Shown piece by piece: positions 1-64,000 of a stretch of DNA of 64,000 bases (position 1 is the stretch's first letter; each line of letters starts with the position of its first letter). A program made the translations under genes and the position numbers. Where the stretch lies: assembly GCA_963772735.1 (NCBI GenBank), contig CAVYYO010000001.1, positions 223,581 through 287,580 of the forward strand, written 5' to 3'. The notes under the pieces were generated by a model. It was not told the DNA's origin. It worked only from the letters and a program-made list of their open reading frames with translations, and did no database searches. This DNA is from an uncultured cyanobacterium. Its GTDB lineage: Bacteria > Cyanobacteriota > Cyanobacteriia > PCC-6307 > Cyanobiaceae.

Positions 1-1
1 C

Positions 2-298
2 TTCGCCGCGGAGCTCCGCAACGAGATCGACGACAAGATCGCTGAGAGCGGCGGCAAGGTGGATCTGAACAACGCCTCGGTACGCCGTTTCCAGCAGTAC
101 CCCGGCATGTATCCGACCCTGGCCGGCAAGATCGTTCTGGGTGGTCCCTACGACAGCGTCGATGACGTTCTGAACCTTGATCTGACCGACCGGCAGAGAG
201 AACTGTTCAACAAGTACAAGGACAACTTCACCGTGACTCCCCCGGCGATCGCCCTCAACGAAGGCTTTGACCGCATCAACGACGGTGTCTATCGCTGA
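2..298 (+). CDS. psbU: Photosystem II 12 kDa extrinsic protein PsbU (5'-truncated by window edge)
   Basis: Open frame from base 2: ...KVDLNNASVRRFQQYPGMYPTLAGKIVLGGPYDSVDDVL...FDRINDGVYR, typical PsbU sequence. Confidence 0.95.
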   Translation, partial: FAAELRNEIDDKIAESGGKVDLNNASVRRFQQYPGMYPTLAGKIVLGGPYDSVDDVLNLDLTDRQRELFNKYKDNFTVTPPAIALNEGFDRINDGVYR

Positions 299-312
299 TC
301 CCACCCCAGAAG

Positions 313-368
313 CCGCCGGCAGCCCTGGCCCATCCTTCCCGACCGCCGTTCTGCCGGCGGTTTTTTTT
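313..368 (+). terminator. Intrinsic terminator after psbU
   Basis: 10-bp inverted repeat CCGCCGGCAG (313-322) / CTGCCGGCGG (351-360) followed by T8; loop is long (28 nt). Confidence 0.7.
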
Positions 369-443
369 GGCCCGGTTGTCGGCTGCGGCCGTTCCCATAG
401 GCTCTCCAGCACGATGCAGGGCGCCACGGGGTGAACCAGCCGC

Positions 444-2126
444 TTGGATGAACCGGATCCGCTGATGGCATCCCACTGGGACGTGGTGGTGGTCGGCAGT
501 GGGGCCGCCGGTCTGATGACCTGCCTGGAGCTGCCTTCCGATCTGAGGGTGCTGCTGCTGAGCAAATCCAGCAGCCCCCCCTCCGCCAGCCGCTGGGCCC
601 AGGGTGGCATCGCCGCCGTGACCGGGGCGGACGACAGCTTTGACAGCCACATCGCCGACACCCTCAGGGCCGGTGCCGGGCTGTGCGATCCGGAGGCGGT
701 GGAGGTGCTGGTGCGGGAAGCACCGGTCTGTGTGGAACGGCTGGTGCAACTGGGCATGGACTTCGATCGCACCTCCCAGGGGCTGAGCACCACCCTGGAG
801 GCGGCCCACAGCCACCGCCGGGTCCTGCATGCCCAGGACCGCACCGGTGGGGCCCTGGTGGATGCCCTGGAGCGGGAGGTGCGACGCCGCCCGGGCCTGG
901 AGCAACGCAAGGGCATTCCCGCCCTGCAGCTTTGGGTGGAGCACGGCCGCTGCGTCGGTCTGCAGGTGCTGGAGGGGTATCGACTGCGCTGGCTGCGGGC
1001 CGGCGCAGTGGTGCTCGCCAGCGGCGGGGGCGGTCATCTGTTCGCCCACACCACCAACCCCTCCCAGGCCAGCGGCGACGGCGTGGCCATGGCCTGGAGC
1101 GCCGGCGCAGCGGTGCGGGATCTGGAATTCGTGCAGTTCCATCCCACGGCGCTGATGCTGCCGGATGCCCCCCATTTCCTGATCAGTGAAGCGGTGCGCG
1201 GGGAGGGAGCCCGTCTCTTCGACGGGGCCGGCCGTTCCCCTGTGGCCCAGCTGGAGGGGGGCGATCTGGCCCCGCGCGATCAGGTGAGCCGTGCCCTCGC
1301 CCGCTGCATGGCCGAGCAGGGGGTGACCCATCTGTGGCTCGACCTGCGGCCGGTGGGCCGCGACCGTCTGGAGAGCCAGTTCCCGACCATCCTGCGCCGT
1401 TGCCGTGAACTGGGACTGGCACCCTGCGAGGCCCCGATTCCCGTGGCTCCGGCCGCCCACTACTGGATGGGGGGTGTCGGCACCGACCTGGAGGCGGCCA
1501 CCAGCGTGCCCGGCCTTTACGCCGTGGGGGAAGTGGCCAGCACCGGGGTGCACGGGGCCAACCGGCTGGCCAGCAACTCGCTCATGGAGTGCCTGGTCTT
1601 CGCCCGCCGGTTGCGTCGTCTGAAGCTGCAGCCGCTGCAGCCGCTGCCCTCCGCTCCGCCAGCTCCGCCAGGGCTAGAGGAGCCCGAAGCTCTGGCGAGC
1701 CCCGACGAAGCCGCCCTGATCAAGGCGATCGGGGAGCTGCGCCGGCTGTGCTGGCAGGTGGCCGGAGTGGAGCGGCGCGGCGTGGATCTGGCGGCCGCCC
1801 TGCGGCGGGTGCGGTGCGAACGCACCGGCCATGAGCGGGCACCCCTGCTGCGACGGGCCCACGATCTGCCGCCGGGCCAGGAGCTGGAACTGACCCCTTC
1901 CCAGGGCCGGCGCCTGCTGCTGCTGCAGGACCTGCGCCAGCGACTGGTGCTGGCGGAACTGCTGATGGAGGCCGCTGCCTTCCGGGCCGAGAGCCGCGGC
2001 GGCCATCACCGGACCGACGCGCCGGTGGCCCAGCCCTTCTGGCAACGCCACACGGTTCAGAGGAGGGGACAAAGCCCGCAGACGATGGCGGTGGGCCGGC
2101 CTCAGTTCGCCAGAGACCCCTTGTAG
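444..2126 (+). CDS. nadB: L-aspartate oxidase
   Basis: FAD motif VVVVGSGAAG, SRWAQGGIAA, LEFVQFHPT, LISEAVRGEG, APAAHYWMGG, GVHGANRLASNSL; start may be the ATG at 468. Confidence 0.95.
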   Translation: MDEPDPLMASHWDVVVVGSGAAGLMTCLELPSDLRVLLLSKSSSPPSASRWAQGGIAAVTGADDSFDSHIADTLRAGAGLCDPEAVEVLVREAPVCVERLVQLGMDFDRTSQGLSTTLEAAHSHRRVLHAQDRTGGALVDALEREVRRRPGLEQRKGIPALQLWVEHGRCVGLQVLEGYRLRWLRAGAVVLASGGGGHLFAHTTNPSQASGDGVAMAWSAGAAVRDLEFVQFHPTALMLPDAPHFLISEAVRGEGARLFDGAGRSPVAQLEGGDLAPRDQVSRALARCMAEQGVTHLWLDLRPVGRDRLESQFPTILRRCRELGLAPCEAPIPVAPAAHYWMGGVGTDLEAATSVPGLYAVGEVASTGVHGANRLASNSLMECLVFARRLRRLKLQPLQPLPSAPPAPPGLEEPEALASPDEAALIKAIGELRRLCWQVAGVERRGVDLAAALRRVRCERTGHERAPLLRRAHDLPPGQELELTPSQGRRLLLLQDLRQRLVLAELLMEAAAFRAESRGGHHRTDAPVAQPFWQRHTVQRRGQSPQTMAVGRPQFARDPL

Positions 2127-3028
2127 CCGCTCAACTCGGCCAGCTGGACAAGGGACTTCTGGCCGGAATCGAGCTTGCCCTTGATTTCCCAGGTCGGGAA
2201 GCCCTCGATCTTCTTGGAGGCACAGAGAGCGGCCTGGCTGTTGCGCCCATCGGGAGCACACTCGATGATCTTGAGTTTCGCCGCGGCCTCCTTGCCGAAC
2301 AGTTGCTTCTGGTCGTGGCAGTGGGGGCACCAGTAGGCCGAGTACATCACCGCCCCGCTGGCGGTGAGGTGGTCGGCCAGGGCCAGGGTGGACGGGGTGC
2401 TGGCGGAGGTGACGGGAATGGGCATACCTGGGCCTGTGACCGATTCGGGCCGGTTCACGGACGTGGCCCAGCCCAGCCCGATCAGCCCGACCGCCAGGGC
2501 GGTGAGCACACCGCGGAAGATGAGGGCTCCGGTGTCCTCCCATTCACCGCCGATCAGGCTGAGCACGAACAGGGAGACGCTCAGCAACGCCGAGATCAGG
2601 CAGAAGGTGCAGAACGCCTTGATCTGGAAGGTCATCACGCCGATCAGCACGAGGCTGAAGATCGCCATGCCGGCGGAGAGCAGGAAAAGGCCCCACCAGC
2701 TGAGCCGGTTGAGGCGGGTGCGGGCCTCACCCTGCAGCACCAGGGGCAACACCGCCATGAGCAGCACCGCCCCGTAGGCCAGAAAGCCGAAGAGGGAGAG
2801 GGGCTGGCCGAAGAGGCTCCCCCACGGGCTGTTGAGCACCTTGTCGCAGCCTTCCGCCCCGCCTGGGCAGCTCAGGTTGCCGATCAGACCCCAACGCTTG
2901 AGGGTGATCGCCCCGGTGTCGATGACGCCGATGGTCGCGAGGACCGACATGACGACCCGGACCCAGCGGCGACCGGGCTCCGGGCGGCGGCGACTCGTGA
3001 GGCGACTGGCGAGGCGGGTGGAGGTCAC
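2102..3028 (-). CDS. VKOR-thioredoxin fusion (LTO1-type thiol oxidoreductase)
   Basis: TM segments with CPGGAEGC and CTFC, C-terminal Trx-like domain with WCPHC; GTG start at 3028 is inferred. Confidence 0.9.
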   Translation of the reverse strand: MTSTRLASRLTSRRRPEPGRRWVRVVMSVLATIGVIDTGAITLKRWGLIGNLSCPGGAEGCDKVLNSPWGSLFGQPLSLFGFLAYGAVLLMAVLPLVLQGEARTRLNRLSWWGLFLLSAGMAIFSLVLIGVMTFQIKAFCTFCLISALLSVSLFVLSLIGGEWEDTGALIFRGVLTALAVGLIGLGWATSVNRPESVTGPGMPIPVTSASTPSTLALADHLTASGAVMYSAYWCPHCHDQKQLFGKEAAAKLKIIECAPDGRNSQAALCASKKIEGFPTWEIKGKLDSGQKSLVQLAELSGYKGSLAN

Positions 3029-3165
3029 GTTGACGGTCGAAAGGTGGCCCGATTCTCGCAGCAGTGGGGGGTTGCATAGGGTGGACATCGGCGTTTGCCG
3101 CCCACTCCCCCAGGTCAGGCCCCCCTCCGGCCGTCCCCCAGCCCCCTCTCCGCAGCCGACGCGCC

Positions 3166-4560
3166 ATGCCCCCCCAGCCCAGCCGAGAAAGGCCCACCGT
3201 GGCCTTCACCCACCTCGGTTGCGAGAAGAACCGGGTGGATACCGAGCACATGCTCGGGCTGCTGGCCGAGGCGGGCTACGGCGTCAGTGCCGACGAGAGC
3301 GAGGCCCGGGTGGTGGTGGTCAACACCTGCAGCTTCATCCAGGACGCCCGTGCCGAATCGGTGCGCACCCTGGTGGAGCTGGCCGAACAGGGCAAGGAAC
3401 TGATCATCGCCGGCTGCCTGGCCCAGCACTTCCAGCAGGAACTGCTGGAGTCCCTGCCCGAGGCCCGGGCGATCGTCGGCACCGGCGACTACCAGCACAT
3501 CGTGGAGGTGCTTGAGCGGGTGGAGGCGGGGGAGCGGGTCAACCGGGTCAGCCCGGTGCCCACGTTCGTGGGCGACGAGCACCTGCCCCGTTACCGGACC
3601 ACCTCCGAAGCGGTGGCCTATCTCAAGGTGGCCGAGGGCTGCGACTACCGCTGCGCTTTCTGCATCATCCCGAAACTGCGGGGCGACCAGCGTTCCCGAA
3701 CCATCGAATCCATCGTGGCGGAGGCCCGCCAACTGGCGGAGCAGGGGGTGAAGGAACTGATCCTGATCAGCCAGATCACCACCAACTACGGTCTCGACCT
3801 CTACGGGAAGCCCCGGCTGGACGACCTGCTGCGGGCCCTGGGAGACGTGGAGATCCCCTGGATCAGGGTGCACTACGCCTATCCCACCGGCCTCACCGAA
3901 GCGGTGCTGGCCGCCTACCGGGAGGTCCCCAACGTGCTGCCCTATCTGGATCTGCCGCTCCAGCACAGCCACCCCGAGGTGCTGAAGGCCATGAATCGCC
4001 CCTGGCAGGCCGGGGTGAACGGAGCCCTGCTGGGTCGGATCCGGGACCGGCTGCCCGACGCCGTGCTGCGGACCACCTTCATCGTCGGCTTTCCCGGTGA
4101 GACCGAGGAGCACTTCGAGCATCTGCTGGCGTTCGTCGCCGAGCAGCGCTTCGATCACGTGGGAGTGTTCACCTTCTCTCCCGAGGAGGGCACCGCCGCC
4201 GCCACGCTGAGCGACCCTGTCCCCCCCGAGATCGCCGCCGAGCGCCGGGACCGGCTCATGGCCCTGCAGCAGCCGATCGCCGCTGATCGCAACGCCTCCT
4301 GGGTGGGCCGGATCGTGGACGTGCTGATCGAGCAGGACAACCCTTCCAGCGGCGAGATGCTCGGCCGCTGCACCCGCTTCGCCCCGGAGGTGGACGGGGA
4401 GGTGCATGTGAGCCCCGGGGCAGGGGGCCTCTGCGCCGCTCCAGGGACCATGGTGCCGGTTCGGATCACCGCCGCCGACACCTACGACCTGTGCGGTGAG
4501 GTGGTGGGTGCCGCGGCAATGGTGGCCGAGGCCCAGGGCGCCGCGCGGAGCCAGGCTTGA
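3166..4560 (+). CDS. rimO: Ribosomal protein S12 methylthiotransferase
   Basis: [16 protein letters not shown], radical SAM motif [14 protein letters not shown] domain with APEVDG. Confidence 0.95.
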
Positions 4561-5786
4561 GCCCCAGCCCCGGCGGGAGCTGGCTGCGTCGGCATCAGCG
4601 CCCTCTCTTTCTGCTGGCCTCGGGCCTCAGCACCTCCGGATCCTTCGCCGGCCTGACGGCCAAGGGTTGGATCCTCATGGCCGGTACCGGAAACCCGTTG
4701 CTCCTCGCCCTGCACTTCGCCGCCCTGGCCCTGCCCAGCCTGGTGGTGAGTGGACGGGCGGGGGTGCTCACGGACCGGCTGGGCTGCGAGAGGGTGCTGA
4801 TCCGGGCCCAGTGGGGGCTGTTCGCCGGGGCGGGCCTGGGGGCCCTGGCGATCCCCCTGCTCGCGGGGATGGGCCAGGTGGTTCTGCTGCTGTTGAGCAC
4901 CCTGGTGGTGGGGGTGTCCAGCTCCTTCGAACTGACGGCTCGCAGCAAGTACTGCTCCCTGCTGGTGGAACGGCCGGAGCAGGTGGCGCCCTACCTGGCC
5001 AGCTTCTCGGTCGTGTTCAACGTCGGCAAGCTGGTGGGTCCTCCGCTCGGGGGCTGGCTCGTGGCTCTCTCCGGCCCCGCCATGGCCCTGGCGATCGATG
5101 CCGCTTCCTATCTGCTGCCGATCGCCACCGTGCTCTGGCTGCTGCGGCCCCACCGGGAACTGGAACAGCGCAGCTCCGCCGGTGAGGGGGCCAGCCTGGG
5201 GGCCGCCTGGCGGGGCTGCGGTTCGACCCTGCGCCATGTGCTGCGCTTCACCACCCTGGCCTGCCTGGTCGGCTTCTTCCATCCGGGCCTGGCCCCGCTG
5301 ATCGCGGCTGAAATGATCGGCCCCTCCCCCCAGGCCCTCGGCCTGTTCACCAGCGTGCTGGCGGCCGGCAGCATCTGTGGGGGTGTCGCGCTGCAGAGGA
5401 ACAGCATCGCCTTCAGCGAGCGGCCGGTGCTGCTGCTGGGGACCTGCGCCGTGACGGTGGCCCTGGCCCAGCTGGGGATGGCTGCGGCCTCCGGGGAGAC
5501 CTTCGCCCTGGCGATGGCCTTCCTGATCGGTGCCGGCACGGCCGGCCTGCTGGCGGGCTCCAACCTGGTGCTTCAGGTGGGAGCCCCGATGGCTTTGAGG
5601 GGACGCATGGCCGGCCTGGGGCAGATCGCCTTCCTGGGGGGCGGAGGCATCAGCGGCCTGGCGGCGGCAGGGCTGACCATGACCCTGGGGCTGCCTACCA
5701 CCTTCGCCCTGCTGGGAGGCCTGGGCCTGGTGATCGGCGTGTGGGAACTGGGGCGAAGAGGGACTCTGCGGCTCAGATCAGCTTGA
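4557..5786 (+). CDS. MFS transporter
   Basis: About 12 hydrophobic segments, MFS motif A-like [14 protein letters not shown]; overlaps the rimO stop. Confidence 0.85.
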
Positions 5787-5865
5787 CGCCCTTGAGCACG
5801 ACGGTGGCCAGGAAGGCGGCGGTGAGCCCGCCGCCGACCAGTGCCAGATAAAAGACCACACCCAC
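5773..5865 (-). CDS. petL: Cytochrome b6f subunit PetL (30 aa)
   Basis: GTG-started single TM peptide [30 protein letters not shown] with the PetL-type KLI C-terminus. Confidence 0.8.
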   Translation of the reverse strand: MGVVFYLALVGGGLTAAFLATVVLKGVKLI

Positions 5866-6061
5866 GGCCGCTGCTGCGAGGAACGAGGCCATTACAGCAG
5901 AGGATCCGCCGTCCCCCATCGGGGCCCGGGCCAGGGTCGATGGGCGAAAACCTTCCGCGAAACCCGAAACCACCTAGTGTTGCGGCACCCCGGAGCCTGC
6001 TCCCGTTTCACGCCCGTCTGCCGCGCAAGCGCCCAAGGCCCCTTCGCAACGCACCTCCAGC

Positions 6062-7669
6062 ATGCGCACCCTCTTCATCTATCCCGAATTCCCGAAGACG
6101 TTCTGGAGTTACGAAAAGATCCTCGAGCTGGTCAACCGCAAGGTGCTCCTGCCACCGCTGGGGATGGTCACCGTGGCGGCCCTGCTGCCCCAGACCTGGG
6201 AGATGAAGCTGGTGGACCGCAATGTCCGGGAAGTGACGGAAGCGGAGTGGGACTGGGCGGAGCTTGTGGTGATCTCCGGCATGATCGTCCAGAAGGCCGA
6301 CATGGCCGCCCAGATCGGCCGAGCCAAGCAGCGGGGGCTGCCGGTGGCGGTGGGGGGACCCTTCGCGAGCTCCACCCCGGATGCCCCCGAGCTCCAGCTG
6401 GCCGATTTCAAGGTGCTCGACGAGGGGGAGATCACCCTGCCGATGTTCATCGAGGCGATCGAGCGTGGTGACCGCCAAGGGCGGTTCAGCTCGAACGGGG
6501 AGAAGCCGGATGTGACCGGTACTCCGATCCCCCGCTTCGATCTGCTGGAGCTGGACGCCTACGACTCCATGTCGGTGCAGTTTTCGCGCGGCTGCCCGTT
6601 CCAGTGCGAGTTCTGCGACATCATCGTTCTCTACGGCCGCAAACCGCGCACCAAGACGCCTGAGCAGCTGGTGGCGGAACTCCAGGCCCTCTACGACCTG
6701 GGCTGGCGCCGCTCGATCTTCCTGGTGGACGACAATTTCATCGGCAACAAGCGCAACGCCAAGCTGCTGCTGCCGGAAATCAAGCGCTGGCAGATCGAGC
6801 ACCGCTACCCCTTCAGCTTCGCCACCGAGGCCTCGGTGGATCTGGCCTCCGACGAGGAAATGATGCAGATGATGGCGGAGGCCCGCTTCGACAGCGTCTT
6901 CCTGGGCATCGAGACCCCCGATGAGGCGAGCCTGGAAACGGCCCGCAAGCTCCAGAACACCCGCAGCTCCCTGGAGGAATCCGTCGACCGGATCACCTCC
7001 TACGGCATCCGGGTCATGGCCGGTTTCATCATCGGTTTCGATGGCGAGAAGGAGGGCGCCGGCGACCGGATCGTGGAATTCGTCAGCCGCACAGGAATCC
7101 CCGCCGCGATGATGGGCATGCTGCAGGCCCTGCCCAACACCGGGCTGTGGCACCGCCTGGAGAAGGAAGGCCGGCTGATCCAGGAGAAAGCGGACGCCAA
7201 GGGCGTCAACCAGACCAACCTGCTCAACTTCGTGCCCACCCGCCCGATCCGCCAGATCGCGAACGAGTACGTCGACGCCTTCTGCCGCCTCTACGAACCC
7301 AACGCCTACATCGACCGGGTCACGCACTATTACCTGAAGATGGGGCTGCCCCGCTGGCAGCAGTACGTGCCAGCAGCCCTCGGCAAGCCGAGCCTGCCCA
7401 GCTGGACCGACGTCCGGGCCCTTCTGATCGTGATCTGGCGCCAGGGTCTCAAGCGGGACACCCGTGGCCGCTTCTGGCGTTCGCTGCTCACCATCGCCCG
7501 CCGCAACCCCAACAATCTGGAGCAGTTCCTGGTCACCCTCGCCCACAACGAGCACTTCCAGGAATACCGGGGGGTGGTCACCCGCGAAATCCAGGAGCAA
7601 CTGGCCTCCCTGCCTCCCGAGCCCCCGGAAGGCTCCCGCGAAGCCACCCGGGAACTCCAGCCCGCCTAG
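6062..7669 (+). CDS. B12-binding radical SAM protein (DUF4070-type C-terminus)
   Basis: N-terminal [10 protein letters not shown] / LPPLG cobalamin-binding region, [11 protein letters not shown] motif. Confidence 0.88.
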
Positions 7670-8049
7670 TCCTGCACGTAGGGAAGGCCCTGCACCAGGC
7701 AGAGCTCCGCCTTCTGCAGCTCCCTGCCCAGGTACAGGGCGTGGTCGAGCCTCGAGAGGGGATGGGGGCCCTCCCCCTCGGTGAGAGCGATCCCCAGTTC
7801 CTTGGCACTGCGGCCCCGGTAGGTGGCCGTGGGCGTGCGCGGGTCCCCGCCCCGACAGCTGAGCACCTCACCGCTGTCGGGATCGGTGGCCAGTCCCCGT
7901 TCGTCGATGGCGTTGGCGTAATGCTCGGCGATCAGCTCACCGGCGGCGGCATCGACCTTGATCAGGAAGTAGCCCGAAGGGTCGAGGGCGATGAAGCGGC
8001 GGGAGAGCGCCTCATCCAGGCTCTGGCGTGGGTTCGGGTCGGGGTGCAT
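7666..8049 (-). CDS. DUF4346 domain protein
   Basis: LDPSGYF and LDHALYLGREL motifs. Confidence 0.85.
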   Translation of the reverse strand: MHPDPNPRQSLDEALSRRFIALDPSGYFLIKVDAAAGELIAEHYANAIDERGLATDPDSGEVLSCRGGDPRTPTATYRGRSAKELGIALTEGEGPHPLSRLDHALYLGRELQKAELCLVQGLPYVQD

Positions 8050-9241
8050 GGGGAGGATCGTAGGCAGCGGTGAATGGAAGCTCCGCATTCACCGCCGCGA
8101 TCTCCCGGCGCATCTCCCGGTTGGCGCCGGGCAGCCAGTCGCGCAGGATGGCGTCGAAGCGGGGGTCGTACCAGCGATGCAGGCTGGCCCTCGGCTGGGC
8201 CACGAAGCCCCGGCGCCGCTTGTGGCTGCCGCCGGCCCCGGGATCGAAACTCTCCAGGCCCCGTTCGATGGCCCAGGCGATCGGAGCGTAGTAACAGACC
8301 TCGAAGTGGAGATTGTCGAGGTCGATGTCGCTGCCCCAGTAACGGCCCCAGAGCCCGGTGGCGTCATGAACGCACAGGGACATGGCCAGGGGCTCCATCG
8401 GGTCGCCCCGATGGGCACTGAACAGGACCAGATGCTGGCGCAGATCAGCGGCGGCGGCCCGGAAAAAGGCGCCGGTGAGGTACTTGCTGCCCCAGGGTCC
8501 CCAGCGGCTGCAGTGCTGTTCGTAGAAGTCGTGCATCCTCTCGAGCAGGGCCGGAGGGATCGCCTCCCCCGCCAGGGGGGTGACCGTCACTCCCGCTGCG
8601 GCCACCGACCTGCGCTCCCGGCGGATGTTGCGGCGCTGGTTGGCGTTGAAGCTCGCCAGATAGGCCTCGAAATCATGATGGCCCGGGTTGCGCCATTCGC
8701 TCTGCTGGTTGATCCACGGTGCACAGCCCGCCGCTTCCGCCAGGGGCTGCCAGAGCGGATCCACGTAAAGGAAATTGCAGCTCAGGATCCGCTGCCGGCG
8801 ACAGAAATCGTCGATCTCCGCCAGCATCCGCCGGGTGAGGAACTCCGGATCCTCTCCGCAAGCGAAATGGAAGCGATAGCCCTGCACCGGGCTCACCGGG
8901 CTCATGCCGACCAGTTTGGGGTAGTAGCGCAGGCCGAGCTGTCCGCCGAGCTGGGCGAACGACTGATCGAAGATGAATTCTCCATAGCTGTGGCCTTTCA
9001 GGTACAGCGGTGCCAGGGCCACCAGCCGTTCCTGGCGCCAGAGCCCCAGGTGGCAGGGCTGCCAGCCCTGACGGGGCACGATGCTGCCGCTGGCCTCCAG
9101 ATGGTGCAGCCAGCGCCAGCCGTAGAAGGGGAGGGTCCCGCCATCGCCGGCCGCCTCGGCAGGGCCGGCCACCAGCGCCTGCCACTGGTCTTCGGGGACC
9201 TCCCGTGTCGCCTGGTGCCAGCGGGCTTGCAGCTCGTCCAT
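8012..9241 (-). CDS. GNAT / FemAB-like protein (DUF482 family)
   Basis: PLYLKGHSYGEFIFD, LWGRYWG, LHFEVCYY, FDPGAGGSHKRRRGF. Confidence 0.88.
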   Translation of the reverse strand: MDELQARWHQATREVPEDQWQALVAGPAEAAGDGGTLPFYGWRWLHHLEASGSIVPRQGWQPCHLGLWRQERLVALAPLYLKGHSYGEFIFDQSFAQLGGQLGLRYYPKLVGMSPVSPVQGYRFHFACGEDPEFLTRRMLAEIDDFCRRQRILSCNFLYVDPLWQPLAEAAGCAPWINQQSEWRNPGHHDFEAYLASFNANQRRNIRRERRSVAAAGVTVTPLAGEAIPPALLERMHDFYEQHCSRWGPWGSKYLTGAFFRAAAADLRQHLVLFSAHRGDPMEPLAMSLCVHDATGLWGRYWGSDIDLDNLHFEVCYYAPIAWAIERGLESFDPGAGGSHKRRRGFVAQPRASLHRWYDPRFDAILRDWLPGANREMRREIAAVNAELPFTAAYDPPHAPRPEPTPEPG

Positions 9242-9320
9242 GGCCGGTGGCGACGCAGGGGGACAGGGCAGGCGCAAAACTAACGGTTGTCTCCCTGCGA
9301 CCGAGCGTCCTTCTCCCGTC

Positions 9321-9755
9321 ATGGCCAAGCCCCTGCGGATCCTGATGCTCCTGGCCGCCGCGACGGCGATGGCGGCCCCGCCGCCCGCCCGGGCCGGCCT
9401 GTTGCGGCCGGTGCTGATGCTGCTGCGGCCCCGGCTGGAGAACCAGCTGACCCGGGTCTGCGTGGAGACGGCCTCCGCCGGCCGGGAGGATCTGGAGAGG
9501 ACCCTGCAGGATCCATGCCGGAAGCTGGCGGTGCCCACCAGCAAATGTCTGATCGAGGAGACCGACAGCAGCGGACGCAGCCTCGGGGTGCTCACCGAGA
9601 TGATCAGCGGCCGTTTCGGCGATGACAGCGAGGAGGTGGTGAAGCGCTGCCTGGCGCGGATGTTCGGACTGCCCACCGACAGCCTGCGGGACGTTCCGCT
9701 GCGGGAACTGGGCAAACGCTTCGGCGAAAGCAACCTTCAGGAACTCGCGCCCTGA
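9321..9755 (+). CDS. Hypothetical exported protein
   Basis: Signal peptide ending AxA (PARA/G), four Cys residues, fills the gap between flanking genes, GC3-rich codons. Confidence 0.7.
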   Translation: MAKPLRILMLLAAATAMAAPPPARAGLLRPVLMLLRPRLENQLTRVCVETASAGREDLERTLQDPCRKLAVPTSKCLIEETDSSGRSLGVLTEMISGRFGDDSEEVVKRCLARMFGLPTDSLRDVPLRELGKRFGESNLQELAP

Positions 9756-10409
9756 GCCTCGGGCCGCTGCCAGCGCAGCAGCAGCTCCTGGCCGGGCAGC
9801 GCCCGATGCTCCATCAGCCGCCACCCCGCCCGGGCCCCCGGCGGCACCGGAGCCCGGGCCGGAAGCCAGCCATGGGGACCGCCGAGCAGCAGGGGACAAA
9901 CGGTGAGCTGAAGTTCATCCAGCAGGTCCTCCGCCGCCAGAGAGGCCGCCAGCCTTGCCCCCCCCAGCACCACCAGCCTCCGCTGGCCCAGTTCCCCCAG
10001 TCTCGCGAGGGCCTGGCGCCAGCTGCCCAGGTTCAGGCGATGCTGAAATCCAGCCGGCGGGGTGCCGGGGGGAACCGGTGGCGCCTGCAGCAGCCAGCGC
10101 TCCAGGGGCTGGGAAAAGAAGGGCAGATCGGAGGGCAGCCGGCCGCTGCGGCTGACTGCCACGGCGACAGGCTGGGCCCCCCGACCCTGACGATCGTCGT
10201 TGCTCCAGCAGGTCATCCCCATGGATCAGGCAGGTGCCGCCGTGGCGCCGCAGGGTCTCGGCCCCCACCAGGGCCGCATCAGCCCAGGCCAGGGACTCCT
10301 CCAGCACCCGGCGGTCGCCCGCCCCGCCCAGCTGGGCGGGACCACCCTCCGGCGCAGCGAGCCGCCCATCGACGCTGACCGCCAGCACCAGACGGAGTTC
10401 AGGGGTCAA
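9737..10409 (-). pseudogene. RibD C-terminal / DHFR-like reductase interrupted by a +1 frameshift at about 10177-10195
   Basis: N-half (LVLAVSVDGRLA...DRRVLEESLAWADAALVGAETLR) and C-half (QPVAVAVSRSG...VLGGARLAASL...LDELQLTVCPLLLGG) lie in different frames; TTG-to-stop span is 673 nt = 224 codons + 1. Confidence 0.8.
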
Positions 10410-11368
10410 TGGGCCGCGATGGCTTCGAGGGCGGGCGGCAGCATCTCCAGCTGTGGGGTTTCGGCGAAGACCTCGGCGGCGTTGTTGGGGCTCTCCTGCA
10501 GGCGCACCTTGTGCAGACGGGCCCCGTTGGCGGCGATGGGCGCGGTCAGCAGATCGGCGATGTGAAGGGCGATGTTCTCGGCGGTGGGGACACAGCCTGC
10601 GAAATGGGGCACGTCCTTGTTCAGGAACGTGTGGTCGAAGGGCTCCACCACCAGCTCGTCCACCAGCCGCTGCAGCTCGGCCAGGTCGCAGACCATGCCG
10701 GTGCGGGGATCGACGGCGCCCCGCACGGTGACGTCGAGCAGGTAGTTGTGACCGTGGCCATGGGGCCGGGCGCACTTGCCGTAGATGGCCTCGTTCTCGC
10801 TCTGGCTGAGCTCGGGCCGGGCCAGGCGGTGGGCGGCAGCGAAGTGGGTGCGGATGGAGAGGAAAGCTTCCATGGGGTCGATGGTGGGGCCGGCGAGCAC
10901 GTCGGCCCAGAGATTGGTTTGTTCGTGGAGGCGCAGAGCCACCAGGGGCAGATGGGGAGCGAGGCGATCGCGGATGGCCAGCAGCAGGGCCTCGGTGGTG
11001 GGCAGACGCCCCTCGGGCCTGGAGAGGTCGAACTCGGGCCAGACGTCGTTGAGGAAGCGGAAGTCGAGCGGCTCGGTGACCTCCCGGCGGATGGCGTGCT
11101 TGACGTCGGAGAGGTTCAGCACCATGCCGTCGCCATCGAGAGGCCCGCCCATGGCCACGGACAGCTCGTAGTTGTGGCCGTGGCCTGGCGGAATGCTGCA
11201 GCGGCCGAACCGGCGGGCATTCTCCGGCTCATCGAGCTCGGGCAACCGGTAGAGGTGGCTGGCACTGAAGGTGGCCCTGCGGGTGATCACACAGGGCCTG
11301 CCCCGCCCGTGGGCGGTGCTGGTGGAGGAGGATGCCGCAGGGGGGGCGGTCAACCGGGTTGCGGTCAT
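10406..11368 (-). CDS. Dual-domain 6-pyruvoyl-tetrahydropterin synthase (QueD/PTPS family)
   Basis: Two T-fold repeats: FSASHLY...CSIPPGHGHNY and FAAAHRL...CARPHGHGHNY, PTAENIA, VRLQESPNN. Confidence 0.9.
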   Translation of the reverse strand: MTATRLTAPPAASSSTSTAHGRGRPCVITRRATFSASHLYRLPELDEPENARRFGRCSIPPGHGHNYELSVAMGGPLDGDGMVLNLSDVKHAIRREVTEPLDFRFLNDVWPEFDLSRPEGRLPTTEALLLAIRDRLAPHLPLVALRLHEQTNLWADVLAGPTIDPMEAFLSIRTHFAAAHRLARPELSQSENEAIYGKCARPHGHGHNYLLDVTVRGAVDPRTGMVCDLAELQRLVDELVVEPFDHTFLNKDVPHFAGCVPTAENIALHIADLLTAPIAANGARLHKVRLQESPNNAAEVFAETPQLEMLPPALEAIAAH

Positions 11369-11430
11369 CGCCGATTCCCAGGGGAGCATCATCCTAGAAA
11401 CGGGGTCCGGACTGCCGACGACCGCCGCCG

Positions 11431-12117
11431 ATGGCCCCTGAAGAAACCGCCCGCTCCAGCGCCCCTGCCAGCACGCCCGCTGTGCCGGCCGACCCTCCCT
11501 CCCACCGGGCCCTGGCCCGTCGCCTCGAGGGACTGAACATCTACCTGGTGGGGATGATGGGGGCGGGTAAGAGCGCGGTGGGACGGCCCCTGGCCGAAGC
11601 GCTCGGATACCGCTTCATCGATGCCGACGCCATCCTTGAGCAGGCCGCGGGGCAGTCCATCGCCGAGATCTTCGCCAGCGATGGCGAAGAGGCCTTCCGG
11701 TCCCTGGAGACCTCCGTGCTGGACGGCATCGCCGGCTGGCATTCGCTGGTGGTGGCCACCGGCGGCGGCGTGGTGACCCGACCGGAGAACTGGGGGCACA
11801 TGCGCCAGGGTCTGGTGGTATGGCTGGACGCGCCCGAAGCGGAGCTCCTGGATCGACTGGCCACCGATCCCACCCCCCGTCCCCTGATGACGACCCCCGA
11901 TCCCTCCGCCCGGCTGGCGGCCCTGCTGGCCGAGCGCCGGCCCCTCTATGCCCAGGCCGACCTGACGGTGCGCCAGCAGGGGGGGCCGCCTGCCGCGGTG
12001 GCCGGACAGGTGCTGGAGGCCCTGCCTTCGGTGCTGAAGCCAGCGCCGAAGGCACCAGCGGCCACGGCCGATCTTCTCCGGGACGCCGATGGCCGCGCCC
12101 TGGACAGGCTCAACTGA
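11431..12117 (+). CDS. aroK: Shikimate kinase
   Basis: LVGMMGAGKS P-loop, FIDAD, FRSLET, VVATGGG, ERRPLYAQAD. Confidence 0.95.
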   Translation: MAPEETARSSAPASTPAVPADPPSHRALARRLEGLNIYLVGMMGAGKSAVGRPLAEALGYRFIDADAILEQAAGQSIAEIFASDGEEAFRSLETSVLDGIAGWHSLVVATGGGVVTRPENWGHMRQGLVVWLDAPEAELLDRLATDPTPRPLMTTPDPSARLAALLAERRPLYAQADLTVRQQGGPPAAVAGQVLEALPSVLKPAPKAPAATADLLRDADGRALDRLN

Positions 12118-12132
12118 GCGGGCCGGCAGCGT

Positions 12133-12393
12133 TCAGCCCGGGGGCTCGAGCCGTACGGCGAACCACTGGATCGTGAATCCCGGCGCCAGCTCCAGCTCGC
12201 AGGCAGTGTCGAGAAGCCGGCGGGCCCGGGACTCGGGGTCAGCCAGATCGGCCAGGTCGGCAGGGGGATCGGCCAGACCACCCACATGGCCGGCGAGCCA
12301 CTGGCGCGTCTCGGAGGCATTCAGGATGCACTCCTCCCGACCGGGTTCCAGGACCACGTAGTGGTCGAGCTCCCGCAGCAGGGGGTCGGACAC
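12133..12393 (-). CDS. Chlororespiratory reduction protein 7 (CRR7) family
   Basis: MSDPLLRELDHYVVLEPG...LLDTACELELAPGFTIQWFAVRLE. Confidence 0.85.
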   Translation of the reverse strand: MSDPLLRELDHYVVLEPGREECILNASETRQWLAGHVGGLADPPADLADLADPESRARRLLDTACELELAPGFTIQWFAVRLEPPG

Positions 12394-12454
12394 GGGACAG
12401 ATCGCGGTGGAGGCCATCCTGGCGGGATCTGGGGGCCGTGCGGACGCCGGAGCC

Positions 12455-13174
12455 TCAACCCCGGCCCACTTCGACCATCAGCCGGTCCCGCCAGGTGAAC
12501 AGAGGCTCCAGCACCGGGTTGTCGGCGATGCCTTCGACGCCCCGGCCGATCAGGGTAGCGCCGGCGCAGGCGGGGAACTTCAGCAGGTACAGCTGGGCGG
12601 CCACGGCAAGATCGGCCAGGGTGAGGCCATCGCCCTCCAGGTAGGGTCGCTCGACCACCAGCAGGGCGAGCTGCTCGAGGCTGCGGTGCAGCTGCCGGAC
12701 CTCGCAGGGCCCGAGCAGGTCCCGCACCGCTTCGGTGGCGGGCCCCATCAGTCCGCCGGGCAGGGCCCCCACCAGATCGCGCAGGGGCGCCGGGGTGGCC
12801 TCGGGCAGCAGAGCAGCGCGGAGGATCGGATCGACGGCGGCGGCCTGGAGCAGGGCCAGTCGAGCCCCCCTGGCCAGAGCGGTGTCGGCCCAGTCCTCCA
12901 GCAGCAGCACCCTGGCGCGGGCGATCGGATCGGCGGGCAGCAGGGCCGGCTCGGGGTGAACCTTCTCCAGGTGCAGGGCGATGGCGGTGGAATCGGCGAT
13001 CACTTCGCCGCCGTCCACCAGGACCGGCACCTGGCGCTGCCCGGAGAGACGGAACAGCTCCAGCTGGCCCAGGCCGGGGGTGACCTCCACGATGGTGGCC
13101 TCCAGACCTTTGCGGGCCAGCAGGAGGCGCACCTTCTCGCAGAAGGCGGAATGTCTGAACTGATGCAGCTCCAT
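12455..13174 (-). CDS. Glutathione S-transferase family protein
   Basis: QFRHSAFCEKVR, QVPVLVDG, IADSTAIA, LTLADLAVA. Confidence 0.9.
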   Translation of the reverse strand: MELHQFRHSAFCEKVRLLLARKGLEATIVEVTPGLGQLELFRLSGQRQVPVLVDGGEVIADSTAIALHLEKVHPEPALLPADPIARARVLLLEDWADTALARGARLALLQAAAVDPILRAALLPEATPAPLRDLVGALPGGLMGPATEAVRDLLGPCEVRQLHRSLEQLALLVVERPYLEGDGLTLADLAVAAQLYLLKFPACAGATLIGRGVEGIADNPVLEPLFTWRDRLMVEVGRG

Positions 13175-13247
13175 GGGCTCCGCGGCGGCAGGGCATGACC
13201 CCGGGCGGCAGAGTAGCCAGCATCCGTCCAGGAACGCCGCCGCGGCA

Positions 13248-13454
13248 ATGAAAGAGTTCTTCGTCAACGTGACGCGCTACCCCCGCTACCTGATCGCCTT
13301 CAGCCTGGGGGTGTTCAACTCGGTGGTGGAGCCGCTGGCCAGGCGGCGCAGCAACCCCGTCACGGCGGTCGCCCTGGTGGGGGCGCTGATCAGCGGGCTG
13401 GTGAGCCTCACCCTGGTGCTGCGTGCCATGGTGCAGCCAGCACCGCTTTCTTGA
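13248..13454 (+). CDS. DUF751 family protein
   Basis: MKEFFVNVTRYPRYLI, a small membrane protein directly upstream of rbfA. Confidence 0.85.
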   Translation: MKEFFVNVTRYPRYLIAFSLGVFNSVVEPLARRRSNPVTAVALVGALISGLVSLTLVLRAMVQPAPLS

Positions 13455-13457
13455 GTC

Positions 13458-13835
13458 ATGGCACAGGGCCGACGGGTGGAGCGGGTGGCCGCCCTGATCC
13501 GCCGTGAAGTGAGCGAGCTTCTGAGGAGCGGCATCAAGGATGAGCGGGTCCAGCACGGGATGGTCAGCGTCACCAAGGTGGAGGTGGCCGGCGACCTGCA
13601 GCACTGCAGGATCTTCGTGAGCATTTTCGGCAGCGACGGGGATCGGGAGGTGGCGATGGCAGGCCTGAAGGCCGCCTCGGTCTATGTCAAGGGAGAACTG
13701 GGCCGTCGCCTCAAGCTGCGCCGCACGCCTGAGGTGGTGTTCGTCCTCGATCGGGGGCTGGAGGAGGGCAACACGGTGCTGGGTCTGCTGCAGCGCCTGG
13801 AATCCGAGCGGCGTCACCGCGAGGGAGAGGACTGA
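13458..13835 (+). CDS. rbfA: Ribosome-binding factor A
   Basis: [42 protein letters not shown]. Confidence 0.95.
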
Positions 13836-13843
13836 TCCTTCCC

Positions 13844-15514
13844 ATGGTTTCCGTTCCCGGACCCGTTCCCTTCGACCTTGCCGATCCGGAGGCCCTTGAC
13901 CGCGCCGTTGCCGCCCTGCTGGTGGTGCGGGCCAGCGGCCATCCGGCGGACGGCCAGCGCCGCTACCCCCGCTGGGAACTGGACAACGGCAGCCTGCAGC
14001 GCCTTCTCGCCCGGGGCGTGGGAGGGGTGATCCTGCTGGGGGGCAGCGCCGCCGAACTGCGGCTGCGCACTCGGCAACTCTCGGCCTGGGCCGGCCAGCC
14101 GTTGCTTCTCTGCGCCGACGTGGAAGAGGGGGTGGGCCAGCGGTTCGAGGGGGCCAGCTGGCTGGTGCCGCCCCTGGCCCTGGCCCGGATCCACGCCACC
14201 GCTCCGGCCGAGGCCATCGATCTGGCCCGTCGCTACGGGGCCTGCACGGGCCGGGAGGCCCGTCAGCTTGGGCTCAACTGGGTGCTCGCCCCCGTCTGCG
14301 ACGTCAACAACAACCCGGCCAATCCGGTGATCAACGTGCGGGCCTGGGGGGAGGATCCGGCCACGGCGGGGGCCCTGGCCGCCGCCTTCTGCCACGGCCT
14401 CCAGGCCGAAGGGGTGCTCAGCTGCGCCAAGCACTTCCCCGGCCATGGCGACACCGCCAGCGACTCCCATCTGGAGCTGCCCCTGCTCCCCCACGACCGC
14501 GCCCGTCTCGAAACGGTGGAACTGCCCCCCTTCCGGGACGCCATCGCCGCCGACGTGGCCGCGGTGATGACCGCCCACCTGCTGCTGCCGGCCCTCGACA
14601 CCGCCCATCCGGCCACCCTCTCGCGGGTGGTGCTCACAGGTCTGCTGCGTGAGGAGCTCGGCTTCGACGGTCTGATCGTCACCGACGCCCTGGTCATGGA
14701 GGCCATCGCCGGCCGCTACGGCGCCTCGGAAGCGGCGGTGCTGGCCCTGGAGGCGGGGGCGGATCTGGTGCTGATGCCCGGTGATGCGGAGGGGGCGATC
14801 GACGCCATCGTCGCGGCCGTCCGCGACGGGCGGCTGCCGCTGGAGCGGCTGGAGGCCAGCCTGATGCGACGGCAACGGGCCCTGGAGCGCTGCGCGGACG
14901 GCAGGGGGGATCACGGCGCCTCTGACGCCCAAGCCCCGCTCGGCGCGCTCAGCAACGGGCCCTCCCCTGCCGATCAGGCCCTGGCGCTGGAGCTGGTGAA
15001 ACGCAGTCTGGTGTCCCAGGGCCGGCCTCCTCCGGACTCCGGCCCCGGCGTCAATCTGATCCGGCTCGACAGCAGCCTGGGCTGCCCCTACCTGCCGGCG
15101 ACTGCTCCTGCCGTGGCCCTGCCGGCGGCGGCGGGGCTGCGGCTGTGCCTGTTCGACGGCCAGGGGCCCTCCCCCTGGAGCGGTGATGGGGAGGCCCCCC
15201 TGGCCCTCGATCGGCTGGGGGAGGGACCGGTGCTGCTGCAGCTGTTCATGCGGGGGAACCCCTTCCGCGGCAGGGCCGACGCTCCGGAGCCCTGGCCGGC
15301 GGTGATCCGGCAGCTCCAGGCCGCCGGCCGCCTGACGGGCCTGGCCGTGTACGGCAGCCCCTATGCCTGGGAAGCGCTCCGGCCACTGCTCGCCCCCGAC
15401 GTGCCGGCGGCCTGGTCCCCGGGGCAGATGCCCCTGGCCCAGAGCGAATTGCTGGGCCGACTCGGCTTCCGCCCCGGCCGCAGGACAGCGGCCACCGCGG
15501 ACTTCACCGACTGA
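13844..15514 (+). CDS. Glycoside hydrolase family 3, beta-N-acetylhexosaminidase (NagZ-like)
   Basis: DVEEGVGQR, APVCDVNNNP, KHFPGHGDTASDSH, IVTDALVM. Confidence 0.9.
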   Translation: MVSVPGPVPFDLADPEALDRAVAALLVVRASGHPADGQRRYPRWELDNGSLQRLLARGVGGVILLGGSAAELRLRTRQLSAWAGQPLLLCADVEEGVGQRFEGASWLVPPLALARIHATAPAEAIDLARRYGACTGREARQLGLNWVLAPVCDVNNNPANPVINVRAWGEDPATAGALAAAFCHGLQAEGVLSCAKHFPGHGDTASDSHLELPLLPHDRARLETVELPPFRDAIAADVAAVMTAHLLLPALDTAHPATLSRVVLTGLLREELGFDGLIVTDALVMEAIAGRYGASEAAVLALEAGADLVLMPGDAEGAIDAIVAAVRDGRLPLERLEASLMRRQRALERCADGRGDHGASDAQAPLGALSNGPSPADQALALELVKRSLVSQGRPPPDSGPGVNLIRLDSSLGCPYLPATAPAVALPAAAGLRLCLFDGQGPSPWSGDGEAPLALDRLGEGPVLLQLFMRGNPFRGRADAPEPWPAVIRQLQAAGRLTGLAVYGSPYAWEALRPLLAPDVPAAWSPGQMPLAQSELLGRLGFRPGRRTAATADFTD

Positions 15515-15583
15515 GCCATCGGCATAGGGCCGCCGCCACGGGCACCTAGCCTCCTGGCAAGAGCGTCCGACCCGCCGCTTCCG

Positions 15584-16777
15584 ATGCTGAGCCTGTCGAT
15601 GATCGTGCGCGACGAGGCGGAGCGGCTGGAGCGCTGCCTGGGCTCGGTGGCGGGCTTCGTTGACGAGATGGTGATCGTGGACACCGGCTCCCAGGACGAC
15701 ACGGCAGCGATCGCCGCCGCCTGCGGTGCCACCGTCCACCACCTGGACTGGCCGGGAGACTTTGCTCCGGCCCGCAACCATGCCCTCGACCTGGTGAGGG
15801 GCGACTGGGTGCTGGTGCTGGATGGGGACGAGTGGCTGCGACCGGAAGCACGGGGACCGCTGTGGGCCCTGATGGACCAGCCGCAGGTGCTGCTGATCAA
15901 CTTGCTGCGTCAGGAACTGGGGGCCGCCCAGTCCCCCTTTTCCAGCGTCAGCCGCCTGTTCCGCCGCCATCCGGCCATCCGCTGGAGCCGCGGTTACCAC
16001 GCCATGGTCGACGACAGCGTGGCTGGGCTGCTGGAACGTGAACCCCAGTGGCAGGTGGCGGACTGCGGGGAGCCGGCCCTGATGCATGAGGGCTACCGCC
16101 CCGAGCTGCTGGCCGCGGGCGACAAGGCCGGGCGCCTGCGCCGGGCCATGGAGGCGGAGCTGGCGGAGCGGCCCGGCGATCCCTACGCCTGCGCCAAGCT
16201 CGGGGCCCTGGAGGTGAGCCAGGGTGACCGGCGACGGGGCATCGCTCTGCTGGAAGACGGCCTGGCCAGGGCCGGCGAGGGCGCAGTGCCGGAACGCTAC
16301 GAACTGCTGCTCCATCTGGCCATCGCCCGCAGTCCCGAGGATCCCGCGGCCGCCGCCACCCTCTACCGCCAGGCCCTGGCCCTGCCCCTGGACGGGCGGC
16401 TCACCGTGGGGGCACGGCTCAACCTGGCCGCCCTGCTGCTGCGCCGCGGGGACCTGGAGGAGGCGGCGAGGCTCACCGGAACCGTGACCCACCTCTGCCC
16501 GGATCTCCCGCTGGGTTGGTACAACCTGGGCCTGATCGAGCGCCAGCGGGGTCGGCTGGCGCAGGCGATCACGGCCTATCGCCAGGCCCTCGGCCTGGCA
16601 CCGGACCACGCCGATGCCCAGCGGAATCTCGCGGCCGCCCTGCTGATGGGGGGAGACATCCCAGGGGCCCGTGAAGGCTTCCGTCGGGCGATCGCCCTGC
16701 TGGAGAGCCAGGGGCAGCAGGCGCAGGCGCAGGAGCTGGCGCTGCGGGCCGGGGCGCTGGTGCGGCTGGAGGCCTGA
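15584..16777 (+). CDS. GT2 glycosyltransferase with C-terminal TPR repeats
   Basis: SMIVRDE, VDTGSQD, WVLVLDGDEW (DxD), H-x-GY, TPR motifs GWYNLG / AQRNLA. Confidence 0.88.
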   Translation: MLSLSMIVRDEAERLERCLGSVAGFVDEMVIVDTGSQDDTAAIAAACGATVHHLDWPGDFAPARNHALDLVRGDWVLVLDGDEWLRPEARGPLWALMDQPQVLLINLLRQELGAAQSPFSSVSRLFRRHPAIRWSRGYHAMVDDSVAGLLEREPQWQVADCGEPALMHEGYRPELLAAGDKAGRLRRAMEAELAERPGDPYACAKLGALEVSQGDRRRGIALLEDGLARAGEGAVPERYELLLHLAIARSPEDPAAAATLYRQALALPLDGRLTVGARLNLAALLLRRGDLEEAARLTGTVTHLCPDLPLGWYNLGLIERQRGRLAQAITAYRQALGLAPDHADAQRNLAAALLMGGDIPGAREGFRRAIALLESQGQQAQAQELALRAGALVRLEA

Positions 16778-17616
16778 TGGCAACGCCCCTCTCCCCTGGA
16801 CCCCACGTCACCGACCTGAGCGGCCGCATGGTGGCCGTCACCCGGGCCGAAACCCAGCTGGGCGAAGCCCGACGACTGTTCGAGCGGGCAGGGGCCAGCG
16901 TCATCGACCTGCCCGCCCTGGTGATCGGCCCGCCGGATCTCTGGGGTCCCCTCGACGATGCCCTGGCGGAACTGGACCAGTTCCACTGGATCATCTTCTC
17001 CAGCGCCAATGGCGTCGAGGCCGTCGAGCAACGGCTGCTCCGGCTGGGCCGGGGCCTGGCCCGCCGGCCCGGGGGGCTGCGGCTGGCGGCGGTGGGTCGC
17101 AAGACCGCCCAGGCGCTGGAGGCCCTGGGGGCAGCGGCGGATTTCGTGCCGCCGGCCTTCGTGGCCGACAGCCTGATCGAGCACTTCCCGATATCCGCCT
17201 GGGGGCAGCGGCTGCTGCTGCCGAGGGTGCAGAGCGGCGGGCGCACCGTTCTGGCGGACGCCTTCGCGGAGGCTGGTGCCCGGGTGGTGGAAGTGGCCGC
17301 TTACGAAAGCCGCTGTCCGGCCGAGCTGCCCAGCCCGGCGCTGCTGGCGCTCGAAAGGCGCCGGATCGATGCCATCACCTTCAGCAGCGGAAAGACGGTG
17401 GACCACACCTGCCGGCTCCTGGCCGGCAGCTTCGGCGAAGCCTGGCTGGAGCGACTGGAGGGGGTGCGGGTGATCTCGATCGGCCCCCAGACCAGCAGGC
17501 GCTGCAGGGAGCGGCTCGGACGGGTGGATGGGGAGGCGGTTCCCCACGACCTCGAAGGTCTGGTCAGCGCCTGCGCCAGGGCGCTCGGTGATGCTCCGCT
17601 CAGAGGTCGACCGTGA
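16777..17616 (+). CDS. hemD: Uroporphyrinogen-III synthase
   Basis: VAVTRA, WIIFSSANGV, LAAVGRKTA, VAAYES, AITFSSGKTV, SIGPQTS. Confidence 0.92.
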   Translation: MATPLSPGPHVTDLSGRMVAVTRAETQLGEARRLFERAGASVIDLPALVIGPPDLWGPLDDALAELDQFHWIIFSSANGVEAVEQRLLRLGRGLARRPGGLRLAAVGRKTAQALEALGAAADFVPPAFVADSLIEHFPISAWGQRLLLPRVQSGGRTVLADAFAEAGARVVEVAAYESRCPAELPSPALLALERRRIDAITFSSGKTVDHTCRLLAGSFGEAWLERLEGVRVISIGPQTSRRCRERLGRVDGEAVPHDLEGLVSACARALGDAPLRGRP

Positions 17617-18127
17617 CCTTGCGGCTGCCGCTCTGCAGGATCAGTCGACCCTTCTGGACGTCCACCGAGGCGACGCTCCAGCCGGGGGGCAGCAGATCGG
17701 TGTTGCGGCCTCCCCGATCCCCTGGACGCAAGCTGCCGCTGAGGGTCTTGTAGGTGACCACCGCCTCACTCCTGCCACCGGTGAAGATCACGCCCGTGAC
17801 GCGGAATTCGTCCAGGAAGGCCGGGGGCGGCGGCGGCGGCGGCGCCTTGGCGGCGCCACTGACAGGCCCAGGAGCCACCGTTCCGAAGGGATCCTTGCGA
17901 CCCACCTGAAAGGCGGCCACCACCTGCTGGGAGGAGGGCAGGGGAGTCAACCCTGGCGAGAAGGCAGGGGACGCAGACGCTGGAGCCGCCGGCGGAGGGG
18001 ACGCCGGCGGGGGTGGCGCCTCCGCAGTGGGAGGGGATCCGCAGCCACCGAGCAACAGCAGGCCGGCGAGGGCCGGGAGCCCGAGTCCGCCGTCAGCCCT
18101 TTTCCACCAGGTCGCGAAATCGGTCAA
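17600..18127 (-). CDS. Proline-rich lipoprotein, PilP/GspC-like beta domain (start uncertain)
   Basis: Lipobox LLLLGGC, Pro-rich linkers, GRKDPF, C-terminal FRVTGVI...EAVV...LRPGD..G...GWSVASVD...GRLIL. Confidence 0.65.
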   Translation of the reverse strand: MTDFATWWKRADGGLGLPALAGLLLLGGCGSPPTAEAPPPPASPPPAAPASASPAFSPGLTPLPSSQQVVAAFQVGRKDPFGTVAPGPVSGAAKAPPPPPPPAFLDEFRVTGVIFTGGRSEAVVTYKTLSGSLRPGDRGGRNTDLLPPGWSVASVDVQKGRLILQSGSRKVTVDL

Positions 18128-18527
18128 GGTTGGCCTGCAGTTCCTTGGTGACAATGCCACCCATGATGCTTGGTTCCATCAGGGGTGCAAGCACTCCCGG
18201 GAGCTCATAGCTCACCGTGAGCTTCACGGCGGTGAGATCGGGGCCGAGGGGATAGAAGCGAACGCCCCCCCTGGTGGGCAGGCCACCCACCGATTCCCAG
18301 TGCAGCCGCTGGGAATCGACCCGCTCAGTGATCCTGGCCTTCCAGTGGAAGCGAAAGCCCTGGGCCGCCAGGGTCCAGTCGGTGAGGTCGGGATCATCGA
18401 GGGTGACGACCGATTCGATCCAGCGCATCCAGCGGGGCATCGCCTCCAGGTCACTCCAGACCTCCCAGACCTGGGCCACCGGGGCCCTGATCTCGCTGGT
18501 GACGCTGTGCTCGAGCCATTTCCCCAT
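18093..18527 (-). CDS. SRPBCC (START-like / polyketide cyclase) family protein
   Basis: MGKWLEHSV, WSDLEAMPRWMRWIESV, WESVGGLPTRGGVRF; 10 nt downstream of zds. Confidence 0.88.
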   Translation of the reverse strand: MGKWLEHSVTSEIRAPVAQVWEVWSDLEAMPRWMRWIESVVTLDDPDLTDWTLAAQGFRFHWKARITERVDSQRLHWESVGGLPTRGGVRFYPLGPDLTAVKLTVSYELPGVLAPLMEPSIMGGIVTKELQANLDRFRDLVEKG

Positions 18528-18537
18528 CGGTCCGCTC

Positions 18538-20013
18538 CTAGGCCACCATCGCGCAGGTGGCCAGGGCCACCGGGCGATCAAGAATCGCAGCGGCCGCCAG
18601 GCGACCGCTCATGGTGGCTCCTTCCATCGAATCGATGTAGTCCTGCCGGGTGTAGCTGCCGGCCAGGAAGAAGTTCGCCACCGGCGTCCGCTGCTGCGGG
18701 CGGAACGGCTCCATCCCGGGGGCCTCCCGATAAAGAGACTGGGCCAGCTTCACCACATTGCTCCAGACCAGCTGCAGGCCGGCGGCGGAAGGGAACAGTT
18801 CGCGCACCTGGCGATCGGTGTGAGCGACGATCTCCTCGGCCCTCTTCGGAATCCAGGGGTCCCCGGGGGTGAGAACGCACTGAAGCAGGGAACCGAGTCC
18901 TTCGCGGCGGTAGTCGGCCGGGCTGGCCAGGGCCAGATCAGCGAAGCAACTGAAGTCGGCATCCGCCGTATACAGAAGATTGTCGAGGCCCGCAGGCTGG
19001 TTCAGGTCGGTGCGGCGCCCCTGGGCTTCGGCCCCCTCGCCCAGCTCCGTCACCCAGCCGTCGTAGCGGAGCTGCACGGTGGCCACGGGCACGGCCTCGA
19101 GCCGGTCGATGGCGGCGAACTGGGGAAAACGGCGCCAGGCCTGGGGCAGCAACCGCTGAGCCCCGGGCACGTCGCAGGCGGCCAGATAGGCGTCCGCCTC
19201 CACCCGCTTCTCCCCGTCCGGGGTTCCCAGCACCAGAGACGTCACGACGGTCTCCCCGCTTCGTTCCTCGTGGCGGATCTCGCTGACCCTGTGGCGAAGG
19301 TGCAGGCGGCCTCCACGCGCCTGGATGTAGTCGAGGATCGGACCGGTGAGCCAGCGGTGGGGGGATCCCTTGAGCAGGTTGAGCTTGGAGGCCTCCGTCT
19401 TGGCGGCGAACATCATGAAGATGGTCAGCATGCAGCGGGCTGAGATCGCTTCGCAATCGATGAAGCCAAGGGCGTAGGCGATCGGATTCCACATCCGCTC
19501 AATGCTCCTGAGGCTGCCGCCGTGGCCCAGGAACCACTGCTGAAAGCTGATCACGTCGAGGGCGCGGATCACCTTCATCGCCCCTTCGTAATCGACGAGG
19601 CCCCGGACGATCGGGCTGGTACCGAGGGCCAGGGCGTTGCGCAGCTTGTCGATCCAGTCGAGCTGGGGGGTGGTGAAGAAAGCCTTGAGGCCATTGAAGG
19701 GCGCGCCCACCGGAAAGCGGAAATCCAGGGCCCGCAGATCCCCGCCACGGTTGACGAACAGGTGCCGGTGCTGCTTGGGGAGCAGGTTGTCGATTGCCCC
19801 CACCTTGCGCATCAGGGCGAAGAGATTGGCGTAGTTGAAGAAGAAGACATGCAGCCCCATTTCGATGTGGTTGCCGTCTGGATCTTCCCAGCTGCCCACC
19901 TTGCCCCCCATGAAGGGACGGGCTTCGTAAAGATCCACGGAATGACCGGCGTCGACCAGATCGACGGCCGCACTCAGACCTGCCAGACCCGCTCCCACGA
20001 TGGCGACCCGCAC
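18538..20013 (-). CDS. zds: 9,9'-di-cis-zeta-carotene desaturase
   Basis: [46 protein letters not shown]. Confidence 0.95.
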
Positions 20014-20143
20014 CCTTGGATTCCCATGAAGGCTCCGACTCTATGGACCGGAGCCGACCCATGGGGGAAGGATCTCCATAGAGTGGGCGTTCACCGCGTC
20101 GTCCGGCGGCCCGATTCCCCCCATCCGACCCCCTACCCGAACG

Positions 20144-20614
20144 ATGAGCAGCGCGATGAGCAGCCAAGCCCCCAGCACCACCGCCCCTTCCTCCAGCCCG
20201 GCCCCCAGTGCCGGCCCAGCCGCCACCCCCAGCCCAGTCCCCCCCGTCACCCATACCGGGGTCGACGGCAGGGGGATCCTGATCACCGAGCCCGCCATGC
20301 GTCAGCTGGGCACGCTGATGGCCTCCCAGGGCGGCGACAAGGTTCTCCGGGTGGGGGTGCGCTCCGGTGGCTGCAGCGGCATGAGCTACACGATGGATTT
20401 CATCGAGGGATCAGAGATCCTTCCCGACGACGAGACCTACACCTACGAGCCCGACGGTGCGCCCCCCTTCCGGGTGGTCTGCGATCCCAAGAGCCTGCTG
20501 TACATCTACGGCATGCAGCTGGATTTCTCTTCGGCATTGATCGGCGGCGGCTTCAATTTCACCAACCCCAACGCCTCCCAGACCTGCGGATGCGGCAGCT
20601 CCTTCGCCGTCTGA
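20144..20614 (+). CDS. A-type Fe-S cluster carrier (IscA/SufA family)
   Basis: GVRSGGCSGMSY, GGGFNFTNPNA, CGCGSSF. Confidence 0.93.
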   Translation: MSSAMSSQAPSTTAPSSSPAPSAGPAATPSPVPPVTHTGVDGRGILITEPAMRQLGTLMASQGGDKVLRVGVRSGGCSGMSYTMDFIEGSEILPDDETYTYEPDGAPPFRVVCDPKSLLYIYGMQLDFSSALIGGGFNFTNPNASQTCGCGSSFAV

Positions 20615-20685
20615 GATCTGCCTGCCCGGTGGCGCCAGGGCCAGGCGCCGTGGGAATCTGACGATCCTCAGCCATCCCAGCCGCC

Positions 20686-21102
20686 ATGACGGCCCAGCAG
20701 GAATCCCGCTTCGATCAGGCCATTGCCCGCTACCAGCAGGGGGCTGCACCGGAAGAGCTGATCGATGAGTTCCTGGCCATCACCGCCCAGGAGCCTCGTC
20801 AGTCCGCCGGATGGACCTGTCTGGCCTGGCTGCAGTTGCTGCTGGATCAGCCCCAGGCGGCCCTGCCGTCGGCCCGTACTGCGGTGAAGCTCAATCCCCA
20901 GGATCCCCAGGCCCGCATCAATCTGAGTGTGGCGATGCTGGAAACCGGCGCCAAGGGGGTGCGGGAGCACATCGAGATGGTGAAGAGGGTGATTCTGATG
21001 GCCCCTGAACTGGCCGACGAGTTGCACGGCTCGATCGCCGATGGGCTGCAGCGCCGGCCGGGCTGGCAGGCCCTGGAGAAAGTGAAAGCCTGGCTCAGCT
21101 GA
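20686..21102 (+). CDS. TPR-like conserved cyanobacterial protein
   Basis: WTCLAWLQLL, AVKLNPQDPQARINL. Confidence 0.8.
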   Translation: MTAQQESRFDQAIARYQQGAAPEELIDEFLAITAQEPRQSAGWTCLAWLQLLLDQPQAALPSARTAVKLNPQDPQARINLSVAMLETGAKGVREHIEMVKRVILMAPELADELHGSIADGLQRRPGWQALEKVKAWLS

Positions 21103-22324
21103 CGCCGGGCCGGGTCTGGGCCCAGGCCTCAAGCACCGTTTCGGCGATGCGCCTGGAGCCCCCCGGCGCCCCGACTCGCTCGAGGGCCGCCTGGGCGCAG
21201 CGGTCCCGCAGGTCGACGTCGGCCAGCAGTCGCTGGATCAATTCGGCGGCCTCACGCAGTTCGCCGGTTTCGGCCGGGCGCCGCCCCACGGTGTGCACCG
21301 TAGGGCCCAGCAGCCGGTTCTGCGACTCGGCGAAGGCATAGCTGAACTGGGGACCACGGCCCACCAGCTGCACCACCGGCAGGCCGAACCCCACCGCCTG
21401 CTCCACCGCGGTGCCGGCCATTCCCACCACCAGATCACTGGCCGCCAGAATCGCAGGCAGAGCCCTCGGCAGCAGCTGCACCTGGAGGGCACCGTCAGCG
21501 GAACGGAGCACACCCTTCTCCACCAGCTGCCAACCGGCGGCGGCGGCCAGCGGTGCCAGCTCCTGCCAGTGGGGGCTCTCCACCAGGGCGACGAGGAAGC
21601 GCCAGCGACCATCACCGGCCAGGCGGCCCAGATGGCTGCAGAGCCTGAGCATCAGCACCAGGTTATGCAGCGCCTCAGGGAAACGGCTGCCGGGCACCAG
21701 GGCCAGGGTGCGGGTGCTCTCCAGTCGGGCCACCTGGCGCGGGTCGGGGGGAGGCAGATCCATGATCGGATAGCCCCGGTAGAGAGCCTTGCCGAGACCC
21801 TGGGCCTGCAGGTCGCGGGCGGTGAAGGCATCCCTGGTGAGCACCACCCGCACCCGGCGCCGCCTGCACCCCCAGCGGGTGAGGGCCGAAAGCCGCAGCC
21901 GGCCCTCGTAGAAGCTGGAGGTGGAGACCAGGAACACCACCGTGGGGCGGCCGGTGAGCAGGGCGAAGATCAGGGGCACATGGTCGCCGACGCTCACCAC
22001 CAGATCGAAACGGCGACCCTCGCGCCGGGCCACCCGGAGCTGGGCCAGGCTCTGCTGCAGCCAGCCGGCGGCCAGATCCTTCCAGAGATTCAGGCCCTGG
22101 TAGACCATGCCCCCGGACGGCAAGGTGCGACCCTCGTGGAGCAGTGGAATGCCCCGGCGCCGGTAGGCCGAGCCGGCTCCGACGATCGGCAGGGCGGCCA
22201 GGGTGATTGGGGGCGCGCACTGCCGCAGGCCGTCGGCGATCAATCCCCCATTGAGATCCTCTCCATGGCCGTTGCTGATCAGCAGGATCCTGGGAGCAGG
22301 GGGAACGGGCACATGGGACACCAA
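21095..22324 (-). CDS. Lipid-A-disaccharide synthase-related protein (TIGR03492-like)
   Basis: ISNGHGED, LPSGG, LVPGSR, GMAGTAVEQAVG, GPQFSYAFAE. Confidence 0.85.
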   Translation of the reverse strand: MVSHVPVPPAPRILLISNGHGEDLNGGLIADGLRQCAPPITLAALPIVGAGSAYRRRGIPLLHEGRTLPSGGMVYQGLNLWKDLAAGWLQQSLAQLRVARREGRRFDLVVSVGDHVPLIFALLTGRPTVVFLVSTSSFYEGRLRLSALTRWGCRRRRVRVVLTRDAFTARDLQAQGLGKALYRGYPIMDLPPPDPRQVARLESTRTLALVPGSRFPEALHNLVLMLRLCSHLGRLAGDGRWRFLVALVESPHWQELAPLAAAAGWQLVEKGVLRSADGALQVQLLPRALPAILAASDLVVGMAGTAVEQAVGFGLPVVQLVGRGPQFSYAFAESQNRLLGPTVHTVGRRPAETGELREAAELIQRLLADVDLRDRCAQAALERVGAPGGSRRIAETVLEAWAQTRPGVS

Positions 22325-22383
22325 GCACGGTGGAGTCTAGGTTTGGGCTTCTCAGGCTTCCCTGCCTTTCGCCCGCCCATGGC

Positions 22384-22644
22384 ATGAGCGATCCCAGCAC
22401 CGGTCCGGTCAGGCAGCTGCGTCGCATCCTCGATGGGGTGCTGGTGGCCGATGTGTTCCTCGTGCTGGCGGGGGCCCTGTTCTTCGCCGTGGCCGTGCTG
22501 CTGCATGGCCAGCATCTGGACGCTCCCCTGGAACTTTTTCAGCAGCTGTGGCAACCCCTGTTCACCCCGGCCATCGGAGTGCTGATGGCAGCGGCGCTTC
22601 TCAGCGGGGGGCTGGGCTGGTGGCAGCGGCGAGGGCAGCGCTGA
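22384..22644 (+). CDS. Small two-TM hypothetical membrane protein
   Basis: DGVLVADVFLV..., FQQLWQPLFTPAIGVLM; coding-like codon usage. Confidence 0.7.
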   Translation: MSDPSTGPVRQLRRILDGVLVADVFLVLAGALFFAVAVLLHGQHLDAPLELFQQLWQPLFTPAIGVLMAAALLSGGLGWWQRRGQR

Positions 22645-23536
22645 GAGTGGCGAACTGGAAGTGGAAGCCCTGAGCCAGCAACCGCTCGGGTTTCACCTGC
22701 TGGCCTTCCAGCACCACCTTGGCCCCATCACCGAGCAGGAGCTGGAGCAGGGGGCCCGGCACCGGCAGGAGGCTGGGCCGCCCCAGCACCCGGCCGAGGG
22801 TGGAAGCGAAGATTCCCATCCGGGTGGCTTCCGGCGCCACAGCGTTGTAGGGCCCGGCGTAGGCGGGATCCTCCAGGGCGGCGGCGATCAGCCTGCAGAG
22901 GTCGTGGCGATGGATCCAGCTCATCCACTGCTGGCCCGACCCCACCGGCCCACCGAAGCCGGCCCGGAACACGGGCAGCATCTTGCCGAGGGCACCGCCG
23001 TCGGGTCCGATCACGATCCCCAGCCGCAGCACAACAACGCGGCAGTCCTCGGGGGCCGCCTGGACGGCGGCCTCCCAGCGGGCGCACAGCCGGGCCAGGA
23101 AATCGTCACCGGGGGGGCTGGCCTCGGTGAAGCAGGCCTCCAGGCTGGTGCCGTAGTAGCCGACCGCCGATCCACTCACCAGCACCTTCGGAGGGCTGGC
23201 GAGGGCCGCCATCGCCCCCACCAGCTGGTCGGTGGTGACCAGGCGGCTGTCGAGCAGGCGCTGGCGGTAGGCCGGCGTCCAGCGTTGGTCGGCGATCGGC
23301 TCTCCGGCCAGGTTGACCACCCCGTCGGCTGCCGCCAGGGCTTCAAGCAGCGACGGCTGGCGCCAGCTGGCCGGATCGGCCAGATCGAAGCTGAGGTGGC
23401 TGATCCTCGGATCAGCCCCTTCGCTGGCAGGCCCCGGCCGGCGGCTCACCAGGGTCAGCTGGTGGCCGAGGTTGAGCAGGAACGGCACCAGTTCGCGACC
23501 GACGAAACCCGTGCATCCGAGCAGAAGCAATCGCAT
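22601..23536 (-). CDS. TIGR01777 family NAD-dependent epimerase/oxidoreductase
   Basis: GCTGFVG, VVNLAGEPI, SGSAVGYYG, GSGQQWMSWIH, VLEGQQV. Confidence 0.92.
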   Translation of the reverse strand: MRLLLLGCTGFVGRELVPFLLNLGHQLTLVSRRPGPASEGADPRISHLSFDLADPASWRQPSLLEALAAADGVVNLAGEPIADQRWTPAYRQRLLDSRLVTTDQLVGAMAALASPPKVLVSGSAVGYYGTSLEACFTEASPPGDDFLARLCARWEAAVQAAPEDCRVVVLRLGIVIGPDGGALGKMLPVFRAGFGGPVGSGQQWMSWIHRHDLCRLIAAALEDPAYAGPYNAVAPEATRMGIFASTLGRVLGRPSLLPVPGPLLQLLLGDGAKVVLEGQQVKPERLLAQGFHFQFATLSAALAAATSPAPR

Positions 23537-23613
23537 GCCCGACGTTCCCCTCCGTTTCCGTGCTGAGGTTAGGTTCCGGCGGCCCTAACCTGAGTCGATC
23601 GTCTCGCTTCAAG

Positions 23614-23874
23614 ATGGCTGATTCCACTCCCGCCGCTGCAGCGCCGGCCGCTGCTGCCAGCCTGAAGAAGGGCGCCCTGGTGAGGGTGAGCAGAACCGCC
23701 TACACCAACAGCCTGGAGGCCGAGGCCAGCGATCCGGCCGCCCCGGCCTATCTGTTCGAAGGGCCGGGGGAGATCCTCGCCATCCAGGGGGACCATGCCC
23801 AGCTGCACTGGAACCGGCCCGTGCCCGACGTGTGGCTGCGGCTCGATCAGCTCGAGGCGATGCCCGGCGCCTAG
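23614..23874 (+). CDS. ndhO: NDH-1 subunit O
   Basis: LKKGALVRV...NSLEA.ASD...YLFEGPGE...PVPDVWLRLDQL. Confidence 0.9.
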   Translation: MADSTPAAAAPAAAASLKKGALVRVSRTAYTNSLEAEASDPAAPAYLFEGPGEILAIQGDHAQLHWNRPVPDVWLRLDQLEAMPGA

Positions 23875-23898
23875 GGCCATCAGCGCTGGGCGCAGCGC

Positions 23899-24588
23899 CT
23901 AGATCTCCAGCCGGCGCCGCTCCTCCTTCAGCCGGCTGCGGCGCCGGCTGGCTTCGCGCAGCATCTCCTTGCCGTCGTGGAGATAGCTGTCGACGTACCC
24001 CATGGTGTAGCGCTCCAGTTCCACCAGAGCGTCCTGCACCTGGCTGAGACAGTGATAGAGGCTGAGCCCGAAGCCCCGGGCCGCCGTCGGGCAGACCCGG
24101 GAGCGGTAGAGGGTCTCCACCCTGTCCAGGCGCGCCTTGCCCTGGTCGAGGAAAGCGCAGAATGCCTCCATGAGGTCATCGTCGTAGGGATCGGCCGCCA
24201 GGGCCCGCAGCTGGGCTGGGAAGGGATTGATCACCTGGCCGAGCAGCCGGTCGATGGGGCCGTACACCTGCTGCAGCCAGGCCAGCAGCTCCTGGTCGCT
24301 GGCCATGCCGGCGCCCTGATGGCGCGGCGCCGATGATCCCCGCGCGGGGGGGGGGCCGGCGGGGTTGTACCGCGTCCCCATCCGGGTGCATCGGTCGTAA
24401 TCCCGGCGCCGATCACCATCCCCCAGCACCTCCCAGGCCGCATTCAGCTCCAGGATCGTGCTCTGATCCCCACCGGCATCGGGATGGTGGCGTTTGACGA
24501 GACTGCGGTAGGCGGCCTTGATCTCGGCCCTGGTGGCCCCCGGCGAAACCCCGAGGGTGGCGTAGTGGTCGGCGCTCGTCCTGGCCAT
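23899..24588 (-). CDS. J-domain (DnaJ-class) protein
   Basis: HYATLGV, YRSLVKRHHPDAGG, LNAAWEVLGD. Confidence 0.9.
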   Translation of the reverse strand: MARTSADHYATLGVSPGATRAEIKAAYRSLVKRHHPDAGGDQSTILELNAAWEVLGDGDRRRDYDRCTRMGTRYNPAGPPPARGSSAPRHQGAGMASDQELLAWLQQVYGPIDRLLGQVINPFPAQLRALAADPYDDDLMEAFCAFLDQGKARLDRVETLYRSRVCPTAARGFGLSLYHCLSQVQDALVELERYTMGYVDSYLHDGKEMLREASRRRSRLKEERRRLEI

Positions 24589-24652
24589 GCGCTACGGGCG
24601 CCATCAGCCTCCAGCATGGCCGATTCACGCTGCCGACCGGAAGCGGGAGATG

Positions 24653-24676
24653 AAAAAGCCCCCTCGGGAGGGGGCT
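24653..24676 (-). terminator. Intrinsic terminator after porin 1
   Basis: 8-bp stem AGCCCCCT/AGGGGGCT with 4-nt loop, T5 tail on the minus strand. Confidence 0.85.
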
Positions 24677-24705
24677 GACTGGGTGAGGGAAGAAGGGGGC
24701 AGGAC

Positions 24706-26346
24706 TCAGAACTTGAACTGGGTCTGGACGAGGCCGCCGAACACGTTGCTCGATTCACCCGGGGCGGTGTACTGGCCGTTGGGCCGGCTGAGGTAGAAGA
24801 GCGCCGGAGTCACGCTGATGTTGTCGGTGACCTGGAACTTGTACCACCACTCCCAGGCGTAGTTGCCGTCCTGGGGCGTATCGCCGTTGCGGAGGTCGGT
24901 GACGAACACGGGCTGACCCACGGCCATGCCGGCCTGGTTGCCCTTGATGAACACATCGGACCACTGCAGAGCGGCACTCCAGGACTGGCTGGCTTTCCGA
25001 TTCTGGGACTCGTTGAAGGTGAGCGGTGTCGACTGGGACGGCTGGCTCAGGGCGTTGTAGCCCCAGCCGAGGTTGATGGAGGGAATCCAGCCGCTGTTTT
25101 TCGGCTGCCAGGCCAGGGTGGCGGCGAAGTTGTTGGAATAGGCCGACTGGTTATCGCTGGGGCAGGAGACCGAGGCGCGGGCGAAGGTTGTGCCCCGGCG
25201 AAAATTCTGACCGCACTGGATGTAGCTCCAAGCCAGGGCGAAACGCCACTGTTTGCCGGCGATGCCCGCCTGGGTGGTCCAGGTGCCCTCGCTGTTTCCG
25301 TTCAACAGGCCGCCTTCACTCGGATCGCCGACATCACCGTTGGGAGCGATGTAGGCCGTGGACAACGCGATATAAGGGTTGCCTTTCTTGACGTTCTGCT
25401 TCCACATCAGACCAAAGGCCGAGCCGGTGGCCTTGTTGTAAGTGCCGGGGGCGCCATTGAGGGAGAAGAAATCCAGCAGTTCCGATTTATAGAACCATGG
25501 CGTGATCGCCAGGAACTCGGTGTTGCGGGCCCGGGCGCCAAGCAGAGCGGTGAAATCGCTGCCGATCGGAAAGCGATAGTAGAGACGGTCAATGTTGACG
25601 ACGTCGGCAGAAGGGGTGGGCGAGAAGGCCCGATCCAGCGCCATCAGGTTATAGGGGTTGCCGGCGAAGGGGCTGTCGTTGAAGTTGCCACTGCGCAGCC
25701 GGGTATAGAGCAGATCCTTACCGGAGAAGCTGGTGAGGAAATTGAGGCGCAGGTCGTAGTTGAAGACCGTGCCCCCCCAGTTGCGCCGGTTGTTGCGGGG
25801 GAAGGCATTGCCGGCACTGGTCGGCACGCCGGCAGCCGTATTTGCCATGTTCTGGCTGCCACCGAAGGAATTGGCACCGATCACGAAGACCGCGTCACCC
25901 TGGAGCTTGGTTGTGGTGGAGAACTGGGTGGCCTCCAGTTCACCCACCTTGGCCTCCAGGCCATCCACCCGGCCACGCAGCACCGCCAGCTCCTTCTCGA
26001 ACTCGGCCATCAGGCGCTTGAGTTCGTCGGTCACCTCGGTGATGCGGTCGAGGCAGGCGTTGAGCAGGGCCGCCGCTTCGTAGCGGGTCATCGCCTGGCC
26101 GCCCTTGTAAGTGCCGTTGGGGTAGCCGGCCACGCAGCCGTAGCGCTCGATCAGGTTGGAGAGCGCCTGGTAGGCCCAGTCGGTGGGCTTGACGTCGGAG
26201 AACTGTTCGATGCTGGTGACCTGCTCCTCCTCCTCGCTGGCGTACCTGTTGATGCCATCGAGATTGAATTCAGCGGCCTGCACAGCCACGGGCGACAGCA
26301 GGCCGAGCGCAGCAGGAGTCAGCAACACTTGCCGGAAACGTTTCAT
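24706..26346 (-). CDS. SLH-domain OprB-type outer-membrane porin (Som family), copy 1
   Basis: Signal peptide, FSDVKPTDWAYQAL SLH motif, coiled coil, FSTTTKL, C-terminal WEWWYKFQV...QTQFKF. Confidence 0.93.
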   Translation of the reverse strand: MKRFRQVLLTPAALGLLSPVAVQAAEFNLDGINRYASEEEEQVTSIEQFSDVKPTDWAYQALSNLIERYGCVAGYPNGTYKGGQAMTRYEAAALLNACLDRITEVTDELKRLMAEFEKELAVLRGRVDGLEAKVGELEATQFSTTTKLQGDAVFVIGANSFGGSQNMANTAAGVPTSAGNAFPRNNRRNWGGTVFNYDLRLNFLTSFSGKDLLYTRLRSGNFNDSPFAGNPYNLMALDRAFSPTPSADVVNIDRLYYRFPIGSDFTALLGARARNTEFLAITPWFYKSELLDFFSLNGAPGTYNKATGSAFGLMWKQNVKKGNPYIALSTAYIAPNGDVGDPSEGGLLNGNSEGTWTTQAGIAGKQWRFALAWSYIQCGQNFRRGTTFARASVSCPSDNQSAYSNNFAATLAWQPKNSGWIPSINLGWGYNALSQPSQSTPLTFNESQNRKASQSWSAALQWSDVFIKGNQAGMAVGQPVFVTDLRNGDTPQDGNYAWEWWYKFQVTDNISVTPALFYLSRPNGQYTAPGESSNVFGGLVQTQFKF

Positions 26347-26349
26347 TGG

Positions 26350-26358
26350 TCCTCACAC
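26350..26358 (-). promoter_or_regulatory. GTGTGAGGA, putative Yfr1 sRNA target site of porin 1
   Basis: 9-nt complement of the Yfr1 core UCCUCACAC, ending 3 nt before the ATG. Confidence 0.75.
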
Positions 26359-26479
26359 CAAAAAGAGGAAGCCCAAAAAAGGGCGATTCAACTCTATCGG
26401 CAGAATTCACTCCCATGCCCAGACGAAATCACACCTGCATGTATCGCTGAACACGTGGCAATTACCGCCGGCCCCAGAC

Positions 26480-26509
26480 AAAAAAATCCCGGCTGCAGAG
26501 CAGCCGGGA
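26480..26509 (-). terminator. Intrinsic terminator between porin 2 and porin 1
   Basis: 10-bp stem TCCCGGCTGC/GCAGCCGGGA followed by T7 on the minus strand. Confidence 0.88.
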
Positions 26510-26556
26510 CAATCCGAGAACAGTTATGTGAGGTGTGGTTTTGATCCTCGAAAGAA

Positions 26557-28209
26557 TCAGAACTTGAAGGTGGTCTTGACCAGGCCGCCGAAGTTGTTGA
26601 AGGAGTCGTCGTTGCCCTTCTGCAGCTGACCGAGGGGAGCGCTGAGGTAGTAGAGGGCGGGGGTCACACTGATGTTGTCGGTGACCTGGAACTTGTACCA
26701 CCACTCCCAGGCGTAGTTGCCGTCATTGGCGGAAAGGGTATCGTCGTCGCCCGACTTCGTGAAGAAGGTGGGTTGGCCGACGGCCATGCCAAGGGCGTTG
26801 CCCTTGATGAAGGCATCATCCCACTGGAGACCGACGTACCAGGACTGGGTCTGGGCACCGTCGATGACGTCCTTGAAGGCACCGGCGGAAGCGGTATCGG
26901 CGCTGTGGGAGTTGATGCCCCAGCCGCCGCTGATCGAGGGGATCCAGCCGGAGCTGGAAGGCTGCCAGTAGGCGCTCACGCCAACGGAGCTGACGGAAGA
27001 GGAAAGGGCGAAGCCGGTGACCGCCAGAGGGGTGCCGTTGCCGGCATAGAGGCCAGCCTGACCACCTTCAGGGGTGGTGTAGGTGTAGGTCGCCGCCAGA
27101 CCCCAGTTGGGCTTGGTGTAGGCGATCTGGGCGGTACCTGTCTGGGCGGCGCCGTCGGTGCCGATGCCACCCTCGTTCGGGTTGCCATTGTCGCCGTTGG
27201 CCGAGACGTAGTTGGCGCTGATGCTGAAGTCGCCGCTCTTCCACCAGAGGCCACCACCAGCACCGAGGTTCAGGCTGTAGGCACCGGGAGCACCGGCGTA
27301 GGTGAAGATGTCGAGAACGGTGTCAGCAGGGTAGGCACTGGGCCACACCGCCAGCATGTCGTCCTGGCGGACCCGTCCACCAACCGTGGCGGTGAAGGAC
27401 GAACCGACGGGGAACTGATAGAAGAGGCGGTTGATCGCCACCACGTCACCGCAGTCAGCGTCGGTGCCGCAGTTCTCTTCGAAAGCGGCCTCCATGGCAT
27501 TCAGGCCCACCACCGGACCACCGGCCCAGGGACCATCGGCGAAGTTGCCGGCCCGGAGCTGGGTGCGGAGCAGGTCCTTACCGGTGAAGCTGGTGTCGAA
27601 GTTGAGCTTGATGTCGTAGTTGAAGGCGGTGGCGCCTTGCTGGCTCTTGGCAGCGTCCTTGAACCTCTGTCCGGGAAGGACGGAGCCGCCGAGGAGCTCA
27701 GACTCGAACACCGTGGCCCGGGCATCGCCGCCATAGGAGTTGGCGCCGATCACGAAGGTGGCCTTACCGTTCAGCTTGGTGGTGGTGGAGAACTGGTTGG
27801 CCTCCAATTCACCCACCTTGGCCTCCAGGCCATCCACCCGGCCACGCAGCACGGCCAGCTCCTTCTCGAACTCGGCCATCAGGCGCTTGAGTTCGTCGGT
27901 GACCTCGGTGATGCGGTCGAGGCAGGCGTTGAGCAGGGCCGCCGCTTCGTAGCGGGTCATGGCCTGGCCGCCCTTGTAGGTGCCGTTGGGATAGCCGGCC
28001 ACGCAGCCGTAGCGCTCGATCAGGTTGGAGAGCGCCTGGTAGGCCCAGTCGGTGGGCTTGACGTCGGAGAACTGTTCGATGCTGGTGACCTGCTGCTCGG
28101 CGGCGTACCTGTTGACGCCATCAAGGTTCAGCTCGGAGGCCTGCACCACGACGGGCGACAGCAGGCCAAGAGCGGCAGGGGCAACCAGCAGTTGCTGGAA
28201 GAGTTTCAT
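26557..28209 (-). CDS. SLH-domain OprB-type outer-membrane porin (Som family), copy 2
   Basis: MKLFQQLLVAPAALGLL signal, same SLH block as copy 1, terminal KTTFKF. Confidence 0.93.
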   Translation of the reverse strand: MKLFQQLLVAPAALGLLSPVVVQASELNLDGVNRYAAEQQVTSIEQFSDVKPTDWAYQALSNLIERYGCVAGYPNGTYKGGQAMTRYEAAALLNACLDRITEVTDELKRLMAEFEKELAVLRGRVDGLEAKVGELEANQFSTTTKLNGKATFVIGANSYGGDARATVFESELLGGSVLPGQRFKDAAKSQQGATAFNYDIKLNFDTSFTGKDLLRTQLRAGNFADGPWAGGPVVGLNAMEAAFEENCGTDADCGDVVAINRLFYQFPVGSSFTATVGGRVRQDDMLAVWPSAYPADTVLDIFTYAGAPGAYSLNLGAGGGLWWKSGDFSISANYVSANGDNGNPNEGGIGTDGAAQTGTAQIAYTKPNWGLAATYTYTTPEGGQAGLYAGNGTPLAVTGFALSSSVSSVGVSAYWQPSSSGWIPSISGGWGINSHSADTASAGAFKDVIDGAQTQSWYVGLQWDDAFIKGNALGMAVGQPTFFTKSGDDDTLSANDGNYAWEWWYKFQVTDNISVTPALYYLSAPLGQLQKGNDDSFNNFGGLVKTTFKF

Positions 28210-28213
28210 GGGT

Positions 28214-28222
28214 TCCTCACAC
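28214..28222 (-). promoter_or_regulatory. GTGTGAGGA, putative Yfr1 sRNA target site of porin 2
   Basis: Same 9-mer as upstream of porin 1, 4 nt before the ATG. Confidence 0.75.
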
Positions 28223-28457
28223 GGATGTGGCGCAATGCGCCAAACGCACAATCCCCCAAAGGCCCCTCCCCCACCAGCGACCATGTGCCAGAACACACAA
28301 CGTCCGGCAGTGGGGGCTTCCGAGGGGACTGCCCTGAGCCCCCTGCTGATCGAGGAACTGGGGATCGGGCAGCCCTTCGGCCCTTGGCGTGGGGCGCGTC
28401 GTGCTGAATCGCCATGGATCGAAGAAGGAGCCCTAACAGGAGGCCCGAATGAACGAT

Positions 28458-28509
28458 GCCCTCGAAACCGTGTGTCCCAGGTTCCCCTGGTCCTCACGGT
28501 TTCGAGGGC
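28458..28509. repeat. Perfect 15-bp inverted repeat with an internal 5-bp stem
   Basis: GCCCTCGAAACCGTG (28458-28472) / CACGGTTTCGAGGGC (28495-28509), enclosing CCAGG-TTCC-CCTGG. Confidence 0.9.
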
Positions 28510-28564
28510 TCTCGCCGGGTCCGCTCTGGCGCGGAACCGATGGATCAGGAGTCAGCAGCCGTGA

Positions 28565-28618
28565 TCAGCCGGCATTCTCCGCGATCAGCAGACCCTGGGT
28601 GGGACAACTTGGGTTCAT
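28565..28618 (-). CDS. Putative 17-aa small ORF upstream of porin 2 (MNPSCPTQGLLIAENAG)
   Basis: Shine-Dalgarno AGGAGGTG, with AGGAGG 5 nt before the ATG; no homology evidence. Confidence 0.35.
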   Translation of the reverse strand: MNPSCPTQGLLIAENAG

Positions 28619-28981
28619 GGACACCTCCTCCTGTGGGGTTGGATGCCAGCCGGCGACGCCTGCGGCCATCACGGTGAACGCGTCGGTGAAAGGGAGATAC
28701 CGGACAGCGAACGACCTGCCGGTGAAACCGACAGACATCGCATCCAGGGACCTCCACTTCAACCGATTCAGCCGTTTCCGTCGATCACCACGTCACTGCT
28801 GACGGAACCTGCCAATCTTAACGAGCACGGGCCGGATCTGCAGCGGCCTGTCCCCCATGGGGAGCGTCGATTGAGCGGGCATCAGGACCTGGGATGGGAT
28901 GGCGCGGAGCGACGGACCGGCGAGCGCCCAAGGCCTCGGTTCAGACTGGGGACGCCTCGCCCCAAGCCCCTGACCTCCCGC

Positions 28982-31102
28982 GTGCCGCCTCCCTGGCTCT
29001 GGTGGCTGGCTCTGGGCCTGATCTGGGCCGCCGCCACCGGCGCTGACCGGCTCTGGATCCATCTCGACCTGCGCCTGCCGGCCTGGGACGAGGCCAACTA
29101 CCTGAACAGCGCCGTGGACCACGGCCGCGCCCTCGGCCTGATGCCGGCTGGCGCCTGGCGGGGCTGGCAGGCCCTGCTGGATCTTTCCCCGAAGATTCCG
29201 CCCCTGGGAAGCCTGGTGGGCGGCACGGTGATCGCCGTGGCCGGCGACGACCCGGACGCGGCGCTGTGGGTCCAGCCCGTCTGGAACGCCCTGCTGCTGG
29301 TGGTGGTGGCCGGCTGGGGAAGGCAGCTGGTGAGCCCGGCCTTCGGACTGCTGGCGGCCGCGCTCACCGCCACCGCTCCCGCCCTGGTGACGCTGCGGGT
29401 GGATTACAGCCTTGATCTGCCGTTGACCGCCATGGCCCTGCTGGCCCTCTGGCTGCTGGGGCGCTGGCAGGCACCGGAACCGCTGGGCGGGCGCTGGGGA
29501 CAGGCGATCGCCGCCGCACTGGCCATCGGCGCCGCCGTGCTGGTGAAACAGAGTGCCCTTCTGGTGCTCGTTCCCCCCTGCCTCTGGGCCGCCGGCACCG
29601 GACTGGTCCGCCGCGGCCGGCGGTTGCAGGTGCTGATGGCCCTGGGGATCGCGGTCGGGATCGCCCTCCCCTGGCTGCGCCACAACTGGATCATGACCCT
29701 GGGAGGCACCAACCGGGCGGTGATCGAGTCGGCCGCCCTGGAGGGGGATCCGGACCCCTTCAGCCTGGCGAGCCTCTTCTGGTATCCGCCCCTGCTGCCG
29801 GCCCAGCTGGGGGTGCCCATGGTCGTGGTGGGGCTGGCTGGCGCGGTCCTGGCCTTGTGGCGGCGGCGGCGCTGCCTCCTTCCCCTGGCCCCCCTGGCGC
29901 CCGGGTGGGGCTGGCTGATCGGTTGCGCCCTGGGCGGCTGGCTGTTCACCACCTTGAGCCCCAACAAGGATCCCCGCTACATCGCGCCGGTGCTGCCACT
30001 GCTGGTGCTGCTGCTCAGCCTGGGCTGGTGGGCGCTCGTGCTGTGGCTGCGCGCCCGCTGGGGACGCACCGCCGCCCTTTCCGCGCTGGGGCTGGGCCTG
30101 ATCGGAAGCGCCGGGAGCACCGCCCTGCAGCGGGCGGAGGCGCTGGAGCGCGAACCGCCTTTCCCGATGGCGGCCCTCATGGGCGACCTGCGCCAAAGGG
30201 TGGGCACGGCCCCCACCACGGTGGTCGTGATCCCCACCACCGGCGATGTCAACCAGAACAACGTCACGGTGTTCGGCCGCACCGGCGGAGGCGAGATCGT
30301 GGGCCGGGAGATCGGCAAGCGCGAAGAGGAACATCCCCTGGTGCTGGGAAAGGCCGAATGGCTGCTGCTGGCCACGGGAGATCAGGGCACCCATCGGGAG
30401 GTGTCCCGCCAGCTGAGCCGCGCGGTGCGCAGCGACGGCCGCTTCGCCCTGGTGCGCAGCTGGCCCTGGAGCCAGGGCCGGCAGATCGAGCTCTGGCAGC
30501 GGCGCGACGATGGCTCCCCCCCGGCCCGGTTCGACCAGCACTTCATCCGCCTGGCCCGGGGCATGGAGCAGGGGCCTGCAGGCCTTGCCGCCGTATTCGC
30601 CGCCATCGGACCGGAACACCAGCTCGACGGCCACTTCCTGTATCAGCAGCGGGTGGCCCGCTGGGCGGAGGCGCAGCTGCGGATCGACCCTGACGATCGC
30701 GACGCCCTCTGGAGTCTGGGATTGCTGGGGGTGCTGCAGAACCGTCCCCATGCGGCGGACCGGTGGTTCAGCCGCCTGCAAACCCTGGAACCCGCCAACC
30801 CCTGGCCGCTGGCCTATCGCGCCGTGGTGCTGCTGGCCGCCTGGGAACCCTGGCAGGCCCATGCCCTGCTCGAGAAGGCGACTCCCGCGATGGGGCAACA
30901 GCCGGTGATCCTGGGTCTCAAGGACCTCTCCGGTCTGCTCTCGGGGCGGCCACAGAGCCTGGGATCCCTGCGGCAGAGCCTGCCAGCGGCCATCGAGACC
31001 GTGAAGACCGGCCTGGAGCAGCAGCCTGGATCCGCTCCTGACGCCGCTCCTCAGGACGCTGGCAACGCTTCCGGGCAGCAGATCAACGGGACGCGTCCAT
31101 AA
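28982..31102 (+). CDS. GT-C membrane glycosyltransferase (GT39/ArnT-like) with C-terminal TPR-like region; start uncertain
   Basis: Multiple TM segments, PAWDEANYL, PKIPPLG, NKDPRYIAP, C-terminal helical repeats. Confidence 0.8.
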   Translation: MPPPWLWWLALGLIWAAATGADRLWIHLDLRLPAWDEANYLNSAVDHGRALGLMPAGAWRGWQALLDLSPKIPPLGSLVGGTVIAVAGDDPDAALWVQPVWNALLLVVVAGWGRQLVSPAFGLLAAALTATAPALVTLRVDYSLDLPLTAMALLALWLLGRWQAPEPLGGRWGQAIAAALAIGAAVLVKQSALLVLVPPCLWAAGTGLVRRGRRLQVLMALGIAVGIALPWLRHNWIMTLGGTNRAVIESAALEGDPDPFSLASLFWYPPLLPAQLGVPMVVVGLAGAVLALWRRRRCLLPLAPLAPGWGWLIGCALGGWLFTTLSPNKDPRYIAPVLPLLVLLLSLGWWALVLWLRARWGRTAALSALGLGLIGSAGSTALQRAEALEREPPFPMAALMGDLRQRVGTAPTTVVVIPTTGDVNQNNVTVFGRTGGGEIVGREIGKREEEHPLVLGKAEWLLLATGDQGTHREVSRQLSRAVRSDGRFALVRSWPWSQGRQIELWQRRDDGSPPARFDQHFIRLARGMEQGPAGLAAVFAAIGPEHQLDGHFLYQQRVARWAEAQLRIDPDDRDALWSLGLLGVLQNRPHAADRWFSRLQTLEPANPWPLAYRAVVLLAAWEPWQAHALLEKATPAMGQQPVILGLKDLSGLLSGRPQSLGSLRQSLPAAIETVKTGLEQQPGSAPDAAPQDAGNASGQQINGTRP

Positions 31103-31277
31103 GGAAAGGGTGCCGCCGCGATGCGGTGGGGCGGATGGCCCAGCTGAGCTGGCGTCCTGCTGAATCCGCTCCGGTGCTCAACGGAAGCATGGAGATCCTG
31201 ATCACCTCCTTCTGGAGAGGGTGAGCCCAGGGGCAGAGCCAGCAGAGACCACCCGCCTGACGCCGCTTACGTTACCG

Positions 31278-32999
31278 ATGGCGAATCTGGCGTGCGGAGG
31301 AGTCTTGGTACCGATCCCGATCCGGCGCCCCTGGGTCCTGCTGGCTGTGCTCTGGCTGGCGGCCCTGGCCCTGGCCTTCGCCAGGCTGGGGAATGTACCC
31401 CTGCGGGACTGGGATGAGGCCATCGTCGCCAGGGTTGCCCTCGAGCTGAGCCAAAAGCCCTGGCCGGAGGTCCTGCTGCCCACCTATCTGGGCGACCCCT
31501 ACCTCAACAAGCCGCCGGGCCTGCACTGGTTGATGGCCGCCGGCTTCGACCTCTGGCGTCGCCTGGGGGGCGCAGGCATCGAAGCTTTGCCCCCGGAATG
31601 GCTGGTGCGTCTGGTGCCCGCGGCCCTGTCCAGCCTGATCGTTCCCCTGGTGGCCCTGATCCAGCTCCAGCTGCGACCGCGGAACCCCCTGGCCGCGGTC
31701 TGCACCGCCGCCATCGCGCTGACCCTGCTGCCCCTGGCCCGCGGCGGGCGGCTGGCGATGCTGGATGGGGTGCAGCTCTGCGCGATGACCGCGCTGTGGC
31801 TGGGGCTGCTGATGGCAGGCCCGCAGCGCCGCGCCGCGGCAAGGGGGGGCCTGATGGCGGGGATGGCGGGGAGCGTGCTGCTGCTGCTGAAGGCGCCGGT
31901 GCTCCTGCCGGTGCTGGCCACCGGCCTGGTGCTGCGCTGGCTTGACCGCGACCTGGCCTGCCGCGCGTGGAGGGTGGTGGGGCTCGGCCTCCTGGTCGGA
32001 CTGATCCCCGCCCTGATCTGGCACGGCTGGCACCTGCTGCAGCGTGGCGATGGCGCCCTGATCATGTGGGGCCACCAGGGCCTGGTCAGGATCACCGACA
32101 CGTTGGAGGGGCATGACGGTGGGCCATTCCTGCCGCTGCTGGAGGTGCTGGAGGGGGGCTGGCCATGGCTGCCGCTCTGGCCCCTGGGCCTGGCCCAGGC
32201 CTGGCGCCAGCGCCGGCAGCCGGAGGGGCGCTGGAGCCTTGGCCTCAGCCTGGCCACCGCGCTGATGGTGTTGCCGATCCAGACCCAGCTTCCCTGGTAC
32301 AGCGTGCTGCTCTGGCCGCCGTTCTGCCTGGTCTGTGGGCCGCCCCTGGCCGGCCTGCTGAACGCCTCACCCCGGCCCCGGTCCGTTCAGGGCATCGCCT
32401 GGTTCTGGTGTCTGCTGGGAACGGCGCTGGTTGCCATCTCGTTGCTGAGCCTGGCGGGCCTGGTCCCCGTTCCCCCGGACCTGAGGGCTCAGCGACTGCT
32501 GCCGCTGCCCGCGGGTCTGGGTCTGCTGGGGGGAGGACTGCTGCTCTGCCGGTCTGGAGCCAGGCACCGGCGGGGCGGTCTGATCCTGCTGACGGCGGGG
32601 TGGTGGTTCTCCCTGGCACTCCTCTTCCGGAGCCCGCTGTGGAACTGGGAGTTGAACGAGAACTGGCCGGTCAGGCCAGTGGCGGCCCTGGCCCTGACGG
32701 CGCCGTCCCCTTCGGGACCGGCGGCTGCGGCGGTCTACCTGCGTGGGGAGGATGGAAGCAGGCCAAGTCTGCACTGGTACTCCCAGCGGAAGGTGCAGAC
32801 CCTGCCGGATCAAGCATCGGCGGATCTGCCGGCCCGTTTCGTGCTCATCCAACGGGAGGAAGATGGTCCCCAACCGGCCGACCAGGCGTCGATCCAGCTC
32901 GGCAACGGCGCGATCTGTCGCCTCGACGGTCCACCTCAGGAGCCATGGCAGCGGTGGCTCTGCATCAACCCCGCGGCAGCAGGCCATGGACCACCCTGA
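31278..32999 (+). CDS. GT-C membrane glycosyltransferase (ArnT/PMT-like)
   Basis: LRDWDEAIVARVALE, YLNKPPGLHW, RLAMLDG, many TM segments. Confidence 0.85.
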   Translation: MANLACGGVLVPIPIRRPWVLLAVLWLAALALAFARLGNVPLRDWDEAIVARVALELSQKPWPEVLLPTYLGDPYLNKPPGLHWLMAAGFDLWRRLGGAGIEALPPEWLVRLVPAALSSLIVPLVALIQLQLRPRNPLAAVCTAAIALTLLPLARGGRLAMLDGVQLCAMTALWLGLLMAGPQRRAAARGGLMAGMAGSVLLLLKAPVLLPVLATGLVLRWLDRDLACRAWRVVGLGLLVGLIPALIWHGWHLLQRGDGALIMWGHQGLVRITDTLEGHDGGPFLPLLEVLEGGWPWLPLWPLGLAQAWRQRRQPEGRWSLGLSLATALMVLPIQTQLPWYSVLLWPPFCLVCGPPLAGLLNASPRPRSVQGIAWFWCLLGTALVAISLLSLAGLVPVPPDLRAQRLLPLPAGLGLLGGGLLLCRSGARHRRGGLILLTAGWWFSLALLFRSPLWNWELNENWPVRPVAALALTAPSPSGPAAAAVYLRGEDGSRPSLHWYSQRKVQTLPDQASADLPARFVLIQREEDGPQPADQASIQLGNGAICRLDGPPQEPWQRWLCINPAAAGHGPP

Positions 33000-34635
33000 C
33001 GATCACAAGAGCCAGAGAGCCGTGCTGGTGGCCGCCGGGATCTTCTTCCTGGTGGGCCTTCTGGTGCAGTGGTGGCGGCTGGAAGCCCTCAGGGCCTCCT
33101 ACGACCAGGGGATCTTCCTCCAGGTGTTGTGGAACGGCCTGCGAGGGCATCCGTTCGAGAGCACCCTCTCCTCCCAGCTTTCCTCCAAGGTGATTCACGC
33201 CGGTCAACTGCCGGCTCTGGGATATCACCGGCTCGGCCAGCACTTCACCCCTGCCCTGCTGCTCTGGTCACCGGCAGTGGCGATCCTCGGCCCCTGGGCT
33301 CTGCCGCTGATCCAGGTGGGGCTGATGACCCTGGCCGGCCTGGTGCTCCACCGGCTCGCCCGGTCCACCCTGGGGGATCCCAGGCTGGCGACCTACCTGA
33401 CCTGGGGTTTCTTCTCCGCCAACGCCGTCATCGGACCCACCTGGGGCAACTTCACGGATCTCTGCCAGCTGCCTCTGGTGTTCTTCCTGCTGATGCTCGG
33501 CCTGCAGCAGCGGCGCCACTGGCTTGTGCTGGTCGCAGCCCTGGTTCTTCCTCTCATCCGTGAGGACACCGGCGTGCTGCTGGCGGGGATTGGCCTCTGG
33601 CTGGGCATCCGACAACCCCATCGCTGGCGCCTGGCCGCGGCATTGGGCCTCTATGGCGCCGGCTGGGTGGTGCTGGTCACGAGCGTGCTGATGCCGCTGT
33701 TCAGCGAAGACAACAGCCGGCGGTTCATGGTTGAAAATTTCGGCCATTTCATCGACGGACAGGACAGGGCCAGCAGCCTTGAGGTTCTGAGCAACCTGCT
33801 GAAACAGCCCTGGGTCGTGCTGCAGGAGCTGATCAATCCTCCTGTCCCCACCATCCGCTACCTGCTCGCCCAGTCCCTGCCCCTGCTGTTCCTGCCGCTG
33901 CTCTCGGTCGACGTCTGGCTGCTGATCTGCCTTCCCCTGGCCGGACTGCTGCTGGCCCAGGGAAAACCCAGCCCCCTGTCGATCAATGTGCGCTATGCCC
34001 TGCTGGTGGTGCCTGGATTGTTCGCTGGAGCGGTGCTCTGGTGGGAGAGCCATGGCCAGCTGTTCCAGCAGCGCCGTGTGAGATCGTTCTGGATCGGTGC
34101 CATGGCGTTGTCTCTGCTGTTCACCGTGAGCGCCAATCCGAATCGCAGCCTTTCCTTCCTCATCCCCGACAGTGTGAATCCATGGATTCATCATTCACCT
34201 GCGGCCCAGTGGCGCCATGGACAGGCCGCCAGACGGGTGCTCCGATCGATTCCTGACGACGAATCGGTTGCCGCCACCACCCCTCTCGTGCCGCTGCTGG
34301 CGCAAAGGGAGGTGCTGGTGCGCTTCCCACGCTCGATGAATTATCAGGACAGACAAGGCATCAGGAAAGAGGTCCGCTGGATCGCCATGGACATCAGATA
34401 CCTTCAGACTTACCGGGAGGTTTCCGATGGAGACAGAAATGAACTCCATGTGATCGGCAAGCTGCTCCCCGACCTGCTCGACGAGTACGGAATTGCCGGC
34501 ATCGACGATGGCATCGTTCTGCTGGAGCGGGGATCCGCCAATCTGCCGGGAAGCTGCGACCAGCTGATCAGGCTGATGGGCCGATCCGGCCAGCAGTTCG
34601 AGGACCATCCGGTAAGGGTATCCTGCCAGAACTGA
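32986..34635 (+). CDS. DUF2079 family membrane protein (predicted GT-C fold)
   Basis: ASYDQGIFLQ, HRLGQHFTP, PLIREDTG, INVRYA. Confidence 0.85.
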   Translation: MDHPDDHKSQRAVLVAAGIFFLVGLLVQWWRLEALRASYDQGIFLQVLWNGLRGHPFESTLSSQLSSKVIHAGQLPALGYHRLGQHFTPALLLWSPAVAILGPWALPLIQVGLMTLAGLVLHRLARSTLGDPRLATYLTWGFFSANAVIGPTWGNFTDLCQLPLVFFLLMLGLQQRRHWLVLVAALVLPLIREDTGVLLAGIGLWLGIRQPHRWRLAAALGLYGAGWVVLVTSVLMPLFSEDNSRRFMVENFGHFIDGQDRASSLEVLSNLLKQPWVVLQELINPPVPTIRYLLAQSLPLLFLPLLSVDVWLLICLPLAGLLLAQGKPSPLSINVRYALLVVPGLFAGAVLWWESHGQLFQQRRVRSFWIGAMALSLLFTVSANPNRSLSFLIPDSVNPWIHHSPAAQWRHGQAARRVLRSIPDDESVAATTPLVPLLAQREVLVRFPRSMNYQDRQGIRKEVRWIAMDIRYLQTYREVSDGDRNELHVIGKLLPDLLDEYGIAGIDDGIVLLERGSANLPGSCDQLIRLMGRSGQQFEDHPVRVSCQN

Positions 34636-34715
34636 ATCAACCATGCTCGGAGCTCCTGCAGGCCGCGGGAGCAGAAGGGGAGCTGAAATAGGAATGGAAA
34701 TCAGAAGAAGTCAAT

Positions 34716-34739
34716 AAAAAAGGCGCCCGAATGGGCGCC
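34716..34739 (-). terminator. Intrinsic terminator after psbD
   Basis: GGCGCCC-4 nt-GGGCGCC stem followed by T6 on the minus strand. Confidence 0.85.
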
Positions 34740-34761
34740 ATGGAGTGAATGGTGATGCAAC

Positions 34762-35820
34762 TCAGAGAGCGTTGCCGCGGGGCAGGACCTCTTCAGGGAA
34801 GACGAAGTTTTCGTGCGGCTGGTCGGCGGGGGCCATCCAGGCACGCAGACCTTCATTGAGCAGAATGTTCTTGGTGTAGAACGTTTCGAATTCAGGATCC
34901 TCCGCTGCGCGGATCTCCTGACTCACGAAGTCATAGGCGCGCAGGTTGAGCGCCAGACCGATGATGCCGATGCTGCTGGTCCACAGACCCATCACCGGCA
35001 CGAACAGCATGAAGAAGTGCAGCCAGCGCTTGTTGGAGAAGGCGATCCCGAAGATCTGGCTCCAGAAGCGGTTGGCGGTGACCATCGAATAGGTCTCTTC
35101 TTCCTGGGTCGGCTCGAACGCCTTGAAGGTGTTGGCCTGCTCCCCGTCCTCGAACAGGGTGTTCTCCACCGTGGCGCCGTGAATGGCGCAGAGCAGCGCC
35201 CCGCCCAGGATCCCGGCCACTCCCATCATGTGGAAGGGATTCAGGGTCCAGTTATGGAAGCCCTGCAGGAACAGCAGGAAGCGGAAGATGGCCGCCACAC
35301 CGAAGGATGGGGCGAAGAACCAGCTGCTCTGACCCAGGGGGTACATCAGGAAGACACTGACGAACACCGCGATCGGGCCGGAGAAGGCGATGGCGTTGTA
35401 AGGACGGATGCCCACCAGACGGGCGATCTCGAACTGGCGCAGCATGAAGCCGATCAGGGCGAAGGCGCCATGCAGGGCCACGAAAGGCCAGAGGCCACCG
35501 AGCTGGATCCAGCGCACGAAGTCGCCCTGGGCCTCAGGACCCCAGAGCAGCAGCAGGCTGTGACCCATCGCGTCGGCGGGGGTGCTGACGGCGGCGGTGA
35601 GGAAGTTGCAACCTTCCAGGTAGCTGCTGGCAATGCCGTGGGTGTACCAGGAGGTGGCGAAGGTGGTGCCGGTGAGCCAGCCGCCCAGAGCCAGATAGGC
35701 CGTGGGGAACAGCAGCAGACCGGACCACCCCACGAAAACGAAGCGGTCGCGCTTGAGCCAGTCGTCGAGGACGTCGAACCATCCACGCGTTGACGGCGCG
35801 CGCCCTAGGGCGATCGTCAT
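34762..35820 (-). CDS. psbD: Photosystem II D2 protein, stand-alone copy
   Basis: MTIALGR...[16 protein letters not shown]...[10 protein letters not shown] (352 aa); not followed by psbC. Confidence 0.98.
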
Positions 35821-35999
35821 AAAGGGTCCTTCATGAAGCTTTACAACGCAATCGTAAAAGATGAGCGCCGTGGTTGCGACGGATGGAGCCGGTGCCATGG
35901 GCGAATGAGCAGAAATGCTCAGACGGCAGCCCCCGGCCGCCGATTCGCCAGAGTGTTCCCACTTCCCTGCCGCACCGAGTCGGCTCGCCAGTCCCCACC

Positions 36000-36263
36000 A
36001 TGTACGTCGTCGAGATCTCCCTCCGGCTCAGCCCCATGCCCGTCGCCGTCCAGCGCAAGGAGCTGGAGGAGGCCCAGAACCTCTACGGAGAAGTGCGCCA
36101 GGCCCTTGAGAGCGGCCATCCCAAGGTGCTTGAACTGAGCTGCGAGAAGGACGAGCAGAAACGGGTCAGCCTGCTGAGCGGCGAAGTCGTGGCCGTGCAG
36201 ATGTATGAGAAGTCGGCGGTGGCCGGCGGCGGCAAGCGGCCCGGCTTCAGCCTCGAGCCGTGA
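36000..36263 (+). CDS. Conserved cyanobacterial hypothetical protein (87 aa)
   Basis: [21 protein letters not shown]...; stop overlaps the start of the next ATPase (GTGA). Confidence 0.8.
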
Positions 36264-36961
36264 CACCCTCCGCGGCGGCAGCCCCCCCCCTGACGGTCGA
36301 GGGGCTCCGCTTCGGCTGGGGCAAGGGGCCTTCGGCGCTCCGGGGCTGCCGGCTGGAGATCCCCGGACCGGGTCTCTGGATGCTGGTGGGCAGCAACGGC
36401 AGCGGCAAGAGCACCCTGCTGCGGCTGATCGCCGGCCTGCTCACCCCCGACGCCGGCCGGATCAGCTGCCTCTGCAAACCGGCTCTGGTCTTCCAGAACC
36501 CCGATCACCAGCTGCTGCTTCCCAGTTGCGGCAGCGACCTGCAACTGGGCCTGCCCGAAGGGCTCAGTGCCGGGGAACGGGCCGATCGGGTGGCGAAGGC
36601 TCTGGCCCAGGTGGGTCTCTCAGGCCTGCAGCAGCGACCCATTCACACACTCAGCGGCGGCCAGAAGCAGCGGCTGGCGATCGCCGGTGCCCTGGCCAGC
36701 TCCGCCACCCTGCTGCTGCTCGACGAACCCACCGCCCTGCTGGACCCCGATAGCCAGAGGGAGGTGCTGGAGTTGATTCATCGGCTCTGCCATCGCAGCG
36801 AGTCGCCGCTGACGGCCCTCTGGATCACCCATCGCCTCGAGGAACTCCAGCGCTGCGATGGCGCCGCCCGGATGGAGGCCGGCAGCATCGGCCCCTGGCA
36901 GTGTGGCGCCTCCCTGCAGCACAGCCTCGCCCCCTTGCCCGCCGGCGGGGCCGAAAGGTAA
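36260..36961 (+). CDS. ABC ATPase, ECF A-component (CbiO/EcfA-like)
   Basis: Walker [38 protein letters not shown]. Confidence 0.88.
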
Positions 36962-36989
36962 GGTCATCTGGCCCGGTGATCGGGTGTTT

Positions 36990-37061
36990 TCCTCGGTAGC
37001 TCAGCGGTAGAGCGGTCGGCTGTTAACCGATTGGTCGCAGGTTCGAATCCCGCCCGGGGAG
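36990..37061 (+). tRNA. tRNA-Asn (GUU), CCA not encoded
   Basis: Acceptor TCCTCGG/CCGGGGA, D arm GCTC/GAGC, anticodon loop CTGTTAA, T loop GGTTCGAATCC. Confidence 0.97.
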
Positions 37062-37392
37062 TTTTCCACTGTCGACGGCACGGCAGCCGCTTCCTGCAAG
37101 CAGCGCACCTTCGGCTGTCAGCTGATCTTCCGCCTCAGCAGCCCGACAAGCGGCATCAGCAGAACAGGTCAGGATCCTCGGTTCATCCCCCGCCTTCCAC
37201 CAGGGCGGAAAGATCCCCCGCCTGGGGTCCACCCCTTTCCAGGGACCCTCCCCATCGGGTTCGCCGCCGGCCACGAAGCCGCCCACAGGCAGGTGAAAAC
37301 GTGGAAAGTGTTGTGCTCGTAAGGTGTATCTGCTTCCGAAGCACCCCTGGGAAGCATCTTCCTGAAGCTCCGACGACGCCCCGACGCCAGCC

Positions 37393-38184
37393 ATGAAGCC
37401 CTGCATCCTTCTGATCGAAGACGACGGCGACATGCGCGAGCTGGTGGCGGGCCATCTGGAGCATGGTGGCTTCGATGTGCAGCGGGCCGAGGACGGCATC
37501 AAGGGCCAGGCCCTCGCGCTCCAGTACGCACCCGACGTCATCCTGCTGGACCTGATGCTGCCCAAGGTGGACGGCCTCACCCTCTGCCAGCGCCTGCGGC
37601 GGGACGAGCGCACCGCCAAGATCCCCATCCTGATGCTCACGGCCCTGGGGGGCACCAAGGACAAGGTGAGCGGTTTCAACTCCGGTGCCGACGACTACCT
37701 CACCAAGCCCTTCGACCTCGAGGAGCTGATGGTCAGGGTCAAGGCCCTGCTGCGACGCAGCGAGCGGGCTCCACTGTCCACCAAACACAACGAGATCCTC
37801 AGCTACAGCTGCCTCACCCTGGTGCCCGAGCGCTTCGAGGCCATCTGGTTTGATGCCCCGGTACGGCTGACCCACCTCGAGTTCGAACTTCTCCACTGTC
37901 TGCTCCAGCGCCACGGCCAGACGGTGGCCCCGTCCCTGATCCTCAAGGAGGTGTGGGGCTACGAACCCGACGACGACATCGAAACCATCCGGGTGCACGT
38001 GCGGCACCTGCGCACCAAACTGGAGCCCGACCCCCGCAAACCGCGGTTCATCAAGACCGTCTACGGCGCGGGCTACTGCCTGGAACTCCCCAGCGGTGAA
38101 CAGCTGGAACCCCTCACCACCCTCATCAACGAAGCCCGGGCGACGCGGCAGCAGGCACGTGCGGGCGGCAGTGCGGTGGCCTGA
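37393..38184 (+). CDS. rpaA: OmpR-family response regulator RpaA
   Basis: [56 protein letters not shown]. Confidence 0.92.
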
Positions 38185-38194
38185 AACCGCATCC

Positions 38195-39145
38195 TTACAT
38201 TCCCAGGTCCAGCAGAGCCACCTCCCAGGCCAGCCGCGGTTGCACATAGGCGAGCAGGTGGCTGCGCAACTGCTCGATGCGCCGCAGCGGGGCCGGCTGC
38301 CGGCGAAGCCGCCAGAGCTGCAGTTGCCACCAGTCGAGCAGCCAGAGCTGCTGTTCGCCATCAAGCGCCTCGCTGAGCTCCCTCGCCAGGCTCAGGGCCT
38401 CGATCGGGTCCCTGCCCAGGGTCAGCAGCCGCTCCGCCAGCCCCTCCGGGAGGGCGTCCCAGAAGCGCCGGTGGCGCAGCAGGGCCCCGGGGGAACCTGC
38501 CGCCAGTTCCAGCAGTTCGGGGGGATCGATCCTCGGCGCCTCCCCTTCGTCCGGCAGCCGCTGCAACACCTGCCGCACCAGGGCGGGGGACAGCCGCGCG
38601 AACGGGATGGGCTGGCAACGGGAACGGATCGTGGTCAGCAGTCGTTCGGGTGCGGCCGTCAGCAGGATCAACAGACCATGGCCCGGCTCCTCCAGGGTCT
38701 TGAGCAGGGCGTTGGCGGCCGCTTCGGCCATCGCTTCGGCGGCTTCCAGCACCACCAGGGAGCGATCCCCCTCCACCGGACGACGGGCCAGGAAGCGGGT
38801 CACCTCCCGCACCTGCTCCAGGCGCAGCTGGGGGGGGCTGCGGCGGCTGATGCCCTGCGCCTCGGCCTCGGAGGCCTTCACCAGCCGGCCCTGGTGCTGG
38901 TAGGTGGGCTCGACCCAGAGCAGGTCCGGGTGGTTGCCCTGGGCCAGCCGCCTTCGCAACGGCACAGAGCCGGCGATGCCTCCGGCCAATATCCCCTCGA
39001 GCAGGCGCAGGGCTGCCAGCCGGCGACCCACTCCGTCAGGCCCCACGAACAGATAGGCCGGTGCCAGCCGCTGACGTTCGAGGGCCGCCGTCAGCAGCGT
39101 CACCGCCCTGGCCTGGCCGATCAGATCGGCGAACAGCTCAGCCAT
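38195..39145 (-). CDS. holB: DNA polymerase III subunit delta prime
   Basis: PAYLFVGPDGVGR, NHPDLLWVEP, AANALLKTLEEP, TIRSRCQ. Confidence 0.92.
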   Translation of the reverse strand: MAELFADLIGQARAVTLLTAALERQRLAPAYLFVGPDGVGRRLAALRLLEGILAGGIAGSVPLRRRLAQGNHPDLLWVEPTYQHQGRLVKASEAEAQGISRRSPPQLRLEQVREVTRFLARRPVEGDRSLVVLEAAEAMAEAAANALLKTLEEPGHGLLILLTAAPERLLTTIRSRCQPIPFARLSPALVRQVLQRLPDEGEAPRIDPPELLELAAGSPGALLRHRRFWDALPEGLAERLLTLGRDPIEALSLARELSEALDGEQQLWLLDWWQLQLWRLRRQPAPLRRIEQLRSHLLAYVQPRLAWEVALLDLGM

Positions 39146-39794
39146 GGCCCCCCCGCACCGGTGGCGCCCCCAGGTGGGCCGTGATCAGGTCGCGGCAGCG
39201 GTCCGTCACCTGCTCGGGGGGCAACCCGGCGTCCACCCGCTGCCAGCCCCGCTCCCGGGCCAGGGCCGCGAAACCGTCGCTGACCCGCTGCAGAAAAGCC
39301 TCACCGGAGGCCTCGATGCGGTCGGCGGGCCGATCACCGCGGCGTCGCAGCGAGCCGGCCAGGGGCAGGTCGAGCCAGAGGGTGAGGTCCGCCTCCAGGC
39401 CACCGGTGGCCATGGTCTCGAGCTGATGAATGGTCGACATGGACAGGCCGCGGCCATGGCCCTGGTAAGCGGCGGTGGATCCGGTGAAGCGGTCGCAGAG
39501 CACCCAGTCACCGGCCGCCAGAGCCGGCCGCAGGCACTCCTCCACATGCTGGGCCCTGTCGGCGGCATAGAGCAGCAGTTCGCTGAGGCTGGCGGGGGCG
39601 GCCCCCTCCGGCGGGCTCAGCAGCAGGGCGCGCAGGGCCTGGCCCAGGGCCGTGCCGCCCGGCTCCCGGGTCACCACAAGGCGAGCCCCCGCCCCCATCA
39701 GCCCGCTGGTGGGCAACCAGACCCTGAGGGCCTCGATCTGGGTCGTCTTGCCACAGCCATCGATGCCCTCCAGCACCAGGAAGCATCCCCTCAT
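39138..39794 (-). CDS. tmk: Thymidylate kinase
   Basis: LEGIDGCGKTTQ, TREPGG, ELLLYAADRAQH, DRFTGSTAAYQG. Confidence 0.95.
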   Translation of the reverse strand: MRGCFLVLEGIDGCGKTTQIEALRVWLPTSGLMGAGARLVVTREPGGTALGQALRALLLSPPEGAAPASLSELLLYAADRAQHVEECLRPALAAGDWVLCDRFTGSTAAYQGHGRGLSMSTIHQLETMATGGLEADLTLWLDLPLAGSLRRRGDRPADRIEASGEAFLQRVSDGFAALARERGWQRVDAGLPPEQVTDRCRDLITAHLGAPPVRGGHG

Positions 39795-42211
39795 GGCGGA
39801 GGATCCAGCGGGGAACGCTGCAGCAGGAGAGCATTGCCCACCACGGTGATGGAACTGAAGGCCATCAGCAGGGCCGCCAGTTCCGGCGAGAGGCGCAGGC
39901 CGAAACCCGGCAGCAGGACACCGGCCGCGATCGGCAGCATGATCAGGTTGTAACCGAAGGCCCAGGCCAGGTTCTGGCGGACCTTGGCCATCGTCAGGCG
40001 GGCGATCTCCAGAGCCCGGACGATCCCGGCGAGATCTTCGCCCATCACCACCAGGGAGGCGCTGTCCTGGGCGATCTGGGTGCCCGTGCCGACGGCGATG
40101 CCCAGATCGGCGGCGGCCAGGGCCGGAGCATCATTGACGCCGTCGCCCACCATCGCCACGGTCCCCTGGCGATGGGCCAGCAGGATGCGTTCCAGCTTCT
40201 GCTCCGGCCGCAGCTCCCAGGCCAGTTCCTCGGGCCGCAGACCCAGCCGGCGCCCCAGCAGCTGAACGCTGGCCCGGCGATCGCCGCTGAGCAGGCCCAG
40301 CCGCAACCCCAGCTGCCGCAGGCGGCTCAGGGTGGCGGCGGCATCGCTGCGGGGCCGGTCCTCCACAGCCAGGAGCCCCAGCAGCCCGCCATCCCAGGCC
40401 ACCGCCAGCACGGTGGCGCCGCCGCTCTCCAGCTCCTGCTGGTGGGTCTCGATGGCCGGGTCCACGGCCACCCCGCTCTGCCGCAGCCAGCTCAGCTGGC
40501 CGACCCGCACCGGAACGCCGCCCTCGAGGAGGCCCTGCACCCCATGCCCCGGATGGACCCGGGCCCCTTTGACGGGCAGTGGGGTCACCCCCCGCGCCTG
40601 GGCCTCCTGGAGCAGGGCGTGGGCGAGGGGGTGGCGGCTGTGCTGTTCCAGGCTGGCCGCCAGCTGCACCAGCCGATCGGCCCGGGCCGGCTCCGCGGGA
40701 TGGCCCGGGGCCTCCCCGACGACCCGGAGGGCCGTCACCAGGGGGCGACCGACGGTGAGCGTCCCCGTCTTGTCGAACAGCACCGCCCCGATCCGTGAGG
40801 CGGTCTCGATCGCGTCGCCACCGCGGAACAGCAGCCCCGAGCGGGCCGCCAGGCCCGAGCCCACCGTGATCGCCGTGGGGGTGGCCAGACCCAGGGCACA
40901 GGGGCAGGCCACCACCAGCACGGCGATGGCCAGCTGCAGGGCGAGGGAGAAGGGCGTGGCAGGCCCTGAGCTCCCCCCATGGCCATGGGGCCCGTGGCCC
41001 GCCGCGGCCAGGAGCGCGGGCCAGTGCTGGCTGCCCCACAGCCACCAGAACAGCAGGGTGGCCACCGCCAGAACCAGCACCCCCAGGGTGAAACGCCCGG
41101 CCACCCGATCGGCCAGCCCCTGGATCGGAGCCCTGCGGGCCTGGGCCCGCTCCACCAGGTGCACGATCCGGGCAATGGCGCTCTCGGCGCCGCAGCGGCG
41201 CACCTCCAGCACCAGGGAAGCCTCCAGATTGAGCAGCCCGGCTGCCAGTTCGCACCCCGGCTGCACCGCCCGGGGCAGGGGTTCGCCGGTGAGAGAGGAA
41301 GCGTCGACGCTGGAGGCCCCCTCCAGAACCACCGCGTCCACCGGGACCCGGTCGCCGGGCAGGAGCCGCAGCCGGTCCCCGGGCCGCAGCCCTCCCACCC
41401 GCACCTGGCGCGGGGGACCGTCGCCCAGCAGCAGCAGGGCGAGGTCGGGCTGCAGGGCGGTGAGTTCCTCGATGGCCCGACCGGTCCGATGGCGGGCCCG
41501 TTCCTCCAGGAACCGGCCGGTGAGGACGAAGCCCAGCAGCATCACAGGCTCATTGAAGTAGCAGGGCCAGCCGCTGGCCGGCCAGAGCCAGCCCACCAGG
41601 CTGGAGAGGTAGGCACTGGCCACCCCCAGCCCCACCAGGCTGTCCATGCCGGGGACCCCGGCCAGGGCGGAACGCACACCGCGGATCAGAATCGGCCGGC
41701 CCGGGACCGCCAGGGCCAGGCTGGCCACCAGGGCGTGGAACCAGGGGGTGCCCAGCACGTTCCAGGGACCGCGCCACGCCAGCTGGCCCGCATCGGCCAG
41801 ATGGCCCAGCCCGGAAACGAGCAGAAGCAGCAGGGCCACCACCAGATGGCGCCACTGGCGCCACCAGTGGTCGGTCTGGCGGCGCTCCCGCCCGCTGGAC
41901 GGCTCCAGGCCCTGGGACCGCGGCCGGGCCGGAAAGCCCAGGCCCTCGAGGCCGCTGAGGAGGGCAGGCAGCGGATCCGCCGCCACCCCCTCGGGACCAT
42001 CGACCACCAGCTCAATGTCGACCCAGGCGGTGCGGGTGAGCAGATTGACGCTGGCCTGGAGCACCCCAGGGGTCTGCAGCAGCCGCTGCTCCACGGCGCG
42101 GACGCAGCCACCGCACTTCATGCCCTCCACCTCGAGCAGGACCGGCTCACCGGCCGGCGGCCCCGGCGACGGGGCGGCGCCTGGGGTCGGGGAAGGGGTG
42201 CTGGCGATCAC
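39791..42211 (-). CDS. Cu(I)-transporting P1B-1 ATPase (CtaA-like)
   Basis: GMKCGGC HMA domain, LTGEP, CPC, DKTGTLT, GDGVND, YN and MAFSS membrane ligands. Confidence 0.92.
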   Translation of the reverse strand: MIASTPSPTPGAAPSPGPPAGEPVLLEVEGMKCGGCVRAVEQRLLQTPGVLQASVNLLTRTAWVDIELVVDGPEGVAADPLPALLSGLEGLGFPARPRSQGLEPSSGRERRQTDHWWRQWRHLVVALLLLLVSGLGHLADAGQLAWRGPWNVLGTPWFHALVASLALAVPGRPILIRGVRSALAGVPGMDSLVGLGVASAYLSSLVGWLWPASGWPCYFNEPVMLLGFVLTGRFLEERARHRTGRAIEELTALQPDLALLLLGDGPPRQVRVGGLRPGDRLRLLPGDRVPVDAVVLEGASSVDASSLTGEPLPRAVQPGCELAAGLLNLEASLVLEVRRCGAESAIARIVHLVERAQARRAPIQGLADRVAGRFTLGVLVLAVATLLFWWLWGSQHWPALLAAAGHGPHGHGGSSGPATPFSLALQLAIAVLVVACPCALGLATPTAITVGSGLAARSGLLFRGGDAIETASRIGAVLFDKTGTLTVGRPLVTALRVVGEAPGHPAEPARADRLVQLAASLEQHSRHPLAHALLQEAQARGVTPLPVKGARVHPGHGVQGLLEGGVPVRVGQLSWLRQSGVAVDPAIETHQQELESGGATVLAVAWDGGLLGLLAVEDRPRSDAAATLSRLRQLGLRLGLLSGDRRASVQLLGRRLGLRPEELAWELRPEQKLERILLAHRQGTVAMVGDGVNDAPALAAADLGIAVGTGTQIAQDSASLVVMGEDLAGIVRALEIARLTMAKVRQNLAWAFGYNLIMLPIAAGVLLPGFGLRLSPELAALLMAFSSITVVGNALLLQRSPLDPPP

Positions 42212-42327
42212 GCTGGGGGGCGCCGGAGCGAACAGGGACCGAGGCTCCAGGCTAGGGACCTGTCACCCGAACGCCCTGCCCCTCGGCCGCCCGAGGCAGG
42301 ATGGTGACAAGATCCGGACCTGGACCC

Positions 42328-42849
42328 TTGCCCCGCTCGCAGCGAAACGACAACTTCATCGACAAGAGCTTCACGGTCATGGCCGACCTGATCGTCAAGC
42401 TGCTTCCGATCGATCCCAAGGCGAAGGAGGCGTACGTCTACTACCGCGACGGGCTGTCGGCCCAGAACGACGGCGACTACGCCGAGGCCCTGGAGAACTA
42501 CGAGGAGGCCCTGAAGCTCGAGGAGAACAGCATCGACCGTGGCGAGATCCTCAAGAACATGGCCATCATCTTCATGAGCAACGGTGAGGAGGACAAGGCT
42601 CTCGATTACTACCGCCAGTCCCTGGATGCCAACGCCAACTCCCCCTCCTGCCTCAAGAACATGGGGCTGATCTACGAGAAGTGGGGTCGGCTGGCCGAGG
42701 AGAGCGGCGACCAGGACACGGCGGACCGCTGGTTCGACGAGGCGGCCGTCCACTGGACCAAGGCAGTGCGGCTCTACCCGGGCGGGTATCTGGACATCGA
42801 GAACTGGCTCAAGTCCTCCGGCCGCAGCAACGTCGACGTCTACTTCTGA
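42328..42849 (+). CDS. ycf3: Photosystem I assembly protein Ycf3
   Basis: [29 protein letters not shown], TPRs, IENWLK; TTG start. Confidence 0.95.
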
Positions 42850-42879
42850 ATTCCGCCACCGGAGTGTTCCGGCCTCGGC

Positions 42880-44355
42880 TCAGCCCCTTTCCGCGGGGTT
42901 CACCCCCAGCCCGGCCACCAGGGCCTCAGCCACCGTGGCCGCCTCCATCAGCCCCAGACCCAGACCCGCCGCCACCGGCCCCAGGGCGCTGCCGCTGGGG
43001 ACCACAACCCGGGTGAAGCCCAGCCGGGCGGCCTCCTGCAGGCGCAGTTCCAGCTGGCCCACGGGCCGCAGCTGGCCCCCCAGACCCAGCTCCCCCAGCA
43101 GCACCGTGCCCGCCGGCAGGGTCAGGTCGCGGTAGCTGGCCACCACCGCCGCGGCCACGCCCAGGTCGGCCGCCGGCTCCTCCACCTCCAGGCCCCCGGC
43201 CACCGCCAGGTAGCAGTCGAACCGCGACAGGGGCAGGCCCATGTGCTTCTCCAGCACCGCCAGAATCTGGTGCAGGCGGTTGGTGCCGACCCCCGTGGCC
43301 GTGCGCCGCGGGCTGGCGTAGCTGGTGGGACTGACAAGGGCCTGGATCTCCACCAGCAGCGAACGGGTGCCCTCGCAGGCCACGATCGTGGCAGTGCCGG
43401 GGCTGGGGCCGTCCCCGGCCAGGAACAGCTCGCTGGGGTTGCTCACTTCCACGAGCCCAGCGCCCTGCATCTCGAACACCCCCAGTTCATGGGTGGCACC
43501 GAAGCGGTTCTTGACGGCCCTCAACAACCGGTGGCTGGCAAAGCGGTCCCCTTCGAAGGTGAGCACGGCGTCCACCAGATGCTCGAGCACCTTGGGCCCC
43601 GCCAGCATCCCCTCCTTGGTGACATGACCCACCAGCACCAGGGCGGTGTGCTGGCGTTTGGCGATGCGCTGCAGGGCGGCGGCACATTCCCGCACCTGGG
43701 ACACCGAGCCGGGGGCGCTGCCCAGTTCGGCGTCGTGAAGGGCCTGGATGCTGTCGATGATCGCCACCGCCGGTCGGAGGGTCTCCAGCTCCTGCAGCAC
43801 CAGCTCCAGATCGGTCTCCGCCAGCAGCCGCAGGCCTTCTCCCTCCTCGCCTGGGGCCGCCTCGTCGCCCCGCTCCCCGGTGGCGGCCGGGCCGTCGTCA
43901 GCCAGACGGCGCCAGCGCAGCTTCACCTGCTGGGCCGATTCCTCCGCGCTGACGTAGAGCACGGCGGTGCGGCTGGCCATGGCCCGGGCGCTCTGGAGCA
44001 GCAGGGTGCTTTTGCCGATGCCCGGATCTCCCCCCAGCAGCACCAGGGAGCCCGGCACCAGGCCGCCCCCCAGCACCCGGTCCAGCTCCCCGTAGCCACT
44101 GGCCAGGCGCTGCAGGGGCCTCTCCCCCACGGCCTCGATCGGTTCGGAGCGGCGGGGTCGGCCCGGCGCCGGAGTCCCCCGGCCATCCGCGCCGGGCCCG
44201 GCGCTGACCACGGGTCGGCGGCGGCGGGAGTCGGTGCTCGCCTCCACCTGCTCCACCAGGGTGTTCCAGCCGCCGCAGCCGGAGCAGCGGCCGAAGAACT
44301 GGCGGGTCCTGGCGCCACAGGCCTGGCAGACGAAGGAGGAACTGGAACGGGCCAA
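42880..44355 (-). CDS. radA: DNA repair protein RadA/Sms
   Basis: Zn finger CQACG...CSGC, GGDPGIGKSTLL, KNRFG, Lon-like C-terminus; TTG start inferred. Confidence 0.95.
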   Translation of the reverse strand: MARSSSSFVCQACGARTRQFFGRCSGCGGWNTLVEQVEASTDSRRRRPVVSAGPGADGRGTPAPGRPRRSEPIEAVGERPLQRLASGYGELDRVLGGGLVPGSLVLLGGDPGIGKSTLLLQSARAMASRTAVLYVSAEESAQQVKLRWRRLADDGPAATGERGDEAAPGEEGEGLRLLAETDLELVLQELETLRPAVAIIDSIQALHDAELGSAPGSVSQVRECAAALQRIAKRQHTALVLVGHVTKEGMLAGPKVLEHLVDAVLTFEGDRFASHRLLRAVKNRFGATHELGVFEMQGAGLVEVSNPSELFLAGDGPSPGTATIVACEGTRSLLVEIQALVSPTSYASPRRTATGVGTNRLHQILAVLEKHMGLPLSRFDCYLAVAGGLEVEEPAADLGVAAAVVASYRDLTLPAGTVLLGELGLGGQLRPVGQLELRLQEAARLGFTRVVVPSGSALGPVAAGLGLGLMEAATVAEALVAGLGVNPAERG

Positions 44356-44456
44356 GGGGTGGGCGCGGTGTGTATGAAGAAAGGTGGCGTTCAGTGAATT
44401 CACGACCTTCCGGCCGGTTCAGTGGGTCGGATCCGTGTTGCATTCTCCGCGCCGCA

Positions 44457-45203
44457 ATGACGGCCTCCCCCACCGCCAAGGAAACCATCCTCGTCGTCGA
44501 TGACGAGGCGAGCATCCGCCGCATCCTGGAAACCCGTCTGTCGATGATCGGTTACCAGGTGGTCACCGCCAGCGACGGTGAAGAGGCGATCGAGGCCTTT
44601 CACCGTGTCCTGCCGGACCTGGTGGTCCTCGACGTGATGATGCCCAAGCTGGACGGCTACGGCGTCTGCCAGGAACTGCGCAAGGAATCGGACGTGCCGA
44701 TCGTGATGCTCACCGCCCTCGGCGACGTGGCGGACCGCATCACAGGCCTGGAACTCGGTGCCGACGACTACGTGGTCAAACCCTTCAGCCCCAAGGAGCT
44801 GGAGGCCCGCATCCGCTGCGTGCTGCGGCGGGTGGAGAAGGAGGCCGGGGCCGGAATCCCCAATTCCGGCGTGATCCAGGTGGGGGATCTGCGCATCGAC
44901 ACCAACAAGCGGCAGGTCTACAGGGGCGATGAGCGCATCCGCCTCACCGGCATGGAATTCAGCCTGCTGGAGCTGCTGGTGAGCCGCTCCGGCGAGCCCT
45001 TCAGCCGGGGCGAGATCCTCAAGGATGTCTGGGGCTACACCCCGGAGCGTCACGTGGACACCCGCGTGGTGGATGTCCACATCTCCAGGCTGCGTTCCAA
45101 ACTGGAGGATGATCCGGCCAACCCCGAGCTCATCCTCACGGCCCGGGGCACCGGTTACCTGTTCCAGCGCATCGTTGAACCCGTTGCCACCGAAGGATCC
45201 TGA
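44457..45203 (+). CDS. rpaB: OmpR-family response regulator RpaB (Ycf27)
   Basis: KETILVVDDEASIRRILETRLSMIGY, RHVDTRVVDVHISRLRSKLEDDP.NPELILTARGTGY. Confidence 0.95.
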   Translation: MTASPTAKETILVVDDEASIRRILETRLSMIGYQVVTASDGEEAIEAFHRVLPDLVVLDVMMPKLDGYGVCQELRKESDVPIVMLTALGDVADRITGLELGADDYVVKPFSPKELEARIRCVLRRVEKEAGAGIPNSGVIQVGDLRIDTNKRQVYRGDERIRLTGMEFSLLELLVSRSGEPFSRGEILKDVWGYTPERHVDTRVVDVHISRLRSKLEDDPANPELILTARGTGYLFQRIVEPVATEGS

Positions 45204-46536
45204 AGGCGGCGGCCGCGACGGACGTCGCCTCGTCACCCACCGCACCAAGCCCAACCGCACGATCCGCCGGCTGGTGATCTGGTACCGGCGCAATGCGGCC
45301 GTGACCAGTCTTGTGGGCACCGCCACCGCCACGGCCAGCGGAGCGGCTTCGGGGGCGGCATCGGTGGCCGGCAGCATGGCCGGCGCCGCCACCAACGTGG
45401 CGGGCTCCGTGCTCCAGCCCCTGGTCTTCGATCCGCTGCGGCGGCTCCAGCAGGGAGGTCACCCAAGCGGCGGCATCGACGACCGCCAGCGCCTCTGGGT
45501 GGCCGTCGACGGCATGGGAGGGGACCATGCGCCCGGCCCGATCCTGGAGGGCTGCCTGAGGGCGGTGGACCTGCTGCCCGTGCGCATCCTCTTCGTGGCC
45601 GAGGCGGAACCGCTGCGCCTGGCGGTGGAGGCCATGGGCCTGGGCCAGGACCTCGACGAGGCCGTGGGGCGCGGCCTGATCCAGCTGGTGCCGAGCGGCC
45701 CCACGGTGGGCATGCATGAGGAGGCCACCGTGGTGCGCCGCAAGCGCGACGCGAGCATCAACGTGGCCATGGACCTGGTCAAGCGGGGCGAGGCCACCGC
45801 CGTCTACTCCGCCGGCAACTCCGGAGCCGTGATGGCCTCGGCGATCTTCCGCCTCGGCCGGCTGGCCGGCATCGACCGACCGGCCATCGGCGCCCTGTTC
45901 CCCACGAAGGATCCCAGCCAGCAGGTGCTGGTGCTCGACGTGGGCGCCAACATGGACTGCAAACCCGAGTGGCTGCACCAGTTCGCCCTGCTGGGCAACA
46001 TCTACAGCCGGGACGTTCTGCAGGTGAAACGCCCCCGCATCGGCCTGGTGAACATCGGCGAGGAGGCGTGCAAAGGCAATGACCTGTGCCTGCGCACCCA
46101 TCCCCTGCTGGCGGGCGATGAGCGCTTCGTGTTCGCCGGCAACTGCGAGGGGCGCGACATCCTCTCGGGCGACTTCGATGTGGTGGTCTGCGACGGCTTC
46201 ACCGGCAACGTGCTGCTCAAGTTCCTGGAATCCGTGGGCAGTGTCCTGCTGGACGTGCTGAAGGCCGAGCTGCCCCGGGGCCGGCGGGGCAAGGTGGGAT
46301 CGGCGTTCCTGCGCAGCAACCTGGTGCGGATCAAGAAGCGCCTCGACCACGCCGAGCACGGCGGTGCCCTGCTGCTGGGGGTCGACGGTGTCTGTGTCAT
46401 CGGCCACGGCAGCAGCCGGGCCCTTTCGGTGGTGAGCGCCCTGCGGCTGGCCCATTCCGCCGCCATCCATGGCGTGATGGACGACCTCCACGCCCTCGGG
46501 GAAGGAAGCGCCGGGGTGGCAACCACCTGTGGTTGA
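45184..46536 (+). CDS. plsX: Phosphate acyltransferase PlsX with N-terminal extension
   Basis: AVDGMGGDHAP, SAGNSGA, LDVGANMDCKP, NIGEE, CDGFTGNV, GHGSS; TTG start inferred. Confidence 0.92.
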   Translation: MPPKDPEGGGRDGRRLVTHRTKPNRTIRRLVIWYRRNAAVTSLVGTATATASGAASGAASVAGSMAGAATNVAGSVLQPLVFDPLRRLQQGGHPSGGIDDRQRLWVAVDGMGGDHAPGPILEGCLRAVDLLPVRILFVAEAEPLRLAVEAMGLGQDLDEAVGRGLIQLVPSGPTVGMHEEATVVRRKRDASINVAMDLVKRGEATAVYSAGNSGAVMASAIFRLGRLAGIDRPAIGALFPTKDPSQQVLVLDVGANMDCKPEWLHQFALLGNIYSRDVLQVKRPRIGLVNIGEEACKGNDLCLRTHPLLAGDERFVFAGNCEGRDILSGDFDVVVCDGFTGNVLLKFLESVGSVLLDVLKAELPRGRRGKVGSAFLRSNLVRIKKRLDHAEHGGALLLGVDGVCVIGHGSSRALSVVSALRLAHSAAIHGVMDDLHALGEGSAGVATTCG

Positions 46537-46561
46537 CTGAGCCAACCTGGGAAAGCAATGG

Positions 46562-47617
46562 GTGCCGCTTGGGGCAGACACCACTGGGACCACGGCCTTC
46601 TTCCAGGGCATGGCCCTGGTGGGCTGCGGCCGTGCCCTTCCCGCCGCCAGCATCCGTAACGATCAGCTGAGCGAGCGGGTCGAGACCAACGACGAATGGA
46701 TCCGAAGCCGCACCGGCATCGGCGCCCGCCGGGTGGCCGGCCCCGGCGAGACCGTCACCAGCCTGGCCGCCGAAGCCGCCCGCCGGGCCCTGGCCCATGC
46801 CGGCTGGGGGGCCGAGGAGGTGGATCTGATCCTGCTGGCCACCTCCAGCCCCGACGACCTGTTCGGCACGGCTCCGCGGGTCCAGGCCGCTCTGGGGGCC
46901 CACCGGGCCGTGGCCTTCGACCTCACCGCCGCCTGCAGCGGCTTTCTCTTCGCCCTGATCACCGCGGCCCAGTACATCCGGGGCGGGACGATGCGGCGGG
47001 TGCTGGTGATCGGCGCCGACCAGCTCAGCCGCTGGCTCGACTGGGACGATCGCCGGACCTGCGTGCTGTTCGGTGACGGAGCCGGGGCCGTGGCCGTCCA
47101 GGCCTGCGACCCTGGCGAGGACGGCCTGCTGGGCTTCCGGATGCACTCCGACGGCAGCCGCAACGCCTGCCTCACCCTGGCGCAGGTGCGGGAACAGCGG
47201 CCCCTGGTGGGGAGCCTCTCCTTCCAGGCGGGGGGATTCGCGCCGATCCACATGAACGGCCAGGAGGTCTACAAGTTCGCCGTGCGGGAAGTGCCCGCCG
47301 TGCTGGCCGACCTCATGGACGCCACCGGCACCGACCCGGCCGACGTGGACTGGCTGCTGCTGCACCAGGCCAACCAGCGGATCCTCGATGCGGTGGCCGA
47401 CCGCTTCGCCATGCCCGCCGACAAGGTGCTGAGCAACCTGGCCGCCTACGGCAACACCTCCGCCGCCACGATTCCCCTGATGCTCGACGAAGCGGTCCGG
47501 GACGGACGGGTGAACAGCGGCGACCTGATCGCCAGCAGCGGCTTCGGCGCCGGCCTCAGCTGGGGGGCCGCCCTGTTCCGCTGGAGGGGTCCGGTGGCAG
47601 CCCCGGCCGAGGTCTAA
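46562..47617 (+). CDS. fabH: 3-oxoacyl-ACP synthase III
   Basis: WIRSRTGI, DLTAACSGF, LHQANQRI, YGNTSAA, GFGAGLSW. Confidence 0.95.
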   Translation: MPLGADTTGTTAFFQGMALVGCGRALPAASIRNDQLSERVETNDEWIRSRTGIGARRVAGPGETVTSLAAEAARRALAHAGWGAEEVDLILLATSSPDDLFGTAPRVQAALGAHRAVAFDLTAACSGFLFALITAAQYIRGGTMRRVLVIGADQLSRWLDWDDRRTCVLFGDGAGAVAVQACDPGEDGLLGFRMHSDGSRNACLTLAQVREQRPLVGSLSFQAGGFAPIHMNGQEVYKFAVREVPAVLADLMDATGTDPADVDWLLLHQANQRILDAVADRFAMPADKVLSNLAAYGNTSAATIPLMLDEAVRDGRVNSGDLIASSGFGAGLSWGAALFRWRGPVAAPAEV

Positions 47618-47644
47618 CCTCCTGCCTTTCAACGGGGTGCTCGA

Positions 47645-48553
47645 ATGGCCATCGCCTGGGTGTTTCCTGGACAGGGATCGCAAGAGCCGGGCATGGCGGA
47701 CGGGGTCATGGACCTGCCAGGGTCCCGCGAACGCTTTGATCGGGCCTCCGGGCTGCTGGGACGCGACCTGCTGGCCATCTGTGCAGGGGCTCAGACCTCC
47801 GAGGGCGGAGATCCCGGAGAACCCAGCGACCTCAACGACACCCGCAACACCCAGCCGGCCCTGTTCGTGATCGAGAGCCTGCTGGTGGACGAGCTGCACC
47901 GCCAGGGGCGCAGCGCCCGGCTGGTGGCGGGCCACAGCCTGGGGGAGCTGGTGGCCCTCTACGCCGCCGGCGTGTTCGATGCCGAGACCGGCCTCGCCCT
48001 GATGCGCCGCCGCAGTGAACTGATGGCCGCCGCCGGGGGCGGTGTCATGACCGCCGTGATGGGCTTCGACCGCGCTGAACTCGAGCGGGTGGTGGCCGCC
48101 ACCGAGGGGGTGGTGATCGCCAATGACAACAGCGCCTCCCAGGTGGTGCTCTCCGGCACGGCGGACGCGGTGGCCGGCGTCACCGCCTCGGTGCGCTGCA
48201 AGCGGGCCATTCCCCTGGCCGTGTCGGGCGCCTTCCACTCCCCTTTCATGGCCGCCGCCGCCGAGGCCTTCGCGGCCGATCTGGAGGCGATCCCCTTCGC
48301 CGAGGCCCGGATCCCCGTGCTCAGCAATGCCGATCCCCGACCTGAAACATCCGCCGCGGTGCTGAAGGAGCGGCTCCGCCAGCAGATGACCCAGGGGGTG
48401 CGCTGGCGGGAAACCATGGAGCAGCTGCAGACCGCCGGCATCTCGACGGCCGTGGAGGTCGGCCCCGGCAATGTGTTGAGCGGGCTGATCAAGCGCAGCT
48501 GCCCTGGGCTCGGAACCGCCCGGATCGCCGGCGCCGCCGACCTGGGCCTGTGA
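47645..48553 (+). CDS. fabD: Malonyl-CoA:ACP transacylase
   Basis: VFPGQGSQ, TQPAL, GHSLGE, VSGAFHS, EVGPG. Confidence 0.95.
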   Translation: MAIAWVFPGQGSQEPGMADGVMDLPGSRERFDRASGLLGRDLLAICAGAQTSEGGDPGEPSDLNDTRNTQPALFVIESLLVDELHRQGRSARLVAGHSLGELVALYAAGVFDAETGLALMRRRSELMAAAGGGVMTAVMGFDRAELERVVAATEGVVIANDNSASQVVLSGTADAVAGVTASVRCKRAIPLAVSGAFHSPFMAAAAEAFAADLEAIPFAEARIPVLSNADPRPETSAAVLKERLRQQMTQGVRWRETMEQLQTAGISTAVEVGPGNVLSGLIKRSCPGLGTARIAGAADLGL

Positions 48554-49281
48554 GGCGCCACCGCCGCCGCAGGCCCCCGGCCGAACCCCCGGCCCTGCTG
48601 AGAACCCCCAGGCCCAGCCTCACCTACCGGCTGATCAGCTACCTGCTGGTGTTCCCCATCTACCGGTTGCTGTTCCGGGGCCGCACCGCCGGCAATGCCA
48701 ACGTTCCCCTGGAGGGAGCGGTGGTGGTCGTGGCCAACCACGGCTCCCACCTCGACCCGCCCCTGCTGGGCCACGCCCTGGGACGGCCCGTGGCCTTCAT
48801 GGCCAAGGCGGAGCTGTTCCGGGTACCCCTGCTGGGCCCGATCATTCGCGCCTGCGGCGCCTATCCGGTGGAGCGGGGCGCCGGCGACCGGGAGGCGATC
48901 CGCACCGCCACCGACCGGCTCCTGCAGGGCTGGGCCACCGGCGTTTTCCTGGACGGCACCCGTCAGCCTGACGGCAGGGTCAACACACCCCAGCCGGGGG
49001 CGGCCCTGCTGGCGGCGCGGGCCGGCGTGCCGTTGCTGCCGGTGGCGATCATCAACAGCCACCGGGCCCTGGGACCGGGCGGCAAGGGACCGCGCCTGGT
49101 CCCGATCCACATCCGCATCGGCACGCTGATTCCGCCGCCGTCCTCGCGGCGCCGGCCCGATCTGGATGCGGTCACCCGCGCCGCCCAGGAGCAGATCAAC
49201 CGGCTGCTCGACATGGGCCCGATCAGCGGACCCCTGCTTTCTCCAGCCAGGGAGCGAGCCGGTCTTCCACCCACGGCCTGA
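48550..49281 (+). CDS. plsC: 1-acyl-sn-glycerol-3-phosphate acyltransferase
   Basis: NHGSHLDPP, FMAKAEL, VFLDGTR. Confidence 0.9.
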   Translation: MRRHRRRRPPAEPPALLRTPRPSLTYRLISYLLVFPIYRLLFRGRTAGNANVPLEGAVVVVANHGSHLDPPLLGHALGRPVAFMAKAELFRVPLLGPIIRACGAYPVERGAGDREAIRTATDRLLQGWATGVFLDGTRQPDGRVNTPQPGAALLAARAGVPLLPVAIINSHRALGPGGKGPRLVPIHIRIGTLIPPPSSRRRPDLDAVTRAAQEQINRLLDMGPISGPLLSPARERAGLPPTA

Positions 49282-49945
49282 TGTCCCTTCCGCTCATCAC
49301 CCAGAGCGCCGCCCGCACCCCATCCCCCCACAGCCGCCGCCGACCCTCGACGACGCAGAGGGAGCCGCAGGGCACAGGCACCGGGGTGAGGTGGATGCCC
49401 CGGCTGCCGGCCACGATCCGTCCCACCAGCAGCGCCCGGTCCATGTGGTCGGTCGAGGTGATCAGCAGGGCGTGGCGGATGCGGGCCTTGCGCAGATCGT
49501 CGACCAGGGAGGTGAAGTTGGAGACCGTGTCGCGGGCCCGATAATCCAGCCGCACCTGACGGGAAGGCAGACCTTCCTTGTGCTGGAACAGCCAGTGGGC
49601 ATATTCCGGGTTGGTGCCGCCGGTCACCACCACCGGCAGACCGTCGGCGCGGGCCAGCCGGGCGGCCGCCTCTTCCCGGGAGGCATCCCCCCCCAGCACC
49701 AGGATCATCTGGGGCGGGGGCGGCGAGGGCCACCACCAGCCGCGGGAGAGCCACAGGAGGCCCAGTCCCGCCAGTCCGACCAGCACCATCCGGCCCCGAA
49801 AGGGACGGCGGCGGCGACGACCGGCCGGCTGCGGCCCGGTGCGGCGGGCCTGGAGAGAGTCCGCTGGGGCCATCGGCCCTGTCGGGCTGGGGCCTCTTGG
49901 CCCGGGGCGGCGGGCGCCGGGCCGGGGTCCGGGGCGGCTCAGCAT
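49223..49945 (-). CDS. YdcF / DUF218 family protein
   Basis: TM anchor, ILVLGG, ARDTVSNF, ITSTDHMDRA. Confidence 0.85.
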   Translation of the reverse strand: MLSRPGPRPGARRPGPRGPSPTGPMAPADSLQARRTGPQPAGRRRRRPFRGRMVLVGLAGLGLLWLSRGWWWPSPPPPQMILVLGGDASREEAAARLARADGLPVVVTGGTNPEYAHWLFQHKEGLPSRQVRLDYRARDTVSNFTSLVDDLRKARIRHALLITSTDHMDRALLVGRIVAGSRGIHLTPVPVPCGSLCVVEGRRRLWGDGVRAALWVMSGRDIRPWVEDRLAPWLEKAGVR

Positions 49946-50589
49946 GGGAGCACCTCCACCGGACTGGTGGGGTAGAGGGGCAGCACCGGTTGCCAGGGGG
50001 CCGCCAGCCCCGCCTCAGCGATCGCCTGGCTGATGCCGAGCAGCTGGATCACGTCATCCGGCAGCCGCACCCGGGCGGACCGAACGGGAAAGTCCGCCAG
50101 TTCAGCGAGGGCACGATGGAGCCGTGGAGCCTCCAGCTCAGCCACCCTGCCAGGCCGGCCGGGATCGACGCCATAGAGCCCCGCCACCACACCCCGGCGG
50201 GGCAGGTCCTGCACCAGCCAGAAGGGTCCGGGGTCCGGGGGTTGGGGCCCGGCGATCAGGCGGCCGGCCATCAAGTGGAAACTGCTGACCCCATCGAGGG
50301 GCAGATGCAGCTGCTGGGCCAAGGTGCGGGCCAGCACCACCGTCAGGCGGGTGCCGGTGAACCCCCCGGGGCCGGTGGCCACCGCCAGACGGCCCAGATC
50401 CTGCCAGGCGCTGGCGGGGAGCACCGATTCGATGCCCTCGAACAGGCCGTTGGAGAGGGAGCGGCCGAGGGGAAAACTCTCCAGCCGCTCGGGCTGGGGG
50501 GAGCCGAGCCGCTGCAGGCCCACGCCGAGGCTGTCACTGGAGCTGTGCAGGGCCAGCAACCAGCGACCGCCATCGGAAACGGGGGTCAT
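49939..50589 (-). CDS. tsaB: tRNA t6A biosynthesis protein TsaB
   Basis: LLALHSSS, AVATGPGGFTGTR, LPLYP; occupies the 3' end of the 891-aa track ORF. Confidence 0.88.
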   Translation of the reverse strand: MTPVSDGGRWLLALHSSSDSLGVGLQRLGSPQPERLESFPLGRSLSNGLFEGIESVLPASAWQDLGRLAVATGPGGFTGTRLTVVLARTLAQQLHLPLDGVSSFHLMAGRLIAGPQPPDPGPFWLVQDLPRRGVVAGLYGVDPGRPGRVAELEAPRLHRALAELADFPVRSARVRLPDDVIQLLGISQAIAEAGLAAPWQPVLPLYPTSPVEVLPC

Positions 50590-50852
50590 GTCGGCAGGGC
50601 CCCCTCGGGCCTGCAGCGGCGCCAGCGGCCCGGATCGGAGCGGAAGTCGGAGCAGGCCCGCACGTCCCACTCCACGCCGACCGGACCTGCACCCCAGGCA
50701 TCCCCCTCGAGATCCACCACCTGGACGTGGATGCGGGGCTGCCGGGGCTTGAAGTCGGGTCGGGGATTGAGATGGGGAACGCCGTGCTGGCGCTCGACCG
50801 CGTGGTAGGCCTGACAGCGCTCCACCCAGTGGCAATCCACGCAGATGCACAT
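50586..50852 (-). CDS. ycf34: Ycf34 family protein
   Basis: MCICVDCHWVERCQAYHAVE.QH...EWDV.AC. Confidence 0.9.
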   Translation of the reverse strand: MCICVDCHWVERCQAYHAVERQHGVPHLNPRPDFKPRQPRIHVQVVDLEGDAWGAGPVGVEWDVRACSDFRSDPGRWRRCRPEGALPT

Positions 50853-52212
50853 GCCGCCGCGGCCCAGCAGGGTGCCCATTGTGGCGCGGGAGACCGGACG
50901 TCAAGCCCGCGAACTGTGGCGGGCCCTGGCACCGGCGGGCTGGCCCCTGGCCGCCGGGCTGCTGCCGCCCGGCACGGCGCTGGTGGGAGGTGCGGTGCGG
51001 GATGGCCTGCTGGGCCGGCTGAGCCCGAAGCCGGATCTGGATCTGGTGGTGCCCGTCGACGCCATCGCGCTGGCCCGTGCTCTGGTCCGGAAGCTCGGCG
51101 GCACCTGCGTGGTGCTGGATCCGGAGCGGTCGATCGCCCGGCTGGTGCTGAAGGGCTGGACAATCGACCTGGCCCTCTGCGCCGGTGGCGATCTGGAGGC
51201 CGATCTGGCCCGGCGCGACTTCACCGTCAACGCCATCGCCCTGCCCCTGCCGGCCGGGTCGGACAACGACGGCAACGCAGCCCCGGACCTTCAGCTGATC
51301 GACCCCTGCGGCGGGCTGGACGATCTGGCGGCCGGCCGGCTGGTGGCGATCAGCGAAGCGAACCTGCTCGATGACCCGTTGCGGCTGCTGCGGGGGGTGC
51401 GTCTGGCCTGCGAACTGGACTTCACGATCGCTCCGGCCAGCTGGGCGCTGATCCTCCGCCACCGGCAGCGGATCAGCGGCGTGGCCGGTGAACGGGTGCT
51501 GGCGGAACTGGAGCGCCTGGCCGCCTCCCCCCGGGGGCACCGAGGGCTGGAGCAGGCCGTGAAGGCGGGGCTGCTCCAGCCGTGGGGGGCGGCCACGGAC
51601 GCCGGGGCACCGCTCCAGCCCCTCGGGCCCCAGCGGCCCGGGATCTGCGGCCTGACGGAGCAGGAAGCCGCCTGGGCCCTGCCGCTGGCGCGGCTGGCCG
51701 CCGTTCTCGATGGCCCAGGCCTGGAGCGGTTGCGGGCCAGCCGCCGCCTGCAGCAGCGCTGCCAGCGGCTGCGCCGCTGGCTCGGACAGCTGCGCGAGGC
51801 GGCAGCGCGGGCCGGAGCCTCGGGACTGGAGGCCCTGGATGAAGGGGAACGCGTGCAGCTTCAGCGACAGCTGGAGGAGGACCTGCCCGCTCTGCTGCTG
51901 CAACTGGATCCGGAACGGGCACGGAGGGCCCTGGATCGCTGGCGGACCCCGGCGGATCCCCTCTTCCACCCCCGCCCCCCCCTGGACGGACGCCGGCTGC
52001 AGAGCCTGCTGGCCATTCCCCCCGGGCCGGAACTGGGCCGGCTGCTCGACCATCTCACGGTCGAGCGGGCCTTCGGTCGGCTGAACCAAACAGCAGCGAC
52101 GGACACAGCGGAGATGGCCGATCCCGCCCTGACCGCCGAAACGCTTGCAGCAGCTCGGAGCTGGCTGAGTCGCCAGGACGAAGCGCGGGCGTCGAGCCCG
52201 CGGCGTGATTAA
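50845..52212 (+). CDS. Class II tRNA nucleotidyltransferase, probably CC-adding type
   Basis: VGGAVRD, DLD, DLARRDFTVNAIA, DDPLRLLRG; very short segment between DLA and DLxRRD. Confidence 0.85.
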   Translation: MHMPPRPSRVPIVARETGRQARELWRALAPAGWPLAAGLLPPGTALVGGAVRDGLLGRLSPKPDLDLVVPVDAIALARALVRKLGGTCVVLDPERSIARLVLKGWTIDLALCAGGDLEADLARRDFTVNAIALPLPAGSDNDGNAAPDLQLIDPCGGLDDLAAGRLVAISEANLLDDPLRLLRGVRLACELDFTIAPASWALILRHRQRISGVAGERVLAELERLAASPRGHRGLEQAVKAGLLQPWGAATDAGAPLQPLGPQRPGICGLTEQEAAWALPLARLAAVLDGPGLERLRASRRLQQRCQRLRRWLGQLREAAARAGASGLEALDEGERVQLQRQLEEDLPALLLQLDPERARRALDRWRTPADPLFHPRPPLDGRRLQSLLAIPPGPELGRLLDHLTVERAFGRLNQTAATDTAEMADPALTAETLAAARSWLSRQDEARASSPRRD

Positions 52213-52281
52213 CTTCTTCATGCAATGGCGTGATCGCACCGCCTGCCACAGTTTTTTCTCCTTATCTCGAGCCCCCCTGCC

Positions 52282-52710
52282 ATGAGCGTTCGTCTCTACG
52301 TCGGCAACCTGCCGCAAACCTTTGATGCCAAAGAGCTCGAAGCGCTCTTCTCGAACGTGGGAGAGGGGGTGCGTTTCAAGGCGGTGAACGACCGGGAGAC
52401 GGGCACCTGCCGCGGCTTCGGCTTCGCCAACGTGGACGACCTGGCCCTGGCGGAAGCGGTGATCGCCCAGCTCAACGGAAAGGACTTCGGCGGTAACAGC
52501 CTGCGCATCGAGATCTCCGAGCAGCGCCGCGACAGTCGCGCCGCCACCGGCGGCGACCGTCGTCCAGGAGCCGCTCCCGCGACAGCCCGCAAGAGCGTCA
52601 ACAAGGTGGTCCATGCCGACGCCGTCGGCGAAGGAGCCCCCGATCCCCGCTGGGCCGGTGAACTGGCGAAGCTGAAGAACCTGCTGGCCAACCAGAAGGC
52701 CGCAGTCTGA
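52282..52710 (+). CDS. RRM RNA-binding protein (long Rbp3-like class)
   Basis: RNP2 LYVGNL, RNP1 RGFGFA, C-terminal PDPRWA.EL.KLK. Confidence 0.9.
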   Translation: MSVRLYVGNLPQTFDAKELEALFSNVGEGVRFKAVNDRETGTCRGFGFANVDDLALAEAVIAQLNGKDFGGNSLRIEISEQRRDSRAATGGDRRPGAAPATARKSVNKVVHADAVGEGAPDPRWAGELAKLKNLLANQKAAV

Positions 52711-52785
52711 GGTCCTGTTTCGGGGCTCCGGATCAGGGCAGGCGCCGCGGAGGTCCGCCCCTCAAGGCCTCCGATCCAGGCCCCC

Positions 52786-53847
52786 ATGTCGATGGTTCCT
52801 CGATCCGGCCCAGGCCCGATGCCCCCCTCTCCCCAGGCTGGCGCCGCTGCCATCTACCCGCTCCCATGGCTGGGCTGCTGGGATTGGCAAGGGCTCAAGG
52901 TGAGTTATGTGGGGAGCAGGGGCCGCCAGGACAGTCCGGCTGGTCAGGGTGGGCCGGCGCAGACCGCCCCCAACAGGACCATGCCCGTTCTGCTCATCCA
53001 CGGCTTCGGGGCCTGCAAGGAACACTGGCGCCACAACCTGCCGGAGCTGGGCAGGAGCAGGGCCTGCTATGCCATTGATCTGGTCGGTTTCGGAGCCAGC
53101 AGCAAGCCCTCTTCCCGCCTCGATGGCGAATCGGAGGACAGGGGAGCTCTCCGCTATGGCATCGACCTGTGGGCCGACCAGGTGGCGGACTTCGCCCGGG
53201 AAGTGATCGGGACCCCGGTGCAGCTGGTGGGCAATTCCATCGGCGGCGTGGTGGCCCTGGCCGCGGCCCTGCGGCTGCAGGGGGACGTGGGCCAGGTGAT
53301 TCTGATCGACTGTGCCCAGCGCAGCCTGGACGACCGACGGCTGGCCGAACAGCCCGTTCTGGCCCGGATCGGCCGACCGCTGCTGAAACGTCTGGTACGG
53401 CAGCGTTGGCTGACCGCCCGGCTTTTCCAATGGCTGGTCAATCCCGGGGTGGTGCGTCGGATCCTGGCGCTTGCCTATCCCTCAGGCCATGGCCTCGACG
53501 CCGAGCTGGTGGACCTGCTGCTCACCCCGGCCAGAAGCCCCGGAGCCCATGAGAGCTTCCGAGGCTTCATCAACCTGTTCCGGGACCGGCTGGCTCCGGA
53601 CCTGCTGAGCGACCTGTCCACCCCGGTGCGGCTGCTGTGGGGGGAGGAGGACCCATGGGAACCGGTCGGCGAAGCCCGCCGCTGGGCCCTCACCTACCCC
53701 AGCGTCCGGGAACTGCGCGTGCTGCCTGGCCTGGGGCACTGTCCCCATGACGAGAATCCCGGCCAGGTGAACCCTGTGCTCGAGGAGTGGCTCAGCTGGG
53801 GAGATGATCAGGGCTGGGGAGGACAGGACTCAGGTGGACAGGTTTGA
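52786..53847 (+). CDS. Alpha/beta hydrolase
   Basis: LIHGFGA, DLVGFG, GNSIGG nucleophile elbow, WGEEDPW, GHCPHDE. Confidence 0.9.
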   Translation: MSMVPRSGPGPMPPSPQAGAAAIYPLPWLGCWDWQGLKVSYVGSRGRQDSPAGQGGPAQTAPNRTMPVLLIHGFGACKEHWRHNLPELGRSRACYAIDLVGFGASSKPSSRLDGESEDRGALRYGIDLWADQVADFAREVIGTPVQLVGNSIGGVVALAAALRLQGDVGQVILIDCAQRSLDDRRLAEQPVLARIGRPLLKRLVRQRWLTARLFQWLVNPGVVRRILALAYPSGHGLDAELVDLLLTPARSPGAHESFRGFINLFRDRLAPDLLSDLSTPVRLLWGEEDPWEPVGEARRWALTYPSVRELRVLPGLGHCPHDENPGQVNPVLEEWLSWGDDQGWGGQDSGGQV

Positions 53848-53883
53848 GGCGGATGGGACTCATGCGGATCCTCGACAGCCCCT

Positions 53884-56234
<2,351 letters not shown>

Positions 56235-56387
56235 TCACCCAAGATCAACAGCAACCTTATCGGGCTTCCCAGGGCAGGGGTGAGCCGGGGCCAGGGGCGG
56301 CGGCGGCGGAATCCGGTGCCGTTTTACCTAAAGTCGATGAAGCATCCCTGCGATGCCATTGCTCCTCCCGATCCCCAGGCCGTGACC

Positions 56388-56735
56388 ATGGTCGAGACCC
56401 TGCTCAAATCCACCACCCGCCACATCCGGCTGTTCACGGCACGGGTGGAGAACGACGACCTCATCCCGGACCCGGATCAGCTGACCCTGGACATCGATCC
56501 TGACAACGAATTCGTCTGGGACGACCAGGCCCTGGAGAAGGTTCGCGCCCAGTTCCGGGAGCTGGTGGCCGCCCAGGCCGGCCAGGACCTCACCGACTAC
56601 AACCTGCGCCGCATCGGCTCCGAACTCGAGGGACTGGTGCGGCAGATGCTTCAGGCTGGCGAGTTGAGCTACAACCCCGAGGCCCGCGTGCTCAATTACT
56701 CCATGGGCCTGCCCCGCAGCCCGGAAAGCCTATGA
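56388..56735 (+). CDS. ndhM: NDH-1 subunit M
   Basis: [38 protein letters not shown]. Confidence 0.95.
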
Positions 56736-57499
56736 CCCGCTCCAGCAGCAGCAGCCGCCGACCTGAGCCGATGGGCTACGGCCCCCGCGGCGACCGCTCG
56801 GCCGATCGCTACGACAGGGGGGCCGACCGCTTCGCCACCGGTGACGGCCGCGGCGCTGAGCGGGCCTATGCCCGTGGGGAAGAGCGCCGCTACGGCCGTG
56901 GGGACGATCCTCGCTATGAAGAGCAGGTGCGTCGAGGCGGGGGCGGCGCCGGCGGCAGGCCCCCCTCCGGCGCCAGCGGCGGCCCGCCCGGAGGTGGCCC
57001 CAGCATCCAGCTCAATGTGGCCACCGTCGCCGTGCTGGCGGGGGTGCTGGTGATCGGCATCGGCATCGGCAGCGCCGTGACCAGCACCACCCAGGGCAAC
57101 CAGGGGAACATCGCCAGCGCCCAGCAGCTCGACATGGCGGTTCCCGATCCGGAGTTCTGCAAGCAGTGGGGGGCCAGTGCCTTCGTGATGGACATCGAGC
57201 TCTACACGACCATGAACCCGAGCAGCAGCTTCGTGACCCAGCCCACACTTCAGCCTGGCTGTGTGATCCGTCGGGAGAACTGGTCGGTGCTGCAGAAGGA
57301 GGGGGCGGTGACCTCCGAGCAGATGCGCCAGTGCAAACAGCGCATGAACACGTTCGCCTACATCGGCTCGGTGCGCGACAAACCCGTGGTGCGCTGCGTC
57401 TACCAGACCGACATCAGCGGCAACAAGTTCCAGACCAGGGGCATCGCCGGCGCCGCTGACGACTCCGTGGGCATCACCCCGGAGGCTGATCAGTTCTGA
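56732..57499 (+). CDS. DUF3172 family membrane protein with low-complexity N-terminus
   Basis: Single [38 protein letters not shown]. Confidence 0.85.
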
Positions 57500-57564
57500 G
57501 CCCCCCGGTTACGAGCTGATCCCGTACAGATCGGGTCGACCCGCACTCCCTCCCGGACTCCCTG

Positions 57565-58515
57565 TCAGCCCTGGACCTGGCGCAGGGGGCTGTCGGGGCT
57601 GGCGAACACCGGCAGCACCTCCCGCCGGAAGGCATCGGAGGCCCGGGAGCAGTAGCGGGCGGGGTGGGTGATCAGCTTGAGCTGGCGACGAACCATCAGG
57701 TCGGCCACCTGGGGACGATGCAGCGTGCCGGCGGCCAGTTCCCGTTCGATCGAGACCACCGGCAGGAACGCCGCCCCCAGGCCCGCCTGGACGGCGTTCT
57801 TGATGGCCTCGAAGGAATTGAGCTCCATCTCGATCTTGAGCCGCTGCACGTCGAGCTTGGAGCGACTCAGCAGCTGATCCACCATCTTGCGGGTGGTGGA
57901 CTGGGCGTCGAGGCAGACGAAACCGAGCCGGTAGAGGTCGTCCTTGGTGAGCTCGGGCAGACGGGCCAGGGGATGCTTGGGGGGAAGCACCAGGGCGAGC
58001 TCGTCACTGGCGTAGGGCACCACCTGGAGCAGGTCGTTGAGATCGGCCGGCAGTTCCCCCCCGATGATCGCCAGATCGATCTGGCCGTTGGCCACGCTCC
58101 AGCCGGTCCGGCGGGTGCTGTGCACCTGGAGCTGCACCGCCACATCGGGGTACTTCTGTCGGAACAGGCCGATCATGCGGGGCATCAGGTAAGTGCCCGT
58201 CGTCTGGCTGGCCCCCACCACGAGAGAGCCGCCCCGAAGGTTGTGGAGATCGTCAAGGGCCCGGCAGGCCTCCTGGCACTGGCTGAGGATCCGGTCGCAG
58301 TAACTCAGCAGCAGATGGCCCGCCTCGGTGAGCTGGGCCTTGCGACCGCCGCGGTCGAACAGGGAGACATCGAGCTGCTTCTCCAGGTTCTGGATCTGCA
58401 GGCTCACCGCCGGCTGAGTGACGTAGAGACTGTCGGCCGCCTTCTTGAAGCTGCCCTCACTGGCGATGGCCCGCAGGATGCGGAGCTGGTCGAGGGTGAA
58501 AGGCAGATCTGCCAT
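57565..58515 (-). CDS. LysR-family regulator (Ycf30/RbcR-like)
   Basis: [36 protein letters not shown]. Confidence 0.9.
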
Positions 58516-58585
58516 GGGTGGGGAGGCTGCGGGGGGACCGTCGGCCGGATCCGCCATGCCGGCGGAACTCTAGGGGGCCCGCCCG

Positions 58586-59374
58586 ATGGCCAGAATCTTC
58601 CCGATACATCCGCCGCCGCCGATGCCCTCGATTCGCCTGATCCCGGAGGGCCCCCAGCACAGCAGCCTGGTGATGCTGGCCCTGCTGCTGCTCTTCGCCC
58701 TGATCCACAGCGGCGGAGCCTCCCTGAGAGCCTGGGGGGAGGAGCGGATCGGGGCCCGGGCCTGGCGGCTCCTCTTCGCCGGTCTCAGCATCCCCTCGGC
58801 CGTCGTGGTGGTGGGATATTTCCTGGTCCACCGCTATGACGGCGCGAGGCTCTGGAACCTGCAGGAGCAAGCGTGGATTGTGCCGGTGGTCTGGACCGGC
58901 ACGGCGATCAGCTTCCTGTTCCTCTACCCGGCCACCTACAACCTGCTGGAAATCCCGGCGCTGCTGAAGCCCAGGGTGCGGCTCTACGCCACCGGGATCA
59001 TCCGGGTGAGTCGCCACCCCCAGGCCGTGGGCCAGGTGCTGTGGTGCGCCACCCACCTGCTCTGGATCGGCACCAGCTTCATGCTGGTGACCAGCCTGGG
59101 GCTGATCGGCCATCACCTGTTCGCCGTGTGGAACGGCGACCGCCGCCTGCACAACCGTTTCGGCGCCGCCTTCGAGGAGCTGAGGGCCAGTACCTCGGTG
59201 CTGCCCTTCGCCGCGGTGCTGGACGGGCGGCAGAAACTGGTGGCGCAGGAATTCCTGCGCCCCTCCCAGCTGGGGATCGCTATCGCCATCGGCGTGTTCT
59301 GGTGGGCCCACCGCTGGATCGGTCTGGGTGCAACGAGCTTCTCCCGTACCGCCCTGGCCCACTGGCTGGGCTGA
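58586..59374 (+). CDS. NnrU family protein, probable 15-cis-zeta-carotene isomerase (Z-ISO-like)
   Basis: HSGGASLR, YPATYNLLE, TGIIRVSRHPQ, GDRRL, TSVLPF. Confidence 0.85.
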   Translation: MARIFPIHPPPPMPSIRLIPEGPQHSSLVMLALLLLFALIHSGGASLRAWGEERIGARAWRLLFAGLSIPSAVVVVGYFLVHRYDGARLWNLQEQAWIVPVVWTGTAISFLFLYPATYNLLEIPALLKPRVRLYATGIIRVSRHPQAVGQVLWCATHLLWIGTSFMLVTSLGLIGHHLFAVWNGDRRLHNRFGAAFEELRASTSVLPFAAVLDGRQKLVAQEFLRPSQLGIAIAIGVFWWAHRWIGLGATSFSRTALAHWLG

Positions 59375-59473
59375 GAGCCCTGGCGCAACGGGTCGCGACG
59401 ATGGGCAGGCCCCCACAGAGCCGGAGGTGTTCCGTGGAGCCTGCCTACACTCGCCTGCAACAGAGCCCTCAGG

Positions 59474-61486
59474 ATGCCCTCCGCTTCCGAACTTGCCTGG
59501 CTGATTCCGGTGCTCCCCCTCCTGGGGGCCAGCCTTACGGGCCTGGGGCTGATCTCCTTCAACCGCACCGTCAATCGTCTGCGCAAACCGGTCGCGCTGC
59601 TGCTGATCACCAGTGTGGGGATCGCCGCGGTCCTGAGCTTCGCGATCCTGGCCGAGCAACTGGCCGGGGCGGGCGCCACCGAGGTGCTCTTCGACTGGGC
59701 CGGGGCCGGCACGTTCCACCTTCAGATGGGCTTCCGGGTGGATGCCCTCGGGGCGGTGATGCTGGCGCTGGTCACCACCATCGCCCTGCTGGTGATGGTC
59801 TATTCCGACGGCTACATGGCCCACGACAAGGGCTACGTTCGCTTCTTCACCTACCTGGCCCTGTTCAGCAGTTCGATGCTCGGCCTGGTGATCAGCCCCA
59901 ACCTGCTCGAGATCTACGTCTTCTGGGAGCTGGTGGGCATGTGCTCCTACCTGCTGGTGGGTTTCTGGTACGACAGGGACGCCGCCGCCAACGCGGCCCA
60001 GAAGGCCTTCGTGGTCAACCGGGTCGGAGACTTCGGCCTGCTGCTCGGCATCCTCGGGTTGTTCTGGGCCACCGGCAGCTTCGGCTTCGAGGAGATCGGC
60101 GAGCGCCTCGCCGCGGCCGTGGCCGGTGGCGGCCTGCCCACGGGAGTGGCCGTCCTTCTCTGCCTGCTGGTGTTCATGGGGCCCATGGCCAAGTCGGCCC
60201 AGTTCCCCCTGCACGTCTGGCTGCCCGACGCCATGGAGGGCCCCACGCCGATCTCCGCCCTGATCCACGCCGCCACGATGGTGGCAGCGGGCGTGTTCCT
60301 GGTGGCCCGTCTGCAACCGGTCTACGAACCCTTCCCCCTGGTGCAGGCGGTGATCGCCGTGATCGGCACCATCACCCTCTTTCTGGGGGCCTCCATTGCC
60401 CTCACCCAGATGGATCTGAAGAAGGGCCTGGCCTACAGCACCGTGTCCCAGCTGGGTTACATGATGCTGGCCATGGGCTGCGGTGCCCCGGTGGCCGGCA
60501 TGTTCCACCTGGTCACCCACGCCTTCTTCAAGGCGATGCTGTTCCTCGGCTCCGGGTCGGTGATCCATGCCATGGAGGAGGTGGTGGGTCATGAGCCGGT
60601 GCTCGCCCAGGACATGCGCCTGATGGGCGGCCTGCGCAAGTTCATGCCGATCACCTCCGCCACCTTCCTGGTGGGCTGCGTGGCCATCAGCGGCATCCCC
60701 CCCCTGGCGGGCTTCTGGAGCAAGGACGAGATCCTCGGCCAGGCCTTCAACAGCTTCCCGCTGCTGTGGGCCATGGGCTTCATCACCGCGGGCATGACGG
60801 CCTTCTACATGTTCCGGCTCTATTTCCTCACCTTCGAAGGTGCCTTCCGCGGCCAGGACGCCACCATGCGCAGCCAGTTGCTGGCCGCCGCAGGCAAGGG
60901 CTCTGCGGAGGCCTCCCAGGAGGGCCACGCCAGTCATGCCAGCCACCCCCACGAATCGGGCTGGCAGATGGCCGCCCCCCTGGTGGTCCTGGCGGTGCCT
61001 TCGGCGCTGATCGGCCTGCTGGGCACCCCCTGGAACAGCCGCTTCGGCAACCTCGTGGATCCTGCCGAGGCTGCCGAGGTGGCCGAGCACTTCCACTGGA
61101 GCGAGTTCCTGCCCCTGGCGGGCGCTTCGGTGGCCATCTCCAGTCTCGGCATCGCCGTTGCGGTGCTCGCCTACGCCCTGCAGCGCATCGACCTGGCCAC
61201 GGCCGTCGCCGCACGCTTCCCGCTCATCAATCGCTTCCTGGCCAACAAGTGGTATCTGGATGAGATCAACGAGAAGCTGTTCGTGCAGGGCAGCCGCCGC
61301 CTGGCCCGCCAGGTGCTCGACGTCGATTCCAAGGTGGTGGATGGGGTGGTCAACCTCACCGGCCTGCTCACCCTGGGCAGCGGCGAGGGTCTCAAGTACT
61401 TCGAGACCGGCCGGGTGCAGTTCTACGCCCTGATCGTGTTCGGCGGCGTCATCGGCATGGTGCTCCTGTTCGGAGCCTTCGGCTGA
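59474..61486 (+). CDS. ndhF1: NDH-1 subunit F1
   Basis: [52 protein letters not shown]. Confidence 0.95.
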
Positions 61487-61592
61487 TCGCTCCGATCAGC
61501 GGATCCCCTTCGCTCTGTGTGACAACGCCCATCCGTGCGGTGTCCGGGAGCTCGGTATTTCTACACTCCGCCCAGATGGACCGCACCGTTCT

Positions 61593-63194
61593 GTGCCCTT
61601 TCCCTGGCTGAGCACCGCGATTCTGTTTCCGATCGGCGCCGCTCTGCTGATCCCCTTCGTGCCTGACAAGGGAGACGGCCGGCAGGTGCGCTGGTACGCC
61701 CTGGGCGTGGCTCTCATCACCTTCCTGGTGACCGTGGGGGGCTACCTCAACGGCTACGACCCCGCTGATCCGGGCCTGCAGCTGGCGGAGAGGGTGCAGT
61801 GGCTCCCCGACCTGGGCCTGGCCTGGTCGGTGGGAGCCGACGGCCTCTCCATGCCCCTGATCCTGCTGACGAGCTTCATCACCGCCCTGGCCTGCCTGGC
61901 CGCCTGGCCGGTGACCTTCAAGCCGAAGCTGTTCTATTTCCTGCTCCTGGCCATGGATGGCGGTCAGATCGCCGTTTTCGCCGTGCAGGACATGCTGCTC
62001 TTTTTCCTGGCCTGGGAGCTCGAGCTGATCCCGGTCTATCTGCTGCTGGCCATCTGGGGAGGCAAGAAGCGCCAGTACGCGGCCACCAAATTCATCCTCT
62101 ACACCGCGGGCAGCTCCCTGTTCATCCTCCTGGCGGGGCTGGCCATGGGCTTCTTCGGGGGTGGGGCGCCCAGTTTCGAGTACACGGTGCTGGCCGCCAA
62201 GAATTTCGGCACCGGTTTCCAGGTGCTCTGCTATGCCGCCCTGCTGATCGCCTTCGGCGTCAAGCTGCCGGTGGTGCCACTGCACACCTGGTTGCCGGAT
62301 GCCCACGGTGAGGCGACGGCTCCGGTGCACATGCTCCTGGCGGGCATCCTGCTCAAGATGGGCGGCTATGCCCTGCTGCGCTTCAACGTGCAGCTGCTTC
62401 CCGAAGCCCACGTGCAGTTCGCCCCCCTTCTGGTGATCCTGGGGGTGGTGAACATCATCTACGCCGCCCTGACCTCGTTCGCCCAGCGCAACCTGAAGCG
62501 CAAGATCGCCTACAGCTCCATCAGCCACATGGGCTTCGTGCTGATCGGCGTCGGCAGCTTCAGCGCCCTTGGCACCAGTGGCGCCATGCTCCAGATGATC
62601 AGCCACGGACTGATCGGCGCCAGCCTCTTCTTCCTGGTGGGCGCCACCTACGACCGCACCCACACCCTCCAGCTCGACGAGATGGGCGGGGTGGGCCAGA
62701 AGATGCGCAAGATGTTCGCTCTCTGGACCGTCTGCTCCCTTGCCTCCCTTGCCCTGCCCGGCATGAGCGGCTTCGTCTCCGAGCTGATGGTCTTCGTCGG
62801 CTTCGCCACCAGCGAGGCCTACAGCCTCAGCTTCCGCATCGTGATCGCGGTGCTGGCCGCGATCGGGGTGATCCTCACGCCGATCTACCTGCTGTCGATG
62901 CTGCGGGAGATCTTCTTCGGCAAGGAAAACCCCGAGCTCGCCTCCCACACCCATCTGGTGGATGCCGAACCACGGGAGATCTACGTCATCTCCTGCCTGC
63001 TGGTGCCGATCATCGGCATCGGCCTCTACCCCCGTCTGGTCACCGACAGCTACCGGGCAGCGATCGAGACCCTGGTCGATCGGGAGGCCCTCGCTCTGGT
63101 CAAGGTGGGTCGGCCCCCCCTGCGGTCGGTGATGGCCGGCGGGGCCTTCGGCTCCCTCCCACCGGCGCTGCTCCAGGCCCCGGCCCTTGGCTGA
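61593..63194 (+). CDS. ndhD1: NDH-1 subunit D1
   Basis: [41 protein letters not shown]; GTG start uncertain. Confidence 0.92.
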
Positions 63195-63311
63195 GCCCCG
63201 GCCTTCCGATCGCCCGGGGGGCCCGTTACGAAACTCTGCGGGGCTCCCCGGTGGCCATGCCCTGCTCCGGAGAGGATGCCTACGCTCCTGCATCGCACAA
63301 CAAGCGTCTCC

Positions 63312-63704
63312 ATGCGGCAGATCAACTTCCTTCTGATCTTCAGCTTCGGCCTGGCGACGGTGATGTTCACCCTGGAGAACACCACCGCCACCACGGTGCA
63401 CTTCCTCCCGGGGGTGAGCACCACCCTCCCCCTGGCGGCCCTGCTGCTGGTGGTGGGTGGCATCGGGGCCACCGCCGCCTGGATCTACGCCGTCTGGAGT
63501 GGTGTGGTGAAGAAGGTGGAAACCCTCCAGAACACCGGCGAAGTGGAGGCCCAGCAGGTGCGCATCAGCGAGCTGGAAAACGACCTGCGTCGCTACCGGG
63601 CCACGGTGGATGCCCAGCTGGGGCTCCTGCCGGCGGCCGGCGAGAGCTCGGCCCGCACCGGCGGACAGGACGGGGACGAGCCGCTGTCGATGGCGGCCGA
63701 CTGA
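63312..63704 (+). CDS. LapA (DUF1049) family membrane protein
   Basis: MRQINF...FTLENT, two TM segments, then a coiled coil. Confidence 0.8.
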   Translation: MRQINFLLIFSFGLATVMFTLENTTATTVHFLPGVSTTLPLAALLLVVGGIGATAAWIYAVWSGVVKKVETLQNTGEVEAQQVRISELENDLRRYRATVDAQLGLLPAAGESSARTGGQDGDEPLSMAAD

Positions 63705-63813
63705 AGCGTGCTCCCGCACCGCGGGGCCCTTTCGGTCATGGACGCGACTGGTGCCTCGCGAGCGCAGCCGGTAGCTTGCAGGCGAGAGGCACCTCCGGAG
63801 CAGGACATCGCGC

Positions 63814-64000
63814 GTGGCAGAAGCGGGCGCCAGGCTGGCCATCCGGCTGCTGCAGGACGCGGCGGAGCGGGGAGACATCGATCCCTGGGACGTTGATGTG
63901 ATCGCCGTTATCGATGGCTTCCTCGACCAGCTGCGTCAGCGCATCGATCCCCACCGCCACCTGGCCCCCCAGGGAGGAAGCTACGAAAGGGATCTGGCCG
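63814..64000 (+). CDS. scpA: Segregation/condensation protein A (3'-truncated by window edge)
   Basis: AIRLLQDAAERGDIDPWDVDVIAVIDGFL. Confidence 0.85.
   Translation, partial: MAEAGARLAIRLLQDAAERGDIDPWDVDVIAVIDGFLDQLRQRIDPHRHLAPQGGSYERDLA

Follow-up and report, generated by a model that had tools for sequence, protein, structure and literature searches.

Organization of the intergenic region

The window (the whole stretch of 64,000 nucleotides analyzed here, from an uncultured member of the Cyanobiaceae) contains a divergent intergenic region of 660–770 bp, located between the porin 2 gene on the minus strand and a PMT_2 gene on the plus strand. The frame of the latter is open from 28643 to 31102, and its likely start is the TTG at 28871 or the GTG at 28982. 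The original prediction described this region as a gene-free gap of about 600 bp; with the flanking gene on the plus strand the gap is larger, and it holds a small transcription unit. In fact, the gap is not a long porin leader: a distinct small gene, for a structured RNA with a 17-codon ORF (here referred to as “the element”), takes up most of it. The other approximately 230 nt consist of a non-conserved spacer followed by the promoter and short 5' UTR that belong to the porin itself (Table 1).

Several further reading frames were considered and discarded. The minus-strand ORF of 701 aa lying upstream is the shadow of the plus-strand PMT_2 gene, and the ORFs of 65, 69, 70 and 117 aa in the gap, on either strand, have neither a Pfam match nor a conserved frame. 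As for the spacer, the closest relative that shares this gene order (L179) lacks about 120 nt of it. The second long imperfect hairpin that had been predicted is present there (about 28380–28320), but it folds weakly (z = −2.0) and sits in this non-conserved sequence.

Table 1. Features of the intergenic region and of the flanking plus-strand gene (window coordinates)
Feature	Position	Strand	Remarks
GT39/PMT_2 membrane glycosyltransferase gene, divergent	28871..31102	+	Pfam PMT_2 4.9e-10, PMT 2.2e-5
Small transcription unit (the element)	28826-28445	-	Own conserved promoter, P1, SD, ORF, helix H and terminator hairpin
-10 box TAAGAT of the element	28815..28820	-	TAnnnT at the same offset in homologs
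Inferred start of transcription (block A, first G)	28808	-	Homologous base is the mapped start in CC9605; RNA contig of run X33 ends at 28794
Block A, 5' strand of stem P1	28785..28808	-	P1a GUCAGC 28803-28798; P1b GUGACG 28796-28791
Variable P2 extension with three TTCACCG repeats	28663..28784	-	Sequence not conserved
3' strand of P1	28641..28662	-	CGUCGC 28658-28653; GCUGGC 28650-28645
SD GGAGGAGGUG	28622..28631	-	Core GGAGGTG near-invariant
17-codon ORF MNPSCPTQGLLIAENAG*	28565..28618	-	Constant length; start and stop codons conserved as such
Helix H 5' strands, inside the ORF	28570..28595	-	GGGUCUGC 28595-28588; GCGGA 28582-28578; GCCG 28573-28570
Helix H 3' strands	28517..28539	-	CGGU, UCCGC, loop GCCAGA, GCGGACCC; alternative: local hairpin P4
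Predicted terminator hairpin (28509-28458) and tail AUCGUUCAUUCGG	28445..28509	-	Stem base GCCCCC/GGGGGC conserved
Lineage-specific spacer, contains the second imperfect hairpin	28300..28444	-	No match in relatives
TGTG-N8-CACA palindrome, candidate site for a CRP-family regulator	28284..28299	-	In 11 porin upstream regions, several genera
Porin promoter-proximal region and short 5' UTR	28210..28258	-	Aligned block in porin upstream regions

Promoter, structured domains and predicted terminator of the element

The element is about 360 nt long here and about 230–260 nt in most relatives. The sigma-70-type -10 box is conserved: in about 30 homologs of the genus and in low-GC genera, a TAnnnT hexamer with varying flanks lies 6–10 nt ahead of block A. 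Stem P1 comprises 12 pairs that are 95% paired over 38 distinct sequence pairs. Its covariation amounts to 68 double-change cells, compared with 22.6 in shuffles, and none of 1000 shuffles scored as high. The P2 extension between its strands forms a long hairpin in this genome; in the homologs its length varies between about 20 and about 120 nt. The Shine-Dalgarno (SD) sequence that follows is unpaired and very strong. Its core is unchanged in 71 of the 72 aligned homologs, which cover 40+ genera (the remaining one has GGAGATG), and its spacing to the ORF is canonical and fixed.

The 15-bp hairpin at the end of the element is predicted to be an intrinsic terminator that carries a U tail in relatives, where the tail reads CAUCGUUUU or U7–9. 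The upper part of the stem varies among homologs in sequence and length, and the arms stay complementary (judged by eye, without pair counts). The tail in this genome, AUCGUUCAUUC, fails the terminator consensus scan. This agrees with the earlier remark that no U-tailed terminator precedes the porin, since no canonical one is scored here, but relatives do have U tails. Because the U tail is degenerate in this genus, some read-through from the element towards the porin may occur.

The features named in the original prediction differ in their conservation. The TAAGAT hexamer, the micro-ORF with its strong SD (GGAGGAGGTG) and the perfect 15-bp hairpin (−47.7 kcal/mol, z = −9.4) were all recovered at their positions and are conserved family-wide. 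The three TTCACCG repeats (28672, 28684 and 28720) do form a true local cluster, with 3 copies in 55 nt, but they fall in the variable insert; the motif occurs 28 times in the window against 5.6 expected, mainly within coding sequence. The buried GTGAGGA, described as a partial Yfr1-type site, exists at 28497–28491 but belongs to the stem of this genome and is not conserved. The proposed bistability of that stem (the CGAG/CTCG alternative) is likewise not conserved, as it depends on the stem sequence of this genome, which varies among homologs.

The 17-codon ORF and helix H

We distinguished 55 nucleotide versions of the ORF, each of 17 codons, with the starts ATG (40) or GTG (15) and the stops TGA (51), TAA (3) or TAG (1). 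The length is exactly 17 codons in 84 of the 88 element copies examined, despite frequent indels directly upstream and downstream. The peptide consensus is M-x-x-S-C-x-x-Q-G-L-L-I-A-E-N-A-G, with neither a signal sequence nor a transmembrane segment. The N-terminal half varies almost without restriction. Entropy by codon position is 0.99/1.10/0.94 in codons 2–8 and 0.35/0.49/0.34 in codons 9–17, so that no third-position periodicity is seen in either part. Codons 9–16 are fixed at the nucleotide level, low-GC genomes included. The retention of GC-ending codons (CTG, GCG, ATC and GCC) in low-GC genomes, together with the lack of a third-position excess, points to conservation acting on nucleotides. 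Translation of the ORF is probable, given the near-invariant SD, the fixed length and the exchange of start and stop codons solely within their own kind, whereas the lack of third-position periodicity suggests that the peptide itself would be non-functional.

The openness of the frame is weak evidence for the ORF, because frame +2 is also largely stop-free (47 of 55 versions). No longer in-frame ORF is conserved upstream, where the open stretch varies from 4 to more than 86 codons among homologs. The ORF is frameshifted in two divergent copies from incomplete small MAGs (L213 and L217), and one genome has an additional, degenerate copy that keeps the H and terminator sequences but neither the SD nor the ORF; going by these copies, the role may be one of the RNA only.

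Helix H joins the 3' half of the ORF to sequence about 50 nt downstream. It comprises 17 pairs that are 98% paired, with changes on both sides in 6 pairs (13 cells), and none of 500 shuffles scored as high. Changes in the conserved half of the ORF are compensated in this helix. The local alternative to H scores lower (92.7% paired, 45 of 500 shuffles as high). As the two regions are quasi-repeats, most sequences are able to form either H or the local hairpins. Two other pairings were rejected: that of UCAGCAG in the 5' block with CUGCUGA in the ORF, because low-GC homologs have GGCAAUA with the ORF sequence unchanged, and a stop-codon hairpin GCCG/CGGC, which is paired in 79.6% only. An unbiased scan for further covarying column pairs gave no coherent helix besides H.

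Distribution and transcription of the element

By BLAST, the conserved block was found in 30 of the 36 other genomes of the genus. Moreover, a covariance model (R1) detected the element in 244 of 401 genomes of the family, representing 43 of 64 genera, and in 243 of these 244 genomes it is single-copy. The range covers Cyanobium, marine Synechococcus and genomes resembling low-light Prochlorococcus, both marine and freshwater. The model gave no copies in about 270 genomes of other cyanobacterial families, and none were found in phages or plasmids. Among the matches listed in a loose pattern scan of genome contigs, most are chance hits in high-GC genomes, and five cyanobacterial records are informative. 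The genes that persist beside the element, namely the second psbD copy and those for porins of the outer membrane and GT-C glycosyltransferases of the envelope, hint at a link to envelope or photosystem II regulation in the most abundant marine phototrophs. Strict co-occurrence with DUF2079 was not found: the gene cluster occurs without the element, and the reverse also occurs.

The core of the element is present in RNA runs from at least 9 studies and is abundant in metatranscriptomes. Metatranscriptome contigs mostly end inside the element, at the hairpin, and none of those matching this window enter 28210–28440; these Logan contigs are unstranded, and some may derive from DNA. Three of the contigs that end within the element measure 300 nt (run X33, 28495–28794), 176 nt (run X28) and 151 nt (run X25, 100% identity), and one contig of 1,238 nt (run X20), from a relative, extends past both ends of the element into that genome's own flanks.

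The homolog in Synechococcus CC9605 is Syn_n076, listed as “hypothetical protein” in the supplementary tables of Hou et al. (2016, Sci Rep 6:35470, PMC5069720), with the RefSeq record WP_041435226.1. Its transcription start as mapped in situ, gTSS-2179994, coincides with the first base of block A (PMC5069720 supplement), with an mdRNA-seq read count similar to those of the rpoB, rplI and tig starts (PMC5069720). Syn_n076 is the same element: block A, the 3' strand of P1, GGAGGAGGTGTCC and the ORF can all be read in the sequence printed for it (ATG ATT TCC AGT TGT TTG ACC CAG GGT CTG CTG ATC GCG GAG AAC GCC GGC TGA). The table gives a 51-aa frame read from the transcription start, and that longer frame is not conserved. 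The RNA structure, the 17-codon ORF and the family-wide range are not described for Syn_n076, and we found no mention of it in any main text. This single supplementary-table line is the only earlier record that we found; the lists for WH7803 (Gierga 2012) or for MED4/MIT9313 (Voigt 2014) may also name the element. Considering conservation and transcription together, the element is almost certainly an independent conserved unit.

Comparison with known RNA families

The original prediction recognized no known RNA family, and the searches bear this out, as cmscan against Rfam 15 produced no match to the element. At the gathering threshold, the scan of the window returned only a tRNA elsewhere in it. 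At E ≤ 10, the scan of the region gave only chance miRNA and snoRNA matches on hairpins, and eight distant homologs scanned at E ≤ 0.1 gave nothing on the element. We found neither an Rfam family nor a functional study of it.

Dual-function sRNAs (SgrS/SgrT, RNAIII/hld, SR1/SR1P and Spot 42/SpfP) resemble the element in being stand-alone units of a few hundred nt from promoter to terminator, in which a good SD precedes a very short ORF and the RNA structure is conserved. The independence of the unit is seen in the conserved -10 box, the CC9605 start, the terminator and the confinement of most RNA contigs. However, the coding and pairing modules of dual-function sRNAs are usually separate, whereas the ORF of the element is one strand of a covarying helix and lacks protein-type codon periodicity. 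When the high-GC genome of the organism itself was searched for targets by short matches, the result was noise only.

The downstream-peptide/glutamine-II riboswitch (RF01704) and Yfr6-type 5' UTRs are likewise picocyanobacterial structured RNAs placed directly before a very short ORF. Nevertheless, neither RF01704 nor a glnA RNA matched at E ≤ 10 in the region or at E ≤ 0.1 in the eight distant homologs, and the 5' domain of the element is a single long irregular stem, whereas RF01704 is a two-stem pseudoknot. Identity with Yfr6 was rejected on its 33-aa ORF and its 5' UTR type. Yfr103 shares with the element its occurrence in marine Synechococcus and low-light Prochlorococcus, its absence from high-light clades, a similar size class and abundance in metatranscriptomes. 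Identity was rejected here on copy number (seven paralogs of 290–328 nt in CC9605), Yfr103 being set apart by its description, and it is listed as an entry separate from Syn_n076 in PMC5069720. A type I toxin-antitoxin system was also rejected, as the 17-aa peptide has no transmembrane segment and a variable N-terminal half, and no conserved antisense promoter was seen.

Proposed function and alternative explanations

Of the three options in the original prediction, the long leader is not supported, and the sRNA or riboregulator locus agrees with a conserved, structured and transcribed element. Were the whole gap to act as leader or attenuator of the porin, read-through into porin 2 would depend on a leader peptide and on alternative hairpins. 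The layout of a short ORF followed by hairpins suits such a leader, as do the degenerate U tail in this genus, where no canonical terminator is scored, and the porin on the same strand here. This resembles leader-peptide attenuators and arrest-peptide sensors (trpL, TnaC and ErmCL), in which translation of a short ORF would remodel downstream pairing and a conserved ORF end beside the stop codon is followed by a terminator hairpin. Unlike those systems, the element mostly has no regulated gene downstream on the same strand: a porin takes this position in 13 of the 81 homologous loci, the other loci with an identified downstream gene have convergent GT-C genes, and 37 of the 81 have no recognized gene within the flank of about 1.5 kb. 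Nor does the 17-codon consensus contain a repeated run of sensing codons, and no conserved antiterminator pairing exists, as the alternative pairings H and P4 do not involve the terminator stem. The element has its own conserved promoter and terminator, and part of the spacer is dispensed with in the nearest relative. The porins that do follow keep their own palindrome, promoter-proximal block and short UTR, and in other genomes this block lies 8.6 kb away from the element. In this genome the porin 5' UTR, which is probably short and could be targeted by Yfr1, contains a hairpin (GGCGCAUUGCGCC at 28241–28229, GUGUGAGGA at 28222–28214) over the ribosome-binding site, and the depth of the porin RNA contig (run X20) begins at about 28241–28258, while contigs of the element stop at its hairpin. 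The porin start thus appears to lie near the ATG, which had been named as an outcome against the leader; two further such outcomes did not come about, since transcripts cover the region and the main stem shows both conservation and covariation. We therefore consider a porin leader very improbable.

Two further explanations accept the element as a gene of its own. It could be an ordinary small-protein gene, with a functional 17-aa peptide (a regulatory micro-protein or signaling peptide) and helices that only stabilize the mRNA, or else a purely non-coding sRNA that acts in trans or binds a protein, its SD-like sequence and AUG being RNA motifs and its frame incidental. The strong SD, the constant length and the exchange of start and stop codons only for other starts and stops are expected of the former, and so is the conservation of the C-terminal GLLIAENA at the amino-acid level across genera; the hypothetical-protein entry Syn_n076 (WP_041435226.1, PMC5069720) also speaks for it. 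On the other hand, a functional peptide fits poorly with the lack of excess third-position variation, the GC-ending codons kept in low-GC genomes, the compensation of changes by helix H, and a variable N-terminal half without a signal sequence or transmembrane segment, and we regard it as unlikely. The nucleotide-level constraint and the covarying helices, by contrast, are what a non-coding RNA would have, and the degenerate paralog, the two frameshifted copies and the abundance of the RNA in metatranscriptomes are consistent with it. But the first base of the start varies between A and G only (40 to 15), stops vary only among the three stop codons, the 17 codons persist in spite of the flanking indels, and the SD spacing is fixed, so that a frame arising incidentally seems quite improbable.

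In our view, the best explanation, and one with a reasonable likelihood of being right, is that the element is an independent single-copy small gene for a translation-coupled riboregulator or a dual-function sRNA. Starting from its observed anatomy, conservation, covariation and transcription, we envisage that the selected feature would be the act of translating the ORF and not the peptide. To reach the stop codon, a ribosome must melt helix H, and the freed 3' strands of H could then refold into the local hairpin P4, so that the RNA would alternate between two states, closed when untranslated and open when translated. That this coupling of translation and structure is the function of the element is a tentative proposal. 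The fullest version, a family-wide RNA switch gated by translation, in which the ORF of a highly expressed RNA of about 250 nt exists only for the ribosome to unzip a conserved helix, is rather doubtful. If it is true, the translational status of the cell would be reported by how the RNA is folded, and thereby by how stable it is or how it acts on other molecules.

Significance and annotation

A large part of primary production in aquatic habitats is due to Synechococcus, Cyanobium and low-light Prochlorococcus, which possess few protein regulators. As a highly expressed RNA that is present in a single copy and whose conservation extends from freshwater Cyanobium to genomes resembling low-light Prochlorococcus, the element is a strong candidate for a core regulator. 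Its architecture, with a strong SD and a nucleotide-constrained ORF inside a covarying helix, has no close well-described precedent among the cases compared. The alignment and the covariance model could seed an Rfam family. With regard to annotation, the over-extended hypothetical-protein calls at the element locus are corrected, and the porin genes here are seen to have short leaders of their own.

Organization of the gap

The gap upstream of porin 2 holds a small minus-strand transcription unit (28826-28445, hereafter the element), which is almost certainly an independent conserved unit. Domain searches placed the gene on the far side on the plus strand (PMT_2, PMT), and a long minus-strand ORF there had no domain matches; porin 2 and this gene thus diverge, with 660-770 bp of intergenic DNA between them. 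The original prediction had recognized a large gene gap but put it at about 600 bp. BLAST of the gap against relatives showed that conservation is uneven along its length. The TAAGAT hexamer, three TTCACCG repeats, micro-ORF with a strong SD, perfect 15-bp stem and GTGAGGA inside that stem, all named in the prediction, were found; its second hairpin is present but weaker (z = -2.0). Consensus scans of this genome gave no canonical promoter and, in line with the predicted lack of a U-tailed terminator, no canonical terminator. Rfam 15 had no match for the element here or in eight distant homologs, so the view that it belongs to no known family held.

Features of the gap and its flanks (window positions)
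Feature	Position	Strand	Remarks
PMT_2/PMT gene	ORF 28643-31102; likely start TTG 28871 or GTG 28982	plus	domain matches
Second conserved block	28826-28768		BLAST against relatives
TAAGAT	28820-28815	minus
Putative transcription start	G28808	minus	by homology; seven bases 3' of last base of TAAGAT
Block A	28785-28808	minus	5' strand of stem P1
P1 apical extension	28663-28784	minus
Extended frame	28565-28762	minus	65 aa
Conserved block	28666-28441		~90% identity in many species of the genus (BLAST)
17-codon frame	28618-28565	minus	behind GGAGGAGGTG
15-bp stem	28509-28458	minus	-47.7 kcal/mol, z = -9.4
GTGAGGA	28497-28491	minus	in the stem
RNA contig, run X33	exactly 28495-28794		300 nt; ends inside unit
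RNA contig, run X28	28499-28674		176 nt; ends inside unit
RNA contig, run X25	28509-28659		151 nt, zero differences; ends inside unit
Unmatched stretch	28441-28308		no match among relatives (BLAST)
Spacer	28444-28300		holds second hairpin; ~120 nt missing in nearest relative with same gene order
Porin-proximal region	28307-28210		matches porin upstream regions, in other genomes 8.6 kb from element (BLAST)
TGTG-N8-CACA palindrome	28299-28284	minus	~80 nt 5' of porin start codons, conserved in 11 loci
Porin 5' UTR hairpin GGCGCAUUGCGCC	28241-28229	minus	conserved across genera
GUGUGAGGA over ribosome-binding site	28222-28214	minus	conserved across genera
Porin 2 (SLH + OprB domains)	start ATG 28209	minus	domain search

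Anatomy and transcription of the element

In an alignment of about 30 homologs, a common TAnnnT hexamer is followed 6-10 nt 3' by block A (GGTTCCGTCAGCAGTGACGTGG), an insert whose length differs widely (~20 nt in distant relatives, ~120 nt here, where it holds the TTCACCG repeats), CCGMAGGCGTCGCCGGCTGGCA, a C-rich linker, GGAGGAGGTGTCC-ATG and a reading frame of exactly 17 codons. Then come a variable stretch, CGGTTCCGC-GCCAGA-GCGGACCC-GGCGAGAG, and a GC-rich hairpin with the conserved base GCCCCC/GGGGGC, which leads into CATCGTTTT or a run of T. The upper stem of this hairpin varies in sequence between species and its arms remain complementary. From the GC-rich hairpin and T tail across homologs, the small unit probably ends in the 15-bp hairpin as its terminator; in this genus its U tail has decayed to AUCGUUCAUUC.

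The region is not silent, as the element core is present in metatranscriptomes from at least nine studies. Three RNA contigs end inside the unit, and no RNA contig matching the window enters 28210-28440. The contigs are strandless and a 1,238-nt contig from a relative (run X20) overruns both element ends, so that contig evidence alone is supportive and not proof. Stronger evidence is a mapped start in Synechococcus CC9605, where a supplementary table lists Syn_n076, a 'hypothetical protein' at 2179839-2179994 on the minus strand, with the primary 5' end gTSS-2179994 and about as many reads as the starts of rpoB, rplI and tig (Hou et al. 2016, PMC5069720). The printed Syn_n076 sequence is this element and opens with the first nucleotide of block A.

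Distribution

A covariance model of the element core (R1, 160 positions) found one copy in 244 of 401 family genomes, representing 43 of 64 genera and including low-GC genomes of 1.3-2.0 Mb. The element was not found in genera of 1.6-1.8 Mb resembling high-light Prochlorococcus, in any of about 270 genomes of other cyanobacterial families, or in phage and plasmid collections. One marine genome carries a second, degenerate minus-strand copy (L223:552-710, G097:C1:2023851-2024009; 52 bits) 5 kb from the intact one. It retains CAGGGUCUUCUGAUCGCGGA, the GGUUCCGCG region and the terminator, lacks the SD and has a broken frame (ATG ATT TAG).

RNA helices

Covariation, proposed earlier as a check, is seen in two helices, strongly in P1. 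P1 pairs GUCAGC-A-GUGACG with CGUCGC-CG-GCUGGC around the variable insert and is 95% paired across 38 distinct sequence pairs; double-change cells numbered 68 against 22.6 in shuffles, and none of 1000 shuffles was as high. In low-GC genera the entire stem is rewritten (GGCAAU-AG-CGAAG with CUUCG-UGA-GUUGUC). The apical extension of P1 has expanded to 100-120 nt in this genus, with a species-specific pair of short pyrimidine-rich repeats in it (TTCACCG here, CTTCCGCC in close relatives).

Helix H is a long-range pairing proposed by RNAalifold on the core, in which the 3' half of the ORF (GGGUCUGC, GCGGA, GCCG) pairs with downstream CGGU-UCCGC...GCGGACCC. Across 72 distinct homologs aligned with MAFFT it is 98% paired, with both sides changed in six pairs (13 cells) and none of 500 shuffles as high. 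Because the two regions are quasi-repeats, three local hairpins could form instead; these are 92.7% paired, have both sides changed in three pairs and are matched by 45 of 500 shuffles. Helix H is thus the better supported.

The 17-codon reading frame

The frame is kept in 84 of 88 element copies, in 55 distinct nucleotide versions that start with ATG (40) or GTG (15) and stop with TGA (51), TAA (3) or TAG (1). The SD core GGAGGTG is identical in 71 of 72 aligned homologs, and indels are frequent just outside the frame on both sides and absent within it. These are signatures of a translated frame, and comparison of the sequences suggests that it is probably translated. Two divergent copies in incomplete small low-GC MAGs (L213 of G073, L217 of G121) have frameshifting single-base deletions giving 10 and 18 codons, which could be true ORF decay or assembly error.

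Entropy by codon position is 0.99/1.10/0.94 for codons 2-8 and 0.35/0.49/0.34 for codons 9-17. Variation is not concentrated at third positions, and low-GC genomes too retain GGT CTG CTG ATC GCG GAG AAY GCC; the targets of selection are therefore the nucleotides (helix H) and the presence of the frame rather than a protein sequence. Longer callable frames (65 aa in the window, 51 aa printed for Syn_n076, WP_041435226.1) cross P1 and are not conserved, the in-frame open stretch 5' of the start codon being as short as 4 codons in some homologs and longer than 86 in others. They are therefore probably annotation over-calls.

Neighbouring genes and interpretation

We tallied gene context at 81 loci with roughly 1.5-kb flanks. 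At 44 of them the second psbD copy precedes the element on its strand, and at 13 a porin follows it on that strand; the remaining loci with a recognized downstream gene have a convergent GT-C-type membrane gene (DUF2079, PMT_2, LPG_synthase_TM), and 37 have no recognized gene in the flank. The element therefore adjoins envelope and photosystem II genes and is the leader of none. Of the leader, riboregulator or sRNA locus originally predicted, a riboregulator or sRNA locus stood and a long porin leader was not supported; an attenuator of the porin, which the gene order in the window would allow, is highly improbable.

A plain micro-protein gene would account for the signatures of translation but not for selection on nucleotides, and is unlikely. 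A purely non-coding sRNA would fit the covarying helices and leave the fixed frame and its SD aside; we consider it less likely still. Our own, tentative reading is that coupling of translation and structure is the point of the design. Ribosomes would load at the exposed strong SD, read 17 codons and unwind helix H; its released 3' strands could refold into a local hairpin, P4, and the RNA would alternate between closed and open forms depending on its translation. The switch might act on how stable the RNA itself is, or by exposing the CU-rich GAUCA loop or the linker to partners.

The transcript has been recorded once, as the supplementary entry with an over-extended ORF (PMC5069720); no main-text description was found in the literature searched, which covered part of that on picocyanobacterial transcriptomes. 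We place the element with the small-ORF-bearing sRNAs; here the ORF sits inside a covarying helix.

The upstream psbD copy is monocistronic, has its own terminator and lies directly 5' of the element (e.g. L004-L012, L017, L028-L032, L191, L208). The duplication of psbD is the probable reason why many contigs break about 400 nt 5' of the element. The element and DUF2079 do not strictly co-occur. Small Prochlorococcus-like genomes carry three tandem DUF2079 (GT-C-like) genes (G122:C1:1014233-1019300, G094:C1:1057246-1062046, G116:C2:216173-221247), with the element between the first and second in G122 and G116 and none in the same cluster of G094.

Upstream region of the porin

The last ~100 nt upstream of the porin align in eleven loci from several genera, which share the TGTG-N8-CACA palindrome, a promoter-proximal block, the hairpin GGCGCAUUGCGCC and GUGUGAGGA. 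The palindrome resembles a CRP-family site (TGTGA-N6-TCACA), which makes it a candidate for regulator binding at som-type porins. A porin start close to the ATG had been named as speaking against a long leader, and porin RNA depth indeed begins at about 28241-28258. The conserved GUGUGAGGA is complementary to the core of Yfr1.
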